Shown here: positions 1-64,000 of the stretch, piece after piece | Layout of the letters: each line of letters opens with the position of its first letter | Position numbering within the stretch: the first letter of the stretch is position 1 | Assembly: GCA_021771915.1 (NCBI GenBank) | Contig: JAETNY010000009.1 | Span: 40,038-104,037, forward strand | DNA from: Bacillota bacterium | Lineage (GTDB): Bacteria; Bacillota; Dehalobacteriia; UBA4068; UBA4997 | Direction of reading: 5' to 3' | Length of the DNA: 64,000 nucleotides | Program-made: the position numbers and the translations under genes | Notes under the pieces: model-generated | What the model saw: the letters and a program-made list of their open reading frames with translations, nothing else | What the model was told of the DNA's origin: nothing | The model's database searches: none

Positions 1-154
1 AAACCTCGGCCAGAATATATTTGCCAATTTCTGACTCCTCCTGCTCAGAACGCGCTTTCAAAGCCGCTTTAACGTCCTCTGGCAGGTAATAAGCAGCGTC
101 CATACAAAGCTTTTCCACAGCATCAGCAATCACGCTTGCCTGTAATTCTCGCAT
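1..154 (-). CDS. Fe-S hydro-lyase (class I fumarate hydratase / tartrate dehydratase) alpha subunit, N-terminal fragment; the gene continues off the window
   Basis: Reverse-strand translation from the ATG (complement of 152-154) reads MRELQASVIADAVEKLCMDAAYYLPEDVKAALKARSEQEES.., which is typical of the FumA/TtdA alpha N-terminus. A GGAGTG Shine-Dalgarno lies 8 nt upstream. It sits downstream of the malic enzyme gene on the same strand. Confidence 0.55.
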   Translation of the reverse strand, partial: MRELQASVIADAVEKLCMDAAYYLPEDVKAALKARSEQEESEIGKYILAEV

Positions 155-190
155 TAAAAATCACTCCTTATCTCATATATGGGCGAGGTT

Positions 191-1372
191 TTAGATACGC
201 GCTACGCCGGAAGCCTTGGCCGCATCAGCCACAGCTTTGGCAATAACCGCCGCCACATTCTTATCCAGCGCGCTGGGAATAATGTTCTCATTGTTCAGTT
301 CAGCGTCCGGAATATAACCAGCCAGCGCCTTAGCTGCCGCCAGCTTCATTTCTTCATTAATATCAGAAGCGCGTACGGCCAGTGCGCCCTTAAAGAGGCC
401 CGGGAATACCAGTACATTATTAATCTGATTGGGGAAATCAGAACGACCTGTACCGATTACCGCGGCACCGCCTGCTTTGGCCTCGTCGGGGAAAATTTCC
501 GGTGTGGGATTGGCCATAGCAAAGATAATTGCATCTTTAGCCATAGTTTTCACCATATCGGTGGTCAACAGGCCGGGCTTGGATACGCCAACGAAAACAT
601 CAGCATCTTTAACTGCGTCAGCCAGACCGCCGGTGCGTCCCTCATGGTTAGTCTGCGCAGCCAAATCCTTGTGGTTATCATTCAACATGGTGGCAGGAAC
701 ATCTTTGTTGATAATGCCCTCCATGTCCACCAGGAACATATCTTTAACGCCCATTGCCAGAATAATCCGGGCAATGGCGGAACCAGCCGCACCACAACCG
801 TTAATAACAATTTTCAAATCTTCCATCTTCTTGCCCACAACCTTGGCGGCATTGATGATGGCGCTTAAAACGCAAACGGCAGTGCCATGCTGGTCATCAT
901 GGAAAATCGGAATATCCGTTTCTTCCTTCAGGCGCTGCTCAATATAGAAGCAACGGGGAGCCGCAATATCCTCCAGATTTACGCCGCCGAAAACCGGAGC
1001 AATATTTTTAACGATTTTGATAATTTCTTCATCGTCCTGGGTCTCAATACAAATCGGAAAAGCGTCTACATCAGCAAATTCCTTAAACAGGATACTCTTA
1101 CCCTCCATAACCGGAATTGCCGCCTTGGCGCCAATATTGCCCAAGCCCAAAACCGCGCTGCCGTCAGAAACCACAGCCACCAAATTGCCCTTGGCGGTGT
1201 ATTTATAAACATCATCTGCGTTATCGCGGATTTTGCGGCAAGGCTCCGCTACACCAGGAGTATAAGCAGTGCTTAAATCATCTCTGGTCTTAACCTCCAC
1301 CTTGCTGACGACCTCGATTTTGCCCTGATGCTTCTCATGCATTTCCAGAGCCAGTTGGTTATAATCTGCCAT
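191..1372 (-). CDS. NAD(P)-dependent malic enzyme (malate dehydrogenase, decarboxylating)
   Basis: 393-aa ORF. The N-terminus GKIEVVSKVEVKTRDDLSTAYTPGVAEPC and the Rossmann motif GCGAAGSAIARI are characteristic of short bacterial malic enzymes. Confidence 0.9.
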   Translation of the reverse strand: MADYNQLALEMHEKHQGKIEVVSKVEVKTRDDLSTAYTPGVAEPCRKIRDNADDVYKYTAKGNLVAVVSDGSAVLGLGNIGAKAAIPVMEGKSILFKEFADVDAFPICIETQDDEEIIKIVKNIAPVFGGVNLEDIAAPRCFYIEQRLKEETDIPIFHDDQHGTAVCVLSAIINAAKVVGKKMEDLKIVINGCGAAGSAIARIILAMGVKDMFLVDMEGIINKDVPATMLNDNHKDLAAQTNHEGRTGGLADAVKDADVFVGVSKPGLLTTDMVKTMAKDAIIFAMANPTPEIFPDEAKAGGAAVIGTGRSDFPNQINNVLVFPGLFKGALAVRASDINEEMKLAAAKALAGYIPDAELNNENIIPSALDKNVAAVIAKAVADAAKASGVARI

Positions 1373-1552
1373 TTTACATCTTCCTCTCTTTCATTTGCAG
1401 TTTTGCTGCAATTTTTTCAGGCAGAAGCGCCGGGCCGGTAAAAAAGCCTTTTACTTCTTCTCTACTTTATATAATAAACTATTTACGCAACAATTACAAC
1501 TGAATTTTTTAAAATATTGACATAATTTCTTATTGATTCGTTTTTATTCAAT

Positions 1553-1597
1553 AAAAAAGGCAAGCCCACACATTTTTGCGCAGGCTTGTTTTTTTAT
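1553..1597 (-). terminator. Rho-independent terminator downstream of the 1625..2977 gene
   Basis: Hairpin caagcc-N16-ggcttg with a U-tract on the minus strand. It is nearly identical, as a reverse complement, to the terminator at 59080..59118. Confidence 0.6.
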
Positions 1598-1624
1598 TTT
1601 ATAATATATTAAAACATACGTTTT

Positions 1625-2977
1625 TCAGTTTGTTGATATAGTAATGGTGCGGTTGGCGTTATCCCAGTCCACCTGCGCCTGCAAGGCCTCTGCCACAAAA
1701 CGCAGCGGCACCATGGTGCTGCCGTTTCTGGTATCGGCCGGAACGTCCAGATTAATGGTCTGGTCGTTTTTTATTGCCGATTTTTGCCCCAGAACCAGCT
1801 CAATCACAGTTTCCCCTTTAGTCGCCGTAATCTTCCGGCTGGCCGCGTCAAAATCCACGCTGGCGTTCAAAGCCTCAAAAATGGCCCGCATCGGCACCAG
1901 AGTTACGTCGTTGGCTACGTAAGGCGGCTGGGTGAACGAAAGCCGGCTGCCGTTCAAAATTACGCTGATTGGTTTTTCCGCCTGCCTGATGAAGCCCAGG
2001 CCGTTGTTAACATCCCGGCCGGTGAAAACCTTTTTGCCGTCATAATACAGATTAATGGAGCCGCCGCCGTCCAGACACATGGCGTTCACCAGCCCCAGCG
2101 ACTGGCAATAGGCCGCAGCGTCTTTGGGAGTGGCGCTGTTGATGCGGCCAATCACAATTTCGCCGTTGGCTTTGTTGCCGATAAAAGAGCGCGGCACACT
2201 GTTGGCAATTTTAGAATCCTGAAAGCCCTCCGCCGCCGGGTCTGCCGTCACGTTGCCGTTGATAAGCAAGCTGGGGCCGGCCCCCAAAGCCTGCTGCACA
2301 TTCTCCCAATCCGCCGCGCTGGTGTAAGTGGTATTGAATGTTGGGCTGTAACTAACCCTATCGCCCACGTTAATGCTACATTTGGCGTCAACATTGAACA
2401 TAATGGCAAAACCGCCGGCCGGAACCGTGAAAGGCGAACTGGTAATGTTGCTGACCGTGCCATCGCCGCCCACCAACACGGCCTTGCCGCCGGCATAAGG
2501 CGTGATTTGGCCGGCAAATTCCGAAGTGTATAGCACAATGGCGTCGCTGGTTTCACAATCATGATTGATACGCCAGGCCTTGAAAGTTTGCGCATCATTT
2601 ACGGTGCAGTTGATAGTAATATCCAGACGGTCAATCAGCAGCCGGCCGTCGGACGTAATCCCCATAACCGCGCCGCCGCCGATGTGCAACAGCTTGCCAT
2701 CGCGCATAACCGTGCCGTCAGGGAAAGGAGCGCCACCATAGGCGTTGAAATAAGTGCCGTTGATTGCGGCAAAAGCGTTGTTGTCCTGCGCCATTCCGGC
2801 CAGAGATTGGGTACGATTGGCCGCGCCATGGGCAGTCATGACCCGAGCCACTGTCGTGTTCATATCAATGGTGTACCAAGTGCCGCTGGCCGCCAGAGCC
2901 GGCACAACCGGCATGGCAAACAACAGGGCTCCGCCCAGCAACACACTGACAAGCATCTTTCTCAGAAACTTTTTCAT
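1625..2977 (-). CDS. Secreted phosphodiester-glycosidase-family protein with a C-terminal copper-amine-oxidase N-domain-like repeat
   Basis: 450 aa with an N-terminal signal peptide (MKKFLRKMLVSVLLGGALLFAMPVVPALA). The C-terminal repeats VPMRAIFEALNASVDFD / VPLRFVAEALQAQVDWD match Cu_amine_oxidN1-type wall-associated domains. Confidence 0.65.
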   Translation of the reverse strand: MKKFLRKMLVSVLLGGALLFAMPVVPALAASGTWYTIDMNTTVARVMTAHGAANRTQSLAGMAQDNNAFAAINGTYFNAYGGAPFPDGTVMRDGKLLHIGGGAVMGITSDGRLLIDRLDITINCTVNDAQTFKAWRINHDCETSDAIVLYTSEFAGQITPYAGGKAVLVGGDGTVSNITSSPFTVPAGGFAIMFNVDAKCSINVGDRVSYSPTFNTTYTSAADWENVQQALGAGPSLLINGNVTADPAAEGFQDSKIANSVPRSFIGNKANGEIVIGRINSATPKDAAAYCQSLGLVNAMCLDGGGSINLYYDGKKVFTGRDVNNGLGFIRQAEKPISVILNGSRLSFTQPPYVANDVTLVPMRAIFEALNASVDFDAASRKITATKGETVIELVLGQKSAIKNDQTINLDVPADTRNGSTMVPLRFVAEALQAQVDWDNANRTITISTN

Positions 2978-3065
2978 TACAATCTCCTCTTCACTTAATT
3001 TAATGGATAAAATAACTTTAACAATCTTATTTTAAGCCAAAAAACTTAAAAAGTCCAGAGTTTTT

Positions 3066-4240
3066 TTATTTTGCTACGTTTTCGCAAAATCGCATCAACA
3101 TCATAGCCACTTCGGCGCGCGTGGCATTGCCGGCCGGCTTCAACGCGCCGTTATCGCCATTGATAATACCTGCGCCAACTGCCCATTGCATGGCTTCCTG
3201 CGCCCAATCAGAAACACTGCCGCTGTCGCTGAAATTGCTCAAAGAACCTTTAACGCTAACATCATAACCTTTAAACTGCGCAAAACGATACAGAACCGCC
3301 GCCAGCTGCTCACGCGTTATCATATCGTTCGGGGCAAACGTGCCGTCTTTATAACCATTAACCACGCCGTTGGCCGCCGCCCAGGCAATCGCTTCGCTGA
3401 ACCACTGACCAGAAGCCACATCGCTGAAATCAGCCGCGCCGGCTTTCGGCTCACCCTCCAGGCGGAAAAGCATAGTTACCAGCATCGCCCGGGTAGTCGT
3501 GGCGTCAGGCTCAAACTTGCCTGCGTCCGTGCCGTTCATCATGCCTTTGTTGTAAACATAAGCAATCGCTTCGGAATACCAGGCGTTATTCTGCACGTCG
3601 GCAAACTTATTGTTAACATTCGCCGCCGTTACCGTCTTATTGTTGTCGATTGTTGTACCAGGTTTATTTGTGTCGCCCGGTTTTTCGGTAGTACCCGGTT
3701 TGGTAGTGGTGGTGCCGCTCGGCCGGCTGCTGCCGCCATGACTGCCACCGCCGCCATTATACTGCCAGATTGCATAAACAGTTGTATCCGCCGTAAAAGT
3801 ATAAACATCATTGGCTTTCACTTTGTTTTCGCTGTCTTTGTCGCCGATTGCCCAAGCAGTCAGAGTATAGCGGCTCTTGGTCGCCGTGGGCATTTTGTAT
3901 GTTTCGCCTTTGATTACATAATCAGGGTTGGTGATACCCTCCGCCAGAGTGCCGCCGTCAGTATCAAAGGTAATAGTGTAAACCTTATCCGCCGTAACCG
4001 TTACTGCGCAAGTCGCTTTTTTATCACCGGCTGTGGCGGTGATTATGGCCGCGCCCTTGCCAACAGCCGTAACCTTGCCGTCTTTATCCACCGTGGCAAC
4101 CTTTGCGTTGCTACTGATAAACATGATATTTTTGTTAGTGGCGTTTGCCGGGGCAACTGTGGCGGTCAGTGTTGCTGTGCCGCCAACTTCCAAATTCAAT
4201 GCGGTTTTATCCAGAGTTACGCCAGTAACTGGAATATTTG
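3066..4240. repeat. Shared C-terminal module (Big_2 + List_Bact repeat + linker + 3 SLH), copy A; diverged inverted paralog of 57900..59055
   Basis: Protein-level identity is near-colinear over about 390 aa. Nucleotide identity is roughly 80% by eye. Confidence 0.8.
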
Positions 4241-6125
4241 TTGGCTGTTCTGGCATAGTGCTGTTATAATGAATTTGTACGTTTTCAGGTACATTACTTT
4301 CCGCATTTTTAATTTTTAACCAGTCTTCCTCTGTGCCCTCATAATACATATCTGTTAGGTTTTTTGCCCATACAAACATGGTTTCAGGAAAAGCACATTC
4401 CACAACGCTTTTTGGTATATAGATTTCGTTTAAAGCATCAGCCATAAAAGCACTTTCGATAATAAATACGCTATCAGGAACAACGTAAATTTTGTTTGTA
4501 TTTGCATCAAAATATTGAATTAAAGTAGTTTTATCTTTGTCAAATAAGACCCCATTTTCTATACAATAATTATCATTATTGGTATTTAATAAAACTTCCG
4601 TTAATTTAGGACAACCAGACAAGGCACCAATATAAATTTTTTCAACACTTGCCGGAATTGAAACACTAACAAGATTGTTGCAACCATTAAAACAAAAATC
4701 ACCTATTTCAAGTAAACCCTCCGGTAAAATTATTTTAGTCAAATTTTCCTTGTCTGTAAATGCAAATGGAGCAATATATTTTACAGCAGTTCCCTTAATT
4801 TCCGACGGAATATCAGCAACCGTAACGCCAACATCACAACCTGTTATAGTATTGGTTGCTTTAATAAAATAAATATTGCCTCCCACAACAGGATATAATA
4901 ATTCAGGCTCAGGATAATCTGTATAATCATAAGAATAGCCAAATAAATCATCTAATGAATAACCGCTTTTAGATAATAGTGTGCTTAATTCTTTTTCACT
5001 GCCCTCATAAGTTATATCCAGATTACTGTTAGTATCCAAGGACTGTAAACCAATACTTTTTATGCCTTTGTGCATAGTCAAATATCTTAAATTGCTGCAA
5101 TTATAAAATACATGATTGCCTATTTGGGTTACAGGTACATCATCAATACTTTTAGGTATAACAACAGAAGTAACAGTATCATCACAGCCAACTATAATAC
5201 CTGTTGCTTTATCAAAATACATATATCCACCAGATACTGCAACTTTTTCATATGATGAGAAATCTTCACTCGCAAAAGAAATATTGACATTTTTCAAAAC
5301 ATCATCAACCGTGTCCATCACATTTATTTTTGCCCATTCTGCTCGAGAACCTAAATAATTAATATTTTTTAAATCAGATGCAGCAAATGCAGAACCATAA
5401 ATTCTGGTAATAGTTGCTGGCACAGTAATATCAGCCAGCTTATAACAATTTGCAAATACACTTCTTGAAAAGCCCATAAATCCTTCAGGGAAATTAATAT
5501 TTTCTAAATTTCTACAATCATAAAATGCAGATTGATTAATCATTGTACAAGAGATTGGTAATTTAACACTGGTTAATTGATTACATCTATTAAATGCATC
5601 ATGATTTATGGTTGTTACAGTGTCTGGAACTGCATATATTCCTGTTTTACCTATTGGACATCTTAACAAAATAGTTTTATCTTTATTAAATAAAACACCA
5701 TTTTCAGTAGAAAAATCAGAATTTGAGGAGGATACCATAATTTCTTTTAACTTAGGACACCCTGAAAAAACACCACTGACCTCATTTCCCCCAATGCTAT
5801 TTACAGTAGCAGGTATGCTAACCATATAGAGATTATCGCAACCAGCAAAGGCATTTTTACCAATAACTTTTACACCATTATAAACCGTAACAACTGTAAT
5901 ATCGTCACGATATGCGGCCCAAGGTTGCGTTTCTAATGTATAATCTGGCATTGCCGCATTAATTTGTCCCTCATATTTGTAAATTTCCAGATTGCCCTCA
6001 CTGTTTAACTGCCAACTTATGTCTCCGGATAGACCACTGGCAACAGTGGCCGCCCAGGCCGCAGGCGCCATACTTAGCGCCAGCAAAAATGCCAGCGCCA
6101 GCACGGCAAAAATTTTCTTTTTCAT
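3066..6125 (-). CDS. Cell-surface protein with BspA-type leucine-rich repeats, a Big_2 domain, a Listeria-Bacteroides repeat, a G/S/T/P linker and three SLH domains
   Basis: 1019 aa with a signal peptide (MKKKIFAVLALAFLLALSMAPAAWA). The LRR_5-like repeats are AT-rich (roughly 4300-5900). The C-terminal 390 aa, including the SLH motifs FADVQNNAWYSEAIAYVYNKGMMNG.., is paralogous to the 56725..59055 protein. Confidence 0.85.
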   Translation of the reverse strand: MKKKIFAVLALAFLLALSMAPAAWAATVASGLSGDISWQLNSEGNLEIYKYEGQINAAMPDYTLETQPWAAYRDDITVVTVYNGVKVIGKNAFAGCDNLYMVSIPATVNSIGGNEVSGVFSGCPKLKEIMVSSSNSDFSTENGVLFNKDKTILLRCPIGKTGIYAVPDTVTTINHDAFNRCNQLTSVKLPISCTMINQSAFYDCRNLENINFPEGFMGFSRSVFANCYKLADITVPATITRIYGSAFAASDLKNINYLGSRAEWAKINVMDTVDDVLKNVNISFASEDFSSYEKVAVSGGYMYFDKATGIIVGCDDTVTSVVIPKSIDDVPVTQIGNHVFYNCSNLRYLTMHKGIKSIGLQSLDTNSNLDITYEGSEKELSTLLSKSGYSLDDLFGYSYDYTDYPEPELLYPVVGGNIYFIKATNTITGCDVGVTVADIPSEIKGTAVKYIAPFAFTDKENLTKIILPEGLLEIGDFCFNGCNNLVSVSIPASVEKIYIGALSGCPKLTEVLLNTNNDNYCIENGVLFDKDKTTLIQYFDANTNKIYVVPDSVFIIESAFMADALNEIYIPKSVVECAFPETMFVWAKNLTDMYYEGTEEDWLKIKNAESNVPENVQIHYNSTMPEQPTNIPVTGVTLDKTALNLEVGGTATLTATVAPANATNKNIMFISSNAKVATVDKDGKVTAVGKGAAIITATAGDKKATCAVTVTADKVYTITFDTDGGTLAEGITNPDYVIKGETYKMPTATKSRYTLTAWAIGDKDSENKVKANDVYTFTADTTVYAIWQYNGGGGSHGGSSRPSGTTTTKPGTTEKPGDTNKPGTTIDNNKTVTAANVNNKFADVQNNAWYSEAIAYVYNKGMMNGTDAGKFEPDATTTRAMLVTMLFRLEGEPKAGAADFSDVASGQWFSEAIAWAAANGVVNGYKDGTFAPNDMITREQLAAVLYRFAQFKGYDVSVKGSLSNFSDSGSVSDWAQEAMQWAVGAGIINGDNGALKPAGNATRAEVAMMLMRFCENVAK

Positions 6126-6542
6126 TATATATAACCTCCTAAAAAATTTTGTATCTCAGCAGCCGAAACACCAAAGGGCATATTTAAGTGAAGGAGTTGG
6201 TGAAAATATGCCCCCAGGTATTGGCCGCCAAGACAACAAAAAATACGCGCGCAGGCATAATTCACCCACACACGCATAGAAAACCCTTTTCAGGAGGGAT
6301 TATACTTCTAAAGCGCAGCACCACACAACCGCTTACCAAAAAACGGTTGAAAAAAACATCTTGTAAAAAAGATACAGTTATACTATAATAATAACTGGTA
6401 GTGGCACTTGCACAAAAAAGCAGTTGTGTATGGCTGGAGTAGTCAGCCTGCATAGGGGCGCTGGGTATTCGCAGTACCTCAGCCCCTGCCGCTACTTTTT
6501 TTGTTGCCCCGGTTACTACAAAAACAACGGGATACACCTTTA
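6126..6542 (-). promoter_or_regulatory. Conserved long 5' leader of SLH gene A, with a terminator-like hairpin at about 6232..6277 on the minus strand
   Basis: About 90% identical to leader B in two blocks. Hairpin AUGCGUGUG-N17-CGCGCGUAU followed by a U-run, about 110 nt before the start codon. Confidence 0.55.
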
Positions 6543-6570
6543 TTATAATGCTAATAAATACATTTATCAA
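6542..6570 (-). promoter_or_regulatory. Sigma-A-type promoter for SLH gene A (TTGATA-17-TATAAT on the minus strand)
   Basis: -35 is the complement of 6565-6570 and -10 is the complement of 6542-6547. Same position relative to the conserved leader as the promoter at 56334..56362. Confidence 0.5.
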
Positions 6571-6876
6571 TATATTTTTACAAGAAATTTAAATTTTTTT
6601 CTCGCCGCCAGCTTGATTAAAATGGCAGACAAAGCAAAAGGCAGATTTACATTGACAAAATCTGCCTTTAAGGGTAAAATATAAACAGGCACCACATAAG
6701 TTGGTAGGCGGTTAGCTGTTGACCCTCTTGCAAAGGAGGTGAGGCCTATGCGAATAAGCTTTTTTGATGTATGGTGTTTCCACATCATCATAAACATAAA
6801 GTTAAAAAAGCATAGAAAAACCCGCCACTCGGCATAGTGACAGGTTTTAAGATTTAATAATTTGTTACAAAGGCTG

Positions 6877-6965
6877 GCCGCTTATCAGTGGCGCCTATTT
6901 AGTAATATTATAGTGCAGTTTAGCAAATTTGTCAATAAATTTTGGAATTTCATTTGATTAAAGAG
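6877..6965 (+). repeat. About 85-nt conserved intergenic element E, copy A, immediately upstream of nadE
   Basis: ggctggCCGCTTATCAGTGGcGCCT..TATTATAGT..AATTTgTCAA..TTGGAATTT aligns with 56171..56260 in the same orientation. It contains a TTATCA-N17-TATTAT promoter-like spacing. Confidence 0.5.
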
Positions 6966-6977
6966 AGGAAAAATAAT

Positions 6978-8663
6978 ATGAAAATAGCCCTTGCCCAGAT
7001 AAAGGTTCGCGCCGGACGGCCGGACATAAATTTTCAAAACATGCTGGATTTCTGCCGTCAGGCCGCCAAACAGCAGGCGGATTTAATCGTCTTTCCAGAA
7101 CTGGCCGTGAGCGGGAGTTTTTTGGGTCAGGCCTGGGCCAGCCCCGGCCTGCTGGCTGAAATTCAGAAATTTAACCAGAAGCTGATTGCCGCCAGCAGTC
7201 AGCTGCATGAAGCCGTAATTGTATTCGGCAGTATCGGCATGGTAAAAACTCCGGACGGCAACAGTTCACCCACCAGCGCCATTTACGTGGCGCAAAACGG
7301 CACGCAGCTTTCCTCACCGGCCGGCGGTTTCCGCGCCAAGGTAAATGGTCAGACGCTGGATTTTGCCCTGCTGACCGAGCAGCAAAGCCAGCCGGCCGCG
7401 CCCATTGTACTGAAGCTAGCCACCTCCTGCTTTGTGCAGGAAAAAACGCCGCAGTTTTACCAAAGCTTTGCCGCTTATGCCAAAACCTATGGCAAGACGC
7501 TGGTTTATGTTAACCACGTCGGCGTGCAAGACGCCGGCAAACCGGTCTATGTTTATGACGGCGCCAGCGCTGTTTTCAACCCGGACGGCGAACTGCTGGC
7601 CGCCGCGCCCCAGTTTGCGGAGCATCTGCTGCTTTTTGACACGGAACATACGCCGAAGCCGCTGGAACTGCCCAAAACCGACAGCACCGCCGCACTTTAC
7701 GACGGTCTGGTACATGCTATCCGCGAGTATTCGACCAATTTGGGTATAAACCGGGCAGTAATCGGCTTATCCGGCGGTATCGACTCCTGCCTGAACGCCT
7801 GCCTGCTGACTGCCGCTTTGGGCAAGGAAAATGTTTTGGGTATCAATCTGCCCTCCCGTTATAATTCCGACGCCACCCGGGAATGTGCGGAAAAGCTGGC
7901 CGCAAATTTGGGTATTCGTTATGAGGTGCTGCCCATTCAGGATATGGTAGACCAGCGCGCTGAACTGCTGGCCCGGCTTAACCTGCCCCTTTCCAAGGAA
8001 ATGCTGGAAAATGTACAGTCAAGGGAACGTGGTTCCGGCTTTTTGGCTGCAGCCGCGGCTGCTTTCGGTGGCGCTGTAATCTGTAATGGCAACAAAAGCG
8101 AGTTTACAATCGGCTATGCTACCATGTACGGTGACGCTATCGGTTATTTTGCACCTCTGGGCGACCTCTGGAAATGCCAGATTTATGAAATTGCCCGATA
8201 TATTTATGAAACTTCCGGTCTGCTGCCGCTGGCCGCGCTGGAACTCCAGCCCAGCGCCGAACTTTCTGACGCGCAGGATATTGAAAAAGGTCTGGGCGAC
8301 CCCCTTTGCTATGCTTACCATGATTATCTGTTCCGCAGTTGGGTGGAATGGGGTCAGGATATCACCGACAGTCTGACCTTTTATGAACAGGGCAAGCTGG
8401 CCGAGGTTACCGGCTGCGGCACTGAACAGCTGCGCCAGCTTTTCCCGGACACTGAAAGTTTTCTGGCTGATTTGGAGCGTTGGTGGCAGTTATATCGGGG
8501 ACTGGCCGTGGCCAAGCGTTTACAGGCGCCGCCGGTTCTTTCCCTCTCGCGCCGGGCTTTTGGCGCCGACCTGCCGGAAAGTCAGACCGGCTGCCATCTG
8601 GACGATGAATATTTAACCCTGAAAGCCAAAGTGCTGGCCAAAGCCGACCAGCTGGCATTTTAA
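6978..8663 (+). CDS. nadE: Glutamine-dependent NAD+ synthetase (nitrilase/CN-hydrolase domain + NAD synthase PP-loop domain)
   Basis: MKIALAQIKVRAGRPDINF.. is a CN-hydrolase start, and GLSGGIDSCLNACLL is a PP-loop. GAGAGGA Shine-Dalgarno before the ATG at 6978; the ORF track begins at 6942. Confidence 0.9.
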   Translation: MKIALAQIKVRAGRPDINFQNMLDFCRQAAKQQADLIVFPELAVSGSFLGQAWASPGLLAEIQKFNQKLIAASSQLHEAVIVFGSIGMVKTPDGNSSPTSAIYVAQNGTQLSSPAGGFRAKVNGQTLDFALLTEQQSQPAAPIVLKLATSCFVQEKTPQFYQSFAAYAKTYGKTLVYVNHVGVQDAGKPVYVYDGASAVFNPDGELLAAAPQFAEHLLLFDTEHTPKPLELPKTDSTAALYDGLVHAIREYSTNLGINRAVIGLSGGIDSCLNACLLTAALGKENVLGINLPSRYNSDATRECAEKLAANLGIRYEVLPIQDMVDQRAELLARLNLPLSKEMLENVQSRERGSGFLAAAAAAFGGAVICNGNKSEFTIGYATMYGDAIGYFAPLGDLWKCQIYEIARYIYETSGLLPLAALELQPSAELSDAQDIEKGLGDPLCYAYHDYLFRSWVEWGQDITDSLTFYEQGKLAEVTGCGTEQLRQLFPDTESFLADLERWWQLYRGLAVAKRLQAPPVLSLSRRAFGADLPESQTGCHLDDEYLTLKAKVLAKADQLAF

Positions 8664-8686
8664 CATTCGTCAGCAAGGATATTTTT

Positions 8687-9745
8687 ATGTCTAGTATTAA
8701 TGTTATCGACCTTTTTTGTGGTTGCGGCGGCCTGTCTTTCGGATTTTCAAAGGCTGGTTATAATATCCTGCTTGGAATTGATAATGACGCCAAAGCACTG
8801 GAAACATTTAAATTAAATCACCTTAATGCAAAAGCAATTTGCAGTGATATTACCCAAATATCATACCAAAAAGATATTAAACCATTAATAGAACCATGCC
8901 AAATAGATGTGATTATTGGCGGCCCTCCCTGTCAGGGTATGTCCTTATCCGGCCCCAGAAAATTCGATGACCCAAGAAATTCCTTATATTTATCTTATAT
9001 CAGACTGGTTAAAGAAATTCAACCTAAAGCTTTTGTTATTGAAAACGTACCTGGTCTAACCAGTCTTTTTGGCGGACAGATAAAAGATAATATAATTGAA
9101 CAGTTTAGCCAAATCGGCTATCATGTGCAGTATAAAATCCTTTGCGCATCAGACTATGGAGTGCCACAAAGCAGACGCAGAGTATTTTTCATCGGACTAA
9201 AATCCGGCAGCTTCACTTATCCACAGCCAACTGATAATGTTGTTACTTGCAGCATGGCTCTGAATGACCTGCCCAGTTTAATCAGCGAGTTGGGCGATGA
9301 AATAATGGCCTATGCAACAGAACCGCAAAACGATTATCAAAAACAAATGCGAAAACATTCAAAAAGTGTACAGAACCACATTGCTGCTAATCATACAGAC
9401 AAAGTACGCAAAATAATCTCTTTGGTTCCTGACGGCGGAAATTATAAAGATTTGCCGGAAGAATACAAAACAAGTAGAAATTTTCATATTGCCTGGACAC
9501 GATTTGACAGCAACAAGCCCGCACCTACTATTGATACCGGGCATCGTCATCATTTTCATTACAAATATAACCGGGTTCCAACTGTAAGAGAATGTGCAAG
9601 ATTGCAGTCTTTTCCAGATAATTTTATTTTTCTGGGTAATAAAACTCAACAGTTCAGACAGGTTGGCAATGCCGTGCCGCCACTTTTAGCGCAAAGAATT
9701 GCTGAACAATTAAAGAAATCATTGGAGAATGAAATAAATGGCTGA
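8687..9745 (+). CDS. DNA (cytosine-5)-methyltransferase, M1 of a restriction-modification cassette
   Basis: Motif I FCGCGGLSFGF, motif IV GGPPCQGMS, motif VI ENV, motif VIII RRRVFFIG, motif X QVGNAVPPLLA. The region is AT-rich relative to its flanks. Confidence 0.9.
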   Translation: MSSINVIDLFCGCGGLSFGFSKAGYNILLGIDNDAKALETFKLNHLNAKAICSDITQISYQKDIKPLIEPCQIDVIIGGPPCQGMSLSGPRKFDDPRNSLYLSYIRLVKEIQPKAFVIENVPGLTSLFGGQIKDNIIEQFSQIGYHVQYKILCASDYGVPQSRRRVFFIGLKSGSFTYPQPTDNVVTCSMALNDLPSLISELGDEIMAYATEPQNDYQKQMRKHSKSVQNHIAANHTDKVRKIISLVPDGGNYKDLPEEYKTSRNFHIAWTRFDSNKPAPTIDTGHRHHFHYKYNRVPTVRECARLQSFPDNFIFLGNKTQQFRQVGNAVPPLLAQRIAEQLKKSLENEING

Positions 9746-11201
9746 ATATAAAATTCCCGAAGAATATTATTTCAGATTACACCATGTCCGCCCACGTTTT
9801 AAGAGTGATATTGAAAATGTCTTAATTTATATGGCGGAAGAAATTACTTCAATAGGACAAAAACCAACCCAGGAGTTTGTCAGGCTTATTAATTCAGCCG
9901 TTTTCAGATATCCCGGCAATGCGCATAGCACACTTAAAACTATAAATAATTGGCGCACTGAAATATCTGCTTTATTTGGTTTTATTGAACATGATGAATT
10001 AACCTGCAAACCCGGCAGGCGTGCTGTTGAATTAGCAACAAACCAGGATTTGGTAGAAGCCTTTAAGGTTTTTTTATATAACTTTCAATATCCAGGCGCT
10101 CATATTAAACCACACCGCATTTTAGAACAAATTAATGCCGGTATTCATTTTAAACCGGCGCAATATATATTACGTTTGCTAAAACACGCTAATAAAAACA
10201 GCCAAAACGCGGTTGGTTTAACAAAGTTTGAGGTTTGTCACTGCATTTTCAACGATTTAAGAGTAACCCGTGATAATGAAGGCGTTGAAAACACCTGGCA
10301 GAGAATAAAACTAAATCGCCAAAATAATTTAGAATACGACCAAACAGGCGATGTGATAAGATATGCCGGCGATATTGTTGACTACATGGAAAAAGCCAAT
10401 TTGTTAAAAACATATGACAACCGTACATATTATCTTAATATGCAGGAGAAAACAATTATCAACCAATTCTGCCAATCAACAGAATGGTTTGACGGTTATG
10501 ACCATATGCTGCAAAATCGTGCCGGCAATAAGACCAGTATTAAGGAACAAACAAATGCCTGGTTTGAATATGTAAACAGGGATATTGAAAATATTGATTT
10601 TTCAACAAACATTTTTGCATACATTGAATATAACCCAACAAAACTGCAACAATTACAAGCAGGCACTGGCAATATAACAAAAGGTTCTTTTAAAACTCTT
10701 ATAAAACGTGAAGCGGAATTGAATAAACGCATTGCTGTTGGTGAAGATGAACTTACGGCTAAGGATATCGGCGATATCGGCGAACAGCTGATACATGGCC
10801 ATGAATGTATGAGAATGAAGCTGGGCAACAGAGAAGATTTAATACATCTAATAAAATTGATACCAACACAATTTGCAGTTGGCTACGATATAAATTCTGT
10901 CGAATTAAATGAACTGAAAAGATTTATTGAAGTAAAAACAACAATTAGCGCTAAGCCATTGCATTTTACTAAAATACATTTGACCAGAAACGAATGGAAT
11001 ACAGCCAGAAGTACCCATGATCGTTACTATATTTATCGGCTGATGTTAAGTAAAACTGAACGCAAATTATTTTTGTTGCAAGACCCAGTTGGCTTATACG
11101 AAAAGAAGTTAATAGAAATTGCTTATAATGACGGAATAGATATTATATTTAACCCCAAAACAGCAGGAAAGTATGAGGAATTGCTTACATGGCAAAATTA
11201 A
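9738..11201 (+). CDS. Putative restriction endonuclease: novel N-terminal region plus a C-terminal DUF3883-like PD-(D/E)xK nuclease domain
   Basis: Translationally coupled between the two C5-methyltransferases, with 8-nt and 13-nt overlaps. The C-terminus reads DIGDIGEQLIHGHE...GYDI...ELKRFIEVKTT...YYIYRL, i.e. a D...E-x-K core. Confidence 0.55.
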   Translation: MAEYKIPEEYYFRLHHVRPRFKSDIENVLIYMAEEITSIGQKPTQEFVRLINSAVFRYPGNAHSTLKTINNWRTEISALFGFIEHDELTCKPGRRAVELATNQDLVEAFKVFLYNFQYPGAHIKPHRILEQINAGIHFKPAQYILRLLKHANKNSQNAVGLTKFEVCHCIFNDLRVTRDNEGVENTWQRIKLNRQNNLEYDQTGDVIRYAGDIVDYMEKANLLKTYDNRTYYLNMQEKTIINQFCQSTEWFDGYDHMLQNRAGNKTSIKEQTNAWFEYVNRDIENIDFSTNIFAYIEYNPTKLQQLQAGTGNITKGSFKTLIKREAELNKRIAVGEDELTAKDIGDIGEQLIHGHECMRMKLGNREDLIHLIKLIPTQFAVGYDINSVELNELKRFIEVKTTISAKPLHFTKIHLTRNEWNTARSTHDRYYIYRLMLSKTERKLFLLQDPVGLYEKKLIEIAYNDGIDIIFNPKTAGKYEELLTWQN

Positions 11202-12166
11202 GAGTTGCATCACTATTTTGTGGCTGCGGCGGAACTGATGTTGGTTTGCTTGGCGGTTTTGATTTTATAGGTAAACATTATGCAAATAATAATATAGAAA
11301 TTGTTTATGCCAACGATATAAACGATAATGCCTGTAAATTATTTGAAGCAAACTTCAATCTCAAACCAGATAATAGGGATATCAGAAAAGTACAGTGTAC
11401 AGAACTGCCGGAATTTGATATATTAACCGGCGGCTTTCCCTGCCAATCTTTCTCTATCGTTGCTCAAAACCCAAAACGCTTAGGCGTTAATGATGAAAAA
11501 GGAAAACTCTTTTTTGAAATGTGCCGTATCCTTAAAGAAACAAAACCCAAATGTTTTGTGGCTGAAAATGTTAAAGGAATTTTAACAGCTAATAAAAAAA
11601 GTGCATTTCCCTTAATTTTGCAGGAATTTGCGGAAAGTGGCTATGACTTGCAATATGCTATTTTAAATGCCGCGGATTTTGGCGTGCCACAAAAAAGAGA
11701 ACGTGTAATAATCGTTGGCTTTCGTAAAGATTTGAATATCAGATTTAAGTTTCCGACAGTTCCTATTACTAACGAAACTGAATATGTGCCTCTGAAAAAG
11801 GTATTGGAAAAACATGTGCCAGAAAAATACTATTTCAGCGCTAAAGCGGTTCAGGGAATGTTAAAAAACCGGGAAAGTATGAACAAAGGACGCGCGCAGG
11901 ATATTACAAAACCATGTAATACAGTTGGCGCGCATTTGGCCAAGGTATCGCTTAACAGCACAGACCCCGTTTTATTTGAAAACAACAGATATCGACGCTT
12001 TACACCAAGAGAAGTTGCCAGAATTCAGTCTTTTCCTGAAGAATATAAATTAACTTGCAGTGAAACCGCTCAATATCAGGCGCTGGGCAATGCAATACCA
12101 CCTGTTATGTTCTGGTATGTTGCACAGGCAATAAGCCGACATTTAACCAAAAAAGCATCAATCTAA
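11189..12166 (+). CDS. DNA (cytosine-5)-methyltransferase, M2 of the cassette
   Basis: FCGCGGTDVGL (motif I), GGFPCQSFS (motif IV), ENVKGIL (motif VI), RERVIIVGF (motif VIII), ALGNAIPPVM (motif X). Confidence 0.9.
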   Translation: MAKLRVASLFCGCGGTDVGLLGGFDFIGKHYANNNIEIVYANDINDNACKLFEANFNLKPDNRDIRKVQCTELPEFDILTGGFPCQSFSIVAQNPKRLGVNDEKGKLFFEMCRILKETKPKCFVAENVKGILTANKKSAFPLILQEFAESGYDLQYAILNAADFGVPQKRERVIIVGFRKDLNIRFKFPTVPITNETEYVPLKKVLEKHVPEKYYFSAKAVQGMLKNRESMNKGRAQDITKPCNTVGAHLAKVSLNSTDPVLFENNRYRRFTPREVARIQSFPEEYKLTCSETAQYQALGNAIPPVMFWYVAQAISRHLTKKASI

Positions 12167-12202
12167 AAGGATAAAAAAACAGACAAATTCAATAACAGGG
12201 GA

Positions 12203-12231
12203 TTGACAATAAAACAATAGCATGCTATAAT
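12203..12231 (+). promoter_or_regulatory. marR promoter (TTGACA-17-TATAAT) with an embedded 12-bp perfect palindrome ATAGCATGCTAT (12217..12228)
   Basis: Read directly from the sequence. The palindrome lies between -35 and -10, as expected for an autoregulatory MarR operator. Confidence 0.55.
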
Positions 12232-12256
12232 AATCAAAAGCAAAGGAGGAGCAGTC

Positions 12257-12682
12257 ATGAACTTGCAAAACAACTGCTGCGCTATGCTGAAGCAGCTGCA
12301 TGATGAAATTGGAAGACGAGTCAACAACTCCCTGCGCTCTCAAAATATGACATTTGCGCAAATGCACGTTCTGTTGCTGCTGCATGACGCTCCCAACCAT
12401 CAACTGCCCCTGAAAGATTTGGAAGCGCTAATGCATGTGGCGCAATCCACCGCTGCCGGCATTGTCAGCCGTCTGCAAAAAAAGGAGTTGGTACAGGCGC
12501 TTGATGACGCGGCCGACCAACGTATTAAAATTGTGCAGCTGACAGAAAGCGGTTTAACCTGCTGCCAGACAGCCAACAAACATATAAATGAAACTGAAGC
12601 CGCTCTTTTATCCGGTCTGACGGAAACCGAACAGGTAATTTTTTTAACCCTGCTCAAAAAGCTGCGCGACACTGTTTGTTAG
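12257..12682 (+). CDS. MarR-family transcriptional regulator
   Basis: 141 aa with a winged-HTH MarR pattern (FAQMHVLLLLHDAPNHQLPLKDLEALMHVAQSTAAGIVSRLQKKELV). Confidence 0.85.
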   Translation: MNLQNNCCAMLKQLHDEIGRRVNNSLRSQNMTFAQMHVLLLLHDAPNHQLPLKDLEALMHVAQSTAAGIVSRLQKKELVQALDDAADQRIKIVQLTESGLTCCQTANKHINETEAALLSGLTETEQVIFLTLLKKLRDTVC

Positions 12683-12718
12683 CCGATTTATTTTAATTTT
12701 TTCTTCAATTCAATACCT

Positions 12719-12751
12719 TGCTATTAATAGCATAATATTAATATTATGCTA
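12719..12751 (+). promoter_or_regulatory. Overlapping perfect palindromes TGCTATTAATAGCA and TAGCATAATATTAATATTATGCTA upstream of the MATE gene; likely MarR operators
   Basis: Both are self-reverse-complementary. They share the TAGCAT half-site with the marR promoter palindrome. Confidence 0.5.
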
Positions 12752-12782
12752 TATATTTATTGACAATAAAAGGAGAATTTAT

Positions 12783-14186
12783 ATGCCAAAAAAACATAAT
12801 GCAAAATCAAACGCCTTGCAACTTTTTCACAGCGCGCCCGTACCGCAGGCCGTGCTGAAAAATACCCTGCCTGCCATGGCGGCCATGCTGATGGTTCTGG
12901 TTTACAATTTGGCCGATACCTTTTTTATTGGCCAGACAAATGATGATTTACAGGTGGCCGCGGTTTCTCTGGCCACGCCGGTTTTTCTGCTTTTTATGGC
13001 GCTTGGCACGGTTTTTGGCGTGGGCGGAACCTCCGTCATCTCGCGCGCACTGGGACAGCGACGGCCACACTACGCCAAAAGAGTCTGCGCCTTTTGTATG
13101 TGGGCCTGTGTAATTGTTGGCGTGGTTATGTCCGCGCTGATGTTAATTTTCATGAACCCTCTGCTGCGCCTGATTGGCGCCAGCCCGGATACCTGGAACT
13201 TAACCAAAACCTATTTGGTTATTGTTACTTGCAGCGGCCCCTTTGTATTGATTTCCAACTGCTTTTCCAATATTTTACGCGCTGAGGGCGAAGCCAACCG
13301 CGCCATGTTCGGCCCGGTTCTGGGCAATCTGCTCAACGTAATATTAGACCCGATTTTAATTTTGGGGCTGGACTGGGGCATTACCGGCGCGGCTATCGCC
13401 ACCGTAATCGGCATGCTTTTCAGCGCCGGCTACTATATCGTTTATTTCATGCGCGGCAAGTCCAGTTTAAGCATCAGCCCCCGGCGGGCCACCCTGCGGC
13501 AGGGCGTTTGCAGCAGCGTGCTGGCGATTGGCATTCCTGCCGCTTTGGGCTCGCTGCTAATGAGTATTTCTCAGATTGTCGTCAATGCGCAAATGGCAGC
13601 CTATGATGATATGGCGCTGGCCGGCATCGGCGTTGCCATGAAAGTCACCATGATTACCGGCATGGTCTGCATTGGCTTCGGTCAGGGCGTGCAGCCGCTG
13701 CTAGGCTATTGCGTGGGCGCAAGGCTCTGGCCGCGATTTAAGGAAATTATGAAGATTTCCATTATTTTCGCGCTGGGTCTAAGTATAATCCTTACAGCGG
13801 CCTGTTATCTGCTGCGGCGGCAGATTGTCGGCGCTTTTCTGACTGAGCCGGCCTCCTTTGACTATGCCCTGCAATTTACCAACATTTTGCTCACCACCAG
13901 CTTCCTTTTTGGCGTATTTTATGTTCTGGCTAACGCCCTGCAAGCCATGGGCGCCGCCAGTGCCGCGCTGGTTATCAATTTAAGCCGGCAGGGTCTTATC
14001 TATATTCCGGCGTTGTTTATCCTGCAAAATATAATGGGCGTTACCGGGCTGGTCTGGGCGCAGCCGCTGGCTGATTTGCTCTCCACGGTTCTGGTCTGCC
14101 TGCTATATTGCTTCACCCTCCGGCGTTTAATGCAAACCGCCCCCACCCAGCTTAAGAATAACAAAACAGCAGCCCTGTCAATTTGA
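12783..14186 (+). CDS. MATE-family multidrug efflux transporter
   Basis: 467 aa with 12 predicted transmembrane segments and a MATE-like N-terminus (PAMAAMLMVLVYNLADTFFIGQ). Confidence 0.9.
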   Translation: MPKKHNAKSNALQLFHSAPVPQAVLKNTLPAMAAMLMVLVYNLADTFFIGQTNDDLQVAAVSLATPVFLLFMALGTVFGVGGTSVISRALGQRRPHYAKRVCAFCMWACVIVGVVMSALMLIFMNPLLRLIGASPDTWNLTKTYLVIVTCSGPFVLISNCFSNILRAEGEANRAMFGPVLGNLLNVILDPILILGLDWGITGAAIATVIGMLFSAGYYIVYFMRGKSSLSISPRRATLRQGVCSSVLAIGIPAALGSLLMSISQIVVNAQMAAYDDMALAGIGVAMKVTMITGMVCIGFGQGVQPLLGYCVGARLWPRFKEIMKISIIFALGLSIILTAACYLLRRQIVGAFLTEPASFDYALQFTNILLTTSFLFGVFYVLANALQAMGAASAALVINLSRQGLIYIPALFILQNIMGVTGLVWAQPLADLLSTVLVCLLYCFTLRRLMQTAPTQLKNNKTAALSI

Positions 14187-14217
14187 CAAGGCTGCCGTTA
14201 CTTTTATCTATATCTTT

Positions 14218-16830
14218 TTATTCGTCCCGGTTTTCTGCGTCCGCCTCGGCTCTGGCCAGCAAATCACCGATTTGCTGCTGCTCCAGCGCCTTTTTGTCGC
14301 TTTCCTTAACTGTCAAGCCCAGCGGCAGGCTGTCCTCCTCCGCCGTGCGCACTTCCAAACCGGCTTTCTGGTTGCGCTCTTTAGTATCTTCGGTTTCTCT
14401 GGTTATAACCCGGGTAACGTCAACAACCTGGTCGTTTGGCTCCAGATTAATCAGCGTCACGCCCTGGGTAATTCGGCTTTGCTCAGAAACATCACGGCTG
14501 TTAATGCGAATAACCATACCGCCCTTGGTAATCAGCATTAATTCATCGTCCTCGCGGACGTTCATGGCCGTCAGCAGTTTGCCGGTTTTCTCATTGCAGC
14601 GCATGGTATAAACACCCTTGCCACCCCGGCCAATCCGGCGGTAATTCTCCTGCGTCAGCGGTGTGCGTTTGCCAAAGCCCTGCTCAGATACCACCAGCAG
14701 CTGGCCATTTTCCTCAACCCGGGTCATCGCCACAACCTTATCGCCCGTCAGCAGGGAAATGCCGCGCACGCCGCGCGCAGCGCGTCCCATAGGCCGCAAG
14801 GATTCTTCACTGAAGCGGCAAACCATGCCCTGCTCTGTCGCCAGCAGAATATCTGAACCGCCGTCCGTCAACAGAACGGCAATCAGGTCATCGTCCGGCT
14901 GCAAACTAATAGCAGCCAGACCGTTTTGGCGGCTGTTAAACTGCGCCAATTCCGTCCGTTTAACCGTACCATTGCGTGTAGCCATAACCAGATAGCCGCT
15001 ACGTTCCAGACTGGTTATCGGGATAACTGTGCGCAGTTTTTCATTGGGGTCCAGCGCCAGCAGGTTCACCAGCGCCGAGCCGCGCGCGGTGCGGCCAACC
15101 TCCGGCAACTCATGCACCTTTAAGCGGAAAGCCCGGCCGCGGCTGGTGAAGATAAGCAGATAATCGTGAGTTGTCGCTACAAACATCTGCTCCACAAAAT
15201 CCTCGTCGCGCGTCGTCATGCCGGTAACACCACGGCCACCGCGCTTCTGTTGGCGATAGGTATTCAAATTCAGGCGTTTAATATAGCCGGCATGAGAAAT
15301 GGTGATAACCATATCCTCCATGGCAATCAAATCCTCCTCGTCCATGGAAGCGCCCTCCTCGCCCACAATAGTGGTGCGGCGTTCATCGCCAAATTTATTT
15401 TTAATTTCCAGCAGTTGCTCCTTGATGATACCCAAAATCATGCGCTCGCTGGAGAGAACCTGTTCCAGATAGGCAATAGTTTTAATCAGTTCTGCATATT
15501 CCGCGTCAATCTTGCCATGCTCCAGACCGGTCAGGGCGCGCAGACGCATTTCCAGAATGGCCGCCGCCTGCTTGAACGACAGGCCAAAGCGCTCCATAAG
15601 CTTGGTGCGCGCCTCCTCCGGGTTGGCGGCGTTGCGGATTGTGGCCACCACCTCGTCGATATAATCCAGGGCAATCTTCAAGCCCTCCAAGATGTGGGCG
15701 CGTTCCTGCGCCTTGGCCAAATCAAAGCGGCAACGGCGTTCCACAATCTCCTGCTGGTGCTTGACATAACACTGCAAAATCTCTTTCAGGTTCAACACGC
15801 GAGGCTCATTATCCACCAGCGCAATCATAATCGCACCAAATGTATCCTGCATCTGCGTATGCTTATACAGGCGATTTAAAACAACCTTGGCGATGGCGTC
15901 ATTTTTCAGTTCAATAACCACGCGGATACCGGCGCCGCTGGACTCATCGCGGATTTCGGTGATACCCTCAATAACCTTATCACGCACCAGATTGGCCATA
16001 CGCTCAATCAGGCGCGCCTTGTTTACCTGATAGGGCAGCTCCGTTACCACAATACGCTGTTTGCCTTTGGCGGTAACCTCCACATGCGTTTTGGCCCGCA
16101 TTTTAATGGTGCCACGGCCGGTCAGATAAGCGTCTTTAATGCCCTGCTGCCCCAAAATCAGACCGGCGGTAGGAAAATCCGGCCCTTTGATATAGTGCAT
16201 CAGCTGTTCAATTTCCAAATCCGGATTATCAATCAGAGCATTCAGCGCGTCCACAACCTCGCACATATTATGCGGCGGAATATTGGTGGCCATGCCTACG
16301 GCAATGCCGGAGGAACCGTTAATAAGCAAATTCGGCACGGCTGCCGGCAAAACGGTTGGCTCCTGCTCCTCACCGTCATAGTTGGGAACAAAATCCACCG
16401 TATCTTTATCAATATCACGCATCATTTCCAGCGTGAAACGCTGCAAACGGGCTTCTGTATAACGCATAGCGGCAGCGCTGTCGCCGTCAATAGAGCCAAA
16501 GTTGCCATGACCGTCAATAAACGGATAACGCATGGAGAAATCCTGCGCCATACGCACCAGCGCATCATAAATTGCATCATTGCCATGGGGATGATATTTA
16601 GCCATAATATCGCCCACGGCGCGCGCTGATTTTTTATAGGGCTTATCATGAGTAATGCCCTGTTCATACATCGCATACAAAATACGGCGATGCACCGGCT
16701 TTAAACCGTCGCGCACATCGGGCAGGGCGCGCCCCACAATAACGCTCATGGAGTATTTTAAATAAGCCGAGCGCATTTCATGGCTGATTTCGCTGCGTTT
16801 TATCGTGCCTTCATTATAAATCTCACTCAT
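14218..16830 (-). CDS. gyrA: DNA gyrase subunit A
   Basis: 870 aa; ...[22 protein letters not shown]...[26 protein letters not shown].. The QRDR differs from the E. coli reading HPHGDSAVYDTI. Confidence 0.97.
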
Positions 16831-16851
16831 TCAGTGTATATCCTCCCCTGC

Positions 16852-18915
<2,064 letters not shown>

Positions 18916-19342
18916 TTACAGCAAATTATTTTACCACACGTAGTGATGTATATGCGCCGGCTTTAAGCTGCGGCTACGGCTGCATATGCGCCGTTAAACG
19001 CCAAATTTATGACACTTTTTTGCCAGGCCGGCTCAGATATTGCTTATCTTAGTATTATAGCACATAAATGTGGCCATGGCAAGCTTTTTGCTAAGTTTTG
19101 GAACTAATATAAAAAAATTATACAATAGTATGGTAATATCTGGAAGAATATGATATAATATAAAAATCATATAAATTGTTTTATTACGCATACTAACAAA
19201 CAGACCCACCCGGCAAGTACAAGCTGCTGTGTTGGTTTGAACGCAGCACCACAAAATCTGCTGCTTTTTTTCTGAAAATTTACGCCAAGGGGTGCAAGTT
19301 TTTTGCCCTTTAAGCTGTAATTATAGCGTAGGAGGAATGTTT

Positions 19343-19909
19343 ATGAAAAACCTCCTTGATGAAGATTTGGCGCGCATGGCTCAACAAGGCGACCAAGATG
19401 CTTTTGCGGAGTTGGTACATCGCTATGAACGGCAAATTTTCAGCATGGCCTATCGGCTGGCCGGGGATTATGATGAGGCGGCCGATTTGGCGCAAGAGGC
19501 TTTTTTGCGGATATATCGTATGCTGGACAGATACGACTCGCAAAAAAAATTCTTTTCCTGGATGTATCGGGTGGCGCAAAACAGCTGCCTTAACGCTTTA
19601 AGCAAACGCCCCAGCAATGTTATACCTGTGGAACGCGCAGAGGAATATATGGCTCCTGTGGACGGTGCCGGCGGCGCGGAACCGGAACAGAATTATCTGA
19701 ACCGGGAATTGCGCCAGAACATTGACCAGGCGATTGCGGAGTTGCCGGAAAATTATCGCGATGTAATTTACCTGAGATACATTGAGGATTTATCCTATCA
19801 GCAAATTGCTGAAGCCACCGGTTTGCCGGTTTCTACGATTGAAACACGGCTTTTCCGCGGCAAAAAGCAGCTGCAAAAAAATTTGTTGCGCCTGATGCAG
19901 GCCAACTGA
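19343..19909 (+). CDS. ECF-type RNA polymerase sigma factor (sigma-70 regions 2 and 4)
   Basis: AGGAGG Shine-Dalgarno 7 nt before the ATG at 19343. Region 2 reads DLAQEAFLRIY and region 4 reads SYQQIAEATGLPVSTIETRLFRGKKQL. The ORF track starts earlier, at 19292. Confidence 0.85.
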   Translation: MKNLLDEDLARMAQQGDQDAFAELVHRYERQIFSMAYRLAGDYDEAADLAQEAFLRIYRMLDRYDSQKKFFSWMYRVAQNSCLNALSKRPSNVIPVERAEEYMAPVDGAGGAEPEQNYLNRELRQNIDQAIAELPENYRDVIYLRYIEDLSYQQIAEATGLPVSTIETRLFRGKKQLQKNLLRLMQAN

Positions 19910-20045
19910 TTTTTTGGGATAATCATCGCCGAATTCAATTTTTGAATTCAAAAATGCTTTAATATTTTTTATGCTGTTTTATACTTTAAGTTTTATGCTT
20001 GAAAATTTTGCAGGAAATTAAGAAAAATAGCAGGAAAGGAGATGA

Positions 20046-21281
20046 ATGGCAATGGCCAAGCAGAAATTATGGCAAACAGAACCATGGCAGTCTGATGAAG
20101 AATTTGAACTGCTGCTGCACCAGAGCCTTGCTGCCATTCAGCCTCCGGCAGATTTTTCCAATCGGGTGATGGCGGCAATTCAACAGGAAGCACGCAGCCC
20201 TCAGGCAGAGGTTATTCCTTTTGCTTCAACCGAGCCGGCCCCAAAACGGCGCTTTGCCCCAAGCTTCTGGCCCGGGCTTGGCACTATTGCGGCTGGTCTG
20301 GTACTGTTTGTCTGGGCCTCACTGGCACTGCCCGGCGATAACTCTAACGTACCCGGAGCACTGCCGATAATGGATACCACAAACAATGTACGCGTGGCGG
20401 AAAACGAGCCTATTGACAAGCTGACTAGACAGGACTTGCCCCAGACAGTTGAACCCAACACCACCGCTGAACCAACGGCGCCAACTACGCCGGAGGTTTC
20501 GCCGCAGACAGTGACAACGACGAATGAAAACAGCGGCTCAGATGAGCAAACCCAGCCGCTTCTGTCAGAAGTTCCAACGAACGCTGAACCGAACCAGACA
20601 ACAGAACCGGCACAGACGGCCGAGCCGCTTGAGACCAGCAATGAGCCGCCAGCCTTGCCTATTGAAGAAGCTGGCGCCGGCGAGTTAATTCTGCCCCGGG
20701 CCGCCTTTGGCACAGAAGCCCAGGGAACGCTTTCCGTGCGGCTGCTGGCTGAGGTTCCTGATAGCCAGATTTACAGCCCCAGCATCAACAGACGCGGCAG
20801 TGCTGCCAGTTTTTACACTGCCGACGCTGAAAATGTATACAGCTGGCGAGTTAATTTGTCCACGGCCGACTCGCCTGAGGTTACATTGGTAACTTCGCGC
20901 AGTTCTATTGATGACATGAACTCTCTGCTGACGCCCACCACCACGTCCTGTGACGCAACAACTCTGGTGGCATCACCAGACAACACGATTATGGCGCAAA
21001 ACAGCCCGAACGGCCTTTGGATTTCTCTGGCCGAGGGCGAGGTTTACAGCCTTTCCGAAGAAGCCGGTGGCAGCCTGCTTGCCTGGTCGCCGGATTCCTC
21101 CAAACTGCTGTTTACCAACAGCCAGGGTCAGTTATTCATGGGCTATCCGCTGGAAAAACGCATTTATCAAATTACTGATATGCCGGTTAAAGATATCTGC
21201 TGGAGTACGGATAACCAAACCATAATCTTTTTGGCAAACAACAATGACCAAGACGCTTTGTATATTGCTGAATTGATTTAA
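20046..21281 (+). CDS. Putative membrane anti-sigma factor: one transmembrane segment, a Pro/Thr/Glu-rich linker and a C-terminal PD40/TolB-like beta-propeller-like region
   Basis: Immediately downstream of the ECF sigma. Transmembrane segment WPGLGTIAAGLVLFVWASLAL; C-terminus contains SPDSSKLLFTNSQGQ. Confidence 0.5.
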   Translation: MAMAKQKLWQTEPWQSDEEFELLLHQSLAAIQPPADFSNRVMAAIQQEARSPQAEVIPFASTEPAPKRRFAPSFWPGLGTIAAGLVLFVWASLALPGDNSNVPGALPIMDTTNNVRVAENEPIDKLTRQDLPQTVEPNTTAEPTAPTTPEVSPQTVTTTNENSGSDEQTQPLLSEVPTNAEPNQTTEPAQTAEPLETSNEPPALPIEEAGAGELILPRAAFGTEAQGTLSVRLLAEVPDSQIYSPSINRRGSAASFYTADAENVYSWRVNLSTADSPEVTLVTSRSSIDDMNSLLTPTTTSCDATTLVASPDNTIMAQNSPNGLWISLAEGEVYSLSEEAGGSLLAWSPDSSKLLFTNSQGQLFMGYPLEKRIYQITDMPVKDICWSTDNQTIIFLANNNDQDALYIAELI

Positions 21282-21435
21282 CAGTGCTTTTAATATGCGG
21301 CCTTTCTTCTTGAAATGCCGCATATTATTTTTTAGCGAGCGTTTTTGTCACTTAAAAAAATTTGCTTTTTTGCAAAATTTATCAAAAAAACTGCTTGACT
21401 ATACCAACCTTTTATGATATTATATTAAAGTACTT

Positions 21436-21523
21436 GCGGATGTGGCGGAATTGGCAGACGCGCTAGATTCAGGTTCTAGTGAGGGTTAACTTCGTGGGGG
21501 TTCAAGTCCCTTCATCCGCACCA
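21436..21523 (+). tRNA. tRNA-Leu (anticodon CAG), with a long variable arm and an encoded CCA
   Basis: GCGGATG acceptor stem. Anticodon stem ctaga/tctag with loop ttCAGgt. T-arm GGTTCAAGTCC. 88 nt. Confidence 0.9.
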
Positions 21524-21527
21524 AGAA

Positions 21528-21562
21528 AAACCGATGCTTTAACAGCATCGGTTTTATTGTTT
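21528..21562 (+). terminator. Rho-independent terminator after tRNA-Leu
   Basis: aaaccgatgct-ttaac-agcatcggttt followed by a T-run. Confidence 0.7.
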
Positions 21563-21630
21563 TTTGGCAGATTAAGCAATATCACTGCACACTAAAATAC
21601 TATCCAGCTTACAAAAGCTTAATACAAAAA

Positions 21631-21666
21631 ACCCCATCGCAAAAACCAGCGAGGGGGTTTTTTGCT
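21631..21666 (+). terminator. Second hairpin plus T-tract
   Basis: ccccatcgc-aaaaacca-gcgagggg followed by TTTTTT. Confidence 0.5.
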
Positions 21667-21781
21667 TATCTTATTACTTAAGCAATTTTTTCTTAAATTT
21701 TTCATAATATAGTATATATTTTTTTGCTTTTATAGTGTATAATTAAACTATCCCGACTTGCATAAACCAAAGGAGAATACC

Positions 21782-23404
21782 ATGGATAAACAAAAACTGC
21801 AAGCCCTGCTTCAGGAACTGGAAACCTGGCATGAAAACAATGAATTTTCCAAAATCATCATGGCTATAAACGCTGTGCCAGAGGCAGAACGGTCTTATGA
21901 CTTAACCTGTCTGCTGGCCAGAGCCTATAACAATCTGGCCGTTATGGGTGATAATATGTCTTTAACCTCCAGCGAGGAACGTCGGCCAAAGCTGCTGGAA
22001 AAAGCCCTGAACCTGCTGCAATCAGTGGAAGATGAAGGTCAGAACGACAAAAACTGGCATTTTCGCAAGGGCTATGCGCTTTATTTTCTGGATAAGGAAG
22101 CGGAAGCGCTGGCCTGCTTTGAACGCTCGGCCGAGTTGAATCCTGACGACCCGGACACAGAATATTTTATTCAGGAATGTAAAAAAATTCTGGAACAACA
22201 AAATTTTGCTCCCATTGTTTATGCCCAAGAGGATTGGAATGTGGTTGAGGAACATATCAATTATTATTTCGGCGAGTATCACAATGTTTTTCATGAGTTG
22301 GTTTCGCCGGATATTCACGTTGATATTTGTATTATCCCACCCGATGACGAGCGCAATTATTTTACGCTGGTAACAATGGGTATGGGCGCGCATTTAATGA
22401 ACGTGCCGCAAGAGTTGGCGGAAAACAAACTGGAGCGCGCCGAATTAATGCTGGCGCTGCCGCCCACCTGGCAGCTGGATAAGGACTCACTGCAAGATGA
22501 ACGCTGGTATTGGCCTATTCGGCTGCTGAAAAGTTCCGCCAGGCTCCCAATCACCAATAATACCTGGCTGGGCTGGGGACATACTATCGGCCTGAATGAA
22601 GACGATTTTTATGCAGATAACACGCGCTTTTGCGGTGTGATTTTAACCTGCCCCCTGGGCTGCCCGGAGGGCTCGGAGTATTGTACCCTGCCCGGTGGCG
22701 ATGACGTTAATTTTTATCAGCTAACGCCACTTTATGCTGAAGAAATTGAATATAAATGCGCCAAAGGCGCTGAAGCGCTGCTTGATTTAATGGCGGCGGC
22801 GGAAATGGACTTTGTGGTGGATATTAACCGCCCCAACGTGCTGACCGACCAGGTTTGGCCGGAGCCGGATTATAACAAAATTATCGGCTATGGCGATTTG
22901 CTGATGGACAGCGCTATCAGTCATTTGCAGTCTATTCACCAAAAAGAACTGCCTGTGCGGCCGTTGGCGGCCTATAATCATCTGGCTATTTATTTGCGCT
23001 GGTGCATCGAGCATGACCTTTTAAGCGACCTGTTTAAACGTAAATATCACCGCACCGTTAAGGCGGTTTGGCAAAACATTGAGCAGCCGCAATATATTCC
23101 CGATTTACGCCTGTTACTGCGCGGCGACCGCGATTTAAACGGCAGTCTGTTGTTAACCTATTTTAACGGTACCGGTGCGGCTTTTGGCCGTTGGTATTAC
23201 GGTGACGGACTGGATAAAAGTCATTATTATCCCTGTGATGTAGACGACCATGCCCGGGATTATTTTGGCGAGGAACGCTACAACAGCGCCGAATTTCAAG
23301 ATGAAGCCTATCTTTTCGTTCCCTGGTCAGAGGAGTATTATCAGGCTATGGCCAAACGAATTGACGCGCAGTTTGCGCATTGGCAAACACTGGAAGATGA
23401 ATAA
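21782..23404 (+). CDS. SUFU (suppressor-of-fused)-domain protein with an N-terminal TPR-like region and a C-terminal domain of unknown function; putative polymorphic-toxin immunity protein
   Basis: AAAGGAGAA Shine-Dalgarno before the ATG at 21782. The central region reads NYFTLVTMGMGAHLMNVP..RAELMLALPPTWQL..WYWPIRLLK..TWLGWGHTIG..FCGVILTCP, which matches the bacterial SUFU family as recalled. Confidence 0.55.
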   Translation: MDKQKLQALLQELETWHENNEFSKIIMAINAVPEAERSYDLTCLLARAYNNLAVMGDNMSLTSSEERRPKLLEKALNLLQSVEDEGQNDKNWHFRKGYALYFLDKEAEALACFERSAELNPDDPDTEYFIQECKKILEQQNFAPIVYAQEDWNVVEEHINYYFGEYHNVFHELVSPDIHVDICIIPPDDERNYFTLVTMGMGAHLMNVPQELAENKLERAELMLALPPTWQLDKDSLQDERWYWPIRLLKSSARLPITNNTWLGWGHTIGLNEDDFYADNTRFCGVILTCPLGCPEGSEYCTLPGGDDVNFYQLTPLYAEEIEYKCAKGAEALLDLMAAAEMDFVVDINRPNVLTDQVWPEPDYNKIIGYGDLLMDSAISHLQSIHQKELPVRPLAAYNHLAIYLRWCIEHDLLSDLFKRKYHRTVKAVWQNIEQPQYIPDLRLLLRGDRDLNGSLLLTYFNGTGAAFGRWYYGDGLDKSHYYPCDVDDHARDYFGEERYNSAEFQDEAYLFVPWSEEYYQAMAKRIDAQFAHWQTLEDE

Positions 23405-23431
23405 TTTTATATTATAAAAGGAAGTTTAACC

Positions 23432-23707
23432 ATGGTACCGGAAAAAGCACAGAAAAAATTTGCCGCCAGATATGCAAATCAGGTGCAAGAACTGCTGGTT
23501 TTAACCGCTGAGGGTGTACGCGGCGCCGCCAAATGGGGCGACGGTCTTTGGGAACCAAGCTGTCGGCTACTGGCTTATATAGATTTGGCCGATAACAGTC
23601 TGCACGGTGGATTAAATCAGCCGGAAAGCGTAATGTTCTTTGGTCATTCCATTTTGGTGGAGGGCAACATTAACGGTGAATTAAGCGACGCTTATCTGGC
23701 CGGTTAA
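23432..23707 (+). CDS. Hypothetical small protein (91 aa)
   Basis: ORF with a GGAAG Shine-Dalgarno. No recognisable motif. Confidence 0.35.
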   Translation: MVPEKAQKKFAARYANQVQELLVLTAEGVRGAAKWGDGLWEPSCRLLAYIDLADNSLHGGLNQPESVMFFGHSILVEGNINGELSDAYLAG

Positions 23708-23957
23708 CCTAATATCCATACAGCCTTAAATTGCATATATTCAGTATTTATTTACGTTTTTTTAAGTATTTATCTGAACATACCTATTGATTTTTGACCT
23801 ATTCTGTAATAAAATAGATGTATAGTTTTTTATGAACATAATTAAGTGAATATTGTCAGGTAAAATAAAATGCCAACAGGCTTATATTTTCGCTTAAGTT
23901 CGGTTCCTGACACCATAGGGGTGCTGTTTTAAACCAGGCAAAGGGAGAGTTGTTGCC

Positions 23958-26048
23958 ATGAGCAATAAACAGAAGGTTCTGATTGTGGACGATTCAGAAA
24001 TGAACCGTTCCATTTTGGCGGATATTCTGGGCGATAAATATGAAATAATTGAAGCTGAAAACGGCGTGCAGGCCGTGGCCACTATCCAGAAGTATGGCGC
24101 AGAACTTTCTGTGGTGCTTCTGGATATGGTTATGCCCAAAATGGACGGTTTTGGTGTGTTGGATATGATGAACCAACACCATTGGATTGATGAAATCCCA
24201 GTGATTATGATTTCCGCCGAAAGTTCCTCCTCTTATGTGGAGCGTGCTTATGATATGGGCGTTACCGATTTTATCAGCCGCCCCTTTGACGCGCTGATTG
24301 TCCGCCGGCGCGTTATCAACACCATTTTGCTTTATGCCAAGCAGAAAAAGCTTACCAGCCTTTTGGCTGACCAGCTGCTACAAAAGGAAGAACGCAGCAA
24401 TTTGATGGTGGACATTTTAAGCCACATTGTAGAATTTCGTAACGGTGAGAGCGGCATGCATGTTATTCACGTCCGCCTGATTACCGAGCTTTTGCTGAAC
24501 CATTTAATGCATAAGGTTGAACGCTACAATGATTTGACCCATGAAGACTTGGATATGATTAGCATGGCCTCCGCCCTGCATGATATTGGCAAAATATCCA
24601 TTGATGAAGCAATTTTGAACAAACCCGGCCGGCTGACCGATGAAGAATTTGCGATTATGAAGACCCATGCTCTGATTGGCGCGCAAATGCTCTCAGAAAT
24701 GCCTTATAAAGATAATAAGCTTATCCAGACAGCTTATGAAATTTGCCGCTGGCACCATGAGCGTTATGACGGCAGCGGTTATCCCGATGGTCTGAAAGGC
24801 GATGAAATTCCGATTTCCGCCCAGATTGTGGCAATGGCCGATGTTTATGACGCTCTGACCAGTGAGCGCGTTTATAAAAAAGCCCTGCCGCATGAAACTG
24901 CTGTGCAGATGATTATAGATGACAAATGCGGCGTCTTTAACCCGGAATTAAAAGAATGTTTGCTTGATGTGGCCGAAACAATCCGCAGCACACTGGCTTC
25001 CGACGTGGTGGCCTTAAACCAGAAGCGAGCTTCTCAGAACGCAGTGGCGGAGATGTTGCGCAACAATGAAACCAGCGCTTCAGAGCGCACATTGCGGCTG
25101 CTGGAAAAAGAAAGAGAGAAATATAAATTCTTCGCTGCGCTAACTAAGGAAATTCAGGTTGAATATAATCCTGACCCACCCACGCTGACGCTCTCCCCCT
25201 GGGGCGCGCAAAAGCTTGGACTGGACGAAATTATCATGGACCCTCAGAATAATGAGCAGGTTCTGACTGTGACCGGCGCGGAAAATTGGCAGAAGATAAC
25301 TGAACTGCTGTTAAACTCCACACCAGAGCAGCCGATGATTAAATATGACTGCAAGATGTTTTATAATGGAGAGTTGCGTTGGCATCAGGTTATTGCTCGC
25401 GCCATGTGGCAGCAGGAGGACGAACCAATCTTTCAGGGCGCTATTGGCAAGGTTATTGATATTCATGATTCCAAACAGCGTCTGGCAGAGTTGGAGCGCA
25501 AGGCCAATCATGACTCCTTAACAGGTCTGCTGAACCATGCCAGCGCCAAAAAACATATCATTGAAAGTCTGGAAGGACACCCACACGACAAATATGCACT
25601 GATTATTTTTGACCTGGACCATTTCAAAAATGCCAACGATACCTATGGCCATATTTTTGGCGATGAGGTTTTAAAGCTGGAAGCGCAAAAGTTAAAAGGC
25701 AGCTTGCGCGCCGGCGATATTGCCGCCCGTATTGGTGGTGATGAATTTTTAATCTTCCTTCGTTATACAGATGAGGTTGAGCCAATTATTGAGCGTATTT
25801 TTAAAACATTGATTGGCCGGCATGAAGATTTTGAATTTACGGTAAGCATGGGCATAGTGCAAACTGAGTTTGCGGATAATGATTATGAAACACTTTTCCA
25901 TTGCGCCGACCAGGCGCTTTATGCGGCCAAACGCGGTGGCCGCGGACGCTATTGCTTTTATAGAGATGATTTGCCGGATACTATTCATAATAAAGCAAAA
26001 TCATCTCTTTCCAAGATTGAAAGCAACGACCCAAACCGTGAATGTTAA
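23958..26048 (+). CDS. Response regulator with REC + HD-GYP phosphodiesterase + GGDEF diguanylate cyclase domains
   Basis: REC reads VLIVDDSEMNRSIL...LLDMVMPKMDG. HD-GYP reads HVIHV..ALHDIGK..HHERYDGSGYP. GGDEF reads RIGGDEFLIFL. Confidence 0.85.
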   Translation: MSNKQKVLIVDDSEMNRSILADILGDKYEIIEAENGVQAVATIQKYGAELSVVLLDMVMPKMDGFGVLDMMNQHHWIDEIPVIMISAESSSSYVERAYDMGVTDFISRPFDALIVRRRVINTILLYAKQKKLTSLLADQLLQKEERSNLMVDILSHIVEFRNGESGMHVIHVRLITELLLNHLMHKVERYNDLTHEDLDMISMASALHDIGKISIDEAILNKPGRLTDEEFAIMKTHALIGAQMLSEMPYKDNKLIQTAYEICRWHHERYDGSGYPDGLKGDEIPISAQIVAMADVYDALTSERVYKKALPHETAVQMIIDDKCGVFNPELKECLLDVAETIRSTLASDVVALNQKRASQNAVAEMLRNNETSASERTLRLLEKEREKYKFFAALTKEIQVEYNPDPPTLTLSPWGAQKLGLDEIIMDPQNNEQVLTVTGAENWQKITELLLNSTPEQPMIKYDCKMFYNGELRWHQVIARAMWQQEDEPIFQGAIGKVIDIHDSKQRLAELERKANHDSLTGLLNHASAKKHIIESLEGHPHDKYALIIFDLDHFKNANDTYGHIFGDEVLKLEAQKLKGSLRAGDIAARIGGDEFLIFLRYTDEVEPIIERIFKTLIGRHEDFEFTVSMGIVQTEFADNDYETLFHCADQALYAAKRGGRGRYCFYRDDLPDTIHNKAKSSLSKIESNDPNREC

Positions 26049-26080
26049 AAATCTGAACATATATTAAGGAGGTTATTCTT

Positions 26081-26434
26081 ATGACTTTAGAAGAATGTTA
26101 TGTCGCTTTGGAAGGCAGTTATGCCGACGCCATAAGCAGACTGCGCAGTGAAAAGCTGGTGCGCAAGTTTGCCTTAAAATTTCTGAATGACGGCAGCTAT
26201 CAGCTTTTGCAGGACTCTCTGGCCAAAGAGGATTATGCGGAGGCTTTTCGTGCTGCCCATACTATTAAAGGCGTTTGCCAAAATCTGGCCTTTGATAAGC
26301 TGGGTAATTCCAGCGAGCATTTAACGGAGTCTTTGCGCAATGGCTGGAGTGACGCCGCGCCGGCTCTGATTGAGCAGGTTAAAGCGGATTATCAGCAGAC
26401 GATTGCCGCCCTGAACGACCTGGACCCGGAATAA
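26081..26434 (+). CDS. Hpt (histidine phosphotransfer) domain protein
   Basis: 117 aa with the AAHTIKGVCQNLAF phospho-histidine motif. Confidence 0.8.
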   Translation: MTLEECYVALEGSYADAISRLRSEKLVRKFALKFLNDGSYQLLQDSLAKEDYAEAFRAAHTIKGVCQNLAFDKLGNSSEHLTESLRNGWSDAAPALIEQVKADYQQTIAALNDLDPE

Positions 26435-26511
26435 TCCATCTGCTTTATAATAACGCTGGGGTTAAACGTGTCCATAAACTTTAACCAAAACGTGAAGGAG
26501 TTTTTATATCT

Positions 26512-29070
26512 GTGCATAACCTTAATTTAAAAAATAAAAACACCATTTTAATACTTTTCAGTATTTTACTGGGGTCTATTACGATTGCGGTATTCTTATA
26601 TCTGGCCTTTTGGGTACGCAGCCAAACCACCGAAACCATAAACAATGTTGGCAATATGTATATGGACGGACTGAATGAACGCATTACAAGACACTTCAGC
26701 ACAACTATGGATTATCGTTTCGCCCAGCTGGAAGAAATCATTGAGGAAACCCCAGATGAATACAGTAACAGCGTTAACCAGATACATAGTTACCTGGCAA
26801 ACTCAGCTATACGTCATGATTTTAATGAATTAACGCTTTGCGGCGCTGATGGCTGGCAAGATTCTATATATGGTAATGGTATAACCATGTATGCCGAAGA
26901 ACTGTTTGTGGAGGCGCTTACGGACGGCGACCGATGGGTGGCCACCGGTTTTGATACAAGCGGCAATTCAATCCTGCTTATGGGTATTCCGGCACAATTT
27001 CCCATGCAGGACGGCACTCTCAGCAGCGGCCTGATAGTTGGCATGCCCCTTGATTACATGACCCAGGTTCTGGAGGCCAGTGATACTCTGGCTTCATCGC
27101 ATATTATCCGCAAAGACGGCTCATATGTTCTGCGCAGTGATGGCAGCACCGCCAATACTTTCCGGGAACGCCTGATAGAACTTTACTCCCCACAGGATAT
27201 TGAACAGATTGAACTTGCCAATACCCAAGCTCTGGCCGCCATGCAGAAAAATGAAAATTATTCTGTCATGCTAACCCTGAATGAAACGCGTGAGCATTGG
27301 TATTTTACCAGACTGCCCTATTCCAACTGGTATCTTACCACCAGAATGCCTTTTGGCACTTTAGACCAGGCTGTAAACATGCTTACCCGTTCCACTCTAT
27401 ATGCAGCGCTTTTTGGTTGCCTTATCCTGCTTGTTGGTTTACTTATTCTGTTTATTTTCTTTAATAATATGACCAAAACTCAGCTGCTGGCGCTTAATCG
27501 GGCCCGAAAAGAAGCTGAAAGAGCCAACAAAGCCAAAAGTGAATTTTTATCCAGCATGAGCCATGATATCCGCACCCCCATGAATGCAATCGTGGGTATG
27601 ACGGCGATTGCCGCTGCTAACATTGATAACCGCATGCAGCTGGAAAACTGCCTGAACAAAATTACCCTTTCCAGCAAGCATTTGCTGGGGCTTATCAATG
27701 ACGTTCTGGATATGAGCAAGATTGAAAGCGGCAAGCTGACCATGAATATCGACCAGGTTTCCCTGCGTGAGGTTATGGACAGTATCGTCAGCATTGTACA
27801 GCCGCAGGTTCACGCAAAAAATCAGACTTTCAACGTTAGTATTCACGATATTGACACTGAAAATGTCTGCTGCGATGGCGTGCGTCTGAACCAGGTTTTA
27901 ATCAACCTGCTTTCCAATGCCATTAAATTTACACCAGAAAAAGGCACAATCTCACTGGCATTGCATGAAGAAGCATCTCCCAAAGGCGAAAATTTTGTGC
28001 GTATCAATCTGGAGGTTAAAGATACTGGCTATGGTATGTCGCCAGAATTTACCGAACGCATTTTTGATTCATTCTCCCGGGAGAATACAGACCGTGTTCA
28101 CAAAACAGAAGGCACAGGTTTGGGCATGTCTATTACCAAATATATTATTGATACTATGGGCGGCACTATCAGCCTGGAAAGTAAACAAGGCGTTGGCACC
28201 ACTTTCTATGTAACGCTTGATTTGGAAAAAGCCAGCATTCAGGAAACCGATATGAAACTGCCGAACTGGCATATGCTGCTGGTTGACGACGACCCCATGC
28301 TTTGCAAAAGCGTTATCGCCGCTTTAAAAGATATTGGCGTGCAGGCAGAAAGCGTTTTGGACGGCGAAAGTGCTATCAAGCTGGTTAAAAAGCGCCATGA
28401 CGAAAACAATGATTTCCAGATTATCCTTTTAGACTGGAAGCTGCCCGGCATTAACGGCATTGACGCCGCTAAGGAAATACGTCGGCAAACCGGCGAGGAA
28501 ATTCCAATTCTGCTGATATCAGCCTACGACTGGACGGATATTGAAGAAGATGCACGCACTGCCGGCATCAACGGCTTTATTTGTAAACCACTCTTTAAGT
28601 CCACTCTTTATTACGGTTTGCGTCCCTATGCCAATGACCCAGACGATAAAAAGCAGACCAAGCTTAAGAAAACAACTCGTGACTTTACTGGCAAAAAGAT
28701 TTTGCTGGCCGAGGATAATGACCTTAACTGGGAAATTGCTGAAACACTGCTTTCTGAGGAGGGGCTGGAGTTGGATTGGGCTGAAAATGGTCAGGTTTGT
28801 GTAGAGGTTTTCCAGCAATCCGATGTTGGTTATTATGACGCTATCTTAATGGATATCAGAATGCCGGTTATGAACGGCTATGACGCCGCCAAAACCATAC
28901 GCAGTCTGGAACGCCCAGACGCGGCGGAAATCCCGATTATCGCCATGACTGCGGACGCCTTTGCGGAAGATATTCAGCGCTGTCTGGACGTTGGCATGAA
29001 CGCTCATATCGCCAAACCGATTGATATACATGACGTTCTGGTTCAACTGGACAAATACATGAAACCATAA
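26512..29070 (+). CDS. Hybrid sensor histidine kinase: transmembrane + extracytoplasmic sensor, HisKA, HATPase and two C-terminal REC domains
   Basis: GTG start with a GAAGGAG Shine-Dalgarno. H-box HDIRTPMNAIVGM. G-box GTGLGMSI. REC motifs LLVDDDPM..LLDWKLPGINGID and ILLAEDND..LMDIRMPVMNGYD. Confidence 0.85.
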   Translation: MHNLNLKNKNTILILFSILLGSITIAVFLYLAFWVRSQTTETINNVGNMYMDGLNERITRHFSTTMDYRFAQLEEIIEETPDEYSNSVNQIHSYLANSAIRHDFNELTLCGADGWQDSIYGNGITMYAEELFVEALTDGDRWVATGFDTSGNSILLMGIPAQFPMQDGTLSSGLIVGMPLDYMTQVLEASDTLASSHIIRKDGSYVLRSDGSTANTFRERLIELYSPQDIEQIELANTQALAAMQKNENYSVMLTLNETREHWYFTRLPYSNWYLTTRMPFGTLDQAVNMLTRSTLYAALFGCLILLVGLLILFIFFNNMTKTQLLALNRARKEAERANKAKSEFLSSMSHDIRTPMNAIVGMTAIAAANIDNRMQLENCLNKITLSSKHLLGLINDVLDMSKIESGKLTMNIDQVSLREVMDSIVSIVQPQVHAKNQTFNVSIHDIDTENVCCDGVRLNQVLINLLSNAIKFTPEKGTISLALHEEASPKGENFVRINLEVKDTGYGMSPEFTERIFDSFSRENTDRVHKTEGTGLGMSITKYIIDTMGGTISLESKQGVGTTFYVTLDLEKASIQETDMKLPNWHMLLVDDDPMLCKSVIAALKDIGVQAESVLDGESAIKLVKKRHDENNDFQIILLDWKLPGINGIDAAKEIRRQTGEEIPILLISAYDWTDIEEDARTAGINGFICKPLFKSTLYYGLRPYANDPDDKKQTKLKKTTRDFTGKKILLAEDNDLNWEIAETLLSEEGLELDWAENGQVCVEVFQQSDVGYYDAILMDIRMPVMNGYDAAKTIRSLERPDAAEIPIIAMTADAFAEDIQRCLDVGMNAHIAKPIDIHDVLVQLDKYMKP

Positions 29071-29078
29071 TAAATCAA

Positions 29079-29116
29079 ACAGCCCCCTCCGCAAAAGAGG
29101 GGGCTGTTATTTTTTC
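29079..29116. terminator. Bidirectional Rho-independent terminator
   Basis: acagccccctc-cgcaaaa-gagggggctgt, flanked by A- and T-runs. Confidence 0.75.
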
Positions 29117-29136
29117 TTTAACAAACCGGCTTTTAT

Positions 29137-29757
29137 CTATTCCACATAAAACGCCCACTGCGAATTGCCGCCCAAAGCCGGCGCCTCCTCGCTATCCCAT
29201 TCGGCGTCTATCACATAAACATAACTATGCTCATCATCCAACAGCTCAAAGTTAGTCCGCTCTCTAAAAAAGACCGGTGTATGCGTTATTTCTTCTGGCA
29301 AGGTATTGCCACATGTACGTTGCTGCCATTCATCATAAGCATAGGCTGTAATCTTAAACATCGTTGGCTCGGTCTGCCAAACCAAAGAAATACCGTCTGC
29401 GCCCACCGCAGCCCTATCCAGCTTTGGCAAACTCTCCGCCGCTTCTAAAGGGTGCATAGCACAGGCAATAACACTGCTGATTACAGATTTCTTCACATCA
29501 GTATAGTAAGACCAGTTGTAACCAAACTGCACCGGTTCAACGCTCGTATCGCCATATGTTAATAATAGGGCCGGAACATTCTCTGAACTTTGCCAGTTAT
29601 CTAAAAAATCCCAGTCCTCCGGCAAAATAGCCAACTGTTTGTCATTCTGCGCCTCCGGCAAAAAATCACTTTTATCCTCCTTTTCAGAACAACCGGTCAG
29701 ACCAAGCAACGCCACAATCAACAAGACCGCCGCCATTATTTTGTTATACCTGCACAT
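29137..29757 (-). CDS. Hypothetical lipoprotein
   Basis: GGAGGT Shine-Dalgarno before the ATG. Signal peptide with lipobox MAAVLLIVALLGLTGC. Confidence 0.55.
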   Translation of the reverse strand: MCRYNKIMAAVLLIVALLGLTGCSEKEDKSDFLPEAQNDKQLAILPEDWDFLDNWQSSENVPALLLTYGDTSVEPVQFGYNWSYYTDVKKSVISSVIACAMHPLEAAESLPKLDRAAVGADGISLVWQTEPTMFKITAYAYDEWQQRTCGNTLPEEITHTPVFFRERTNFELLDDEHSYVYVIDAEWDSEEAPALGGNSQWAFYVE

Positions 29758-29905
29758 TTTATCATACCTCCATTCTCTGTACAAAATGTTTTCTATTAAT
29801 AACACCCCACAACAGAACAAAATGCAACATTATATTAAAAGCCGCCATGCATAATCAGATGACGGCTTTTATAAATCTTTTTTTATTATTTCCGAAACTC
29901 ATATC

Positions 29906-30634
29906 TCAAACCTGCGCAAAAACCTCCGCAATCGGCTCATGGATAACCAGATTGGCATGCTTATCAGCCGGTGTGGGCGTTTTATTAATCAAAACCAGCC
30001 GGTTACCGCGATAATAATTGATAAGGCCGGCCGCCGGATACACCACCAGAGAAGTACCGCCAATAATCAGCATATCAGCCTGGCTGATATCATTAACAGC
30101 GCCAGTTATAACGTCAGTATCCAGCCCTTCCTCATAAAGCACCACATCAGGCTTGAGCATACCGCCGCAAACCTGACAACGCGGCACGCCGGCGGCTTCT
30201 TTCATATAAAATACATCATGCGATTTACCACATTTTTGGCAATAATTACGCAAAACCGAACCATGCAGTTCCCAAACGCGCCGGGAACCTGCCGCCTGAT
30301 GCAAACCGTCAATATTCTGGGTCACCACTGAGCGCAAATGTCCCTCCTGCTCCAACTCCGCCAGGCGAAGATGACAGGTGTTTGGCTGCGCCTCCAGACA
30401 CAGCATTTTATCCCGATAAAATCTATAAAACTCATCTGGCTTTTCTTCAAAAAAAGTATGACTCAGGATTGTTTCCGGCGGCCAGGCGTATTGTTGATTA
30501 TACAAACCATCTGTGGAACGGAAATCAGGAATACCGCTGGCTGTGGAAACGCCGGCGCCACCGAAAAAAACAGCTTTTTTACTCTCCTGCAACCAGGCCG
30601 CCAGCGTTTTAATAGCCTCGTCCATAAAAATCAC
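29906..30634 (-). CDS. NAD-dependent protein deacylase (Sir2/CobB family)
   Basis: GAGVSTASGIPDFRS, QNIDGLH, and the zinc ribbon CQKCG..CQVCGG. Confidence 0.85.
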   Translation of the reverse strand: MIFMDEAIKTLAAWLQESKKAVFFGGAGVSTASGIPDFRSTDGLYNQQYAWPPETILSHTFFEEKPDEFYRFYRDKMLCLEAQPNTCHLRLAELEQEGHLRSVVTQNIDGLHQAAGSRRVWELHGSVLRNYCQKCGKSHDVFYMKEAAGVPRCQVCGGMLKPDVVLYEEGLDTDVITGAVNDISQADMLIIGGTSLVVYPAAGLINYYRGNRLVLINKTPTPADKHANLVIHEPIAEVFAQV

Positions 30635-30647
30635 CTACTCTGCACAT

Positions 30648-31169
30648 CTATTCTATGATGTTGATTATGCCCTCTTTGCGCGGCTTGGGCGCTGTGGGCT
30701 CTGCAATATAACCCAGCGCCACACTGGCAATAACCATATGCTTATCCGGCACGCCAAACTCCGTCAGCAAAGCGCGTATCGCCGGTTCATCACAGCAGCT
30801 GCGCAGTTGATTAATCCAACAACTGCCCAAATCTAACGCCTGCGCTGCCAGCAACATGTTCTCCACCGCCGCGGAACCGTCCAGCCAGGCATGTGGGTGC
30901 CTTCTTAAATAAGAAACAATAATCAATGTGGGCGCGCCATAAAAACAATAACTATCATCTAGCTGCAAGGTTATTCTGATAAGTTTCGCCAGACGCGCTA
31001 CTTTTTCAGCATTATGCAAAGCACAAAAATGCCAGCCCTGAAAACCATTACCGCTGGGCGCCCAGGCGCCAGCCTCTAAAATCTGTTCAAGTTGATTGCG
31101 GCTAATCTGCTCTGGCTTAAAAGCCCGAGTTGAACGACGACTTTTTATCACTTCCAAAATATCTGCCAC
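30648..31169 (-). CDS. Nitroreductase-family protein
   Basis: IKSRRSTRAFKPEQISRNQLEQILEAGAWAPSGNGFQGWHF. Confidence 0.8.
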   Translation of the reverse strand: MADILEVIKSRRSTRAFKPEQISRNQLEQILEAGAWAPSGNGFQGWHFCALHNAEKVARLAKLIRITLQLDDSYCFYGAPTLIIVSYLRRHPHAWLDGSAAVENMLLAAQALDLGSCWINQLRSCCDEPAIRALLTEFGVPDKHMVIASVALGYIAEPTAPKPRKEGIINIIE

Positions 31170-31208
31170 TAAAAAACACCTCCTGTTATAATTTTATAAT
31201 ATATTTTT

Positions 31209-32636
31209 TTATTTTTTATCAGTATCATCTGCCCAGAAATCCCGGTTGGAACGGTTCCGGCTATGTGTTAAATCCGGCGGCGTTGGCGGCACAAAGCTGC
31301 GGTGTTCCGGCCGGGTTACATCACCTGTCCTGGCGGCATGCGATATGCCTGACGGTGTTTCTGAGCGCGTCGGCTCTGCCGGCCGTGACATAATACGCTC
31401 CCGAATTTTATCAATAATATCTGACGCTTCACTATCCTCCGTTGCTATTTCCGGCTCCGGCATCATCTCGGCTTCCTGTTCCAAATCAGGCTGTACCGTA
31501 AGCTGGAATGAGGGCATCTGGCTTATTGGCTGATTTTCCGGCGCTGCAACTGAAATTTTACCCAAAGTGCTTTCTGAGCGTTCTTCAGGGCCAGCATTTT
31601 CGGTTGTTTCGGCCGTTTCTTCATTATTATGCATATGCTGGCTTAAACGGGATAATACACTTTCATGCGCCGGCGACTCCGGCTCAGGTTCCAACTCAGG
31701 CTCCGGCGTCTGCGGTTTTTGTCTGACCGGGCGCCGGGGCGGCGTCTGCATGGCCGCCGTTTCCGCATCTTCGTCTTTATCAACAATGATATTATGCTTG
31801 AGAAAGTGGCCGCGGAAATCCGTTGTTTCATAGAATGTAATGAAGGCATGGGGGTCTATCGACTGCACCAGCGTTTTCAAACGCCCCACCTCCAACATAT
31901 TGGTAACGCACATCAGCAGGCTGACCGGCGTATGCGTATACAGCCCCTCCGCCTGCAATTTGGTAACGCCGCGGTTCAACCCTTTAATCAACGCCTCGCC
32001 AACCTCTTCGCCCCTGGCGGTGATAATAAAAGCTGTGCGCTTGCTGGAAAGACCATCTAAAATTGCATGCAATGTCTGGCCGGAGGCAAAAATTAAAATC
32101 AGTGTATATAAGCCTTTCTCAATACCGAAAATGCTGGTGGAAAGCAAAATAATCACCGCGTTAATACTGGTGGTAACCGTGCTGACGGATATACCAAACT
32201 TCTGGCGCAAAACCATAGCAATTAAATGCACGCCACTGCTGCCGGAACCGCTGCGCAACACCAGCGCGTCGCCAGCACCCACAAAAACACCGGCGAAAAT
32301 GGCCGCCAACAATAAATCGTTATTATAAATAACTATACCCTCAAAACACTGCAAAAAACCGACCTGCAACAGCAGAGCGACGGTAGTCAGCACCACAAAG
32401 CGTTTATCCAACTCGCGCCAGGCCCAAATCATGCAGGGCAGGTTAAACAACAGCACCACCAGCGAAAAAGGCAGAAAATCTAAAAAATAAGTTACGATAC
32501 CGGCCATACCATAAGTACCGCCAGAAAGAAAATCGTTAGCTGAAACAAACCCCTGATAACTATACGCCACAAAAGCATTGCCTAACAAAAATAAAAAAAG
32601 TTGTGGTAATTTAATAAGTTTTTGAAAATTTTGCAT
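31209..32636 (-). CDS. YitT-family (DUF161/DUF2179) membrane protein with a roughly 190-aa acidic, Pro/Glu-rich C-terminal extension
   Basis: The N-terminal 280 aa match the YitT architecture. The tail is low-complexity (PEPELEPEPESP..). Confidence 0.7.
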   Translation of the reverse strand: MQNFQKLIKLPQLFLFLLGNAFVAYSYQGFVSANDFLSGGTYGMAGIVTYFLDFLPFSLVVLLFNLPCMIWAWRELDKRFVVLTTVALLLQVGFLQCFEGIVIYNNDLLLAAIFAGVFVGAGDALVLRSGSGSSGVHLIAMVLRQKFGISVSTVTTSINAVIILLSTSIFGIEKGLYTLILIFASGQTLHAILDGLSSKRTAFIITARGEEVGEALIKGLNRGVTKLQAEGLYTHTPVSLLMCVTNMLEVGRLKTLVQSIDPHAFITFYETTDFRGHFLKHNIIVDKDEDAETAAMQTPPRRPVRQKPQTPEPELEPEPESPAHESVLSRLSQHMHNNEETAETTENAGPEERSESTLGKISVAAPENQPISQMPSFQLTVQPDLEQEAEMMPEPEIATEDSEASDIIDKIRERIMSRPAEPTRSETPSGISHAARTGDVTRPEHRSFVPPTPPDLTHSRNRSNRDFWADDTDKK

Positions 32637-32777
32637 ATTCTGTATTTCTTTTTACCCTTTCTATGATATATAATATATATAACAAATTATAATATATATC
32701 TTAACTATATTAAATAATATCACAAACCACGCAATTTGGAAAGTGTTTTTTAACAATTAATTTTGACAGGAGGTTTT

Positions 32778-33557
32778 ATGTTTCCTTTAGCACATAATTA
32801 TATGGCCGAACGGATAATCGCTGCCGCGCCCGGCCCTTTTAAGCGCAATTTTTCCGCCCTGGAGCAGCAACTTATCTTTGTGGGCAGTATTTTACCGGAT
32901 TTTATCTGTGGTATGGGCTTTGACCGCAACGTCTGGCATAGCCAAAGCCAGGATTTTCTCCGCTTTGCCCGGGGTTTAAGCCCACAGGCGGAGGCGCTGG
33001 CGCTGGGCGTGCGTCTGCACGGCGACGACGGGCTGGGCTTTGATACCTTTGCCGATGAAATCTGGCAGGGAAAAATGGGTTGGTGTTTTCTGCAATGCCT
33101 GCCCTACATACCAGATGTTGTTCTGGCCTGCAATCTGCCGCGCGCGCTGGCTCTCTGGAAGGCTCATAATATGGTGGAACTGGCGGCGGAGCTGGAATTG
33201 GCCGCGGCTTATCCGCAGCTGGGTGAACGCCTGCTTACAGCCGTTAATTCTGACGCGGTTATGGACGAGGTTGGCCGTACTCTGGCCGCCTACACCAACA
33301 GCCCCAGCGAGCCTCCCCAAATGCGCCGTATTCTGCGTACAATGAATGACCGCTTTGATGTGCAGGAAACAACAGCCAACGGCTGCGCCCAAAAATATTT
33401 GCAGCAGCTGGCCAAACGGCATCAGGTAACCGGCGGCAGTCCGACAGAACTGGCCGGTCTGTTGGAACAAATACGCCTGGAACTTAAACCCAAACTCTGG
33501 CAATGGTTTGATGAAGTATTTGTCTTGCTAAAAACCGCCTGGGAAAAAGAAATTTAA
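32778..33557 (+). CDS. Hypothetical protein
   Basis: GGAGG Shine-Dalgarno before the ATG at 32778 (MFPLAHNYM..). No confident family assignment. Confidence 0.4.
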   Translation: MFPLAHNYMAERIIAAAPGPFKRNFSALEQQLIFVGSILPDFICGMGFDRNVWHSQSQDFLRFARGLSPQAEALALGVRLHGDDGLGFDTFADEIWQGKMGWCFLQCLPYIPDVVLACNLPRALALWKAHNMVELAAELELAAAYPQLGERLLTAVNSDAVMDEVGRTLAAYTNSPSEPPQMRRILRTMNDRFDVQETTANGCAQKYLQQLAKRHQVTGGSPTELAGLLEQIRLELKPKLWQWFDEVFVLLKTAWEKEI

Positions 33558-33687
33558 TAAATTTAATATATAGCTAGTATTTTATGGAGGTATTGTTATG
33601 CTGGACAATTTTAATGAACTGAACGCCAATAAACTGAACGATGAAAATTTAGATATGATGAGTGGAATTCTACTGGAGGAACAAATA

Positions 33688-34584
33688 ATGAATAATATCC
33701 TGTCTGAAAACCAGGAGGCTCGCCTGTTATCCGGCAAAGAGGTGGCCGCCGCCATTATGGACGATAATCTGGCGCGCGCAAACAATTTGCAGAGGCATGG
33801 CTGCAACCCCACCCTGGCTATTTTTCGCATTGGGGAACGCCCGGACGATATTTACTATGAGAACTCTATTAAACGCCATTGTGAGAAAGTCGGCGTGCGC
33901 TGCCAGACGCTGGCGTTGCCGACCAATATCCGGGAAGATGAACTTGCCGCCATGCTCACCCAAACCTCACAGGACCATTCCATTCATGGCATTTTCTTCT
34001 TCAGCCCCCTGCCCCATCAGCTGAATGAAACCTATCTGCGCAGTCTTATAAACCCGGCCAAGGACGTGGATTGCCTGTCCCGTGCCGCCCAGGCCGAGTT
34101 ATACTTCGGCGACTCCGCCCAGGGATTTGCGCCCTGTACCGCTGCCGCCGTTATGGAAATGCTGCGCTATTATCAAATTCCGCTGGTTGGCAAGCAGGTA
34201 GTCGTTTTAGGACGCTCACTGGTGGTGGGCCGGCCGCTGGCTATGCTGCTGTTACATGCCAATGCCACCGTGACTATTGCTCACTCCAAAAGCGAAAACC
34301 TGTCGCAGGTTTGCTGGCAGGCGGATATTGTGGTAGCCGCCGTGGGTAAACCGCGGCTGGTGCAAGGCGGCTGGCTGCGCCCCGGTCAGGTGGTTATTGA
34401 CGTTGGCGCTAATGACGACCCGGATAACGGCGGCAAAATGTGCGGCGACGTGGATTTCAACGCCGCCAAAGGTATGGTCAGCGCCATTACACCGGTACCG
34501 GGCGGCGTTGGTCTGGTAACTACCGCTATCCTCTGCCGCCATGTAATTGAGGCCGCAGAAAGGCAGGTTGGCATAAATGCCTGA
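33688..34584 (+). CDS. folD: Bifunctional methylenetetrahydrofolate dehydrogenase / methenyl-THF cyclohydrolase
   Basis: ..LLSGKEVAAAIMDD.., GFAPCTAAAVMEML, VVVLGRSLVVGRPLAMLL, TPVPGGVGLVTTAIL. GGAGGAA Shine-Dalgarno before the ATG at 33688. An alternative upstream start at 33598 also has a Shine-Dalgarno. Confidence 0.88.
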   Translation: MNNILSENQEARLLSGKEVAAAIMDDNLARANNLQRHGCNPTLAIFRIGERPDDIYYENSIKRHCEKVGVRCQTLALPTNIREDELAAMLTQTSQDHSIHGIFFFSPLPHQLNETYLRSLINPAKDVDCLSRAAQAELYFGDSAQGFAPCTAAAVMEMLRYYQIPLVGKQVVVLGRSLVVGRPLAMLLLHANATVTIAHSKSENLSQVCWQADIVVAAVGKPRLVQGGWLRPGQVVIDVGANDDPDNGGKMCGDVDFNAAKGMVSAITPVPGGVGLVTTAILCRHVIEAAERQVGINA

Positions 34585-35299
34585 AAAATTGGAAAATCAG
34601 AACATTCGCATTTATTTGACGCCGCTGCAGCCGGCGGATAATGATATTTTTGCCGATATTCTGGGCGCGCAGACGCTGGCCTATGACGTGCAGATTTTAA
34701 CCCCTCAGGCCAGCGTGGGCGATTATTTGCAGGCTATTGAAGATTTTCAGGAGCAAACGCTGGCCGACTGCAAAGGCTGTGATGGCTGCTGCCATGAGCG
34801 CGCGCCGCTGACGATTGCCGACTGGCAGTTAGCGCAAAACGCAGGCTCTGAAACGGAGCCAACTGAAAAAGAACTGGCCAACTGGCTGCTGGAATGGGCG
34901 GAGTTACACTTTTGCGGCCCGGCTGTTGATTTAACTTTAAAACGCACGCCGACCGGCGCCTGTAATTTTTTGCATGAGCAGCAAAAATACTGCACCAGAC
35001 ACCAACAGCGCAGTTTTACCTGCCGTACCCACTGCTGTCTGCCCAGAACAGAACGCGCCGAAGCTTTGCGCGCCGCCTTGATAAATGCCGGCGAGGACGA
35101 ATTGGTGCGCCGGCTGCTGCAAATGCCGGCCGATGTTCAACCCTGGAGCAGTCAGCTGGCTGCCTGTAATCTGGAGGATTACGCCGCCAACGCTTTCTCC
35201 CGGCTGCCCATAAATGCCTGGCGGCAAGCGCGCATACAGGATTTGCTGGATAAAGCGGATTGGGAATTAATTTATCAGCCATCGGCCGTGGCGGAGTAA
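34577..35299 (+). CDS. YkgJ-family (CxxCxxCC Fe-S/zinc-chelating) protein
   Basis: CKGCDGCCHE motif. 8-nt overlap with folD. Confidence 0.55.
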   Translation: MPEKLENQNIRIYLTPLQPADNDIFADILGAQTLAYDVQILTPQASVGDYLQAIEDFQEQTLADCKGCDGCCHERAPLTIADWQLAQNAGSETEPTEKELANWLLEWAELHFCGPAVDLTLKRTPTGACNFLHEQQKYCTRHQQRSFTCRTHCCLPRTERAEALRAALINAGEDELVRRLLQMPADVQPWSSQLAACNLEDYAANAFSRLPINAWRQARIQDLLDKADWELIYQPSAVAE

Positions 35300-35431
35300 A
35301 ATTTAAGGTGTTTGTCAAGTAAAATTTTTAGACATTTTGGACTTCTCTGAACGATTTTAAATTATTTTGTTGTATTCTGTAAAATAATACCCGATTTTTT
35401 GGTTGGCTTCTATTATAAGGTTGTGGAAAAT

Positions 35432-35575
35432 GTGGAAAACTCTGTGCATAACTTCAGCCCTTGACTGGTGCGGCCTGGCCAAATTTATCCCAAACTTATA
35501 ACCATTATTGGTGGAAAAGCCCAATGCCGTTAGCAGGCACTTTACTTTGTTCGGTGGAAAACCCCACAGCCGTAT
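35432..35575 (+). promoter_or_regulatory. Cluster of four GTGGAAAA direct repeats upstream of pepF
   Basis: gtGTGGAAAAtGTGGAAAAc ... gGTGGAAAAgcccaatgccgt ... gGTGGAAAAccccacagccgt. Confidence 0.3.
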
Positions 35576-35674
35576 ATTTTTTAGCCCAAGACATCAAAAA
35601 ACCCAAAAATAATTCATGTAATTTGCTGTTTCTTTTTAGATATTAATTTTTAAACATTAATCAGGAGGGAAATT

Positions 35675-37516
35675 ATGACACAAAACAATTCACCAGCCGA
35701 AGAAAATGTCAAAAGACTGCCCAGCCGCAGTGAAGTACCGGCGGAGTTAAAATGGGACGTGGCCTCGGTTTTTGCCAGTGACGAAGCCTGGGAGCAGGCT
35801 TTGGCGCAGGCCAGTCAAATGCCAGAGCGAGCCGCCGCTTTTGCCGGCCGGCTTAGTGAAAGCCCTGAGCGGCTGGCAGAATATTTACAGTTTAAGGAAA
35901 ATCTGCTGCAAAAGCTGGATAAGCTGTTCCTATACGCCCAGATGAAACGCGATGAGGACAACGGTAATCATGTTTATCAGGGCATGGCGGATAAAGCGCA
36001 GAATTTGGCCGTACAGACCTCGGCGGCGTTGGCCTTTGAGGAACCGGAATTGCTGGCGATTGATGAAAACAAGCTGCATGAATGGCTGCAAATGCCCCAG
36101 TTAAAGCTTTATCAGCGGTTTTTTGAGGAATTGCTGCGCCAGAAGCCGCATGTTCGCAACAAAGACGAGGAGGAAATGCTGGCGCTGGCCGGCGAGGTTT
36201 GCGCCGCACCGCGCAGTATTTTTGGTATGTTCAACAATGCCGACCTGCATTTCCCCACCGTGCGCGATGAGGACGGCAATCTGGTGGAGATAACCCACGG
36301 CAATTATACCCATTTAATGGAAAGTCCCAGCCGGCAGGTGCGGCAGGAAACTTTTAAGGGGCTTTACGCCACTTATGCCGCCTGGCGCAACTCACTGGCC
36401 GCCATGCTGGCCGCTAATGTGAAAAAGGACGTTTTTGCAGCCAGAGTGCGCCGGTTTGACAGCGCTCTGCAAGCCGCCCTTTTTGCCGAGGATATCCCGG
36501 CCACGGTTTATGATAATCTGATAGACGGCGTGCGCGCCCACCTGCCCCTGTTTTATCGCTATCTGGAGTTGCGCCGCCGCGCACTGGGCGTGGAAAAGCT
36601 GCATCTTTACGATATTTATACGCCGCTGGCCAAGGCGCGCCCCCGGGAAATTCCCTATCAGGAAGCCACGGAGATGGTTTTGCAGGCGCTGCGGCCGCTG
36701 GGCGAGGATTATATTAACACCGCCCAAAAGGCTTTCAGCGAGGGCTGGGTGGACGTGGCCGAAAACCAGGGCAAAACCAGCGGCGCATATTCCAGCGGCG
36801 TTTGGAGCAGCAAACCCTTTATTCTGCTGAACTGGCAGGGTAATTTGAACAGCGTTTTCACGCTGGCGCATGAGTTGGGTCATTCCATGCATTCCTGGTA
36901 TTCGCACCAAAATCAGCCTTATATTTATGGTGAATATGAAATTTTTGTGGCAGAAGTGGCCAGCACGGTGAATGAAAATCTGCTGCTGCGTTATCTGCTT
37001 AACCGTGAGCAGGACCCGGCCCAACGCCTGTTGCTGGTCAATCATTATCTGGACGATTTCCGCGGCACCGTTTTCCGCCAGACCATGTTTGCTGAATTTG
37101 AAAAGATTATTCACGCGGCGGCCGAGGCCGGAGAGGCGTTGTCCTGCAAATATTTCCAGGATACCTATTATCAGCTGAATTTGGATTATTTCGGCCCGGA
37201 TATGGAGGTTGACCAGGAAATTGACATGGAATGGAGCCGCATACCTCATTTTTACCGCGCTTTTTATGTCTACAAATACGCTACCGGCATGAGCGCCGCC
37301 ACAGCACTGGCGCAAGGTATTTTAAGCGGCGACGCGCGGAAAGTTAAGGATTATATCAGTTTCCTTTCCGGCGGTTGCAGCCAAAGCCCCTTGCAGCTAT
37401 TGCGCGGTGCGGGCGTGGATATGGACGCCGGCGGCCGCCAAACGCTGAACAGCGCCATGCAGGTTTTTGCGGATATGCTTGATGAACTGGAACGGCTTTT
37501 AAACGAAATGCATTAA
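35675..37516 (+). CDS. pepF: Oligoendopeptidase F (M3B family)
   Basis: 613 aa with the HELGHSMH zinc motif and overall PepF architecture. Confidence 0.9.
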   Translation: MTQNNSPAEENVKRLPSRSEVPAELKWDVASVFASDEAWEQALAQASQMPERAAAFAGRLSESPERLAEYLQFKENLLQKLDKLFLYAQMKRDEDNGNHVYQGMADKAQNLAVQTSAALAFEEPELLAIDENKLHEWLQMPQLKLYQRFFEELLRQKPHVRNKDEEEMLALAGEVCAAPRSIFGMFNNADLHFPTVRDEDGNLVEITHGNYTHLMESPSRQVRQETFKGLYATYAAWRNSLAAMLAANVKKDVFAARVRRFDSALQAALFAEDIPATVYDNLIDGVRAHLPLFYRYLELRRRALGVEKLHLYDIYTPLAKARPREIPYQEATEMVLQALRPLGEDYINTAQKAFSEGWVDVAENQGKTSGAYSSGVWSSKPFILLNWQGNLNSVFTLAHELGHSMHSWYSHQNQPYIYGEYEIFVAEVASTVNENLLLRYLLNREQDPAQRLLLVNHYLDDFRGTVFRQTMFAEFEKIIHAAAEAGEALSCKYFQDTYYQLNLDYFGPDMEVDQEIDMEWSRIPHFYRAFYVYKYATGMSAATALAQGILSGDARKVKDYISFLSGGCSQSPLQLLRGAGVDMDAGGRQTLNSAMQVFADMLDELERLLNEMH

Positions 37517-37731
37517 AATATGACAATTTAAGCTTTGGCAGCGGTTAAAAGATTTTTTTATTTTTGTCAACTTTACAGAAAAAACCCTTGACTTTAATCA
37601 GGCATAGTGCTATACTGAAACAAGTATTCAAGATAATAGCTTATTACGCGCAATAAACCAGAAGTTGATTGATTTGGCGATATTTGTTCATTTTCTATGG
37701 GTACGAAAATTTTTGACAGGAGGTACCCAAA

Positions 37732-37947
37732 ATGAATAACGGTACAGTAAAATGGTTCAACGCAGAAAAAGGATTCGGTTTCATTGCTAATGATGAAGGC
37801 GGCGATGACGTTTTCGTACATTTCTCTGCCATTCAGACTGACGGCTATCGCACTCTGGACGAGGGACAGAAAGTTACTTTTGAAGTTGAAGCTGACCCAA
37901 AAAACCCCAGCAAACTGCGCGCAGCTAATGTTTGCAAAGTTGGCTAA
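37732..37947 (+). CDS. Cold-shock protein (CspA family)
   Basis: [35 protein letters not shown]. Confidence 0.95.
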
Positions 37948-37974
37948 ACCAGCTATTTAATTAAACAAAATACA

Positions 37975-38010
37975 AAGGAACTGTTGAAAATCTTCAACAG
38001 TTCCTTTTTT
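37975..38010 (+). terminator. Rho-independent terminator after csp
   Basis: aaggaactgttgaa-aatc-ttcaacagttcctt followed by TTTTTT. Confidence 0.8.
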
Positions 38011-38105
38011 CGCGTGAATACTTAACGCCTGACGAGCCACAGACAAATTCAGAGTTTAGTATAGCGATATACAAGGACTTACCCTTTGCATATCGCTATA
38101 AACAG

Positions 38106-38834
38106 TTAATTAGCCAGCAATTTTTCCGTTTCCTTTAAGCGCTCCGTATTACCAACATCAATCCACCAGCCTTGCAGGGTGTAATGTTCCAAACGCCCCT
38201 GTTGTAAAAACAGGCTGTTAACGTCGGTAATCTCCAATTCACCGCGTGCTGAGGGCTTCAGCTGGGGAATTAAATCATACACATCAGGAGGATAAAAATA
38301 CAAACCGATAACCGCCAAATCACTGATAAACTGCTGCGGTTTTTCCACCAAACGCTTTACCTGGCCATTTTCTATCACGGCCACGCCATAATCCTGCGGA
38401 TTTGGCACCGATACCAGAAAGACCTCCGCTTTATCCGGCTTTTTCTGCGCATAGGCCGCCACAGCTGCATTAATATCAGCTTCAAAGAGGTTGTCCACCA
38501 GCAGCAGCAAAACATGCCGCTGGGCGCTGAAATCCCGGCAGAGCGAAAGCGCATGCGCAATGCCCAGCGGTGTTTCCTGCACGACATAGGTTATCGACAA
38601 CCCCCATTTAGAGCCGTTTCCTGCAAAGTTTCCAATAACTGTCCGGTTCACCGGATTTACCACCAGTGCCACATCTTTCAGCCCGGCCCCGGCCAGACGC
38701 TCCAGACCATAAGCCAGAAGCGGCTTGCCCAGCGCTTTTACCATCGGTTTGCCGCCGCGCTCATTGGGATAGCCCAGACGGCTGCCGGCTCCGGCCGCCA
38801 AAATGACGGCGCAAATTCCTGCCAATTCTGCCAT
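38106..38834 (-). CDS. Sugar-phosphate nucleotidyltransferase (NTP_transferase family)
   Basis: ICAVILAAGAGSRLG..KPMVKALGKPLLAYGLERL. Confidence 0.75.
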   Translation of the reverse strand: MAELAGICAVILAAGAGSRLGYPNERGGKPMVKALGKPLLAYGLERLAGAGLKDVALVVNPVNRTVIGNFAGNGSKWGLSITYVVQETPLGIAHALSLCRDFSAQRHVLLLLVDNLFEADINAAVAAYAQKKPDKAEVFLVSVPNPQDYGVAVIENGQVKRLVEKPQQFISDLAVIGLYFYPPDVYDLIPQLKPSARGELEITDVNSLFLQQGRLEHYTLQGWWIDVGNTERLKETEKLLAN

Positions 38835-39178
38835 TTTTAATCTACACTCCCAGTAATATATATATTACATATTATCATAACAAAATATACAACATTTTGC
38901 AAGTTTTTTTCATGCCAAACTGCATTACTTTTTGCCGCGCCGGGTGCAACATCTAACGGCACATCAACTCGCACGCCAATGCTCTGCAAATAATCATCGC
39001 GCCCCAGCAGAAAATCCGTCGGCACATTAAATAGTGATGTAGATAAAATAAAAGCAGATTTGCAATCTTTAACATAGTTTGCCCAAGCCTTAAAAAATAT
39101 TGACAGGGAGAGAAAAAAATCGTATAATATATAATTATCAGATAAAAAGCACTATTTTGTAAATGGAGTTTTAAAGTT

Positions 39179-40078
39179 ATGCGATTTTTACGTTTAATAG
39201 GTTTAAGTATGTTAATGTTGGTTTTGGCTGTTCAGCCGGCGTTAGCTTTTGATACCAGCAAGGACGACCAGCTGTTAATGCTGGTAAACAGGGAGCATAC
39301 TTTGGACGCAAGCTGGCAGCCCAATGACCTTTTGGATATTGCCAAGCTGGCCCCAAGCACCAAGGGCGTTATGCAGTTGCGCGACGCTGCGGCTAATGCT
39401 TATATCAGAATGTATACTGCTTATAAGGAAGAAAAAAATTTAACGCTGAACACAATTTCCGGTTTTCGGAATTATAATGTACAAAAACAGCTGTTTAACG
39501 GCAAAGTAGCCAAACGGCAGCACGCCGGCCAAAGTTATAAAACGGCCTATAACAACACGCTGCTTTATACGGCTTTGCCGGGAACCAGTGAGCACCAAAC
39601 CGGTCTGGCGATTGACTTGAGCAATAACACCGGCCTTTCGGATAACTTCCGCAATACCGAGCAAGGACAATGGCTGCTGACTAACTGCTGGAATTATGGT
39701 TTCATTTTGCGCTATGATAATAACAAAACCGCGCTGACTGCGGTGGCCTATGAGCCATGGCATTATCGTTATGTCGGTTTGCCCCATTCTTTGATTATGC
39801 GTGACCATGGATGGGTGCTGGAAGAATATATGGACGCGCTGCATAAACTGCCAGCCGGCAGCTATATGGAATATGCCGACCCGGCTAATGCGGAAATGGT
39901 TTATCGCATTTACTATACCCAAGATACAAACCAGGAATTTGAAGACGTTATCAATATATCCAGCGACAACTGCGGCGGCTATGTTATCACTACCCACATG
40001 CATAATGTGGAAGATTTATTGGTTGCATGGTCTGAGATAGCTTTGCGAACACCGCCTATTCCGGCCAGCTTAAGTTAA
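39179..40078 (+). CDS. Secreted D-alanyl-D-alanine carboxypeptidase (M15B/VanY family)
   Basis: Signal peptide plus the motif LPGTSEHQTGLAIDL. Confidence 0.85.
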   Translation: MRFLRLIGLSMLMLVLAVQPALAFDTSKDDQLLMLVNREHTLDASWQPNDLLDIAKLAPSTKGVMQLRDAAANAYIRMYTAYKEEKNLTLNTISGFRNYNVQKQLFNGKVAKRQHAGQSYKTAYNNTLLYTALPGTSEHQTGLAIDLSNNTGLSDNFRNTEQGQWLLTNCWNYGFILRYDNNKTALTAVAYEPWHYRYVGLPHSLIMRDHGWVLEEYMDALHKLPAGSYMEYADPANAEMVYRIYYTQDTNQEFEDVINISSDNCGGYVITTHMHNVEDLLVAWSEIALRTPPIPASLS

Positions 40079-40093
40079 AAAATTGCTAAAAAT

Positions 40094-40131
40094 AAAAACC
40101 CCCTGGTTTGTTTGCCCGGGGGTTTTATTTT
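40094..40131. terminator. Bidirectional terminator
   Basis: aaaaaccccctgg-tttgtttg-cccgggggtttt. Confidence 0.75.
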
Positions 40132-40994
40132 TATGTTGTTTCCTCTGTTTCTGATTCAGGCTGATTTTTCAAAGGCACCTCTACCGAATGTTTAACCACA
40201 TAATCCCAACGGTCATTTTCTGCGTTGGTCTGCTCATAACAGGTAAAATCCAGCCGCAGGCAATCGGTTTGCGGATAAAAACGCAGACGTTCTATTGGCT
40301 GGCCGTCAGATTTGGGCGCGCCCACATAATCAAAACTACATACGACATGCGGCAGCAACCAGTAGTTAATGTCACGCCAATATATTTGCGCCGGGGTTTG
40401 CTCATCTTTACGTCGGGCAGCTTTGCCGGGAGTATAGAAATAGCAGCGGTTACCGCTGGCCGCCAAAAACAACTCGCCGGGGTTGGTGGCCGCACTGAAA
40501 AGCGTCTGGCCGCTTTGCGCATCAACCAGCATTAACTCACCGCCGGTCAGTGCGCCGTCAACAAAGCCATTATAACGCGTTTTTCGCCAGGTTTCCAGGC
40601 AAAGCCAAAGCGCTCCCTCGCCGGTTTCTTCATCATAAGGCAGCAAAATACCACAGTTGGCCATGATTACACCGCGCGTCGCAGCCTCGCCACGTACCGT
40701 CAGCAGTTCTCGCCGCTGCAAGGCCGGCAGATTTTCCTTATAATTCGCAAGTATTGCCCCCTGCGCGTCCAAAAGCTGCACCGCCAGAGCGTCCGCTGAC
40801 GTAACTGCCAAATGCAAAGCCGTGCCGTCTATGGGAAACTGCGCGTCCCGATTGTATGGGTCATGGGAATATCCAGACTCATAAACAATATCATACATCT
40901 CCACGCCGGCTGTCTGTCCGCCGCAGGACGCTAAAAGCAAAAGCCCCAGCAACATACAACAGGCTAAATATACATATTTTGCAAAAAGGTGCAT
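40131..40994 (-). CDS. Hypothetical lipoprotein
   Basis: Signal/lipobox LLLLASCGG. Confidence 0.5.
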   Translation of the reverse strand: MHLFAKYVYLACCMLLGLLLLASCGGQTAGVEMYDIVYESGYSHDPYNRDAQFPIDGTALHLAVTSADALAVQLLDAQGAILANYKENLPALQRRELLTVRGEAATRGVIMANCGILLPYDEETGEGALWLCLETWRKTRYNGFVDGALTGGELMLVDAQSGQTLFSAATNPGELFLAASGNRCYFYTPGKAARRKDEQTPAQIYWRDINYWLLPHVVCSFDYVGAPKSDGQPIERLRFYPQTDCLRLDFTCYEQTNAENDRWDYVVKHSVEVPLKNQPESETEETT

Positions 40995-41147
40995 ATTGGC
41001 AACCCCCTTTTTCCATATATAATATATTTATTATACAATTTTTTCAGCCAATTGTAAATATCCAATCAAGCTATTGACATCAGAACATTTGTTTGTTAAA
41101 ATATAGGTATAAATATTGCAATTTTATCAATCAGGGAGGAACAGGCA

Positions 41148-43133
41148 ATGGAATTTAAGCTGCACAGTGATTATAAGCTGACAGGCGACCAACCACAGGC
41201 CGTGGACGCACTCTGCGCCGGTCTGGCCGCCGGAGCGCCGCACCAGACGCTTTTGGGCGTAACGGGCAGCGGCAAAACTTTCACTATGGCCAATGTGATT
41301 GCGCGCAGCCAGCGTCCGGCATTGATAATCGCCCATAACAAAACGCTGGCCGCCCAGCTTTATGGCGAATTTAAGGAATTTTTTCCGGAAAACGCTGTGG
41401 AATACTTTGTTTCCTATTATGATTATTACCAACCGGAAGCTTATATTGCCCGTTCCGACACTTATATTGCCAAAGACGCTTCTATTAATGATGAAATTGA
41501 AAAACTGCGCCATTCCGCCACGGCTGCTCTGCTGGAGCGGCGTGATGTGATTGTTGTGGCTTCAGTTTCCGCTATTTATGGTCTTGGTTCACCGGAATTT
41601 TATCAGAATATGACGATTTCTCTGCGCGTCGGCCAAAATTTCGGCCGTGATGAGTTACTGCGCAAACTGGTGGACATTCAATACACACGCAACGATATGG
41701 ATTTGCACCGCGGCACTTTCCGAGCCAAGGGCGATGTGGTGGAGATTTTTCCGGCCGGTTATACTGACGTAGCCGTGCGTCTGGAATTTTTTGGTGATGA
41801 AGTGGAAACCATCGCCGAGGTTAACACCGTCACCGGAGAGGTGCTGCACCGTCTGCCCCACATCAGTATTTACCCCAACAGCCATTATGTGACCGGCGAC
41901 GCCACCATGGAACGCGCACTGCATGATATCAGAGAGGAATTAAAGGAGCGGCTGGCTGTGCTTAAGGCGGATAATCGTCTGTTAGAGGCCCAGCGGCTGG
42001 AGCAGCGCACCAATTTTGACCTGGAAATGCTGGAGGAAATCGGGCATTGTCAGGGGATTGAAAATTATTCCCGGCATATGGACGGCCGCCAGTCCGGCGA
42101 ACCGCCCTATACCCTGTTAGATTACTTCCCTAAGGATTTTGTGCTGCTGGTTGACGAAAGTCACGTTACCCTGCCGCAGGTGCGCGGCATGTATGAGGGC
42201 GACCGCTCGCGCAAGCAATCGCTGGTGGAATATGGTTTTCGTCTGCCCTCGGCGATTGATAACCGACCGCTGCGCTTTGCCGAATTTGAGGAACGCGTAC
42301 ACCAGGCCATTTATGTTTCCGCCACGCCTGGTGATTATGAATTGGCGCACTCGCCGGAAGTGGTGGAGCAGGTTTTGCGCCCGACCGGGCTGGTTGACCC
42401 TCAAATTGAAATGCACCCCATTGATAAACAGATTGACCATCTGCTGAGTGAAATTCATAAAACCATCAAGGCCGAGGGGCGCGTTTTGATTACCACCCTA
42501 ACCAAGCGTATGGCCGAAGATTTAACCGATTATCTGAATGAAGCTGGCGTTAAGGTGCGCTATCTGCATAGTGACGTGAAAACACTGGAACGCATGGCGA
42601 TTGTGCGCGATTTGCGGCTGGGTAATTTTGACGTGCTGGTGGGTATTAACCTGCTGCGCGAGGGTTTGGATATTCCTGAGGTGCAGCTGGTGGCCATTTT
42701 GGACGGCGATAAGGAAGGCTTTTTGCGCTCTCACCGCTCCCTGATTCAGACGATTGGCCGGGCAGCGCGCAATGTGAACGGCCGTGTGATTATTTATGCC
42801 GATAACATGACCGATTCTTTACAGGCCGCTTTAAGCGAGACCCAGCGCCGCCGTGATATTCAGCTGGCTTATAATCAGGAGCATGGCATTATACCGCAGA
42901 CGATTAAAAAGGAAGTACGCGATTTAATCAGCGCTATTCTGCCGGAAACCGCCGCCGAGGATTTGACGGCTGACAAGAAAGGTTATGCCAAGCTGACACG
43001 TCGGGAACGGGAAAAGGTTATTCGCAATTTGGAAAAAGAAATGCGCGAGGCCGCGCGCCGGCTGGAATTTGAGAAAGCCGCAGAAGCGCGCGACCTGATT
43101 ATGGAATTAAAGGCAATGAGCAATTATGCATGA
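41148..43133 (+). CDS. uvrB: Excinuclease ABC subunit B
   Basis: 661 aa; [23 protein letters not shown]; helicase motifs; C-terminal UVR domain. Confidence 0.97.
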
Positions 43134-44007
43134 CATCTGGAACCCCTGGCATGGCTGCATTAAAAAAAGCGAAGGCTGTGCCAACTGTTATATGTATTTT
43201 CTGGACAAAATCCGCGATCAAAACGGCGCAGATATTTACCGCACCAAAAATGGTTTTGATTATCCGTTGCAAAAAGACCGTCACGGCGCTTATAAAATTA
43301 AAAGCGGCGAAACGGTGCGCGTTTGTATGACCTCTGACTTTTTTCTGGCGGAAGCCGACCAATGGCGTGAAGAAGCCTGGTCAATTATCTGGCAGCGGCC
43401 GGACGTAAAATTTCTGCTGCTGACCAAACGCCCGGAGAGAGTTGCCGCCTGTCTGCCGGCGGATTGGGGCGAGGGCTGGGAAAATGTGTTTTTCAACGTC
43501 ACCTGTGAAAACCAGCGCCGTGCTGATGAACGCCTGCCGTTGCTTCTGGCGCTGCCCTTTAAGCATAAAGGGGTTTTCTGCGCTCCTTTTATCGGCCCTG
43601 TCAGTCTGGCTCCTTACCTGGCCAGCGGCCAGATTGAGCAGGTAACCTGCGGCGGCGAAAACTATGAGGGCGCGCGCCCCTGTGATTTTGCCTGGGTTCA
43701 ACAGTTAAGCCGGGAATGTAAAGCGCAGAACGTCAGCTTTTATTTTTTTGAAACCGGCACGCATTTTATCAAGGACGGCCACCGCTATTTTCTGCCCAAC
43801 AAAAAAGTGCAAAGCCAACAGGCGCATAAGGCCGGCGTTAATGTAAAAGGACGGCCAGCCCATTACAAACTCTGCGATGGGTTTGGCCGCCCTCTGCCAA
43901 AGGAAAAGCTGTATAAGCCTCACTTTGGCCGTCAGTGCCTTAATTGTGGCAGCCGCTCTATATGCAACGGCTGTGCCAGATGTAATATCTGTTATTTGTC
44001 GAAATAA
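43126..44007 (+). CDS. Gp37/Gp68-family (DUF5131-like) protein with a Cys-rich N-terminus and C-tail
   Basis: N-terminus [20 protein letters not shown] resembles the phage Gp37/Gp68 signature. C-tail [20 protein letters not shown]. 8-nt overlap (ATGCATGA) with uvrB. Confidence 0.5.
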
Positions 44008-44492
44008 ACTATCTCACCTTGAATTTTACCCTCCTCAATGGTCAGCAAACCATAAGAGGGTTTTTTTATTTCGCCCAGCGGCCGCACCGCTGAACCAGGA
44101 TTAAACAGCAAAACATCTTCATGCCATTCGCAAAGCGGAACATGCGAATGACCAAAAACCACCGCCTGCACTGCCTTATCCGCAAAAGTACGCAGTGCCG
44201 ACTGTGGTGTAGGCAAATGCGGAAACAGATGTCCATGCGTCAGGCCAATACTGACGCCATCAGCCTGCACAACCTTGGCCTCGCCCAGCTTTGAGGTCGT
44301 TTCAGAACGGTCGCAGTTGCCAGCCACCGCCTCCACACTGGCAATCTTCTGCAATTCCGGCAACAGACACAGGTCTGTCCAATCGCCGGCATGCAAAATC
44401 AAATCTGGCTTTTGCTCCGCCAGCAGCGTCAAAACCCTGGGCTGGGGAGAACAGAACTGCCAGTGCGTATCCGAAAGTACTGCTATTTTCAT
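43992..44492 (-). CDS. YfcE-like metallophosphoesterase
   Basis: [11 protein letters not shown]...HAGDWTD...GNCD...GHSHVP. Confidence 0.85.
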
Positions 44493-44686
44493 AATTTAAT
44501 CACATTAGCAGCCTGTGGGCCACGCGCGCCCTCAATCTCGTCAAATTCCACTTCCTGGCCTTCATCTAATGTTTTAAAACCGTCCGATTGGATAGCCGAG
44601 TAATGCACAAATACATCACTGCCACCCTCACGTTCAATAAAACCGAAGCCTTTTTCCGCGTTAAACCACTTAACTTTGCCTTTCAT
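44489..44686 (-). CDS. Cold-shock protein (CspA family), paralog of 37732..37947
   Basis: [33 protein letters not shown]. Confidence 0.9.
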
Positions 44687-45130
44687 AACCAGCAAAAAAC
44701 CTCCTTAAAAACCTATACGGCTACAAAATTTACAGCTAATATTATAGCGGATTTGCCAAAAGTTTGCAAGCACTATGCGTAAAAGTTTATCGACAATTTT
44801 AGGCTTATGACGCCTTATCCGTCCTGCTCCAGGGGCTTATATAGCCCTCCCGTTTTATCGACTGTTTCTTACATTATTTTTGTAAAAAAATTTAAAAAGT
44901 TTCTACAAAAATGTTGCAATTTGTTTATGTATAGGTTATAATATACCCAACGATAAAAACAGACTATCCTTTTGGATAGTTTGACAAAAAAATTAGACGT
45001 ATTGTTTAATGGTTTTGAATATTTTTAACAGTTTATATTCTCCCCTTGCACTTTACGAAAATGTTAGCGCAGGCTATTGGGAATTATAAGCTGTCAGCAT
45101 TAAAAAAACATAGAAGGAGGTTTAAAGAAG

Positions 45131-45406
45131 ATGGCATTTACAGACAAAACCCTGGTATGCAAAGAATGTGGCGAGGAATTCCTGTTTTCGGCTTCGGAAC
45201 AAGAGTTTTATGCCGAAAAAGGCTTTCAAAACGAGCCTGCGCGCTGTCCGCACTGCCGGGCTATCCGTAAACAACAGAGAAATGCTGGCCGTGAAATGTT
45301 CACAGTTATTTGCGCTGATTGCGGCACAGAAGCCCAAGTACCTTTTAAACCGGTAAATGAACGCCCGGTTTACTGCCGCGATTGCTATAATAGACATCAG
45401 GCCTAA
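45131..45406 (+). CDS. Zinc-ribbon protein with tandem CxxC pairs (zf-trcl-like)
   Basis: TLVCKECGEEFLFSASEQEFYAEKGFQNEPARCPHCR ... CADCG..CRDCY. Confidence 0.6.
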   Translation: MAFTDKTLVCKECGEEFLFSASEQEFYAEKGFQNEPARCPHCRAIRKQQRNAGREMFTVICADCGTEAQVPFKPVNERPVYCRDCYNRHQA

Positions 45407-45445
45407 TTTGGAATAAAATAAAAAACACTATAACGCAACTGAAAC

Positions 45446-45484
45446 CAAAACAGACGCTTTCCCCATAAGCGTCTGTTTTATTGT
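45446..45484 (+). terminator. Rho-independent terminator
   Basis: aaacagacgct-ttccccata-agcgtctgttt followed by a U-tract. Confidence 0.75.
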
Positions 45485-45588
45485 GTGAACACTTAAAAAT
45501 ATACTAATATTTTTCTCCTCGCCTGCATATTCTGCAATAAGCCGGCGTTATGGCTACTTTCAAGAGAGGAGGCGCTTTTTTGCAGCTT

Positions 45589-46137
45589 GGAGAAATTATA
45601 CTATTAGGGGTGGCGCTTTCCATGGACGCCTTTGCCGTTTCCGCAGTCAGCGCCATGACAATTAAAAATATTCAGCCCCGGGATATGCTGCTGCTGGCCG
45701 CAGCCTTTGGGCTTTTTCAAGGTCTGATGCCGCTGATTGGGTATTTTGCCGGCACAATTTTTTGGTCTGGGCATTTGGCCAATCTATTAGCCTGCGCACT
45801 GCTTTGTCTGGTGGGCAGCAAAATGCTAACTGACAGCCTGCTGCACCCAACTGAAGCCATAATTTGCCTTACTCCTCGCCTGGTACTGCTGCAAGCCATC
45901 GCCACCAGCATTGACGCACTGGCGGTGGGCGTTAGCCTGACGGCGGCCGGACTGGGTCAAACCCCGGGCACAGCTCTGAACATCTGGCAGGCTGCGGCTA
46001 TCATTGCCGCCTGCACATTCAGCCTTTGCCTGCTGGCAGTGCAGCTGGGCAGGTTTTGCGGCCGACGCCTGGCCGATAAAGCCGGATTGGCCGGCGGTCT
46101 TATCTTAATTGGCATTGGCCTGAAAATGCTGGCCTGA
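45589..46137 (+). CDS. mntP: Manganese efflux pump MntP
   Basis: LLGVALSMDAFAVS.. and the repeated ALAVGVSL. Probable TTG start at 45589, 6 nt after a GGAGG Shine-Dalgarno. The ORF track's ATG at 45550 overlaps that Shine-Dalgarno. Confidence 0.8.
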   Translation, partial: GEIILLGVALSMDAFAVSAVSAMTIKNIQPRDMLLLAAAFGLFQGLMPLIGYFAGTIFWSGHLANLLACALLCLVGSKMLTDSLLHPTEAIICLTPRLVLLQAIATSIDALAVGVSLTAAGLGQTPGTALNIWQAAAIIAACTFSLCLLAVQLGRFCGRRLADKAGLAGGLILIGIGLKMLA

Positions 46138-46209
46138 GCAATCTTGACAAGCCCCCAAATACGGCTTATAATAAAACAAATCCATTATCAGAACAGTAAG
46201 GAAAAGATT

Positions 46210-46917
46210 ATGCGAACAGAAAGATACCAGCAGAAGACATTTTTCGGTACAGGCCTGCCGCTGTTTGCAGCCGCGCTGCCTTTCCTGCTGGCGTCACTGT
46301 ACCTTCTGCTTAAACAAACCCCACTCCCACTCTGCATACTGCTGCTGACCATAGGGTTGCTGTTTATCATGGCCGGCGTTTGGCAGACCAAACGGAATAA
46401 CGCGCAGCTTTTGCAGTTTGTTCGCCAAAATTCAACTTTTACGCACCAATGCCAACCGTCCCTGAAAATCGACAGCCTGCTGCACAATCTGCAACAGCAG
46501 GCGTTTGAGTTGACTGAATATCCCTTTGGCAATTATCACGCCTATCGGCAATTGGATAAGAAACACGGCTGCCATTTTTTTCTGGCCAACAATAACGCGC
46601 CGGATTGCCCGGAAACCGAAGAATATTCCAAATTATTCATTAAAACCGTTTTTGAAACCGGACTGAGCGCCGGCAACCGCTATCTGTTAAATCTGGAATA
46701 TGGCGCGGAAATAGCAAAAAACGCGCCGGAATATATCAAAGTTGCTCGCGACGGTTTTATGTGTGATAAAAGCGGCACCCCTTTTGGTTTTCGTCTGGCC
46801 TATGATACCAAAAGCAATGTTCTTTATTGGGCAGAAGCCGTCACGGACATTGACTGGCACAAAAGTGAGGTTATGGCCATTTATACCGCCAAACTGCTGC
46901 AAAAGCTTTTTTCATAA
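46210..46917 (+). CDS. Hypothetical membrane protein (2 transmembrane segments)
   Basis: AAGGAAAAG Shine-Dalgarno before the ATG at 46210. Confidence 0.45.
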   Translation: MRTERYQQKTFFGTGLPLFAAALPFLLASLYLLLKQTPLPLCILLLTIGLLFIMAGVWQTKRNNAQLLQFVRQNSTFTHQCQPSLKIDSLLHNLQQQAFELTEYPFGNYHAYRQLDKKHGCHFFLANNNAPDCPETEEYSKLFIKTVFETGLSAGNRYLLNLEYGAEIAKNAPEYIKVARDGFMCDKSGTPFGFRLAYDTKSNVLYWAEAVTDIDWHKSEVMAIYTAKLLQKLFS

Positions 46918-46940
46918 TAAATATCGTTTTCGACCACAAA

Positions 46941-47013
46941 ACTACTCTTGTAGTATTGACATTTTCATAAGACTATGGTAGTATATAGATAGAGCCGCGC
47001 GGACTCTATCTAT
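46941..47013 (+). promoter_or_regulatory. blaI-like promoter (TTGACA-17-TAGTAT) with palindrome ACTACtcttGTAGT over -35 and a 10-bp inverted repeat ATAGATAGAG-N8-CTCTATCTAT in the 5' UTR
   Basis: Read directly. The layout resembles the TACA/TGTA-type operators of BlaI/MecI-family repressors. Confidence 0.5.
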
Positions 47014-47039
47014 TTTTATTCTATAAGGAGCATTGCGAT

Positions 47040-47420
47040 ATGACTGCACAAGTGGAAATGAAGCTGGGCGATTCCGAAATCAAGGTGATGAATGTAATCT
47101 GGCGGCTGGGCGAGCCGACCGCCAGGCAGGTAGCGGAAATTTTGCAGGCAGAGGTGGGCTGGAATGTCAATACCACCTACACACTGATTAAGCGCTGTAT
47201 CCAAAAGGGCGCTGTGCAGCGACTGGAGCCGCATTTCATCTGCCGGCCGCTGGTCAGCAAGCAGAGTGTGCAGGCCGCCGAAACCAACAATTTAATTAAC
47301 AAAATTTATGATGGCTCCGCAGAAAAACTTTTTGCGGCGCTGCTGGGGCGGCAAAACGTCAATCAAACGCAGATAGACCAACTGCGCCAGCTGGTGGAGG
47401 AATGGCCCGATGAGCCTTAA
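47040..47420 (+). CDS. BlaI/MecI/CopY-family transcriptional repressor
   Basis: KLGDSEIKVMNVIWRLGEPTARQVAEIL... winged-helix region plus a dimerisation C-terminus. Confidence 0.85.
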   Translation: MTAQVEMKLGDSEIKVMNVIWRLGEPTARQVAEILQAEVGWNVNTTYTLIKRCIQKGAVQRLEPHFICRPLVSKQSVQAAETNNLINKIYDGSAEKLFAALLGRQNVNQTQIDQLRQLVEEWPDEP

Positions 47421-49653
47421 ATTGTTAAGCCCAACACAATGGAGTCTAAGCATAGTCCTGTTAATTGCAGTTGTAACGCTGCTGCGCTGCCTGCTGCAAA
47501 ACAGACGCTGGCTGCCAATGGCCGTCTGGTCGCTGCTCTGGTGGCTGGTGCTGGCGCGTCTGCTGCTGCCGCTCTGCCTGCCCTGCCCGTACAGTCTGCA
47601 AAATCTTTGGCCTGAAAATAATCCCCAAACGGTTATTGCGGAAACGCCGAATATTAATAATTTTATTCATTTGGCAGACGTCAACCCAGACCCTGCCCTT
47701 CCCGATAACCCCACTTATACGGCGAACAGCCCGACCGAAGCGGCAATCCATTTGAATACCGGCGCCCAACTGCCAATTTGGCAACTGATTTGGCTGACCG
47801 GAGCCAGCATCTGCGCCGCCTTTTTCGGGCTGGTTTATTGGCGCAGCAAACGCCGCTTTCAACAGACAGAAGCGCTAAAGCCGGAATTGCAGACTTCAGT
47901 ACAGCAATGGCTGGCCGAACACCAACTGCGCCGCACCGTTACCGTGCGCCAAACCAACCAGATTTGCACGCCGCTGACTTACGGACTGTTCCGCCCGGTG
48001 ATTTTGTTACCGGCCGATATGCCGAGCCAACAGCAAGACAGCCTGCATTTTGCTCTGCTGCATGAATGGACGCATATTCGCCATTTTGACGCCGCCGCCA
48101 AAATGCTGGCCGCCGCGGCGCTGTGTCTGCACTGGTTTAACCCGGCGGTTTGGCTGTTTTTTGCCCTGTTCAACCGCGATTTGGAGTTGGCCTGTGACGC
48201 CGGCGTGTTAAAGCACTGCGGCGCTGACGCGAAAAATCGGCGCAATTATGCACTGGCTCTGTTAAGCTGGGCGGAAACGCAAAATACCGCCGCCACTTTT
48301 TGCAGCAATTTCGGTCAGTCCCCAAATAATGTGATAGAAAAAAGGATAGTGAATATTATGAAGATGAAAAAAGTGAGCGTTTTAAGTCTGGGCGCCGCCT
48401 GCCTGCTGCTGCTTGTTACGGTAATAGCCGGCGCTACCAATCAGCCGGAGCCAAATAATTTACTGACGGCCGACCAGCTGAATAATGCCGATTATATTGA
48501 TTATAACAACATGAGCGACGCGGAACTACACCAAATCTATTCCGAACAGTCACGCGCCCAGTGGGCCATGCTGCTGGAGCCATACACCCAGTTTGGTCTG
48601 GGCTGGCAGTTTGACGACCCGGATTTTGACGGCAACGGCCTGAAGATGTATTATCAGGGGCACGAGGTCAGCGGCATTTATGACGAAACTACCGGCACCT
48701 GGCTGACCGAGCATGCTGGCGACAGCAATTTTGCCGCGGACGCGGTGGAACTGCACACCGTCTACACCGACGGACAGCTTTCCGGCCTGCGTCTGGCCAC
48801 GCCGGAGGAACAGGCGCAATGGGACGAGCAGCGCGCCCGGCCAATGTACAAACACGTGCAGCCCTACGAGCAGTTTGGCCTGACGATGGGCGAGGAAAAC
48901 CGGCTGTTCTATAACGGCCAGCCGGTGCGCTACTTCTGGGACGGCTACAATGTTACAGAGAACGGCCAGAATTTGGGACGAGCCCTTCATTTTGAATATC
49001 TGAACCAGCAGGGCGAGGTGGATTTACGTACCCGGCGCGATGTGATTTATAATGCCGACGGCAGCGTTGACCCGTTTGGCGAGTTGCTGGGCCTGGAGGT
49101 TTATGTGGAAGAAAATTTTGCTGCAATGCTGAACCCGGCCGCCCAACAGATAACCTATGCCGAATATGACGAGGAGCAGGCCGACCAAACCTCCACGGAC
49201 GAAATACCGCGGCTCCAGGTAGCCTACTATATCTATAACAATCCAGACGAGATGGCGGAAAATGACCAGACGATGGCCGAACTGATGGCACAATATGAGC
49301 AGTTTGGTCTGGAATACCGCGAGGAAATTACAGATATTGGCACCCGGCGCAATATTTACTTTCAGGGGGAATTAGTCAGCGCATTTATTGATAACTCGCG
49401 CAGCAGAGGCCTGACGGTACAAAGCAGTACCCAGCCGGAGCAGCCGCAGTTTGTCATGACGGAATATGACTTAAGAGGGCAGCTTATCGGTCTGCGTCTG
49501 GCCACCGAGGAGGAAGTAAACGAACGATTGAACCGCTACACCCCACAAAACGACATCAAATTCCAACGCGCCTATAACGCCAACGGCAAACTAACTCTTT
49601 ATTATAGCACCGATAACAACCGCACGCATAAGGCGATTACCAAACCGGAATAA
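47410..49653 (+). CDS. BlaR1-like M56-family membrane metalloprotease (HEXXH) with a novel extracellular C-terminal repeat domain
   Basis: FALLHEWTHIRHFD is M56. Transmembrane segments near aa 10-55 and about aa 315. The C-terminus has three repeats of PY(T/E)QFGL...(Y/F)(Y/F)xGxxV and QL(S/I)GLRLAT(P/E)EE. No PBP/beta-lactam sensor motifs (no SxxK). Confidence 0.8.
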   Translation: MSLKLLSPTQWSLSIVLLIAVVTLLRCLLQNRRWLPMAVWSLLWWLVLARLLLPLCLPCPYSLQNLWPENNPQTVIAETPNINNFIHLADVNPDPALPDNPTYTANSPTEAAIHLNTGAQLPIWQLIWLTGASICAAFFGLVYWRSKRRFQQTEALKPELQTSVQQWLAEHQLRRTVTVRQTNQICTPLTYGLFRPVILLPADMPSQQQDSLHFALLHEWTHIRHFDAAAKMLAAAALCLHWFNPAVWLFFALFNRDLELACDAGVLKHCGADAKNRRNYALALLSWAETQNTAATFCSNFGQSPNNVIEKRIVNIMKMKKVSVLSLGAACLLLLVTVIAGATNQPEPNNLLTADQLNNADYIDYNNMSDAELHQIYSEQSRAQWAMLLEPYTQFGLGWQFDDPDFDGNGLKMYYQGHEVSGIYDETTGTWLTEHAGDSNFAADAVELHTVYTDGQLSGLRLATPEEQAQWDEQRARPMYKHVQPYEQFGLTMGEENRLFYNGQPVRYFWDGYNVTENGQNLGRALHFEYLNQQGEVDLRTRRDVIYNADGSVDPFGELLGLEVYVEENFAAMLNPAAQQITYAEYDEEQADQTSTDEIPRLQVAYYIYNNPDEMAENDQTMAELMAQYEQFGLEYREEITDIGTRRNIYFQGELVSAFIDNSRSRGLTVQSSTQPEQPQFVMTEYDLRGQLIGLRLATEEEVNERLNRYTPQNDIKFQRAYNANGKLTLYYSTDNNRTHKAITKPE

Positions 49654-49657
49654 AACA

Positions 49658-49692
49658 GCAAGCCGCCTGTCCAAACGGACAGGCGGCTTTAC
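49658..49692 (+). terminator. Rho-independent terminator
   Basis: agccgcctgtcc-aaac-ggacaggcggct followed by TTT. Confidence 0.7.
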
Positions 49693-49745
49693 TATTGACA
49701 AGCAATTTAAAGCGCATTATAATAGAAGAAAAAGGAGGAAAAAAG

Positions 49746-50411
49746 ATGAACCTTTCAATAAAAAAAGCCATGCGCAGCTATTTTGCCGGCAAACTGCGGC
49801 TTGGTATATTTTGGTTCGCGCTTTTCTGCGTGGCCGGCTATGTACAGATTGAACTGTTTTATGGTCCACTGGACTGGTTCTATGAGCGCTATCCCTACAT
49901 AACCGGTATAATTGGCGGCCTGAACCTGACCGCTTTTGGCATCAGCCTTGGCTATCTGCTGACGCGGCTGGTAACCCGGCTGAATTACACCGGCCGCCTG
50001 CGCAGGGATTTAAGCCGCATTTTACCGTCTAATGAGGCCGCCGACCCATATGCCGTGCTGGACGCTGATATCAAACGCCAGCCCTGGCCGCAGGCCCCTG
50101 TTTATCTTGGCGAGCGCTGGCTGGTAATGCCCGGGCATGCCCTGCGGCGCGACCACATTGTCGGCATTTTCTATGAAGAACTGCACAAATCCTTTTTATC
50201 AACCAGAGTTCGCCTGACAATCGTGGACGAGTTGGGCGGCGAAATGTATCTGGATATCAAGCCCGACCTGCACCCGGAAATTTTTCAGACGTTGTCCAAA
50301 CTGCACCCGGCCGCCACAAACGCCGACCATCGGGTTTTGCGTTCCCTGCCGGAGGGCAGCGGTTTCCGCAGTCTGCGCCAGAATAATGAGCCGCCGCTCT
50401 CCCTCAATTAA
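49746..50411 (+). CDS. Hypothetical membrane protein
   Basis: AAAGGAGGA Shine-Dalgarno before the ATG at 49746. 2-3 predicted transmembrane segments. Confidence 0.45.
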
Positions 50412-51337
50412 TCGGCAAACATCGGCGTGGACAAATAGCGCTCCCCACTATCCGGCAGCAGCGCCACAATGGTTTTGCCCTGATTTTCCGGGCGTTTAGC
50501 CAGCTGTGCCGCTGCCCAAACCGCCGCGCCGGCGGATATTCCCACCAGAACACCCTCTCGCCGCGCCAACTCCCTGCCGGTAGTCATAGCGTCCTCATCA
50601 GTCACCGTTATAATTTCATCATAAATTTGCGTGTTCAGAATTTCCGGCACAAAATTAGCGCCGATACCCTGAATTTTATGCGCCCCGGCCTGACCTGCGG
50701 ACAACATCGGCGAACCTGCCGGCTCCACCGCCACCACTCGCACAGACGGATTATGCGCTTTCAGATAAGCGCCCACACCGGAAATAGTACCGCCAGTGCC
50801 CACGCCTGCCACAAAAATATCCACCTGACCGTCCGTGTCCTGCCAGATTTCCGGCCCCGTGCTGCGCTTATGCGCCGTCGGATTGGCCGGATTAACAAAC
50901 TGGCCGGGGATAAAGCTATGCGGCGTGTTGGCCGCCAACTCCTCGGCCTTGGCAATCGCACCAGCCATACCCAACGCCCCCTCCGTCAAAACCAACTCCG
51001 CGCCATAAGCTTTAAGCAGATTGCGCCGCTCCACACTCATAGTTTCCGGCATCGTCAGAATAACACGCCAGCCGCGCGCCGCCGCTACCGCCGCCAGACC
51101 AATACCGGTGTTGCCGCTGGTCGGCTCAATAATCACCGCATCGGCCGGCAATTTGCCCTCTGCTTCAGCTTCCGCCAGCATAGCCGCCGCCACCCGGTCT
51201 TTAACACTGCCGGCCGGGTTAAAATACTCCAGCTTAGCCAGAATTTTCGCGCCCAGCCCCTGCGCCTGATTATAACGCGCCAGTTCCAAAAGCGGCGTAT
51301 GGCCAATTAAATCCATAAAACTTTTAGCAATCTTCAT
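50408..51337 (-). CDS. cysK: Cysteine synthase A (O-acetylserine sulfhydrylase)
   Basis: [25 protein letters not shown].. PLP-enzyme motifs. Confidence 0.92.
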
Positions 51338-51391
51338 ACAATCACCCTCCTAATATTAAAAAGCTTTTTACCTAGTTATTTGCTAGGTTTT

Positions 51392-51420
51392 ATTATAAGC
51401 TTTTACCGTCATGATGTCAA
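51392..51420 (-). promoter_or_regulatory. cysK promoter (TTGACA-17-TATAAT on the minus strand)
   Basis: -35 is the complement of 51415-51420 and -10 is the complement of 51392-51397. Confidence 0.55.
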
Positions 51421-51453
51421 GCTGATTTAGCAATTTTTTTATGTATATACTAT

Positions 51454-51481
51454 TGCTTTTCCGCCAGCTTTAATATATAAT
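51454..51481 (+). promoter_or_regulatory. Divergent plus-strand promoter (TTGCTT-16-TATAAT) driving the repeat-containing leader
   Basis: Read directly from the sequence. Confidence 0.45.
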
Positions 51482-51492
51482 ATATACATATT

Positions 51493-51636
51493 TAATCACT
51501 AAGTTCTGCCTGCGGCCTTTGGCCTTGGCAATCACTAAGTGTTCAGTAGACGATTCCATCTGGCTGCGCCCGATGGATAAATTCACACTAAGTTCTGCCT
51601 GCGGCCTTTGGCCTTGGCAATCACTAAGTGTTCATT
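51493..51636 (+). repeat. Two identical 49-nt direct repeats (51497..51545 and 51588..51636), each containing the sub-repeat AATCACTAAGT twice; the 42-nt spacer forms its own hairpin
   Basis: cactaagttctgcctgcggcctttggccttggcaatcactaagtgttca occurs twice. Each unit contains the palindrome-like core GGCCTTTGGCC. Confidence 0.85.
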
Positions 51637-51690
51637 TAGCTGTTTTGTTTGGTGGCCGCACTCGCCCGTGTTGGCAGCAGCCAAACAGAA

Positions 51691-51751
51691 GCCGGCAGAA
51701 AAATCGGTTTGGCATAAACCGGTTCTTTTGCCGGCCTTTTTTTATGACGGC
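51691..51751 (+). terminator. Leader terminator/attenuator hairpin followed by a U7 tract, 25 nt before the downstream start codon
   Basis: GCCGGCag..CGGUUUggcauAAACCG..GCCGGCcuuuuuuuau. Confidence 0.65.
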
Positions 51752-51780
51752 CATATCTAATATGAAAGGATTTGAGCAAT

Positions 51781-52113
51781 ATGACTCCATGGCAGCCCCA
51801 GCAGGACAAAATACTTTTAGCGGCCTATGCTAAACTCCCCCAGGGAACCTCCGCCCAACGAATTTATGACAATCTGGTGCTGGTGGTTATCGTGCAGCGC
51901 GCCAGCGGCTGCATTGAGCGAGCAGAGATTTCTTTCGTCACCCAGGCGGCGCAGGATTTTCTGGCCAGCCTGCTGCAAGGCTATGACCTGCACCAAGGCG
52001 CAGAACCGCTGATACAGCTTTTACAGGAGGTTTATTTTGGCCCTCTGAAAAAGGCGCTGCTCTCCGCCGTCAAAACGATAGCGGCTCAATACGCTGAAAT
52101 TAGCGAAAAATAG
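51781..52113 (+). CDS. Hypothetical protein (111 aa), first gene after the leader
   Basis: AAAGGA Shine-Dalgarno before the ATG at 51781. The ORF track uses a TTG at 51772. Confidence 0.45.
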   Translation: MTPWQPQQDKILLAAYAKLPQGTSAQRIYDNLVLVVIVQRASGCIERAEISFVTQAAQDFLASLLQGYDLHQGAEPLIQLLQEVYFGPLKKALLSAVKTIAAQYAEISEK

Positions 52114-52131
52114 CATAAGGAGGCAACAAAC

Positions 52132-53508
52132 ATGGCATTAAGCACCACCCATATCATCAGTATCGTTTTAACGCTGTTAATTATCATGTCACTTGGTGTT
52201 TTGTCCGGCCGCAAGGTAAAAAACGCCGCCGATTTCAATACCGGCGGCAAAAGCGCCGGCGCGCTGCTGGTGGCCGGCATTATCACCGGCACGCTGATTG
52301 GCGGCAGTTCCACCATCGGCACGGCAGAATTGGGCTTTAATTACGGCCTCTCGGCCTGGTGGTTCACGTTGGGCGCTTCGCTGGGCTGCCTGTTGCTGGC
52401 CCTAATCTATGCCCGGCCAGTGCGCCGCAGCGAATGTACCACTATACAGGAAATTATCAGCACCGAATACGGCAAAACCGCCGGCCTGGTAACCTCAATC
52501 CTGACCGCGATTGGCATTGTGCTGAACATTGTGGCGCAAATTCTGGCCGCCAACGCCCTTTTAGGCTCCATGTTCGGCATGAACCCTTTCTGGTGTTCGG
52601 CAATCAGCGTTATCATCATGGTCTGTTATGTGCTTTTTGGCGGTATCAAAGGCAGTGGTCTGCTGGGGCTGGTCAAACTGGGGCTGCTTTATATGGCGAC
52701 TGTGGCCTGCGGCCTGCTGGCTATTAAAATGCATGGCGGTCTGGCCGAATTTTATGCCAGCCTGCCCAAGGTGCAGTATATGAATATGTTCGCGCGCGGT
52801 TTCGGCACCGATTTTGGCGTAGGTCTGAATGTGGCGCTGGGCGTAATCTCTACCCAAACCTATATTCAGGCGGTGCTGGTCGGGCGCTCCAATCATGAAG
52901 CCGTCAAGGGCTGCCTTTTTGCCGCCACGCTGACGCCGCCGATTGGCTTTTTCAGCCTGTTTGTCGGCATGTACATGCATATTTATTTTCCGGAAATCGC
53001 CGCCGCCGAGGCTTTCCCCAGCTTTATCCTGCATTTCCTGCCGGCGCCGCTGGCCGGCATTGCGCTGGCCACCCTGCTGATTGCCGTGGTCGGCACCGGC
53101 TCCGGCATGGCGCTGGGCTGCGGCACCATCATCAGCAACGATATCTACAAAAACTTCATCAACCGCAACGCAGACGGCAAACAGCTGCTGTTGGTATCCC
53201 GGCTGATTATTCTGCTCACGCTGGTTTTATCCGCCGCATTCACCCTGGGCAACCTTGGCAGCGCCATTTTAAGCTGGGGTTCCATGTCTATGGGGCTGCG
53301 CGCCGTGGTGCTGCTGGCGCCTATGACCACCGCGCTTTTCCTGCCCGGCAAAATTCACCCCACCGCCGCCATCAGCAGCAGCGTTATCGGCGTGCTGGTT
53401 ATGCTGCTGGGGCGCGGCCTGCCCCTGCCGTTTGACACGCTGTTTCTTGGCCTGCTCGCCTCCATTATCATACTGCTGGCCGATTTTCTGCTGGGCAAAA
53501 AGCGCTGA
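52132..53508 (+). CDS. Sodium:solute symporter family transporter
   Basis: 458 aa with about 12 transmembrane segments and an SSF-like N-terminus. Confidence 0.8.
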   Translation: MALSTTHIISIVLTLLIIMSLGVLSGRKVKNAADFNTGGKSAGALLVAGIITGTLIGGSSTIGTAELGFNYGLSAWWFTLGASLGCLLLALIYARPVRRSECTTIQEIISTEYGKTAGLVTSILTAIGIVLNIVAQILAANALLGSMFGMNPFWCSAISVIIMVCYVLFGGIKGSGLLGLVKLGLLYMATVACGLLAIKMHGGLAEFYASLPKVQYMNMFARGFGTDFGVGLNVALGVISTQTYIQAVLVGRSNHEAVKGCLFAATLTPPIGFFSLFVGMYMHIYFPEIAAAEAFPSFILHFLPAPLAGIALATLLIAVVGTGSGMALGCGTIISNDIYKNFINRNADGKQLLLVSRLIILLTLVLSAAFTLGNLGSAILSWGSMSMGLRAVVLLAPMTTALFLPGKIHPTAAISSSVIGVLVMLLGRGLPLPFDTLFLGLLASIIILLADFLLGKKR

Positions 53509-53518
53509 TTAACATAAT

Positions 53519-53555
53519 AGAACCATACGCCCCAAGCGTATGGTTCTTTATTTTC
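53519..53555. terminator. Bidirectional terminator
   Basis: agaaccatacgc-cccaa-gcgtatggttct followed by T-rich sequence. Confidence 0.75.
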
Positions 53556-53562
53556 AAATTTT

Positions 53563-54102
53563 TTAATTATAAAACCACCTAGTCGGCAGCAAAAACAGAT
53601 AAGGCGCTGTCAAAATCGCCAATGTCAGCGCGGTGCGTTTGCGCTGCTGGTCGGTTAAATCCGTCATCGTCAAACTCCAATTTCGGTTAAAACGATAAAT
53701 CAGCAACCCGACAAACAATATATCAAGCAAGGTTGCGGCCAGCGCATAGGGACTTTCAAAGATGCTTGTATAAAAATAGCCGGAAATATTTTCGTATATC
53801 CAGTCATTATCCACGCCCATTAAAACAAACAGTGGTATACCGCCCAGAAAATCAGCGGCAAAACCAGAAAGCCAGACGGGGATAAGCACCGCCAGCGATT
53901 TCTTTTTAATCTGGGGAACTTTCTGCAAACGTAGCGCCAATGCCGTTACCAGCCAATCCACCGCCAAATTACCCACAAGCATTACCAGCAGCAACACGCC
54001 GCCGGCGCCGCCCATAATCGAAGTAAAAAACCAGGCCGGCGGCCAGAGTACGACAAACATTGGTATTACCATGTTATACATGGTCACGCTGCGTTTTTTC
54101 AT
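53563..54102 (-). CDS. Hypothetical membrane protein (4 transmembrane segments)
   Basis: GGAGG upstream of the start. Hydrophobic profile. Confidence 0.5.
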   Translation of the reverse strand: MKKRSVTMYNMVIPMFVVLWPPAWFFTSIMGGAGGVLLLVMLVGNLAVDWLVTALALRLQKVPQIKKKSLAVLIPVWLSGFAADFLGGIPLFVLMGVDNDWIYENISGYFYTSIFESPYALAATLLDILFVGLLIYRFNRNWSLTMTDLTDQQRKRTALTLAILTAPYLFLLPTRWFYN

Positions 54103-54135
54103 AATCCAATTGCCTCCTGCTTTTAATCCAGATTT

Positions 54136-55962
54136 TTATTCCACCGTTACCGATTTGGCCAGATTTTTCGGCTGGTCAATGCTGCAACCTTTCTGACTGG
54201 CCACATAATAGGCAAAAAGCTGCAAGGGAATTACCGTCAGCGAGGGCTGCAACCAGGGCAATGTCTTTGGCACGTAAAAAATAGCGTCGGCAATACCGGC
54301 TAAACGCTCGTCGCCCTCCACTGCCACCGCCAGCAGATAAGCGCCGCGCGCCTTAACCTCCTCCGCATTGCTCTTAATCTTCTCTATAAGACGGTCACAG
54401 GTTGCCAGCGTGCAGACCAGCGTGCCCGGCTCAATCAGAGAAATTGTGCCATGCTTTAATTCGCCGCCGGCATAGGCTTCAGAGTGAATGTAGGAAATTT
54501 CCTTCAGCTTCAAACTGCCCTCCATAGCCACGGCATAATCCAGATTGCGGCCAATGAAAAATATACTGTGCTTGTTATAAAGCTGTGAGGCCAAAAACTG
54601 GATTTTTTCCTTATCCTGTAAAGTCCGCTCCAACTGCTCCGGCAGATTTACCAGCGCCTGATAACATTCAGCCTGCTCCTGCGCAGTCAATCGCCCCAGC
54701 AAACCGGCAAATTTCAGCGCCAGCAGATAAATAACCGCCAGCTGAGTACTATATGCCTTGGTTGTCGCCACGGCAATCTCCGGCCCGGCCCAGGTATAAA
54801 GCACATCGTCCGCCTCCCGGGCAATGGTGGAACCCAGCACGTTAACAATCGCCAGCACATGCGCGCCCTGCGCCCGACCCTCTCGCATGGCCGCAATGGT
54901 ATCAGCTGTTTCACCGGATTGTGATATCACAATCATCAGTGTGTCCTCACCGATAATCGGACCGCGATAACGGAACTCTGAGGCGATATCCACCTCCACC
55001 GGAATGCGCGTGGCTTCTTCCAGAATATATTTCGCCACCGCCGCAACATGATATGAAGAACCACAGGCCACTATATAAATTTTGCGGAAATTCGCCAGCC
55101 GCTCCAAATCAATATTAAAATCGTCCAGCTTAATCTGGCCGTCCTGCAAACGAGGACTCAAAGTTTTGCGCACGCTGTCCGGTTGCTCCATAATCTCCTT
55201 GAACATAAAATGCTCATAGCCGCCCTTTTCCGCCGCAGAAACGTCCCAGTCGATATGCTGCGCCTGCTTTTCCACCAAATCCCGGTTGATATCATAAATT
55301 TCCACCTTATCCGCAGAAAGCACAACAATCTCACGGTCGTCCAGATAATAAACTTCCTGCGTATAGGCCAAAAGCGCCGCCACGTCAGAGGCTATCAGGT
55401 TTTCACCCTGCCCCAGACCAACCACCAGGGGCGCGTCCTGGCGCACGGCGTAAAAATGCTCAGGGTCGTCAAGACAGATAATCCCAAGAGAATAAGCGCC
55501 CTCCAGCGCATTTAACAGCTTAATCATCGTATCCAGCATATCACCATTATAGTAATATTCCACCAGCTGGGCAATAACCTCGGTATCCGTCTGGGAAACA
55601 AACTCATAGCCGCGCCGCTGCAAATGATTTTTCAGCTGCTGATAGTTCTCAATAATGCCGTTATGTACCACCGCAAAACGGCCGGAACTGCTTAAATGCG
55701 GGTGAGCATTAACATCACTAGGCTCGCCGTGCGTCGCCCAGCGCGTATGCCCAATCCCCATAAAACCCGGCACGCTCTGCCCCTCGTCAGTCAACTGACG
55801 CAGAACTTGCAGCTTGCCGGCCGCTTTTACCATCTCAATTTTATTATTATGCCAAACCGCAATGCCAGCGGAGTCATAACCACGGTATTCCAAGGTGGCC
55901 AAACCTTTCAGCAACACCGGCGCCGCCGCCTTGCCGCCTACGTACCCAACTATGCCACACAT
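54136..55962 (-). CDS. glmS: Glutamine--fructose-6-phosphate aminotransferase
   Basis: MCGIVGYVG.. Ntn-amidotransferase N-terminus and two SIS domains. 608 aa. Confidence 0.97.
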   Translation of the reverse strand: MCGIVGYVGGKAAAPVLLKGLATLEYRGYDSAGIAVWHNNKIEMVKAAGKLQVLRQLTDEGQSVPGFMGIGHTRWATHGEPSDVNAHPHLSSSGRFAVVHNGIIENYQQLKNHLQRRGYEFVSQTDTEVIAQLVEYYYNGDMLDTMIKLLNALEGAYSLGIICLDDPEHFYAVRQDAPLVVGLGQGENLIASDVAALLAYTQEVYYLDDREIVVLSADKVEIYDINRDLVEKQAQHIDWDVSAAEKGGYEHFMFKEIMEQPDSVRKTLSPRLQDGQIKLDDFNIDLERLANFRKIYIVACGSSYHVAAVAKYILEEATRIPVEVDIASEFRYRGPIIGEDTLMIVISQSGETADTIAAMREGRAQGAHVLAIVNVLGSTIAREADDVLYTWAGPEIAVATTKAYSTQLAVIYLLALKFAGLLGRLTAQEQAECYQALVNLPEQLERTLQDKEKIQFLASQLYNKHSIFFIGRNLDYAVAMEGSLKLKEISYIHSEAYAGGELKHGTISLIEPGTLVCTLATCDRLIEKIKSNAEEVKARGAYLLAVAVEGDERLAGIADAIFYVPKTLPWLQPSLTVIPLQLFAYYVASQKGCSIDQPKNLAKSVTVE

Positions 55963-56023
55963 AAAAAAATTCCTCCTTATTAAACGCCGAAAAATTTACC
56001 TGACGCTCAAAACTTTGCCATAG

Positions 56024-56052
56024 ATTATATCATATAACCAGCGTTTTTGCAA
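56024..56052 (-). promoter_or_regulatory. glmS promoter (TTGCAA-17-TATAAT on the minus strand) with a short 5' UTR of about 55 nt
   Basis: Read directly from the sequence. Confidence 0.5.
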
Positions 56053-56170
56053 GCATTTTCCCAGGCGTAGCAAACCGCCATTGACGAAACATTGACAAAA
56101 TACGGCAAAAAAATAGCAACCGCCGCTAGCAGCAATAGTGACGGTTGAAAAATTTTTTAAAACTATTGTG

Positions 56171-56260
56171 GCTAACCGCTTATCAGTGGTGCCTTTATAT
56201 TTATTATTATAGTATTACATATTCAATTTATCAAACGCGCGTTGGAATTTTCTGCCTTTT
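56171..56260 (+). repeat. About 85-nt conserved element E, copy B
   Basis: Aligns with 6877..6965 in the same orientation. Confidence 0.5.
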
Positions 56261-56333
56261 TGGCTTTATGCAAAAAATTTCCAGAAGCATCTTGCCCTCC
56301 CAAAATAAAAAATGCAATTTTTTGAAAATAGGG

Positions 56334-56362
56334 CTTGACTATAAGAGTTGTTAGCGGTACAA
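56334..56362 (+). promoter_or_regulatory. Sigma-A promoter of SLH gene B (TTGACT-17-TACAAT)
   Basis: Read directly. Positioned 20 nt upstream of the conserved leader block. Confidence 0.55.
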
Positions 56363-56724
56363 TAAAAATACAAGGCGACAAAAAAAGTTGCGGCAGGGAC
56401 TGTGGGTACGCCAATACCCCAGACCCCCTATGCAGGCTGCTCTACCCAGCCATACACAACTGCTTTTTATGTGTCGCAGCGCCGCTACATTTAGTATAAT
56501 ACAAGTCAGCCCGTTCTGCAAGGGTTAAGTTGTTGGTTTTTCAGTTGAGCTGCTGCACTTTAGAAGATTATTCCTCCTGAAAAGGGGTTTCTATGCGTGT
56601 ATGGGTGAATTATGCCTGTACGCGCATTTTTTGTTGTTTTGACGGCCTTGCACGATGGGGCGGCTTGCCGGGGCTGCTCCCGGTGTTGGGCTGTTAAGAC
56701 CACACTTTTAGGAGGTTATTTATA
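56363..56724 (+). promoter_or_regulatory. Conserved long 5' leader of SLH gene B, with a terminator-like hairpin at 56593..56640
   Basis: AUGCGUGUA-N17-UACGCGCAU followed by UUUUUUGUUGUUUU. Two blocks are about 90% identical to leader A. Confidence 0.55.
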
Positions 56725-59055
56725 ATGAAAAAGAAATTTTTTGCTGTGCTAATGCTGGCATTTGTGCTGGCATTGAACACTACGCCCACGGCTTGTGCGG
56801 CGGATAGAACTGCGGCGCAGGCTATTGCGGACTGTGTTGCGGCATTTAACGCTGATGCGAACCACGGCACCGGTGAACTGCAAGCAGAGGTTAACGGTGA
56901 TACTGTAACCATTACCGGCACGGTTACGGACGCTGAAAAACCTTTGGTTTTGAAGTTGGAAGGTGGCCTTAATGCCAGCACCGGTAATGCTACAGTGAAC
57001 TGGCAGGCCGATTTAACCGGTAGTGTTTACAATTATTTGGTTTATGTGTCCGGTTACGATAACCCAAAGCAGGTTATTACCTTTAACGCCACTAAAGGGC
57101 ATATTACCAATCAAAACTCCTCGGGCTGTGCTTTGAAGCCTTATATGGCAGAAATTAATGTCAGCGGCGCAGTAATTTCCGGTTACTATGGTATTGACGC
57201 GTCCATTTATCAAGATAGCGCTTATAGTATCAACATCACCAATAGCGGTTTAGTTGCTGGCACAGAATTAGGTGTGGTAGGCTATATTGATACTTTGAAA
57301 AACGGCGGCGTTGTTTATGGCGGCAAGTGGCCGGCAGCTTCCAGCCCAAACGCTTCTACGGAATTAAATCCATTTGGTATTGCATTGCCCAGTTTTGTGA
57401 TTTATGGCAAACTGCCCGGTGAGGCGACTCTTACGGCAGGCAGCACCAATGGTCTTAAATGTTATCCTGCTAATGCCACGGGCAACGCTGAATGGGCGGT
57501 TGAAGATGGCAAAAGCGGTATTTATGTCAGCGGCAGCGGTTTTGTGGAACTGCCCGGTTTAACGGTTACCGAGCCCACCGGCGTGCTTGGTTTGAACAAG
57601 AGCAAGGTTACCTTGGCTGTTGGGGAGACTTTTCAGGTAGAGCCTTATAAGGTTAACCCGGCTGACGCTGAAGTGAAATGGATGTTTGGCAAATTGACAA
57701 GCAGCGGTGGATACACTTATTATGAGGTTATTGAAACTGATATTGCCACCGTTGACGCTAATGGTCTGGTTACTGCGCAAAAAGAAGGTACGGTAACACT
57801 GTTGGGCAGAGCGGCGAAACCAGACGGCACATGGTATAATCAGCAAGGCATTTGTCAAATTACTGTTGTTAAGGCTGCTGATAAACCAACTGTTGCCGTT
57901 ACCGGCGTTCAATTAAACCAAACAGCTCTGAATTTGGAAATTAACGGCACTGCCACACTGATTGCCACAGTTGCACCGGAAAATGCCACCAATAAATCCG
58001 TCCGCTGGAGCAGTAACAATACCGCGGTGGCAACTGTGGACGCTAACGGTAATCTCAAGGCTGTGGCCCCTGGCAAGGCCACAATCACCGCGACGGCTGA
58101 CGGCGTGAAAGCTGAATGTCGGGTAACTGTTACCGCTGATACGGTTTACACCATTACCTTTGACACGGACGGCGGCACTCTGGCCGCTGGTATTACCAAT
58201 CCGGATTACGTGGTTAAAGGTGCGGAATACAAAATGCCCACCGCTAACAAGAGCCGCTACAAACTGACCGCCTGGGCAATCGGCAGCAAAGACAGCGCGA
58301 ACCAAGTTAAGGCGAACGATGTTTACACTTTCACTGAGGACACCACGGTTTATGCCATTTGGCAGTATAACGGCGGCGGTGGAGGCGGCAGCCACAGACC
58401 AAGCGGCAGCGGTACGACCACGCCGACCACGCCAACCAAACCGACCAATCCGGAAAAGCCGGGTAACAGTGGCAACACTGGCAGCAGCACGGTAACGGCG
58501 GCGAATATTAAAAATGTGTTTGCGGACGTACAGAATAACGCCTGGTACTCCGAAGCGATTGCTTATGTTTACAATAAGGGCATGATGAACGGTACGGACG
58601 CCGGCAAGTTTGAGCCGAACGCGACGACCACCCGGGCCATGTTGGTAACCATGCTGCACCGTCTGGAAAATGAACCGGCAGCAGCAGCGGCCAAATTCAG
58701 CGACGTAGCTTCCGGCCAGTGGTTCAGCAAAGCTGTGGCCTGGGCGGCGGCTAATGGAGTGGTAAACGGCTATGAGAATGGCACGTTTGCACCAAATGCA
58801 GCAATTACACGTGAACAGCTTGCTGCGATATTGTATCGTTTTGCCCAGTTTAAGGGCTATGACGTGAGCGTTAAAGGCAATTTGAGCAGCTTTAGCGATA
58901 ACGCGCAGGTTTCCGACTGGGCGAAGGAGGCTATGCAGTGGGCGGTTGGCGCTGGTATTATCGATGGGGATAACAATGCCTTGAAGCCGACCGGCAATGC
59001 CACCAGAGCCGAGGTTGCGATAATGTTAATGCGTTATATTGAAAATGTTAAATAA
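56725..59055 (+). CDS. SLH-domain cell-surface protein, paralog of 3066..6125, with a different N-terminal passenger region
   Basis: 776 aa with a signal peptide (MKKKFFAVLMLAFVLALNTTPTACA). It has a Big_2 domain and the same Listeria-Bacteroides-repeat / linker / three-SLH module as copy A. Confidence 0.85.
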   Translation: MKKKFFAVLMLAFVLALNTTPTACAADRTAAQAIADCVAAFNADANHGTGELQAEVNGDTVTITGTVTDAEKPLVLKLEGGLNASTGNATVNWQADLTGSVYNYLVYVSGYDNPKQVITFNATKGHITNQNSSGCALKPYMAEINVSGAVISGYYGIDASIYQDSAYSINITNSGLVAGTELGVVGYIDTLKNGGVVYGGKWPAASSPNASTELNPFGIALPSFVIYGKLPGEATLTAGSTNGLKCYPANATGNAEWAVEDGKSGIYVSGSGFVELPGLTVTEPTGVLGLNKSKVTLAVGETFQVEPYKVNPADAEVKWMFGKLTSSGGYTYYEVIETDIATVDANGLVTAQKEGTVTLLGRAAKPDGTWYNQQGICQITVVKAADKPTVAVTGVQLNQTALNLEINGTATLIATVAPENATNKSVRWSSNNTAVATVDANGNLKAVAPGKATITATADGVKAECRVTVTADTVYTITFDTDGGTLAAGITNPDYVVKGAEYKMPTANKSRYKLTAWAIGSKDSANQVKANDVYTFTEDTTVYAIWQYNGGGGGGSHRPSGSGTTTPTTPTKPTNPEKPGNSGNTGSSTVTAANIKNVFADVQNNAWYSEAIAYVYNKGMMNGTDAGKFEPNATTTRAMLVTMLHRLENEPAAAAAKFSDVASGQWFSKAVAWAAANGVVNGYENGTFAPNAAITREQLAAILYRFAQFKGYDVSVKGNLSSFSDNAQVSDWAKEAMQWAVGAGIIDGDNNALKPTGNATRAEVAIMLMRYIENVK
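57900..59055. repeat. Shared C-terminal SLH module, copy B
   Basis: See 3066..4240. Confidence 0.8.
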
Positions 59056-59079
59056 ATTCACCATAAAAAGGTCAAGAAA

Positions 59080-59118
59080 AGAGCAAGCCTGCACAAAAAT
59101 GTGTGGGCTTGCTCTTTG
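59080..59118 (+). terminator. Terminator after SLH gene B; it is the reverse complement of the 1553..1597 hairpin
   Basis: agagcaagcc-tgcacaaaaatgtgtg-ggcttgctct followed by ttt. Confidence 0.6.
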
Positions 59119-59260
59119 GCATATACGCCTTTCACACACAGTTTTTTTTGAAGATTGCATTTTCTGATTGTTTTTTTCTGCCAAATGTTATATAATAATT
59201 AAATAGACTGAATTTATCAGTCCTCACAAGCAGTATAATAAAAAACGGAGGAATCTCTTT

Positions 59261-59776
59261 ATGAAATATAAAGTTGTTGGCCATCAATACCGCAATGACC
59301 AATGCCTGGTTTGCGGCTGGGACAATCCCCTGAGTCTGGGTCTGGAATTTTGGGAGCTGGAAAACGGCGAGCTGGCCACGTTGGCCAACCTGAAACCGGG
59401 ACATCAAAGTTATCCCGGGCGCGCCCATGGCGGCATTATCTCTGCCCTGCTGGACGAACTGATTGGCCGCGCAGTCTGCCTGGAGGAGCCGGCCTGTTGG
59501 GGCGTCACCGTAGATTTGGCGATTAAATACAAAAAACCGGTACCGCTGGAACAGACGATAGTGGCCGTCGGCCGGGTAACGCGTAACCGCAGCCGCATGT
59601 TTGAGGGCAGCGGTGAAATTTATCTGCCGGACGGCACGCTGCTGGCCAGCGCCGAGGGGCGTTATATGAAACTGCCAGTGGACAAAATTGTTGAGAGCGA
59701 AACGCCAATTTCTGATATGAACTGGCGCATGCTGGACGTGGAGAATGCCCCGGAATATATTGAGTTACCTTATTAG
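59261..59776 (+). CDS. PaaI/hotdog-fold thioesterase
   Basis: [16 protein letters not shown]. Confidence 0.75.
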
Positions 59777-59793
59777 AAAGGAATAAAAATCAT

Positions 59794-62508
59794 ATGGGTT
59801 TTTTTAAAAATTTATTTGACAGCAACGCTAAGGAAATAAAAAAATATTCCCAGCTGGTTGACCGTATCAACGCACTGGAACCGCAAATGCAGGCCTTAAG
59901 CGATTATGACTTGCAGGCCAAAACGGCCGATTTTAAAAATCGCCTGACGCAGGGCGCCAGCATTAACGATTTTATGCTGGAAGCCTATGCCGTAGTGCGT
60001 GAAGCCAGCCGCCGCGTTTTGGGTATGCGCCATTTTGATGTGCAGCTGATTGGCGGCATGGCGCTGCATGACGGCCGTATTGCCGAGATGAAAACCGGCG
60101 AGGGCAAAACGCTGGTAGCCACCTGCCCGGTATATCTGAACGCCCTGACGGGCAAAGGCGTGCATGTGGTTACGGTTAATGAATACCTTTCCGCACGCGA
60201 TAGTCAGTGGATGGGCAAACTTTACAAATTTTTGGGACTTTCCGTGGGTCTTATTGGCTATGCCGTACCGCCGGCGGAAAAAATCCGTCAGTATAACGCC
60301 GATATTACTTTCGGCACCAACAATGAGTTTGGCTTCGATTACCTGCGCGACAATATGGCCGTGCGCCCCAGCAATCAGGTACAGCGAGAACTGCATTTTG
60401 CCATCATCGACGAAGTGGACAGCATTTTAATTGATGAGGCGCGCACGCCGCTTATCATCAGCGGTCAGGCAGAAAAACCTACCGAGCGTTATTATCAGAT
60501 GGCCAAAATTGCCGCCCGTATGCGCCGGGAACAGGATTTTACGATTGACGAAAAAGCACGCGTTATCATGCTGACGCCGGAGGGCGTGGCCAAGGCGGAA
60601 CAGCTGCTTGGCGTAACCAACCTTTATGATAACGCCAATACGGAAATCAACCATTTTGTACAACAGGCCTTAAAAGCCGAATTTCTGTTTAAGCGCGACC
60701 GCGATTACGTGGTTAAGGACGGTCAGGTGGTTATTGTCGACGAGTTCACCGGCCGCTTAATGGACGGCCGCCGTTACAGCGACGGTTTGCATCAGGCCAT
60801 TGAAGCCAAGGAAAATGTTATCGTTAAAAATGAGAGTCAAACGCTGGCCAGCATCACCCTGCAAAATTATTTCCGTATGTATCAGAAGATTGCCGGCATG
60901 ACCGGTACCGCCATGACCGAGGAGGACGAATTTAAGGCTATCTATGGCCTTGACGTGGTGGAAATTCCCACCAACAAGCCCATGCAGCGGCAGGATAAGC
61001 CGGATATTATCTACCGCACGGAAAAAGGCAAATTTGAAGCGGTGGTTGAGGATATTGCCGAGCGGCACGCCGCCGGCCAGCCGGTGCTGGTGGGTACGGT
61101 TTCGATTGAAAAATCCGAGGCTCTTAGCGCCCTACTGCGCAAAAAACAAATTCCGCATAATGTCTTAAATGCCAAATATCACGAAAAAGAGGCGGAAATC
61201 ATCGCCCAGGCCGGCAAATTCGGCGCGGTAACGATTGCCACCAACATGGCCGGCCGCGGTACTGATATTATGCTGGGCGGCAATCCGGAATTTATGCTGC
61301 GTCAGGAACAGATGAAAGACCCTGAACGCGAATGGACTTTAATGGAAGAACAACAGTATCTGGCGCGCTATGAAGCCGAGGTCAAAGCCGACCGGGAAAA
61401 GGTATTGCAGGCCGGCGGTCTGGCAATCATCGGCACCGAGCGGCATGAAAGCAGGCGTATTGACAACCAGCTGCGCGGCCGCGCCGGCCGTCAGGGCGAT
61501 ATTGGCCGCAGTCAGTTCTATATCGCCATTGAGGACGATTTGATGCGGCGCTTTGGCGGCGACGCCCTGCAAGGCATGATGGACAAAATCGGTATGGACG
61601 ATACCATGCCGATTGAGTTGAAAATGATTAGCAAATCACTGGAAAACGCCCAGAAAAAAGTGGAAGCACGCAACTTTGAAATCCGCAAAAGCGTGTTGGA
61701 ATATGACAACGTCATGAACCAGCAGCGCACGCTGATTTATAAACAGCGACAGGACGTGCTGCGCGGTGAAAATCTGCATGAACAGGTAAAATTCATGCTG
61801 CAATCCTCCGTTAAAAATATTGTGGAACGCTACAACAACGTCAGCGAATTTGTGGAGGAATGGGATTTGCCGGCCATGCTGCATGAATTGGAGGCCGTGC
61901 TGCCAAATATTCAGAACGAGCCAGGCTTGCAGGCCGAGGATTTGGCTAAATTGAGCAAAAACGAGGTCATTCCCCTGCTCACTCAAAAAGCGGAAGCCCA
62001 TTTGGAAGGCCGCGCCGAAGCCATGGGGCCGGAAATGCTCCAGCAGTTGGAGCGCCTGCTTATCCTGAAAGTGGTTGACGAGCATTGGATGGACCATATC
62101 GACGCGATGGACCAGCTGCGTCAGGGCATCGGTTTCCAGGCACTCGGCCAGCAGAACCCCATTACCGTTTATAAAAATGAAGCCTACACCATGTTTGAGG
62201 ATATGGTGGCCGATATTCAGCTGAATGTGTCCCGTCTGGTGCAGCGCGTGGAAAAAGTTGAAGCGCCCAAGGAAAAACAAAATCTGGTGGCCAGCCACGG
62301 CGGCGAGGGTGAAGGCGCTCCGGCAACCGGCGGCAAAGGCAATGCGGCTGGCAGCAGCAAAGCGCCCACGCCCAAGAAAATGCCGGTGCATGTGGGAGAA
62401 AAAATTGGCCGCAACGACCCTTGTCCCTGCGGCAGCGGCAAAAAATATAAAAACTGCTGCGGTAAGCCCGGCGCCAACACACCGAACAACGAGGAAAGCG
62501 AAGCTTAA
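59794..62508 (+). CDS. secA: Preprotein translocase ATPase SecA
   Basis: 904 aa; [17 protein letters not shown]; C-terminal zinc motif [14 protein letters not shown]. Confidence 0.97.
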
Positions 62509-62544
62509 ATAAATATACCATATTAAAGATAAGAGGTGAAAATA

Positions 62545-63642
62545 ATGCTTAGTGATTGGAAAGCACCGCTTGAAAAGGCGCTGACTAAGCTGCATGAGCT
62601 ACAAAAAGCTCTGGATATGACATGAAAGGAACAGGAGGCCGCACGGCTGGAAGAAGCAGCGGCCGCCCCCGACTTTTGGAATAATCAGGAAGCCGCCCAG
62701 AGTCTGCTGCAAAAGCTGACCCAACTTAAGGCGGATATCAGCAACTATCAAACGCTGGCCAGCCAGCAGGAGGATTTGCAAACCCTTTGGGAGTTGGCCT
62801 GTGAGGAACAGGACGACAATTTGGAGCCGGAAATTGAACAAGGCTGCCATGCGCTGCAAAAGGCCTTGGATAAGCTGGAAATACAGGTTTTGTTCAGCGG
62901 CCCTTATGACGACCATGATTGCATTTTGACCCTGCATGCCGGCGCCGGCGGCACCGAAGCCCAGGACTGGGCGGATATGTTATACCGTATGTATAGCCGT
63001 TTTTGTGAAAAGAACGGTTTTCGCTGTGAGGTTATGGATTTTCTGGACGGTGAAGAAGCCGGCTTGAAAAGTATTACGCTGGCGATTGAGGGCGCGCATG
63101 CTTACGGTCATTTTCGCGCGGAAAAGGGCGTGCACCGGCTGGTGCGTATCTCGCCTTTTGACGCTTCTGCGCGCCGCCATACCTCCTTTGCTTCGGTTGA
63201 TGTTATGCCCCAGGTACAGGAGGATAATGAGGTGGAAATTAACCCGGACGAACTGAAAATTGATACCTACCGCAGCGGCGGCGCCGGCGGTCAGCATGTT
63301 AACAAGACGGACTCTGCCGTGCGCATTACCCACCTGCCGACCGGCATTGTGGTGCAATGCCAGGACGAGCGCTCACAGTTTAACAACAAAGACCGCGCCA
63401 TGAAGCTTTTAAAAGCGCGCCTGCTGGAAGAAAAAGTTAAACAGCGCGAACAGGAACTGGCTGAACTACGCGGTGAACATGCGGAAATTGGCTGGGGCAG
63501 CCAGATACGTTCCTATGTTTTCCAGCCTTACCGTCTGGTTAAGGACCACCGCACCAATGTGGAATCCGGCAATGTGGACGCCGTGATGGACGGCGATTTA
63601 CTGCCCTTTATCAGCGGTTATCTGAAACAGTTTAAGGGCTAA
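62545..63642 (+). CDS. prfB: Peptide chain release factor 2, carrying an in-frame TGA at 62623..62625 (codon 27) with no frame change
   Basis: N-terminus MLSDWKAPLEKALTKLHELQKALDMT-[TGA]-KEQEAARLEEAAAAPDFWNNQEAAQ.. is RF2-like on both sides in the same frame. GGQ motif (RSGGAGGQHVNK) and SPF motif (RISPFD) are present. The total length of about 366 codons matches RF2. Confidence 0.8.
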
Positions 63643-63690
63643 AACCATATATACGCACTGCCAATAAATATCATATGGAGGTAAAATGAA

Positions 63691-64000
63691 GTGGATACTT
63701 TAGAATTGCAAGCCAAAGCCAAGGAATTACGGCAGGAAATCATCAAAATGATTACAGCGGCCGGCAGCGGCCACCCAGGCGGCTCACTTTCCGCCGCAGA
63801 CATTTTGACTGTGCTTTACTTCGACAAAATGAACCTGCGCCCAGAGGAACCTGATTGGACCGGACGCGACTATTTTGTACTCTCCAAAGGGCATGCCGCG
63901 CCGGCGCAGTATGCGGCGCTGGCTTTGCGCGGCTATTTCCCGGTGGAGGAGTTGAACGGGCTGCGCAAGCTGCACAGCCGACTGCAAGGTCACCCCGTAA
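63691..64000 (+). CDS. Transketolase N-terminal subunit (partial; runs off the window)
   Basis: GGAGG Shine-Dalgarno then GTG. The protein reads ..ITAAGSGHPGGSLSAADILTVLYF..LSKGHAAPAQYA.. Confidence 0.75.
   Translation, partial: MDTLELQAKAKELRQEIIKMITAAGSGHPGGSLSAADILTVLYFDKMNLRPEEPDWTGRDYFVLSKGHAAPAQYAALALRGYFPVEELNGLRKLHSRLQGHPV

Follow-up and report, generated by a model that had tools for sequence, protein, structure and literature searches.

Attenuators of the TRAP, HutP and PyrR type carry a short motif repeated in the leader upstream of a terminator, and the RNA motifs that define TRAP/PyrR-type sites are a series of (G/U)AG triplets and the PyrR hairpin motif. Short palindromic sequences are also known from transposon remnants, MITEs and REP elements. 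REP elements of REP/RAYT systems start with GTAG, and Tn10 leaves remnants of 'nearly precise excision'. Cas1-Cas2 reportedly integrates ectopically at palindromes, giving rise to 'neo-CRISPR' loci.

The leader described here lies in a 64-kb window (the whole stretch of DNA that was analysed) and contains two perfect, structured repeats between a promoter and a terminator. The original prediction read this arrangement as a riboswitch or attenuator layout. The terminator does belong to a conserved attenuator-type leader, but a part in it for the repeats and their boxes is not supported. Strains of one gut bacterium carry 0 or 2 copies of the repeat, and possibly also 1. Our main reading, to which we assign a probability of roughly 0.78, is that the repeats are a young, strain-variable insertion and not a sensor, and that the operon is controlled by a conserved hairpin-terminator core, an attenuator, at 51639-51743. 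The finding combines a population-level indel with an attenuator or riboswitch-like leader that has not been described before.

Operon and leader layout

Pfam identified the genes around the leader as DUF3870, SSF symporter and PALP, in agreement with the predicted small-protein/Na+:solute symporter operon and divergent cysK. The 110-aa DUF3870 protein is encoded at 51781-52113 on the plus strand (PF12986, E = 8.5e-20; homologs found), with the ribosome-binding site GAAAGGA at 51764-51770 ahead of its ATG at 51781, and is followed by an SSF/SSS-family sodium:solute symporter gene at 52132-53508, also on the plus strand (PF00474, E = 1.5e-22). The cysK gene (PALP) occupies 50408-51337 on the minus strand. 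In NCBIfam the symporter had only a superfamily-level match, below every equivalog cut-off. The AlphaFold2 model of DUF3870 (pLDDT 90.6) found no significant fold match in the PDB with Foldseek (best E = 0.03), and PDB sequence search, Foldseek and NCBIfam together yielded no functional assignment for this protein. Our literature searches on DUF3870, and on riboswitch candidates associated with solute symporters, found nothing relevant.

Reading the plus strand, we located a sigma-70-type promoter for the leader and operon at 51453-51481, with TTGCTT at 51453-51458, a 17-nt spacer and TATAAT at 51476-51481. A simple promoter scanner missed it because the -35 box matches at only 3/6 positions. 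The TTGnnn-17-TATAAT arrangement was kept in every ortholog locus, 11-53 nt upstream of the conserved core, and the plus-strand promoter predicted ahead of the repeats is thus likely to be genuine. Transcription of the leader would start near 51488. The divergent cysK promoter, TTGACA-17-TATAAT at 51392-51420 on the minus strand, has 12/12 matches and lies outside the leader.

Between the leader promoter and the terminator, both the sequence and the repeat finder confirmed two 49-nt repeats on the plus strand, at 51497-51545 and 51586-51634, 100% identical and 89 nt apart from start to start. A search for the 45-nt version of the repeat with up to 3 mismatches found just these two sites in the window, where shuffled sequences lead one to expect 0. 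The copies fold as imperfect hairpins (-16.6 and -18.4 kcal/mol). The first copy consists of CACTAAGT, a 25-bp quasi-palindromic segment H (TCTGCCTGCGGCCTTTGGCCTTGGC, 51505-51529, plus strand), AATCACTAAGT and GTTCA. H makes up the apical stem of the repeat hairpin and is only a quasi-palindrome (TGCC..GGCA and GGCC..GGCC) with weak terminal inverted repeats. The segment between the two copies, X (GTAGACGATTCCATCTGGCTGCGCCCGATGGATAAATTCA, 51546-51585, plus strand), forms a hairpin of its own (-12.4 kcal/mol), as predicted, though it is 40 nt long and not 42. H and X share 11 of 13 core positions (TCTGGCTGCGCCC vs TCTGCCTGCGGCC), and this common core can be written TCTGSCTGCGSCC.

The boxes within the repeats are less regular than the four evenly phased copies originally proposed. 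The full box AATCACTAAGT occurs three times, starting at 51494, 51530 and 51619, while the remaining box, at 51586, is reduced to CACTAAGT and has TTCA in front of it. The starts of CACTAAGT fall at 51497, 51533, 51586 and 51622, a spacing of 36/53/36, so the phasing is uneven.

Strain alleles of the leader

We compared the leader with contigs from other samples that encode an identical DUF3870 or symporter protein. Among these same-protein contigs the cysK-DUF3870 intergenic region measured 318, 354 or 441-443 bp, corresponding to three forms with 0, 1 or 2 copies of H. Form 0 (L008/L040, L041 and L044) is free of the insert. In these contigs, as in the sister species L001, a single AATCACTAAGT is followed directly by G/ATTCATTTAGCTG; this sole copy corresponds to the native target box T at 51494-51504 (plus strand) of the window. 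Form 1 (L007, L012 and L016) has the order T-H-T-GTTCATTTAG and differs from Form 0 by exactly the 25 bp of H plus an 11-bp direct duplication of AATCACTAAGT, so that H is flanked by T and by a duplicated box at 51530-51540 (plus strand). Form 2, found in the window and 10 contigs, adds exactly 89 bp to Form 1, namely the 40 bp of X and a second 49-bp copy, and the duplicate of the whole Form 1 hairpin at 51586-51634 thus flanks X. Form 1 comes from samples SRR26864366, SRR24359755 and ERZ13410454, and the samples with Form 0 include ERZ17755019 and ERZ13657768. Conspecific strains accordingly have 1, 2 or 3 full boxes. From the comparison of the three forms we identify the repeated boxes as target-site duplications, and they are exactly as expected after two nested insertions with target-site duplication.

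It is extremely improbable that the length variants are assembly artefacts of a single true allele. De Bruijn assembly with k below 49 may collapse an exact 49-nt repeat, and of the three Form 1 contigs two were assembled by Logan (k = 31). Form 1 is for this reason less certain than Forms 0 and 2, although the two-step history stands without it, since the structure of Form 2 itself implies two steps. The difference between Forms 0 and 2, however, is unique sequence flanked only by the 11-bp repeat, which no assembler collapses, and each of these two forms turned up on distinct SNP haplotypes, in several samples that are independent of one another and in the output of different assemblers (ENA SPAdes contigs and NCBI MAGs). 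The sister species, with 94% protein identity, also has Form 0, i.e., one box and no repeats.

The alleles were not monophyletic. Over 3.3 kb there were 7 SNPs between L012 (Form 1) and L009 (Form 2), and 9 between L008 (Form 0) and the Form 2 contigs L010 and L011. All more distant orthologs were without H and X, and the boxes were absent from L002, L003, L022, L004, L025, L027, L029 and L030. Four of these loci (L004, L027, L029 and L030) have unrelated 5' hairpins at the same leader position.

Because copy number varies among conspecific strains, we interpret the repeats as a recent insertion and not a regulatory signal. Their absence from orthologous leaders is also one of the two observations that the original prediction had named as speaking against it. 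The opposite reading, in which the CACUAAGU boxes or the hairpins bind a multimeric protein in the style of TRAP, HutP or PyrR, or a tandem riboswitch controls the terminator, is highly improbable and largely refuted by the population data. The repeats are 100% identical, structured, situated directly upstream of the terminator and, if the promoter is right, transcribed; the 5' arm of the terminator also contains GGCAGAA, the complement of a UUCUGCC in each copy. Yet neither minimum free energy (MFE) nor ensemble folds made use of this complementarity; the original prediction had suggested looking for antiterminator pairing between repeat 2 and this arm. Strains with identical operon proteins carry 0, 1 or 2 copies, and L001 and the other orthologs lack the repeats while retaining hairpin P1 of the core and the terminator. 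The box spacing is irregular and no Rfam family matched the leader.

The likeness to TRAP, HutP and PyrR sites, on which the original prediction drew, thus goes no further than the repetition of a short motif in a leader with a terminator downstream. The copies here arose by duplication, and orthologs as well as many conspecific strains have one or none of them. Neither the number nor the phase of the motif is conserved across orthologous leaders, and the box itself does not consist of (G/U)AG triplets or match the PyrR hairpin motif.

Origin of the inserts

For the order and mechanism of insertion we infer two steps. In the first, the 25-bp H would have inserted at the native palindrome CACT-A-AGTG, duplicating the 11-bp AATCACTAAGT. 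In the second, insertion of the 40-bp hairpin X would have doubled the complete 49-bp hairpin left by the first. As both steps would be reversible by recombination or slippage between direct repeats, alleles with 0, 1 and 2 copies could coexist on different haplotypes.

Searches for further copies of the inserts pointed to this site only. With H, X and the 45-mer, neither scanning at up to 3 mismatches nor blastn-short found another site in the 64-kb window and ~150 kb of fetched loci. Exact scans of JGI metagenome contigs and IMG/VR returned 0 matches to H, a scan of IMG/VR also 0 to the X core, and among phage and plasmid records the insert had insignificant BLAST matches only (E >= 0.1). 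In the sequence searched we found neither a donor for H or X nor a transposase or another insertion site, and the dispersed REP-like copies, the other observation named in the original prediction as speaking against it, were not seen there. A degenerate form of the H/X core had two extra matches in the window; both lie inside coding sequences and were therefore dismissed as chance.

It is possible, though we regard it as doubtful, that a dispersed small mobile palindromic element derived from a MITE, REP or IS gave rise to H and X, either as copies or as what near-precise excision left behind. As with such elements and with transposon remnants, the inserts are short and palindromic, lie in an intergenic leader and have exact target duplications (11 bp of AATCACTAAGT around H and 49 bp around X), and the empty site is precisely restored in other strains. 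H and X are both hairpins with a common core, X begins with GTAG in the manner of REP elements, and the series of remnant and empty-site alleles resembles that of Tn10 excision. On the other hand, the inserts, of just 25 and 40 bp, occur at one site, with no dispersed copies or parent element in the searched records. H has weak terminal inverted repeats, and duplications of 11 and 49 bp are unlike the work of a single transposase, the second being far above the typical length.

We think it unlikely that H and X instead arose as templated insertions when replication switched templates (microhomology-mediated, FoSTeS/MMBIR-like) at a site that can form a hairpin. The polymerase would stall at the palindrome, copy a short stretch from elsewhere and re-prime upstream, so that the palindrome is duplicated. 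The duplicated segment was a palindrome or hairpin both times (CACT-A-AGTG within the 11 bp, then the whole 49-bp hairpin), and a variable duplication length suits a structure-guided process better than a fixed-ruler enzyme. The sequence searched contained no donor template, however, the junctions are without clear microhomology, and the process is poorly documented in bacteria.

Formally, the change from Form 1 to Form 2 also resembles CRISPR spacer acquisition in that a repeat is duplicated and a spacer-sized insert is placed between the copies, downstream of an AT-rich region, and both events took place at palindrome borders, as in neo-CRISPR loci. Unlike in CRISPR systems, the lengths of the duplications (11 and 49 bp) and of the inserts (25 and 40 bp) do not fit a molecular ruler, and the inserts are hairpins that resemble each other, unlike captured foreign DNA. 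The leader itself does not look like a CRISPR array: it has only 2 repeats and 1 spacer-like segment, and the first event (11 and 25 bp) is inconsistent with the second. Tandem Repeats Finder detected no CRISPR or other tandem array in the window, and X had no protospacer match in phage and plasmid collections.

Very improbable, finally, is a palindrome-targeting mechanism of a kind not described before, in which integration at both borders of a cruciform duplicates the whole palindrome and adds a hairpin, the resulting cassette tuning a new orphan riboswitch by making its GCUG antiterminator strand available. This could take the form of ectopic Cas1-Cas2-like or casposase-like integration in the gut population, or of a new family of tiny mobile hairpins.

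The conserved core of the leader

Downstream of the insert site, the leader was conserved in its order across 12 leaders from ~8 lineages: promoter, a variable 5' segment that contains the insert site, GCUG and hairpin P1, and a terminator opened by AGCCGGC. GCUG (51639-51642, plus strand) and AGCCGGC were invariant in the ortholog alignment, GCUG in 12/12 leaders. P1 (51643-51690, plus strand), defined with RNAalifold, has an outer helix UUUUGUUUGG/CCAAACAGAA, a 3' internal loop and an inner helix with a loop of ~6 nt, usually YUGCCN. It included 7 pairs with compensatory changes, and 94.8% of its alignment cells were paired, compared with at most 58% in slid controls. Since only ~8 lineages carry the core (effective sequence number 2.5), these covariation statistics are modest. 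A covariance model of the core scored 74-115 bits with one match per ortholog locus and had no second copy in the window. The core always lay upstream of the DUF3870-symporter pair, whatever the upstream neighbours, and was absent from the more distant DUF3870 loci L032-L038. It thus has one general feature of riboswitches, a conserved, covarying structure upstream of the genes that it would regulate.

The intrinsic terminator at 51691-51743 (plus strand) matched the predicted nested GC-rich hairpin with U7 behind the repeats. Its stem (51691-51736; -28.6 kcal/mol, z = -4.96) is conserved in orthologs, opens its 5' arm with the invariant GCCGGC (51691-51696) and has the matching GCCGGC in the 3' arm at 51730-51735. 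It is followed by the U-run at 51737-51743 that, with the GC-rich stem-loop, identifies it as rho-independent. Strain SNPs in the terminator preserve pairing through wobble (GUCGGC in the 5' arm of L007 and L009, and in the 3' arm of L015).

No Rfam family matched this leader. The region 51300-51850 gave only sub-threshold miRNA-like or terminator-like noise at E values up to 10, nine ortholog loci gave 0 matches at E values up to 0.5, and the whole window at the gathering score contained just cspA and one tRNA, both elsewhere.

GCUG can pair with CGGC at 51693-51696 in 12/12 leaders, and the MFE fold of transcripts truncated before the 3' arm of the terminator contained this helix in most orthologs. 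The helix is weak (4 bp with one G-U pair and a 2-nt bulge), and the pairing is without covariation support because all eight nucleotides are invariant. In equilibrium folds of the leader the terminator always won. The modelled pairing suggests that GCUG and the CGGC of the terminator 5' arm may form an antiterminator by extending P1, GCUG being its proposed 5' strand. A different antiterminator, between the P1 3' strand GCCAAACAGA and the inner terminator segment UCGGUUUGGC, was possible in the window and L022 and was rejected as a conserved element because L002, L003 and L004 lack it. UGCC in the P1 loop might also form a pseudoknot with GGCR in the terminator arm, though L027 and L030 lack this loop motif and none of the positions covary.

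We propose that the core would work as a default-off attenuator. P1 abuts a strong terminator, and GCUG immediately 5' of P1 would pair with CGGC at the base of the terminator 5' arm. A stabilised, extended P1 would then be the antiterminator, and otherwise the terminator would form. An effector, either a metabolite or an RNA-binding protein, would stabilise P1 and turn the operon on. The core may thus be either an orphan riboswitch or an attenuator that depends on a protein.

According to the fold predictions, the insert forms a domain of its own. In the modelled Forms 0, 1 and 2, P1 and the terminator had pair probabilities of at least 0.94. Because this predicted fold leaves the conserved elements intact, any effect of the insert on expression is probably small or modulatory, arising from an extra 5' stem-loop and a freed GCUG strand. 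A stronger version, in which copy number (0, 1 or 2) alters operon expression by contingency-like tuning with no sensor role for the repeats, we consider improbable. The 5' stem-loop would stabilise the mRNA, or CACUAAGU would be withdrawn from AUUUAG-CUG pairing, freeing GCUG, and selection would maintain the repeated gain and loss that the direct repeats allow. Three alleles do occur in independent samples scattered over haplotypes, and four orthologs have the unrelated 5' hairpins at the same position. The modelled probability that GCUG pairs upstream fell from 0.4-0.9 in Form 0 to ~0.05-0.4 in Forms 1 and 2, and that of GCUG:CGGC in truncated transcripts rose from 0.04 (Form 0) to 0.38 (Form 2). 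These differences are modest and come from equilibrium folding, however, homologous recombination between strains would explain the haplotype scatter equally well, and Form 1 may partly be assembly collapse.

Our results have a lesson for annotation: a striking, perfectly repeated and structured leader element can be a strain-level indel and not a sensor, and population data from metagenome assemblies decide quickly between the two. The 0/1/2 allele series is a clean natural case of nested 'insert plus duplication' events at palindromic targets, and their mechanism could be studied if more such sites exist. The GCUG-P1-AGCCGGC-terminator leader precedes an uncharacterised DUF3870/Na+:solute-symporter operon in uncultured gut Peptococcaceae and related Bacillota, and knowing its effector would give a clue to what the transporter carries and what DUF3870 does.

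The closest described systems to the core are the terminator/antiterminator riboswitches and attenuators of Bacillota. It differs from them in that it matches none of 4227 Rfam families, its candidate aptamer is small (~50 nt, one hairpin), its switch helix does not covary, and it has been seen in ~8 lineages of uncultured Peptococcaceae/Bacillota. Like them, it lies in the 5' UTR of a transporter operon and has a covarying hairpin just 5' of a strong intrinsic terminator, and pairing of its invariant GCUG with the base of the terminator 5' arm would make two mutually exclusive structures possible.

Locus and repeats in the leader

The leader region (51453-51790) sits between minus-strand cysK (50408-51337, PALP domain) and a plus-strand operon of two genes. 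The first (51781-52113) codes for a DUF3870 protein of 110 aa (PF12986, E = 8.5e-20), the second (52132-53508) for a sodium:solute symporter family member of 458 aa (PF00474, E = 1.5e-22). The proposed plus-strand promoter, read from the sequence, spans 51453-51481 (TTGCTT at 51453-51458, a 17-nt spacer, and TATAAT at 51476-51481), and conservation among orthologs backed the originally predicted promoter-leader-terminator layout upstream of the symporter operon. The repeat finder likewise recovered the tandem 49-nt repeats as two direct copies at 51497-51545 and 51586-51634, 100% identical and 89 nt apart, with no further similar copies elsewhere in the 64-kb window (0 expected by chance). Each copy folded into an imperfect hairpin, and the segment between them formed a separate hairpin as proposed, though it is 40 nt long and not 42. 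The four boxes described as evenly phased are three full copies of AATCACTAAGT and one partial copy, and their 36/53/36 spacing is not even. The terminator expected after the repeats is present and is a typical intrinsic one, a long GC-rich hairpin with U7 at 51691-51743 (-28.6 kcal/mol, z = -4.96).

The locus had other candidate signals. A 14-nt inverted repeat, TATGTATATACTAT/ATAATATATACATA (51440-51453 and 51477-51490, 93% complementary), flanks the DUF3870 promoter hexamers (-35 and -10); it was kept only in the closest relatives (the sister species, L001, and partly L022) and could be an operator. On the minus strand, cysK has a perfect TTGACA-17-TATAAT promoter (51420..51392), and the palindrome ACCTAG-N7-CTAGGT (51370-51388) lies between this promoter and the cysK ribosome-binding site. 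Orthologs retain this palindrome: it is present in L002 and L003, and in L001 it has changed symmetrically (ACCCAG...CTGGGT). It is probably a repressor operator, perhaps for a CymR/Rrf2-type regulator, or a cysK 5'-UTR hairpin. Elsewhere in the window, which is apparently from a Peptococcaceae genome, the Rfam cspA thermoregulator RF01766 matched 37613-38007 (+) above the gathering score (85.6 bits, E = 3.8e-20). Since this model spans the whole cspA mRNA, the match may reflect merely a cold-shock protein gene.

Strain alleles and origin of the repeats

The repeats amount to an indel at the population level, built from two nested insertions of hairpins, each duplicating its target. In a protein-guided scan with one genome per species, six ortholog loci turned up in uncultured Peptococcaceae/Bacillota MAGs, and conspecific alleles came from contigs encoding exactly the DUF3870 protein or exactly the symporter of the window. 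The leader of L001, the closest ortholog (94% protein identity), has one box (...ATATTTAATCACTAAGT followed by ATTCATTTAGCTG...) and no 49-nt repeat. Among the conspecific contigs, the cysK-DUF3870 intergenic length fell into three classes of 318, 354, and 441-443 bp. Form 0 (L008/L040, L041, and L044) has the target box T, AATCACTAAGT, followed by GTTCATTTAGCTG. Form 1 is T-H-T: relative to Form 0 it gains H (TCTGCCTGCGGCCTTTGGCCTTGGC), exactly 25 bp, and duplicates exactly 11 bp. It was assigned to L007, L012, and L016, two of which are Logan k=31 assemblies where a 49-nt repeat may have collapsed; no such confusion is possible between Forms 0 and 2. Form 2, found in the window and ten contigs, exceeds Form 1 by exactly 89 bp, made up of the 40-bp X (GTAGACGATTCCATCTGGCTGCGCCCGATGGATAAATTCA) and another copy of the 49-bp CACTAAGT-H-T-GTTCA. 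The segment duplicated in Form 2 already held H with a box on either side, so a Form 1-like ancestor must have preceded it. The history would then be two nested events, each an insertion plus duplication of its target, and the duplicated target was a palindrome or hairpin in both (CACT-A-AGTG in the first, the entire 49-bp hairpin in the second).

The allele distribution did not track SNP haplotypes. Conspecific contigs differed by 0-42 SNPs over 3.3 kb, versus ~176 to L001. Over this length, Form 1 L012 was nearest to Form 2 L009 (7 differences), Form 0 L008 was nearest to Form 2 L010 and L011 (9 differences), and a C-to-U variant in the terminator arm was common to all three Form 1 contigs and Form 2 contigs L009, L014, and L039. 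This mismatch is consistent with repeated losses, through recombination or slippage at the direct repeats, or with inter-strain exchange.

H and X have an 11/13 core in common (TCTGCCTGCGGCC vs TCTGGCTGCGCCC). No other sites of H or X occurred in the window or any fetched DNA, exact scans found no match to H in JGI metagenome contigs or IMG/VR, nor to the X core in IMG/VR, and BLAST against phage and plasmid records returned insignificant matches only. A small mobile or remnant palindromic element is a main candidate for their source, if a tentative one, and replication template-switching at a hairpin is another, itself rather doubtful. Integration by ruler-based enzymes, ectopic Cas1-Cas2 integration among them, is a poor fit because the duplications (11 and 49 bp) and inserts (25 and 40 bp) are of unequal length and H and X are mutually similar hairpins; the window contained no CRISPR-like or other tandem array. 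Two further near-matches to the H/X core in the window lie within coding sequences and were attributed to chance.

Conserved core and proposed switch

Leaders were collected from orthologs with 59-94% DUF3870 identity (L001-L005, L019, L022, L025, L027, L029, and L030). They had in common the promoter TTGnnn-17-TATAAT, followed by a variable 5' segment of 11-53 nt, which the insert lengthens to 157 nt in the window. Beyond it, the ortholog comparison placed an invariant GCUG (51639-51642) followed by UUUU, the hairpin P1 (51643-51690) with a covarying stem, an inner helix, and a loop reading YUGCCN in most cases, and the terminator (51691-51743), with invariant AGCCGGC as the base of its 5' arm and a U-run at its end, all on the plus strand. 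P1 stem variants were GUUUGG/CCAAAC, AUCCGG/CCGGGU, GUUCGG/CCGAAU, and GUCCGG/CCGGAU. RNAalifold and pair counting gave seven pairs with compensatory changes and 94.8% paired cells versus ≤58% with slid partners, and none of 500 shuffles reached the observed covariation score. A covariance model of 12 leaders scored a single site in each ortholog locus (74-115 bits) and no second site in the window. Where strains carried a GCCGGC-to-GUCGGC SNP in one of the terminator arms, G-U pairs preserved the helix and CGGC was unaffected. Rfam had no match in the window leader or nine ortholog loci.

The variable 5' segments of the deeper-branching L004 (2181-2207), L027, L029, and L030 have unrelated hairpins of their own between the -10 and GCUG, where the window has its insert; several carry GUUUGGUG in or near the loop, similar to the P1 5' strand of the window. 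In L022, the terminator and ribosome-binding site are ~95 nt apart (~1906-2000); this stretch is very AT-rich, repeats ATATTTTTAA units, and may contain a second promoter.

With the terminator 3' arm left out, the MFE structure of most ortholog leaders had an extended P1, in which GCUG pairs with CGGC of AGCCGGC over a 2-nt bulge. This pairing is possible in 12/12 sequences and is mutually exclusive with the GC-rich terminator base, which must reach the U-run for termination; in full-length folds the terminator was thermodynamically dominant (pair probabilities about 1.0). Because the P1 extension excludes the terminator base, we propose a default-off attenuator: the terminator would form by default, and an effector, metabolite or protein, would stabilise P1, keeping the helix extended and permitting read-through. 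The GCUG:CGGC step is inferred since invariant strands give no covariation, and their invariance fits a dual-pairing constraint. Neither protein pointed to a ligand: the symporter gave superfamily-level scores only, and DUF3870 had no significant structural neighbour, although its model was confident (pLDDT 90.6).

In equilibrium models the insert was a self-contained domain, with P1 and terminator pair probabilities ≥0.94 in Forms 0, 1, and 2. In modelled Form 0, the native CACUAAGU paired with AUUUAG-CUG and partly sequestered GCUG (P = 0.4-0.9), whereas its partner in Forms 1 and 2 was its own duplicated copy. In truncated transcripts P(GCUG:CGGC) was higher for Form 2 (0.38) than for Form 0 (0.04). 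Given this predicted GCUG release, the insert could tune basal read-through, or it could add a stabilising 5' stem-loop, though we consider such a role improbable.

Distribution and relation to known leaders

The leader motif was absent at more distant DUF3870 genes. At 44-48% identity, a different structured gap precedes the symporter gene: in L032 and L034 (both 2310-2590), ~260 nt between the DUF3870 and symporter genes hold a hairpin that looks conserved, UUUGCGGAGGGUCCC...GGGCAAAAAUCCGC, together with a stem and U-run resembling a terminator, and have no Rfam match. This gap may be a second type of leader for such transporters. DUF3870 is not tied to the transporter, as a dCTP deaminase gene (PF22769), not a symporter gene, comes after the homologs in L035-L038 (about 2001-2950; 42-45% identity).

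The repeats and boxes had been read as a riboswitch or as repeated TRAP/PyrR/HutP-style protein-binding sites; their varying copy number between strains and the repeat-free leader of L001 argue against this. We regard the conserved core as a leader of the attenuator or riboswitch-like kind, not described before and narrow in distribution, that precedes the DUF3870-symporter operon.

Follow-up and report, generated by a model that had tools for sequence, protein, structure and literature searches.

Two genes for SLH proteins in the 64,000-nucleotide stretch of Bacillota DNA that we analysed (the window) are each preceded by a long leader with an intrinsic terminator between promoter and start codon, and the question is what lets RNA polymerase pass. 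A sequence-only reading of the window had proposed conditional read-through by a ligand, a protein or a small RNA; the evidence set out below favours the RNA option and does not favour a metabolite ligand. We give roughly an even chance to the view that the leaders are sites of countertranscript-driven transcription attenuation, in a chromosomal, multi-copy form with hypervariable YUNR/UUGGCG kissing loops, a reading built on sequence comparison and folding models.

Two homologous leaders and their relatives

Each SLH gene has its own sigma-A promoter, as had been claimed: TTGACT-17-TACAAT on the plus strand (56335-56363, one base on from the 56334 first given) for leader B, aligned and conserved in all leaders that span the region and with a predicted transcription start at ~56370, and TTGATA-17-TATAAT on the minus strand (6542-6570; 11 of 12 matches) for leader A. 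The distance from predicted start to ATG, ~355 nt in B and ~420 nt in A, bears out the long leaders described at both genes. Alignment of the two window copies showed them to be homologous from the promoter through the signal-peptide codons, with identities of 76% in block 1, where the differences cluster in two stem-loops, 86% in block 2, 47% in the middle and 26% in the hairpin before the Shine-Dalgarno (SD) sequence; the two conserved blocks of the sequence-only reading were recovered, but not its figure of about 90% identity for both. In the sole homologous part of the coding sequences, 76% of the nucleotides agree. When the window was searched with a 46-nt pattern for block 2, only the two leaders matched, and two matches were reached in none of 100 shuffles.

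Block 1 of leader B (56372-56471, plus strand; CM R1, 103.5 bits) contains an A-run (56380-56386), the stem-loops P2 (56390-56433) and P3 (56435-56451), which covary, and the box CCAUACAC (56450-56457); in leader A (6411-6510, minus strand; CM R1, 112.6 bits) the same elements lie at 6502-6496, 6492-6450, 6448-6432 and 6433-6426, respectively. Between block 1 and block 2 of leader B sits P4 (56471-56558, plus strand), a long stem-loop with a variable interior, identified by RNAalifold and pair counts, whose helices, 92-98% paired, contain numerous G.U pairs that only the sense strand can form, and which contains the candidate antisense promoter described below. A box complementary to the SD, CCUCCUGAAAA (56573-56583, plus strand), pairs with UUUUAGGAGG at 56706-56715 through 10 pairs with 99.3% of cells paired; a U.G pair of this helix becomes C-G in leaders L025 and L028, and the box is deleted in L007. 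In leader A, CCUCCUGAAAA lies at 6287-6297 (minus strand), with the SD AGGAGG at 6140-6135 and the ATG at 6125-6123. The last part of leader B (56636-56724, plus strand) holds the variable hairpin P5, with a lower stem 99.4% paired and five compensatory pairs in the upper stem, the SD AGGAGG (56710-56715) and the spacer to the ATG (56725).

We recovered 25 copies of the leader from uncultured Bacillota and analysed the 15 distinct full-length ones; as these represent only about seven lineages of one narrow clade, shuffle statistics overstate their independence. The cargo genes behind the leader encode SLH, BspA-LRR, Cu-amine-oxidase-N (Cu_amine_oxidN1) and DUF4190 envelope proteins, and the copies lie on chromosomal contigs, with at least three in the one genome of MAG MGBC125362. 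The sense fold comprises 74 pairs, with 96.5% of cells paired and 13 compensatory pairs, so that covariation, the lack of which had been named as telling against a structured RNA, extends to the additional homologues; slid controls gave 35-55% paired, and 13 compensatory pairs were reached in none of 500 shuffles. The leader was absent from more distant DUF4190 homologues (~70% identity), whose upstream regions are short, and no CM match was found before SLH homologues at 36-41% identity, among which only L030, with ~300 nt upstream, was informative, the other contigs holding too little upstream DNA. Origin from a mobile element was rejected, blastn against plasmids (a set of 72,556), phages and viral contigs having given no match.

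It could be argued that the similarity is functionless and merely left over from recent duplication of, or gene conversion between, the upstream regions of paralogs, and the shuffling of leader types and cargo genes between loci, which indicates that recombination between copies occurs, is in keeping with this. However, the substitutions are structured, with compensatory pairs, transitions opposite wobble-capable partners and loops that change while 232 positions stay fixed; the interiors between invariant helices are rich in indels; and the leader has been kept before unrelated genes in at least seven lineages. We regard absence of function as very improbable. The earlier argument from leader conservation to selection on the RNA is strengthened, because the same leader was found before unrelated coding sequences in other genomes, and the results support the view that the leaders are conserved, structured regulatory modules under selection as RNA.

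The terminator and its alternative partners

The terminator of leader B (56593-56640, plus strand) consists of a hairpin at 56593-56627, with its 5' arm GUGUAUGG at 56597-56604, and a U-tract; its 14 pairs are 100% paired and include one compensatory pair. That of leader A (6230-6277, minus strand) has its hairpin at 6277-6243 and its 5' arm GUGUGUGG at 6273-6266, again with a U-tract, and folds at -17.9 kcal/mol in sense versus -2.6 kcal/mol in antisense. The hairpin and U-run reported earlier are present, UUUUUUGUUGU following the hairpin ~100 nt before the start codon, but the stem is of 14-15 bp rather than 9 bp. The change of an A-U to a G-C pair between the window copies, read as compensatory at the outset, is real: the pair is GC in nine of the 15 leaders, AU in four and GU in two. 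All 15 leaders carry the terminator and U-tract upstream of the SD, as a 14-15-bp hairpin that is 100% paired. It is sense-specific, at -16 to -20 kcal/mol versus -2.6 to about -8 kcal/mol on the other strand, and in leader B (-18.4 versus -8.2 kcal/mol) seven G.U positions confer the specificity. No promoter-like sequence was seen between terminator and SD in leader B, and the promoter scan called no sense-strand internal promoter in either leader. The data support the conclusion that downstream expression must read through a conserved intrinsic terminator.

The leader might instead serve mRNA stability and high expression through a paired 5' end and an occluded SD, the terminator being a constitutive partial attenuator and antisense transcription contributing only RNase III cleavage or promoter interference. 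Long structured leaders are known for S-layer genes, which counts for this proposal, as do a sense-specific hairpin at the 5' terminus of A-type leaders and the ability of the leader 5' segment to pair with the terminator tail. A stabiliser, however, needs no strong 14-bp terminator with a U-tract kept in 15 of 15 leaders, no invariant box complementary to the terminator arm and no convergent promoter, and the conservation of the leader is far above the needs of 5'-end protection. We judge it quite unlikely.

Alternative pairing of terminator and antiterminator, which the sequence-only reading had put forward for checking, does exist, is conserved and could prevent termination. The CCAUACAC box of block 1 is invariant and is the candidate antiterminator strand: it pairs with the terminator 5' arm GUGU(A/G)UGG in 15 of 15 leaders (100% of cells), and UGCAGG pairs with the 3' arm, likewise in 100% of cells across the 15 leaders. 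In folding of the nascent transcript, the 5' arm paired with CCAUACAC at P>=0.77 in 11 of the 15 leaders; CCAUACAC was not favoured in four, and in three more leaders than the 11 the partner of the arm was another part of the antisense target. At equilibrium the terminator beats the antiterminator by only 1-12 kcal/mol. The antiterminator helices include one compensatory pair among 25, their columns being almost entirely invariant, so that covariation is unable to confirm them, and in an RNA of 450 nt an 8-bp match with G.U allowed, as in this helix, is not an uncommon chance event. Opening of the SD appeared coupled to the antiterminator state in the simulated folding; we discount this coupling, because the helices cross and the folding model forbids pseudoknots, which partly forces the result.

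Such a leader might also be switched by a protein or other factor, without involvement of an antisense RNA: the sense leader would by itself act as a 'zipper-type' attenuator of the pLS20 kind, in which a cue that stabilises block 1 leads to termination, and the antisense promoter described below would be inactive or cause only transcriptional interference. We consider this unlikely. The order of elements in the sense strand, upstream stem-loop P3, long imperfect P4 and terminator, does match that of pLS20 (PMC13401043), as does the complementarity between upstream 3' strand and terminator 5' arm; the invariant single-stranded boxes of block 1 could be a protein site, and the nascent-fold results are independent of any antisense RNA. 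Against this, the complementary segments are not contiguous with P4, internal loops of 14 and 42 nt intervening, and the neighbourhoods examined show no candidate gene for an RNA-binding protein that accompanies the module. The proposal also leaves four features unexplained: the antisense-only helices, a strand asymmetry of 10-13 kcal/mol, a conserved -35/N17/-10 signature and the tolerance of inversions at the P2 tip.

The opposite strand of block 1

Judged by sequence, the leader contains a conserved candidate antisense promoter that converges with the sense promoter. In leader A it reads TTGTAA-17-TATAAT (6361-6389, plus strand), is conserved and was called by the promoter scan with 10 of 12 matches; in leader B (56493-56521, minus strand) a weak -35 element, TTGCAG (56521-56516), is followed after a 17-nt spacer by the -10 element TATACT (56498-56493), the eight of 12 matches falling under the scan threshold. 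The pattern TTG(T/C)A(A/G)-N17-TATA(A/C)T is found on the opposite strand of all 15 leaders, with spacer length fixed across 10 different spacer sequences. Its information content is 1.67 bits in the -35 and 1.83 in the -10 hexamer versus 1.20 in the spacer, so that no columns in this otherwise variable region are better conserved than the hexamers, which exceed both spacer and flanks. We infer that this promoter fires into block 1. A main role as the promoter of a divergent upstream gene was rejected, the upstream genes being different (nadE, glmS, Uma2) and, in L025 and L028, co-directional with the cargo. A second sense promoter at the internal TATAAT box was also rejected, there being no -35 element at 17 nt.

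The predicted antisense RNA, of ~107 nt, would extend over 56380-56486 (minus strand) in leader B and 6396-6502 (plus strand) in leader A, both ends being predictions in each case. It is predicted to fold into a four-way junction whose closing stem leads into U7, the P2' loop reading UUGGCG in leader B and UUCGCAG (YUNR) in leader A. The fold is the same in 15 of 15 leaders, the predicted 5' end pairing right before the U7, with 96.9% of cells paired, five compensatory pairs and z scores of -2.5 to -3.8; a multi-branch terminator is atypical, and the spacer of 0-3 nt between closing stem and U7 is an unusual geometry for intrinsic termination.

The two strands of this segment differ in folding. 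The minimum free energy is -48.8 kcal/mol (z -3.5) in antisense versus -35.3 kcal/mol (z -1.8) in sense for leader B, and -48.6 (z -3.8) versus -36.5 kcal/mol (z -2.4) for leader A; over the leaders, the 107-nt segment ranges from -39 to -49 kcal/mol as antisense and from -29 to -36.5 kcal/mol as sense, and the gain from sense to antisense is 10-13 kcal/mol. Of the cells of the closing stem, 90 of 90 are paired in antisense versus 71 of 90 in sense; for the P3' extension the counts are 104 of 104 versus 63 of 104. These models suggest that the opposite strand gives the best reading of block 1.

The loops are hypervariable on fixed stems. L025 and L028 differ at four of seven P3-loop positions and at none of 232 elsewhere, and the P2 tip is inverted between near-identical copies. 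At position 1 of the P2 loop, YUNR is found on one strand in 14 of the 15 leaders, and UUGGCG occurs in four; both are known kissing-loop features (PMC2943612, PMC3753616). By these sequence features, the loops appear to behave as loop-loop (kissing) recognition elements.

The same block could be taken for the aptamer of a metabolite or second-messenger riboswitch, a three-way junction in the sense strand whose ligand sequesters CCAUACAC and so brings about termination. The covariation of P2 and P3, the invariant junction nucleotides, a J3/1 segment complementary to the terminator arm, as is typical of riboswitch logic, and an envelope-gene regulon plausible for a signalling ligand all fit. 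However, the sense P1 is weak and is broken in L025 and L028, no Rfam family is recognised at E<10, and a riboswitch accounts neither for the inverted P2 tips and hypervariable loops nor for the very narrow taxonomic range or the conserved convergent promoter. The cmscan search of Rfam 15 covered the whole window at the gathering threshold, and both strands of both leaders at E<=10, and gave only chance scores of 11.8-17.1 bits to unrelated families; the c-di-GMP-type switch raised as a hypothesis by the sequence-only reading found no support, neither GEMM-I nor GEMM-II (RF01051, RF01786) scoring even at E<10 on either strand. A metabolite riboswitch is unsupported because block 1 folds better on the opposite strand, with helices that only the antisense has, because a conserved promoter on that strand is directed into it, and because a ligand pocket would not tolerate inversion of the P2 tip, if that loop mattered. 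We consider a riboswitch improbable. As for the sense P1 itself, the version given by RNAalifold (GGGGCA/UGCUUU) was rejected, being the one broken in L025 and L028; a P1 formed by the A-run and a U-run fits better, with a mismatch in B-type leaders.

A small ORF in the leader, which had been named beforehand as an outcome that would speak against a regulatory RNA, was sought and not found: the ATG found at the base of the terminator is replaced by ATA in L007 and is missing from L008, L025 and L028, and the sequence diverges after 18 codons, so a leader peptide was rejected. So was a small ORF or type I toxin on the antisense strand, where there is neither a conserved frame nor an SD.

Proposed mechanism and related systems

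We propose, at the level of confidence stated above, that the leader is a self-contained regulatory module of two convergent transcription units, whose sense RNA would take up one of two mutually exclusive folds. In the read-through fold, CCAUACAC, flanked by UGCAGG, would pair with the terminator arms and RNA polymerase would enter the surface-protein gene; in the termination fold, block 1 would be occupied and the 14-bp terminator hairpin would form. The SD of the full-length RNA would also be paired with the CCUCCU box. The promoter on the opposite strand would give rise to a ~105-nt non-coding RNA, exactly complementary to block 1, that folds as a compact four-way junction, ends at its own stem and U7, and engages the nascent leader by pairing between complementary hairpin loops. 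With block 1 covered in this way, the terminator would be deprived of its antiterminator partner; it would then form and bring transcription to a stop, and promoter interference from convergent transcription may contribute as well. The covarying leader structure, the terminator, the complementarities, the antisense promoter signature and the strand asymmetry of block 1 are in silico observations; that binding of the antisense RNA causes termination is what they would lead us to expect, and antisense-driven attenuation has experimental precedents in icsA/RnaG (PMC2879508) and pCF10 Anti-Q (PMC3181467).

Transcription attenuators that work by antisense RNA are rare in nature, and nearly all of them are carried by plasmids; an 'apparent dearth' has been noted (PMC3753616). 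If our reading is correct, a chromosomal multi-copy family in uncultured gut Bacillota extends antisense attenuation to host-facing surface proteins. We also entertain, as a rather unlikely extension, the idea that every surface-protein paralog has a private RNA toggle, bistable between ON and OFF without DNA rearrangement, as in pCF10, which would amount to RNA-based phase variation kept orthogonal by fast-evolving kissing loops. Were this so, a gut commensal could vary its surface-protein repertoire cell by cell, and the leaders together would form a natural collection of antisense transcription attenuators that are orthogonal to one another. The family, in which four of seven loop positions can change while 232 others stay fixed, is a natural experiment on the orthogonality of paralogous sense/antisense pairs, and could yield new parts for RNA circuits in synthetic biology. 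There is a lesson for annotation too, in that a conserved, 'riboswitch-like' block in a leader can mark the place of an antisense RNA gene, which G.U strand asymmetry and a promoter signature of fixed spacing reveal.

Among known systems, the plasmid countertranscript attenuators (pT181 RNAI/II-repC, pIP501 RNAIII-repR and pAMbeta1) share with the module as proposed a small cis-encoded antisense RNA complementary to the 5' part of the leader, an intrinsic terminator upstream of the ribosome-binding site of the regulated gene, a leader segment that either pairs with a terminator arm or is occupied by the antisense, and hairpin-loop recognition with specificity from the loop and upper stem (PMC3753616, PMC2879508). 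Here, by contrast, the predicted system is chromosomal and multi-copy and serves genes for cell-envelope proteins instead of a replication initiator, its antisense would be a four-way junction, a P4 spacer of ~150 nt separates target from terminator, and there is an extra SD-sequestering helix. With no similarity in sequence or in Rfam, it is an analogue of these systems, not a homologue. The prgQ/Anti-Q system of pCF10 in Enterococcus faecalis likewise has convergent promoters in the leader and a ~100-nt antisense that raises factor-independent termination, with transcriptional interference as a second layer (PMC3181467); its overlap is 223 nt, however, compared with a predicted ~110-120 nt here, and the present module has no peptide-coding leader, is not plasmid-borne and has no repressor gene (prgX) downstream of the antisense promoter, the antisense unit seemingly being a small RNA alone. 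In icsA/RnaG of Shigella flexneri, too, the antisense is convergent with the promoter of a surface protein, pairs with ~120 nt of leader, provokes an intrinsic terminator and adds promoter interference (PMC2879508), but RnaG is 450 nt long, single-copy and carried by a virulence plasmid in a Gram-negative host, and its terminator lies inside the overlap rather than, as here, ~130 nt past it.

The multi-copy chromosomal cis-antisense families of the Sib/ibs type resemble the family proposed here in having several similar pairs per genome, hypervariable recognition elements with cognate-only recognition and a YUNR loop as the initial contact (PMC2943612). They are type I toxin-antitoxin systems acting on translation or stability of a small toxin mRNA, whereas here the targets are leaders of genes for large envelope proteins, with transcription termination as the proposed output. 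The c-di-GMP-I and -II riboswitches (RF01051, RF01786) offer the same arrangement of 5' leader and terminator before surface-protein genes in Clostridia-like bacteria, but an antisense RNA gene is a better explanation of the candidate aptamer here.

Finally, the zipper-type attenuator (cATT) of the pLS20 family of conjugative plasmids is laid out like P3, P4 and terminator here, a weak stem-loop being followed by a long imperfect one and then by the terminator; its upstream 3' strand can pair with the terminator 5' stem, and its antiterminator is the kinetic default (PMC13401043). It differs in that our helix (a) (cols 82-89/255-262) lies outside P4 (cols 104-118/201-212), with 14 and 42 unpaired columns between, and in that the cargo here is SLH, LRR or DUF4190 genes on chromosomal contigs, with no conAn1-type conjugation operon and no sequence similarity. 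The trigger of the pLS20 cATT is unknown, a counter-transcript having been raised as a possibility by the authors (PMC13401043); in the present leaders a candidate trigger, the predicted antisense RNA, is visible in the sequence, and the module offers a concrete, testable candidate for the type of trigger discussed for zipper-type attenuators.

The leaders and their sense-strand fold

Each of the two SLH genes has, as the sequence-only reading had described, its own sigma-A-type promoter: TTGACT-17-TACAAT at 56335-56363 on the plus strand for leader B (SLH gene start at 56725) and TTGATA-17-TATAAT at 6570-6542 on the minus strand for leader A (SLH/BspA-LRR gene start at 6125). The two upstream regions can be aligned from the promoter as far as the signal-peptide codons, with identities of 76% in block 1 (the conserved 5' part), 47% in the middle, 86% in block 2 (the conserved later part, with the terminator), 26% in the hairpin preceding the Shine-Dalgarno sequence (SD) and 83% from SD to ATG. 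By these segment values, the figure of about 90% first proposed for both blocks is somewhat too high; block 2 is nevertheless more conserved than the coding sequences, which are 76% identical at the nucleotide level in their sole homologous part. The hairpin and U-run before the start codon are present, and the compensatory A-U/G-C change in the hairpin is real, although the stem comprises 14-15 bp followed by UUUUUUGUUGU, rather than 9 bp.

Block patterns used in one metagenome scan and one genome scan identified eight loci, all with promoter, both blocks and SD, and further copies were taken from contigs coding for relatives of the cargo proteins, the envelope proteins encoded downstream. 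In total, 25 copies were recovered, and 15 distinct full-length leaders, representing about seven lineages, were analysed in alignment A3. RNAalifold on A3 gave helices P2 and P3 in block 1, a long stem-loop around the variable middle (P4), the terminator, a variable hairpin (P5) and a helix joining the CCUCCUGAAA box to UUUUAGGAGG, the SD. Counted on the alignment, the 74 pairs of the sense fold are 96.5% paired, compared with 35-55% when partners are slid, and 13 show compensatory changes, compared with 7.0 ± 1.5 after shuffling; 13 was never reached in 500 shuffles. The terminator exists on the sense strand only, because seven of its positions are G.U (-16 to -20 kcal/mol, against -2.6 to -8 kcal/mol on the other strand). 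We saw no promoter-like sequence between terminator and SD in leader B, and the promoter scan tool made no sense-strand call in this interval in either leader; expression of the cargo therefore appears to require read-through of the terminator.

Rfam 15 returned no family matching either strand of the leaders, even at E ≤ 10, and the suggestion of a riboswitch, for which a c-di-GMP type had been thought tempting, was abandoned. A small ORF whose ATG lies in the terminator lacks conservation: that codon reads ATA in homologous locus L007 and is missing from L008, L025 and L028. The internal TATAAT box, which serves as -10 of the candidate antisense promoter described below, was considered as a sense promoter but has no -35 in the sense reading.

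Two side observations also came from the Rfam searches. The glmS gene (54136-55962, minus strand) is divergent from leader B, with 55963-56334 between them; many Bacillota possess a glmS ribozyme, and Rfam found none upstream of the glmS in the window. At 37613-38007 on the plus strand of this Bacillota genome, a gathering-level match to the enterobacterial cspA thermoregulator RF01766 (85.6 bits; GA 78) covers the gene for a 71-aa cold-shock protein (37732-37947) and about 120 nt upstream; most of the score probably comes from the conserved coding sequence, not from a homologous thermosensor.

A candidate antisense RNA from block 1

The variable interior of P4 contains two conserved islands a fixed distance apart, which on the opposite strand read TTG(T/C)A(A/G)-N17-TATA(A/C)T. 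This candidate antisense promoter occurs in 15/15 leaders, with a 17-nt spacer throughout and 10 different spacer sequences; its information content is 1.67 bits in the -35, 1.20 in the spacer, 1.83 in the -10 and 0.77 upstream. In leader A it lies at 6361-6389 on the plus strand (called by the scan tool, 10/12 matches) and in leader B at 56521-56493 on the minus strand (8/12 matches); if active, as its sequence suggests, it would be directed into block 1.

With the start site assumed to lie 7 nt past the -10 and the transcript ending at a U7 run, the complement of the sense A-run, the predicted antisense RNA is about 105-110 nt long. Its fold is the same in all 15 leaders, a four-way junction whose closing stem is formed by the extreme 5' end and the nucleotides immediately preceding U7; the other arms are an A-rich-loop hairpin, P3', extended by 7 bp, and P2' (P2' and P3' being the counterparts of P2 and P3). 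RNAalifold recovered this fold with 96.9% paired and five compensatory pairs, reached in 0/500 shuffles. The closing stem is paired in 90/90 cells on the antisense strand, but the same columns in only 71/90 on the sense strand; for the P3' extension the values are 104/104 and 63/104, its three invariant G.U pairs being C.A mismatches on the sense strand. Both are helices on the antisense strand only. The identical 107-108-nt segment folds at -39 to -49 kcal/mol (z -2.5 to -3.8) as antisense, compared with -29 to -36.5 kcal/mol (z -0.8 to -2.5) as sense, and no conserved ORF was found on the antisense strand of block 1. Given the promoter signature, the antisense-only helices, the asymmetry in stability and the lack of an ORF, block 1 is best read as encoding a cis-antisense small RNA and serving as its target, although the geometry of the terminator predicted for this RNA would be unusual.

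Alternative pairing and putative recognition loops

A conserved-helix scan found that an invariant sense box, CCAUACAC, is able to pair with the terminator 5' arm, GUGU(A/G)UGG, and that UGCAGG, nested around this helix, can pair with the 3' arm; both antiterminator helices are paired in 100% of cells in 15/15 leaders. The CCAUACAC box is single-stranded in the sense fold, because its antisense-strand pairing depends on G.U. Covariation is unable to confirm these helices, whose columns are invariant, and an 8-bp complement with G.U allowed would not be unusual by chance; we estimate about 0.03 expected terminator-arm matches for leader B's version, which is perfectly Watson-Crick. In folds of each nascent transcript ending at the terminator loop, pairing of the 5' arm with CCAUACAC had P ≥ 0.77 in 11/15 leaders; in L007, L025 and L028 the arm favours the P4 5' strand, likewise within the antisense target, and L008 alone departs from this. 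Once the 3' arm is present, the terminator is favoured (P 0.83-0.99), with a margin as small as 1-4 kcal/mol in leaders resembling leader A (A-type). As modelled, the leaders behave like a kinetic switch whose predicted default is read-through; the coupling between SD and antiterminator in the folding simulation is in part a product of the folding model.

The antisense RNA carries a segment, UUGUGUAUGGCUG, that nearly copies the terminator arm GCGUGUAUGGGUG, and the two would therefore compete for one sense box. Whatever occupies block 1, such as a fully complementary antisense RNA, would free the terminator to form; the main rival to antisense control is a sense-only attenuator controlled by a factor. 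The attenuator reading itself stands, on the conserved sense-specific terminator, the covarying fold and the alternative pairing, and the leader observation is real and more than a generic leader. Antisense-RNA-driven transcription attenuation is the best supported mechanism, to which our wholly computational evidence gives about an even chance; we infer from sequence that the antisense promoter is active, where the transcripts end and that termination depends on the antisense RNA.

Sequence differences in block 1 cluster in the loops of P2 and P3: 6/7 P2-loop and 5/7 P3-loop positions vary within the A-type leaders, compared with two of the other ~88 columns, and L025 and L028 differ at 4/7 P3-loop positions, at 0/232 structured positions elsewhere and at 0/70 in the P5 interior. 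The 15-nt P2 tip (6478-6464, minus strand) of leader A is the exact reverse complement of that of L019 (GGTACTGCGAATACC against GGTATTCGCAGTACC), as is that of L001 to that of L005 (GGTACTGGTAATACC against GGTATTACCAGTACC), each pair of leaders being otherwise near-identical. Hairpin-tip inversion has therefore occurred at least twice, exchanging the loops between the two RNAs and retaining complementarity. YUNR, the motif of loops that are initial contact sites in cis-antisense pairs (PMC2943612), stands at the P2 loop start on exactly one strand in 14/15 leaders; in the multi-copy Sib/ibs family, variable recognition domains provide cognate-only recognition (PMC2943612). Four leaders have the loop UUGGCG, which the natural loop-loop regulators employed in PMC3753616 have in common.

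Two further helices involve the sense 5' end. The segment GGGGCAACAAA is complementary to the sense terminator tail over 11 bp, 100% paired (A3 columns 1-11 with 289-299; 56372-56382 with ~56630-56640; 6510-6500 with ~6240-6230), and in L025/L028 one C-G pair is replaced by U-A, both bases having changed; this helix crosses the anti-SD:SD helix. The tails of the predicted antisense RNA and the sense terminator have nearly the same sequence and changed together, and the helix might bring together the two ends of a terminated sense RNA, or it might mirror a tail sequence common to both units. In A-type leaders, a 23-nt insertion directly after the sense start site (6535-6511, minus strand; L004, L005, L006, L017, L019 and L022) supplies GGGGCAAC with a local partner, GUUGUUUU (four G.U pairs), in a sense-specific 5'-terminal hairpin; leaders resembling leader B (B-type) have no such hairpin.

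Distribution and relation to known systems

The hosts are uncultured Bacillota MAGs, one labelled Peptococcaceae, and the mouse-gut MAG MGBC125362 has three leader copies. The cargo comprises SLH proteins with Big_2, Flg_new and LRR_5 domains, a Cu_amine_oxidN1 wall-binding protein, an LRR protein and a DUF4190 membrane protein of ~83 aa. Leader type and cargo are shuffled among loci, which implies recombination at their boundary: the DUF4190 gene has an A-type leader in L004 and L005 but a B-type in L001, L002, L009 and L010, and the near-identical leaders of L025 and L028 precede differing cargo (687 aa and 725 aa with LRR_5). The signal-peptide codons (MKKKxFAVL...AWA) move together with the leader. 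In front of DUF4190 genes at ~70% identity the upstream DNA is short and the leader is absent; among SLH genes at ~40% identity, L030 alone had judgeable upstream DNA, and this differs. No match to the module was found among plasmids, phages or viral contigs. From this distribution, the shuffling of cargo and the negative mobile-element searches, the module is restricted to one narrow clade, chromosomal and modular.

After the DUF4190 gene lies lgt, encoding prolipoprotein diacylglyceryl transferase (L009 10001-11229, L010, L013-L015), an order conserved in the clade with the leader and also in distant leaderless Bacillota. On L030, four tandem copies of AAAGACCTCTGAGGCGG at 150-215, about 90-150 nt before the start codon of the distant leaderless SLH/Big_2 gene, may be a different regulatory element.

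The logic of the module is that of the countertranscript-driven attenuation of pT181, pIP501 and pAMbeta1, of pCF10 Anti-Q, where promoters are convergent and a small RNA boosts leader termination (PMC3181467), and of icsA/RnaG (PMC2879508). Its sense architecture resembles that of the zipper-type attenuator of pLS20 (2026), the trigger of which is unknown, a counter-transcript being one option named by the authors (PMC13401043). The module is homologous in sequence to none of these systems. Unlike them, the module is chromosomal, multi-copy and located on envelope-protein genes, its antisense RNA is a predicted four-way junction, and it has a long spacer hairpin between target and terminator and an extra SD-sequestering helix. 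The module would be a functional analogue of these systems, not a member by descent.

Follow-up and report, generated by a model that had tools for sequence, protein, structure and literature searches.

The window, the whole stretch of 64,000 nucleotides that was analysed, contains a prfB gene in which RF2 sequence is found in one reading frame on both sides of an in-frame TGA (Table 1). The 26 sense codons preceding this TGA, MLSDWKAPLEKALTKLHELQKALDMT, begin with the ATG, and the 338 codons following it continue in an unchanged frame up to a TAA. With the stop masked, the read-through product scored 525.3 bits on the NCBIfam profile TIGR00020 (prfB, cutoff 370), its residues 11-361 aligning with positions 3-353 of the 353 in the profile, and in the same profile comparison the RF1 models scored the product under their cutoffs. 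The SPF stop-codon recognition motif is found at residue 203 (63151-63159) and the GGQ hydrolysis motif at residue 248 (63286-63294). The gene is flanked by secA on one side and a split transketolase on the other, an arrangement common to all recovered relatives with enough flanking sequence.

Table 1. Features of the prfB locus, in window coordinates
Feature	Position	Strand	Remark
Shine-Dalgarno GAGGTG	62533..62538	+	6 nt 5' of the prfB ATG
prfB	62545-63642	+	RF2 sequence in one frame on both sides of an in-frame TGA
prfB codons 1-26 (RF2 helix alpha-1 and linker)	62545..62622	+	homology to the N-terminus of full-length RF2 relatives
In-frame UGA, codon 27, proposed RF2-sensing read-through site	62623..62625	+	TGA in 12 loci
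Extended context TGA-A-R-G-G-A (here TGAAAGGA)	62623..62630	+	invariant in the alignment
prfB codons 28-365 (rest of domain 1, domains 2-4)	62626..63639	+	same frame as codons 1-26
GGAGG (62634-62638) and Leu35 CTG (62647-62649)	62634..62649	+	sole candidate internal initiation site
Genuine prfB stop TAA	63640..63642	+	

That the RF2 codons on either side of the TGA share one frame, and that the frame read through the TGA encodes RF2, had been proposed in a first-pass annotation of this DNA, and both are borne out by the positions in Table 1, the profile match and the presence of the two motifs. The context of the TGA, ACA TGA AAG, is also as described there, with no CUU and no Shine-Dalgarno-like run in the sequence upstream of it (CAAAAAGCTCTGGATATGACA), and the +1 frame after the TGA, which had been said to meet a stop within 32 codons, closes at its 32nd codon. 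Because the gene continues in one frame while the +1 frame is closed, frameshifting at this prfB is excluded. Two further descriptions required revision. A GGAGG had been pointed out downstream of the TGA and is indeed present, starting 9 nt 3' of it, but this run is largely a by-product of Glu-Ala codons. The TGA had also been placed at the canonical autoregulatory position, whereas a gapless alignment with Dehalobacterium formicoaceticum RF2 and with the B. subtilis RF2 of solved structure puts the canonical shift junction at L23|D24, leaving the TGA three codons 3' of that junction.

The canonical +1 frameshift of prfB, which takes place at CUU UGA C with an upstream AGGGGG, is known from E. 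coli and occurs in some 64% of bacteria (PMC12421855), and in a survey of prfB in 12,753 RefSeq representative genomes almost all motifs had CTTTGA, apart from 21 exceptions with TTTTTGA. The site in the window resembles this motif in placing an RF2-specific UGA about 25 codons into the gene, in the short abortive peptide and the negative feedback on RF2 level that would result, and in its repeated evolutionary loss. The stop of the canonical motif is almost always TGA and never TAG, and in the clade of the window it is always TGA. The two differ in that ORF1 and ORF2 are here in the same frame, that A instead of C follows the stop, that the site lies three codons downstream, and that there is neither a slippery CUU nor an internal AGGGGG 3 nt 5' of a slippery codon. 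As only the premature RF2-readable stop near codon 25 is present (TGA at codon 27) and four of the five canonical features are missing (the CUU, the upstream Shine-Dalgarno, the +1 ORF and UGA-C), the gene is not a member of the +1 frameshift family. Since both of its parts are in frame 0 and frameshift signals are absent, the recoding event would have to be a read-through.

Relatives were collected through a search of 5.8 billion proteins, with DNA obtained from a genome scan and twelve contig look-ups. Comparison of close relatives at codon 27, a check suggested in the first-pass annotation, revealed the same TGA in L001, a MAG assembled independently from the same species, and in about eight other lineages at species level. 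The L001 sequence is 99% identical to that of the window, with nucleotide differences present. In total, TGA is found at exactly codon 27 in 12 loci (the window, L001, L002, L003, L161, L164, L165, L167, L168, L173, L174 and L175) that represent about nine species-level lineages and 11 distinct sequences, one of them, L003, from Ca. Avidehalobacter gallistercoris. RF2 identity to the window ranges among these loci from 99% down to 72%, with L174 and L175 at 72-76%, and pairwise dS among the lineages is mostly >1, meaning that synonymous sites are saturated. A metagenome contig scan returned RF2s of ≤56% identity among the matches listed and no close relatives, and these were used as a control set. 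Among the matches listed, about 130 of the 157 unrelated RF2 loci have the canonical CTTTGA arrangement, a class that the classifier slightly over-calls where CTTTAA or TTTTGA occurs by chance in the upstream DNA (as in L167, L172 and L177), and the rest are without a premature stop. An in-frame stop in prfB was found in none of these 157 loci.

The premature stop is TGA in all 12 loci, with no case of TAA or TAG; a G-to-A change to TAA, the stop preferred in this genome, has never become fixed at codon 27. The base after the stop is A in 12 of 12 loci, placing the UGA in a leaky UGA-A context throughout, and A-R-G-G-A follows the TGA in every lineage that bears it. The codon before the TGA is a Thr codon (ACA, ACG or ACC), or GGT or GCT in the basal lineages. 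At codon 28, AAG is used in all eight lineages with Lys at this position and AGG (Arg) in the other three, although AAG makes up only 34% of the Lys codons in the window, and the two sense-codon relatives with Lys have AAA. These patterns hint at selection on the extended context UGA-A-R-G, in a role that is so far unexplained. Of 73 fourfold-degenerate third positions only 2 are unchanged throughout the 11 distinct TGA sequences, as are 2 of 33 twofold positions that end in a purine, and against this background the invariance of the TGA and the A that follows it is conservation far beyond chance; the probability of three unconstrained bases staying fixed at codon 27 would be roughly 10^-5.

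The segments on both sides of this conserved stop, which share one frame, are under purifying selection. For ten TGA lineages, pooled pN/pS was 0.39 in codons 2-26, 0.29 in codons 28-60, 0.32 in codons 61-129 and 0.12 in codons 130-360. In pairwise comparisons dN/dS was 0.07-0.23 for codons 2-26 in the closest pairs and 0.03-0.11 for codons 130-360. By these measures, the 26 codons 5' of the TGA are under purifying selection like that on the rest of domain 1, and they keep the N-terminal pattern MLxDWKxxxEKxxxKLxEL... of full-length relatives. An ATG with a strong Shine-Dalgarno sequence 6-9 nt upstream was found in every TGA lineage for which upstream sequence was recovered, which indicates that translation starts at codon 1. 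In the AlphaFold model of P0004, an 82%-identical full-length relative, a helix spans residues 3-22, a break residues 23-24 and a second helix residues 25-39, with a pLDDT of about 90 in the N-terminal region; the first helix of domain 1 would thus be encoded in full by the 26 codons. Residue 27 falls in this model within the first turn after the alpha1-alpha2 break and is predicted to be a permissive position. Its homologues are otherwise Gly, Gln, Ala, Lys or Arg, and since the residue is variable and lies just past the helix break, any inserted amino acid should be tolerated.

Elsewhere in the window TGA behaves as an ordinary stop. A greedy set of 46 non-overlapping ORFs, covering 87% of the window, ends in TAA 31 times, in TGA 10 times and in TAG 5 times. 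In seven of the proteins ended by TGA, the match runs to the end of the NCBIfam profile with the stop no more than a few residues away (UvrB, FolD, a MATE transporter, a Dcm-type methyltransferase, an ECF sigma factor, a Sir2-type deacylase and MntP), in agreement with the earlier description of TGA as a genuine stop in several genes of the window. A scan of the 64 kb for pairs of open segments in one frame with a single TGA between them yielded no other convincingly TGA-split gene. With TGA at profile ends and no second split gene, a general code change (codes 4 and 25) is excluded for the window. Loss or decay of prfB would be expected under UGA reassignment, and the gene was instead found to be under strong purifying selection.

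We therefore regard this prfB as quite probably a functional gene whose full-length product requires UGA read-through at codon 27, in place of autoregulation by a +1 frameshift. Extended to the clade, it appears likely that these gut Peptococcaceae/Dehalobacterium-like Firmicutes use a programmed UGA read-through where other bacteria use the +1 frameshift, with the rate of read-through reporting RF2 activity. Under this proposal, ribosomes would start at the conserved Shine-Dalgarno sequence and ATG, translate the 26 codons of helix alpha-1 and bring into the A site a UGA, the one stop codon that is read by RF2 only. With RF2 plentiful, a harmless peptide of 26 residues, still within the exit tunnel, would be released. 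With RF2 scarce, the ribosome would wait and a near-cognate tRNA, most likely tRNA-Trp(CCA) aided by the invariant UGA-A context, could decode the UGA in frame, allowing synthesis to continue to the 365-residue RF2. The fraction of ribosomes reading through would fall as RF2 rises, giving negative feedback as in the CUU-UGA-C +1 frameshift. Read-through of the UGA had been one of two alternatives left by the first-pass annotation, and we infer from the comparative sequence data that it is the only reading that fits all of them.

Published measurements of UGA read-through make such an RF2 sensor plausible. In E. coli, UGA-A favours read-through by tRNA-Trp (Engelberg-Kulka 1981 and Kopelowitz 1992, as cited in PMC10540940), T at the +4 position strengthens termination, and it is mostly Trp that takes the place of a premature TGA, at rates that under stress can reach about 80% in some contexts (PMC11126739). 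In B. subtilis, UGA read-through of about 6%, and of up to 19-54% in prfB mutants, has been reported (Karow 1998, as cited in PMC7918605); by analogy, the higher read-through in the mutants would be the RF2 dependence that a sensor needs. Three points weigh against the read-through model. Spontaneous read-through of UGA normally amounts to no more than a few percent, a rate that seems expensive for a factor both abundant and essential; the search for a stimulatory RNA structure gave none; and some internal initiation may take place at codon 35, which is CTG or TTG in every TGA lineage and stands behind a GGAGG in 7 of 11.

The last of these points leads to the alternative that survives best, although we consider it unlikely, in which RF2 would be split or N-terminally truncated, with translation terminating at the UGA and then initiating internally, or re-initiating, at Leu35 behind the GGAGG, and with the 26-codon ORF encoding either a leader peptide or a helix of its own that rejoins the rest of the protein. 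All 11 TGA lineages have CTG or TTG at codon 35, the GGAGG lies 8 nt 5' of it in seven of them, and gene callers place the start at Leu35 in P0001, P0044 and P0049. However, CTG and TTG together make up 70% of the Leu codons in the window, against which their use at codon 35 is not significant; Leu35 is invariant in all RF2s compared, and CTG is a poor start codon. Glu-Ala codons account for the Shine-Dalgarno-like run, which L173 and L175 lack, and more widely some TGA lineages and the Gln lineages have a weakened GGAGG or none. Nor is the position of the first canonical in-frame start beyond the TGA conserved: it falls at codon 35 in L164, L165 and L175, at codon 40 in L174, at codon 54 in L161, at codon 55 in L168 and at codon 78 in four cases (the window, L002, L003 and L173), with none within 100 codons in L167, and no conserved internal start was thus found. 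In addition, the upstream peptide keeps the sequence of helix alpha-1 under selection like that on the neighbouring domain, and a plain split gene would allow the stop to drift to TAA, yet it is TGA in every locus. Coupling through termination would moreover give positive, not negative, feedback.

Somewhat more doubtful still is decoding of the UGA by a dedicated tRNA, either a selenocysteine tRNA with SelB and a SECIS element or a suppressor or variant tRNA (one with a UCA anticodon, or a tRNA-Trp with a 4-bp anticodon stem), under which read-through would be efficient and possibly not regulatory. Folded by itself, the window sequence can form a hairpin (GGCCGC...GCGGCC) about 11 nt 3' of the UGA, but its z of -1.8 is not significant, the RNAalifold consensus of 11 sequences reaches only -3.27 kcal/mol with a positive, unfavourable covariation term, and no Rfam or SECIS match was found at the prfB site at E-values up to 10. 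This hairpin arises from Ala codons and is not conserved, and it was rejected as a SECIS or stimulatory element. Among relatives without the UGA, the homologous residue is Gly, Gln, Ala, Lys or Arg (Gly or Gln in the sense-codon relatives) and never Cys. A general suppressor would not be at work, as TGA interrupts no second gene in the 64 kb and closes genes at the point where the profile match is complete. In the window and 15 related loci, tRNA scans turned up a single tRNA-Leu and no other tRNA. A variant tRNA-Trp would modify the read-through explanation and not replace it.

A sequencing or assembly error, or a recent prfB pseudogene with an intact paralogue, had been the other alternative of the first-pass annotation and would take only one nucleotide change, from GGA to TGA, but it is extremely improbable and is refuted by the comparative sequence data, the same TGA being present in 12 loci from independent assemblies of about nine lineages with saturated synonymous divergence, the catalytic domains (codons 130-360) being held at pairwise dN/dS of 0.03-0.11, and all full-length relatives for which DNA was obtained (L170, L172, L176 and L177) standing at the orthologous position directly 5' of transketolase genes.

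Several other signals were considered for the site. A hairpin 5' of the stop, GAGCT-N6-AGCTC in codons 18-23, is shared with sense-codon relatives and would lie within the ribosome; it is therefore no peculiarity of the TGA lineages. A 'DMT' nascent-peptide signal before the stop was likewise rejected: the basal TGA lineages have NLG and NIA in its place, which suggests that 'DMT' has been inherited within one clade. Examination of the sequence revealed no UACG loop motif, long homopolymer or matching landing codon that would point to TadA-type A-to-I editing, transcriptional slippage or hopping.

Leaky UGA read-through in bacteria and phages, of which the A1 protein of Q-beta is an example, resembles the proposed mechanism in its near-cognate decoding, its preference for a 3' A and an efficiency inverse to RF2 activity. 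In Q-beta A1 and in the reading of UGA as Trp in B. subtilis, however, the result is a minor extended product or a background error, and not the main product of an essential gene. Functionally nearest to the prfB described here are three release-factor genes. The first is the class-I release factor gene of Mimivirus (R726) and Megavirus (mg280), which also has a conserved in-frame UGA needing read-through, with Trp proposed as the inserted residue and the arrangement read as autoregulatory (PMC3521657). That gene differs in being of eRF1 type and from a eukaryotic virus, in its UGA-C context and in a second, frameshift event (PMC3521657). Plant eRF1-1 likewise senses the level of the factor through read-through of a stop in its own mRNA, but there a normal stop is read through and acts via NMD (PMC5397192), whereas the stop in prfB is internal and the protein would not be made at all unless it is read through. 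In the prfB of 'Ca. Providencia siddallii' PSAC, an in-frame UGA is followed by A-rich sequence and low-level read-through is presumed; this has been interpreted as a decaying gene of a single endosymbiont in which UGG changed to UGA at a Trp codon, at the onset of a UGA-to-Trp (code 4) change with in-frame UGA in 20% of genes (PMC10540940). The UGA described here, in contrast, stands at a Gly/Gln position and is conserved in many free-living gut lineages whose code is otherwise standard.

The nearest cultured relatives, Dehalobacterium formicoaceticum, Zhaonella and Desulfosporosinus (58-62% identity), have the canonical Leu|Asp junction, and their prfB genes are split by gene callers in the usual frameshift manner; the CUU-UGA +1 site of these outgroups lies three codons 5' of the codon-27 TGA. 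In a neighbour-joining tree of RF2, all frame-0 genes form one group with 80% support, at the base of which are the TGA lineages L174 and L175 together with a Gly27 group (L177, P0053 and P0061). The core clade has 58% support. Within it, L172, with GGC (Gly) at codon 27, is sister to L167/L168 at 100%, and a Gln group with CAG (L170, L176 and P0005) is sister to L165/L173 at 66%; in a 944-column concatenation of RF2 and transketolase, L170 groups with L165 at 99%. As the sense-codon lineages are nested among TGA lineages, the stop would have been lost secondarily at least twice. The most economical history suggested by these trees is that the ancestral +1 site was lost, that a TGA was gained three codons downstream once or twice, and that at least two reversions to sense followed, reversions that would mirror the recurrent loss of the frameshift motif in other bacteria (PMC12421855).

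Targeted literature searches found no description of such a read-through arrangement in prfB. The survey of 12,753 RefSeq genomes makes no mention of a read-through variant, and a comparative-genomics paper on Dehalobacteriia is silent on stop codons, release factors and selenocysteine. All recovered members of the clade are uncultured MAGs or metagenome contigs, and surveys restricted to cultured RefSeq genomes will miss this feature. If the proposal is correct, regulatory stop-codon read-through in a release-factor gene would be seen here for the first time as a natural case on a bacterial chromosome, and an essential bacterial housekeeping protein would be made only via read-through of a stop codon. 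The +1 frameshifting of RF2 is a textbook case of programmed recoding, described in the RefSeq survey as near invariant in form; a read-through equivalent would imply that selection acts on how RF2 competes with elongation at a UGA, and not on frameshifting itself. It would also offer a natural system for the study of efficient bacterial UGA read-through, its context rules and the decoding tRNA, and it bears on how UGA reassignment begins.

The arrangement has a consequence for annotation as well, in that gene callers mis-annotate the prfB of this clade as proteins of 288-335 residues. At 84-99% identity, almost every close relative has been given an N-terminally truncated call, of 288, 312, 331 or 335 residues, and full-length calls of 365 residues appear only at ≤82% identity. 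For one species alone, that of L161, the truncated call (P0012) is indexed in 1,098 public assembly blocks.

The lysine codon lying directly 3' of the in-frame UGA at codon 27 of prfB, the gene for RF2 (window 62626-62628), is AAG in every TGA lineage (relatives that carry the same in-frame TGA) with a lysine at this position. This covers the window itself and the homologous codon in the prfB loci L002, L161, L164, L165, L167, L168, L174 and L175. The TGA lineages without this lysine have AGG (arginine) there, and in the relatives with a sense codon in place of the UGA, the lysine following the homologous site is encoded by AAA. Among the lysine codons of the window as a whole, AAG accounts for only 34%. 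From these sequence comparisons, UGA-A-R-G-G-A may constitute an extended 3' read-through context of prfB.

Because of the in-frame UGA, prfB in public gene calls from this clade is systematically truncated at its N-terminus, to 288-335 residues, with the start set at TTG, GTG or CTG, depending on which of these the gene-calling program found; one NCBI annotation has CTG as the start codon. Such calls were found at loci L161-L163, L164, L165, L167 and L168 and in the public RF2 proteins P0001, P0002, P0010, P0012, P0044, P0049 and P0059, and the truncation is a recurrent annotation artefact. The genes adjoining the prfB-transketolase block differ among relatives, with a PIN-domain gene replacing secA upstream of the block in L164 (470-889) and a ParE-toxin gene downstream of it in L161 (5672-5932).

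Other features annotated in the window
Feature	Position	Strand	Remarks
FolD ORF	33598-34584	+	FolD profile match
cspA thermoregulator match 1	37613-38007	+	Rfam, 85.6 bits, above gathering score
cspA thermoregulator match 2	44449-44789	-	Rfam, 47.5 bits, below gathering score
CspA-like ORF, 68 residues	44489-44695	-	Inside cspA thermoregulator match 2
Cys-rich ORF, 91 residues	45131-45406	+	CxxC pairs, zinc ribbon-like
MntP-like ORF	45550-46137	+	Stop is TGA
ORF 3' of MntP-like ORF	46144-46917	+	TTG start; no NCBIfam match

The MntP-like ORF and the ORF downstream of it are probably two genes. They share a single frame (45541-46917, +) in which the spacer consists of the TGA and two codons only, and a read-through fusion may instead be represented here. 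The roughly 1 kb separating mntP from the cspA-like gene holds no ORF of at least 100 residues, and the Cys-rich ORF sits within it.

As FolD profiles align to their ORF only from about residue 40, the true start probably lies some 40 codons 3' of the first ATG; this ORF overlaps the next by 8 nt. Finally, the Rfam cspA thermoregulator model, with matches judged against its gathering score, matched the window twice, and this window of a Firmicute therefore contains two cold-shock protein genes, each with a long structured leader.
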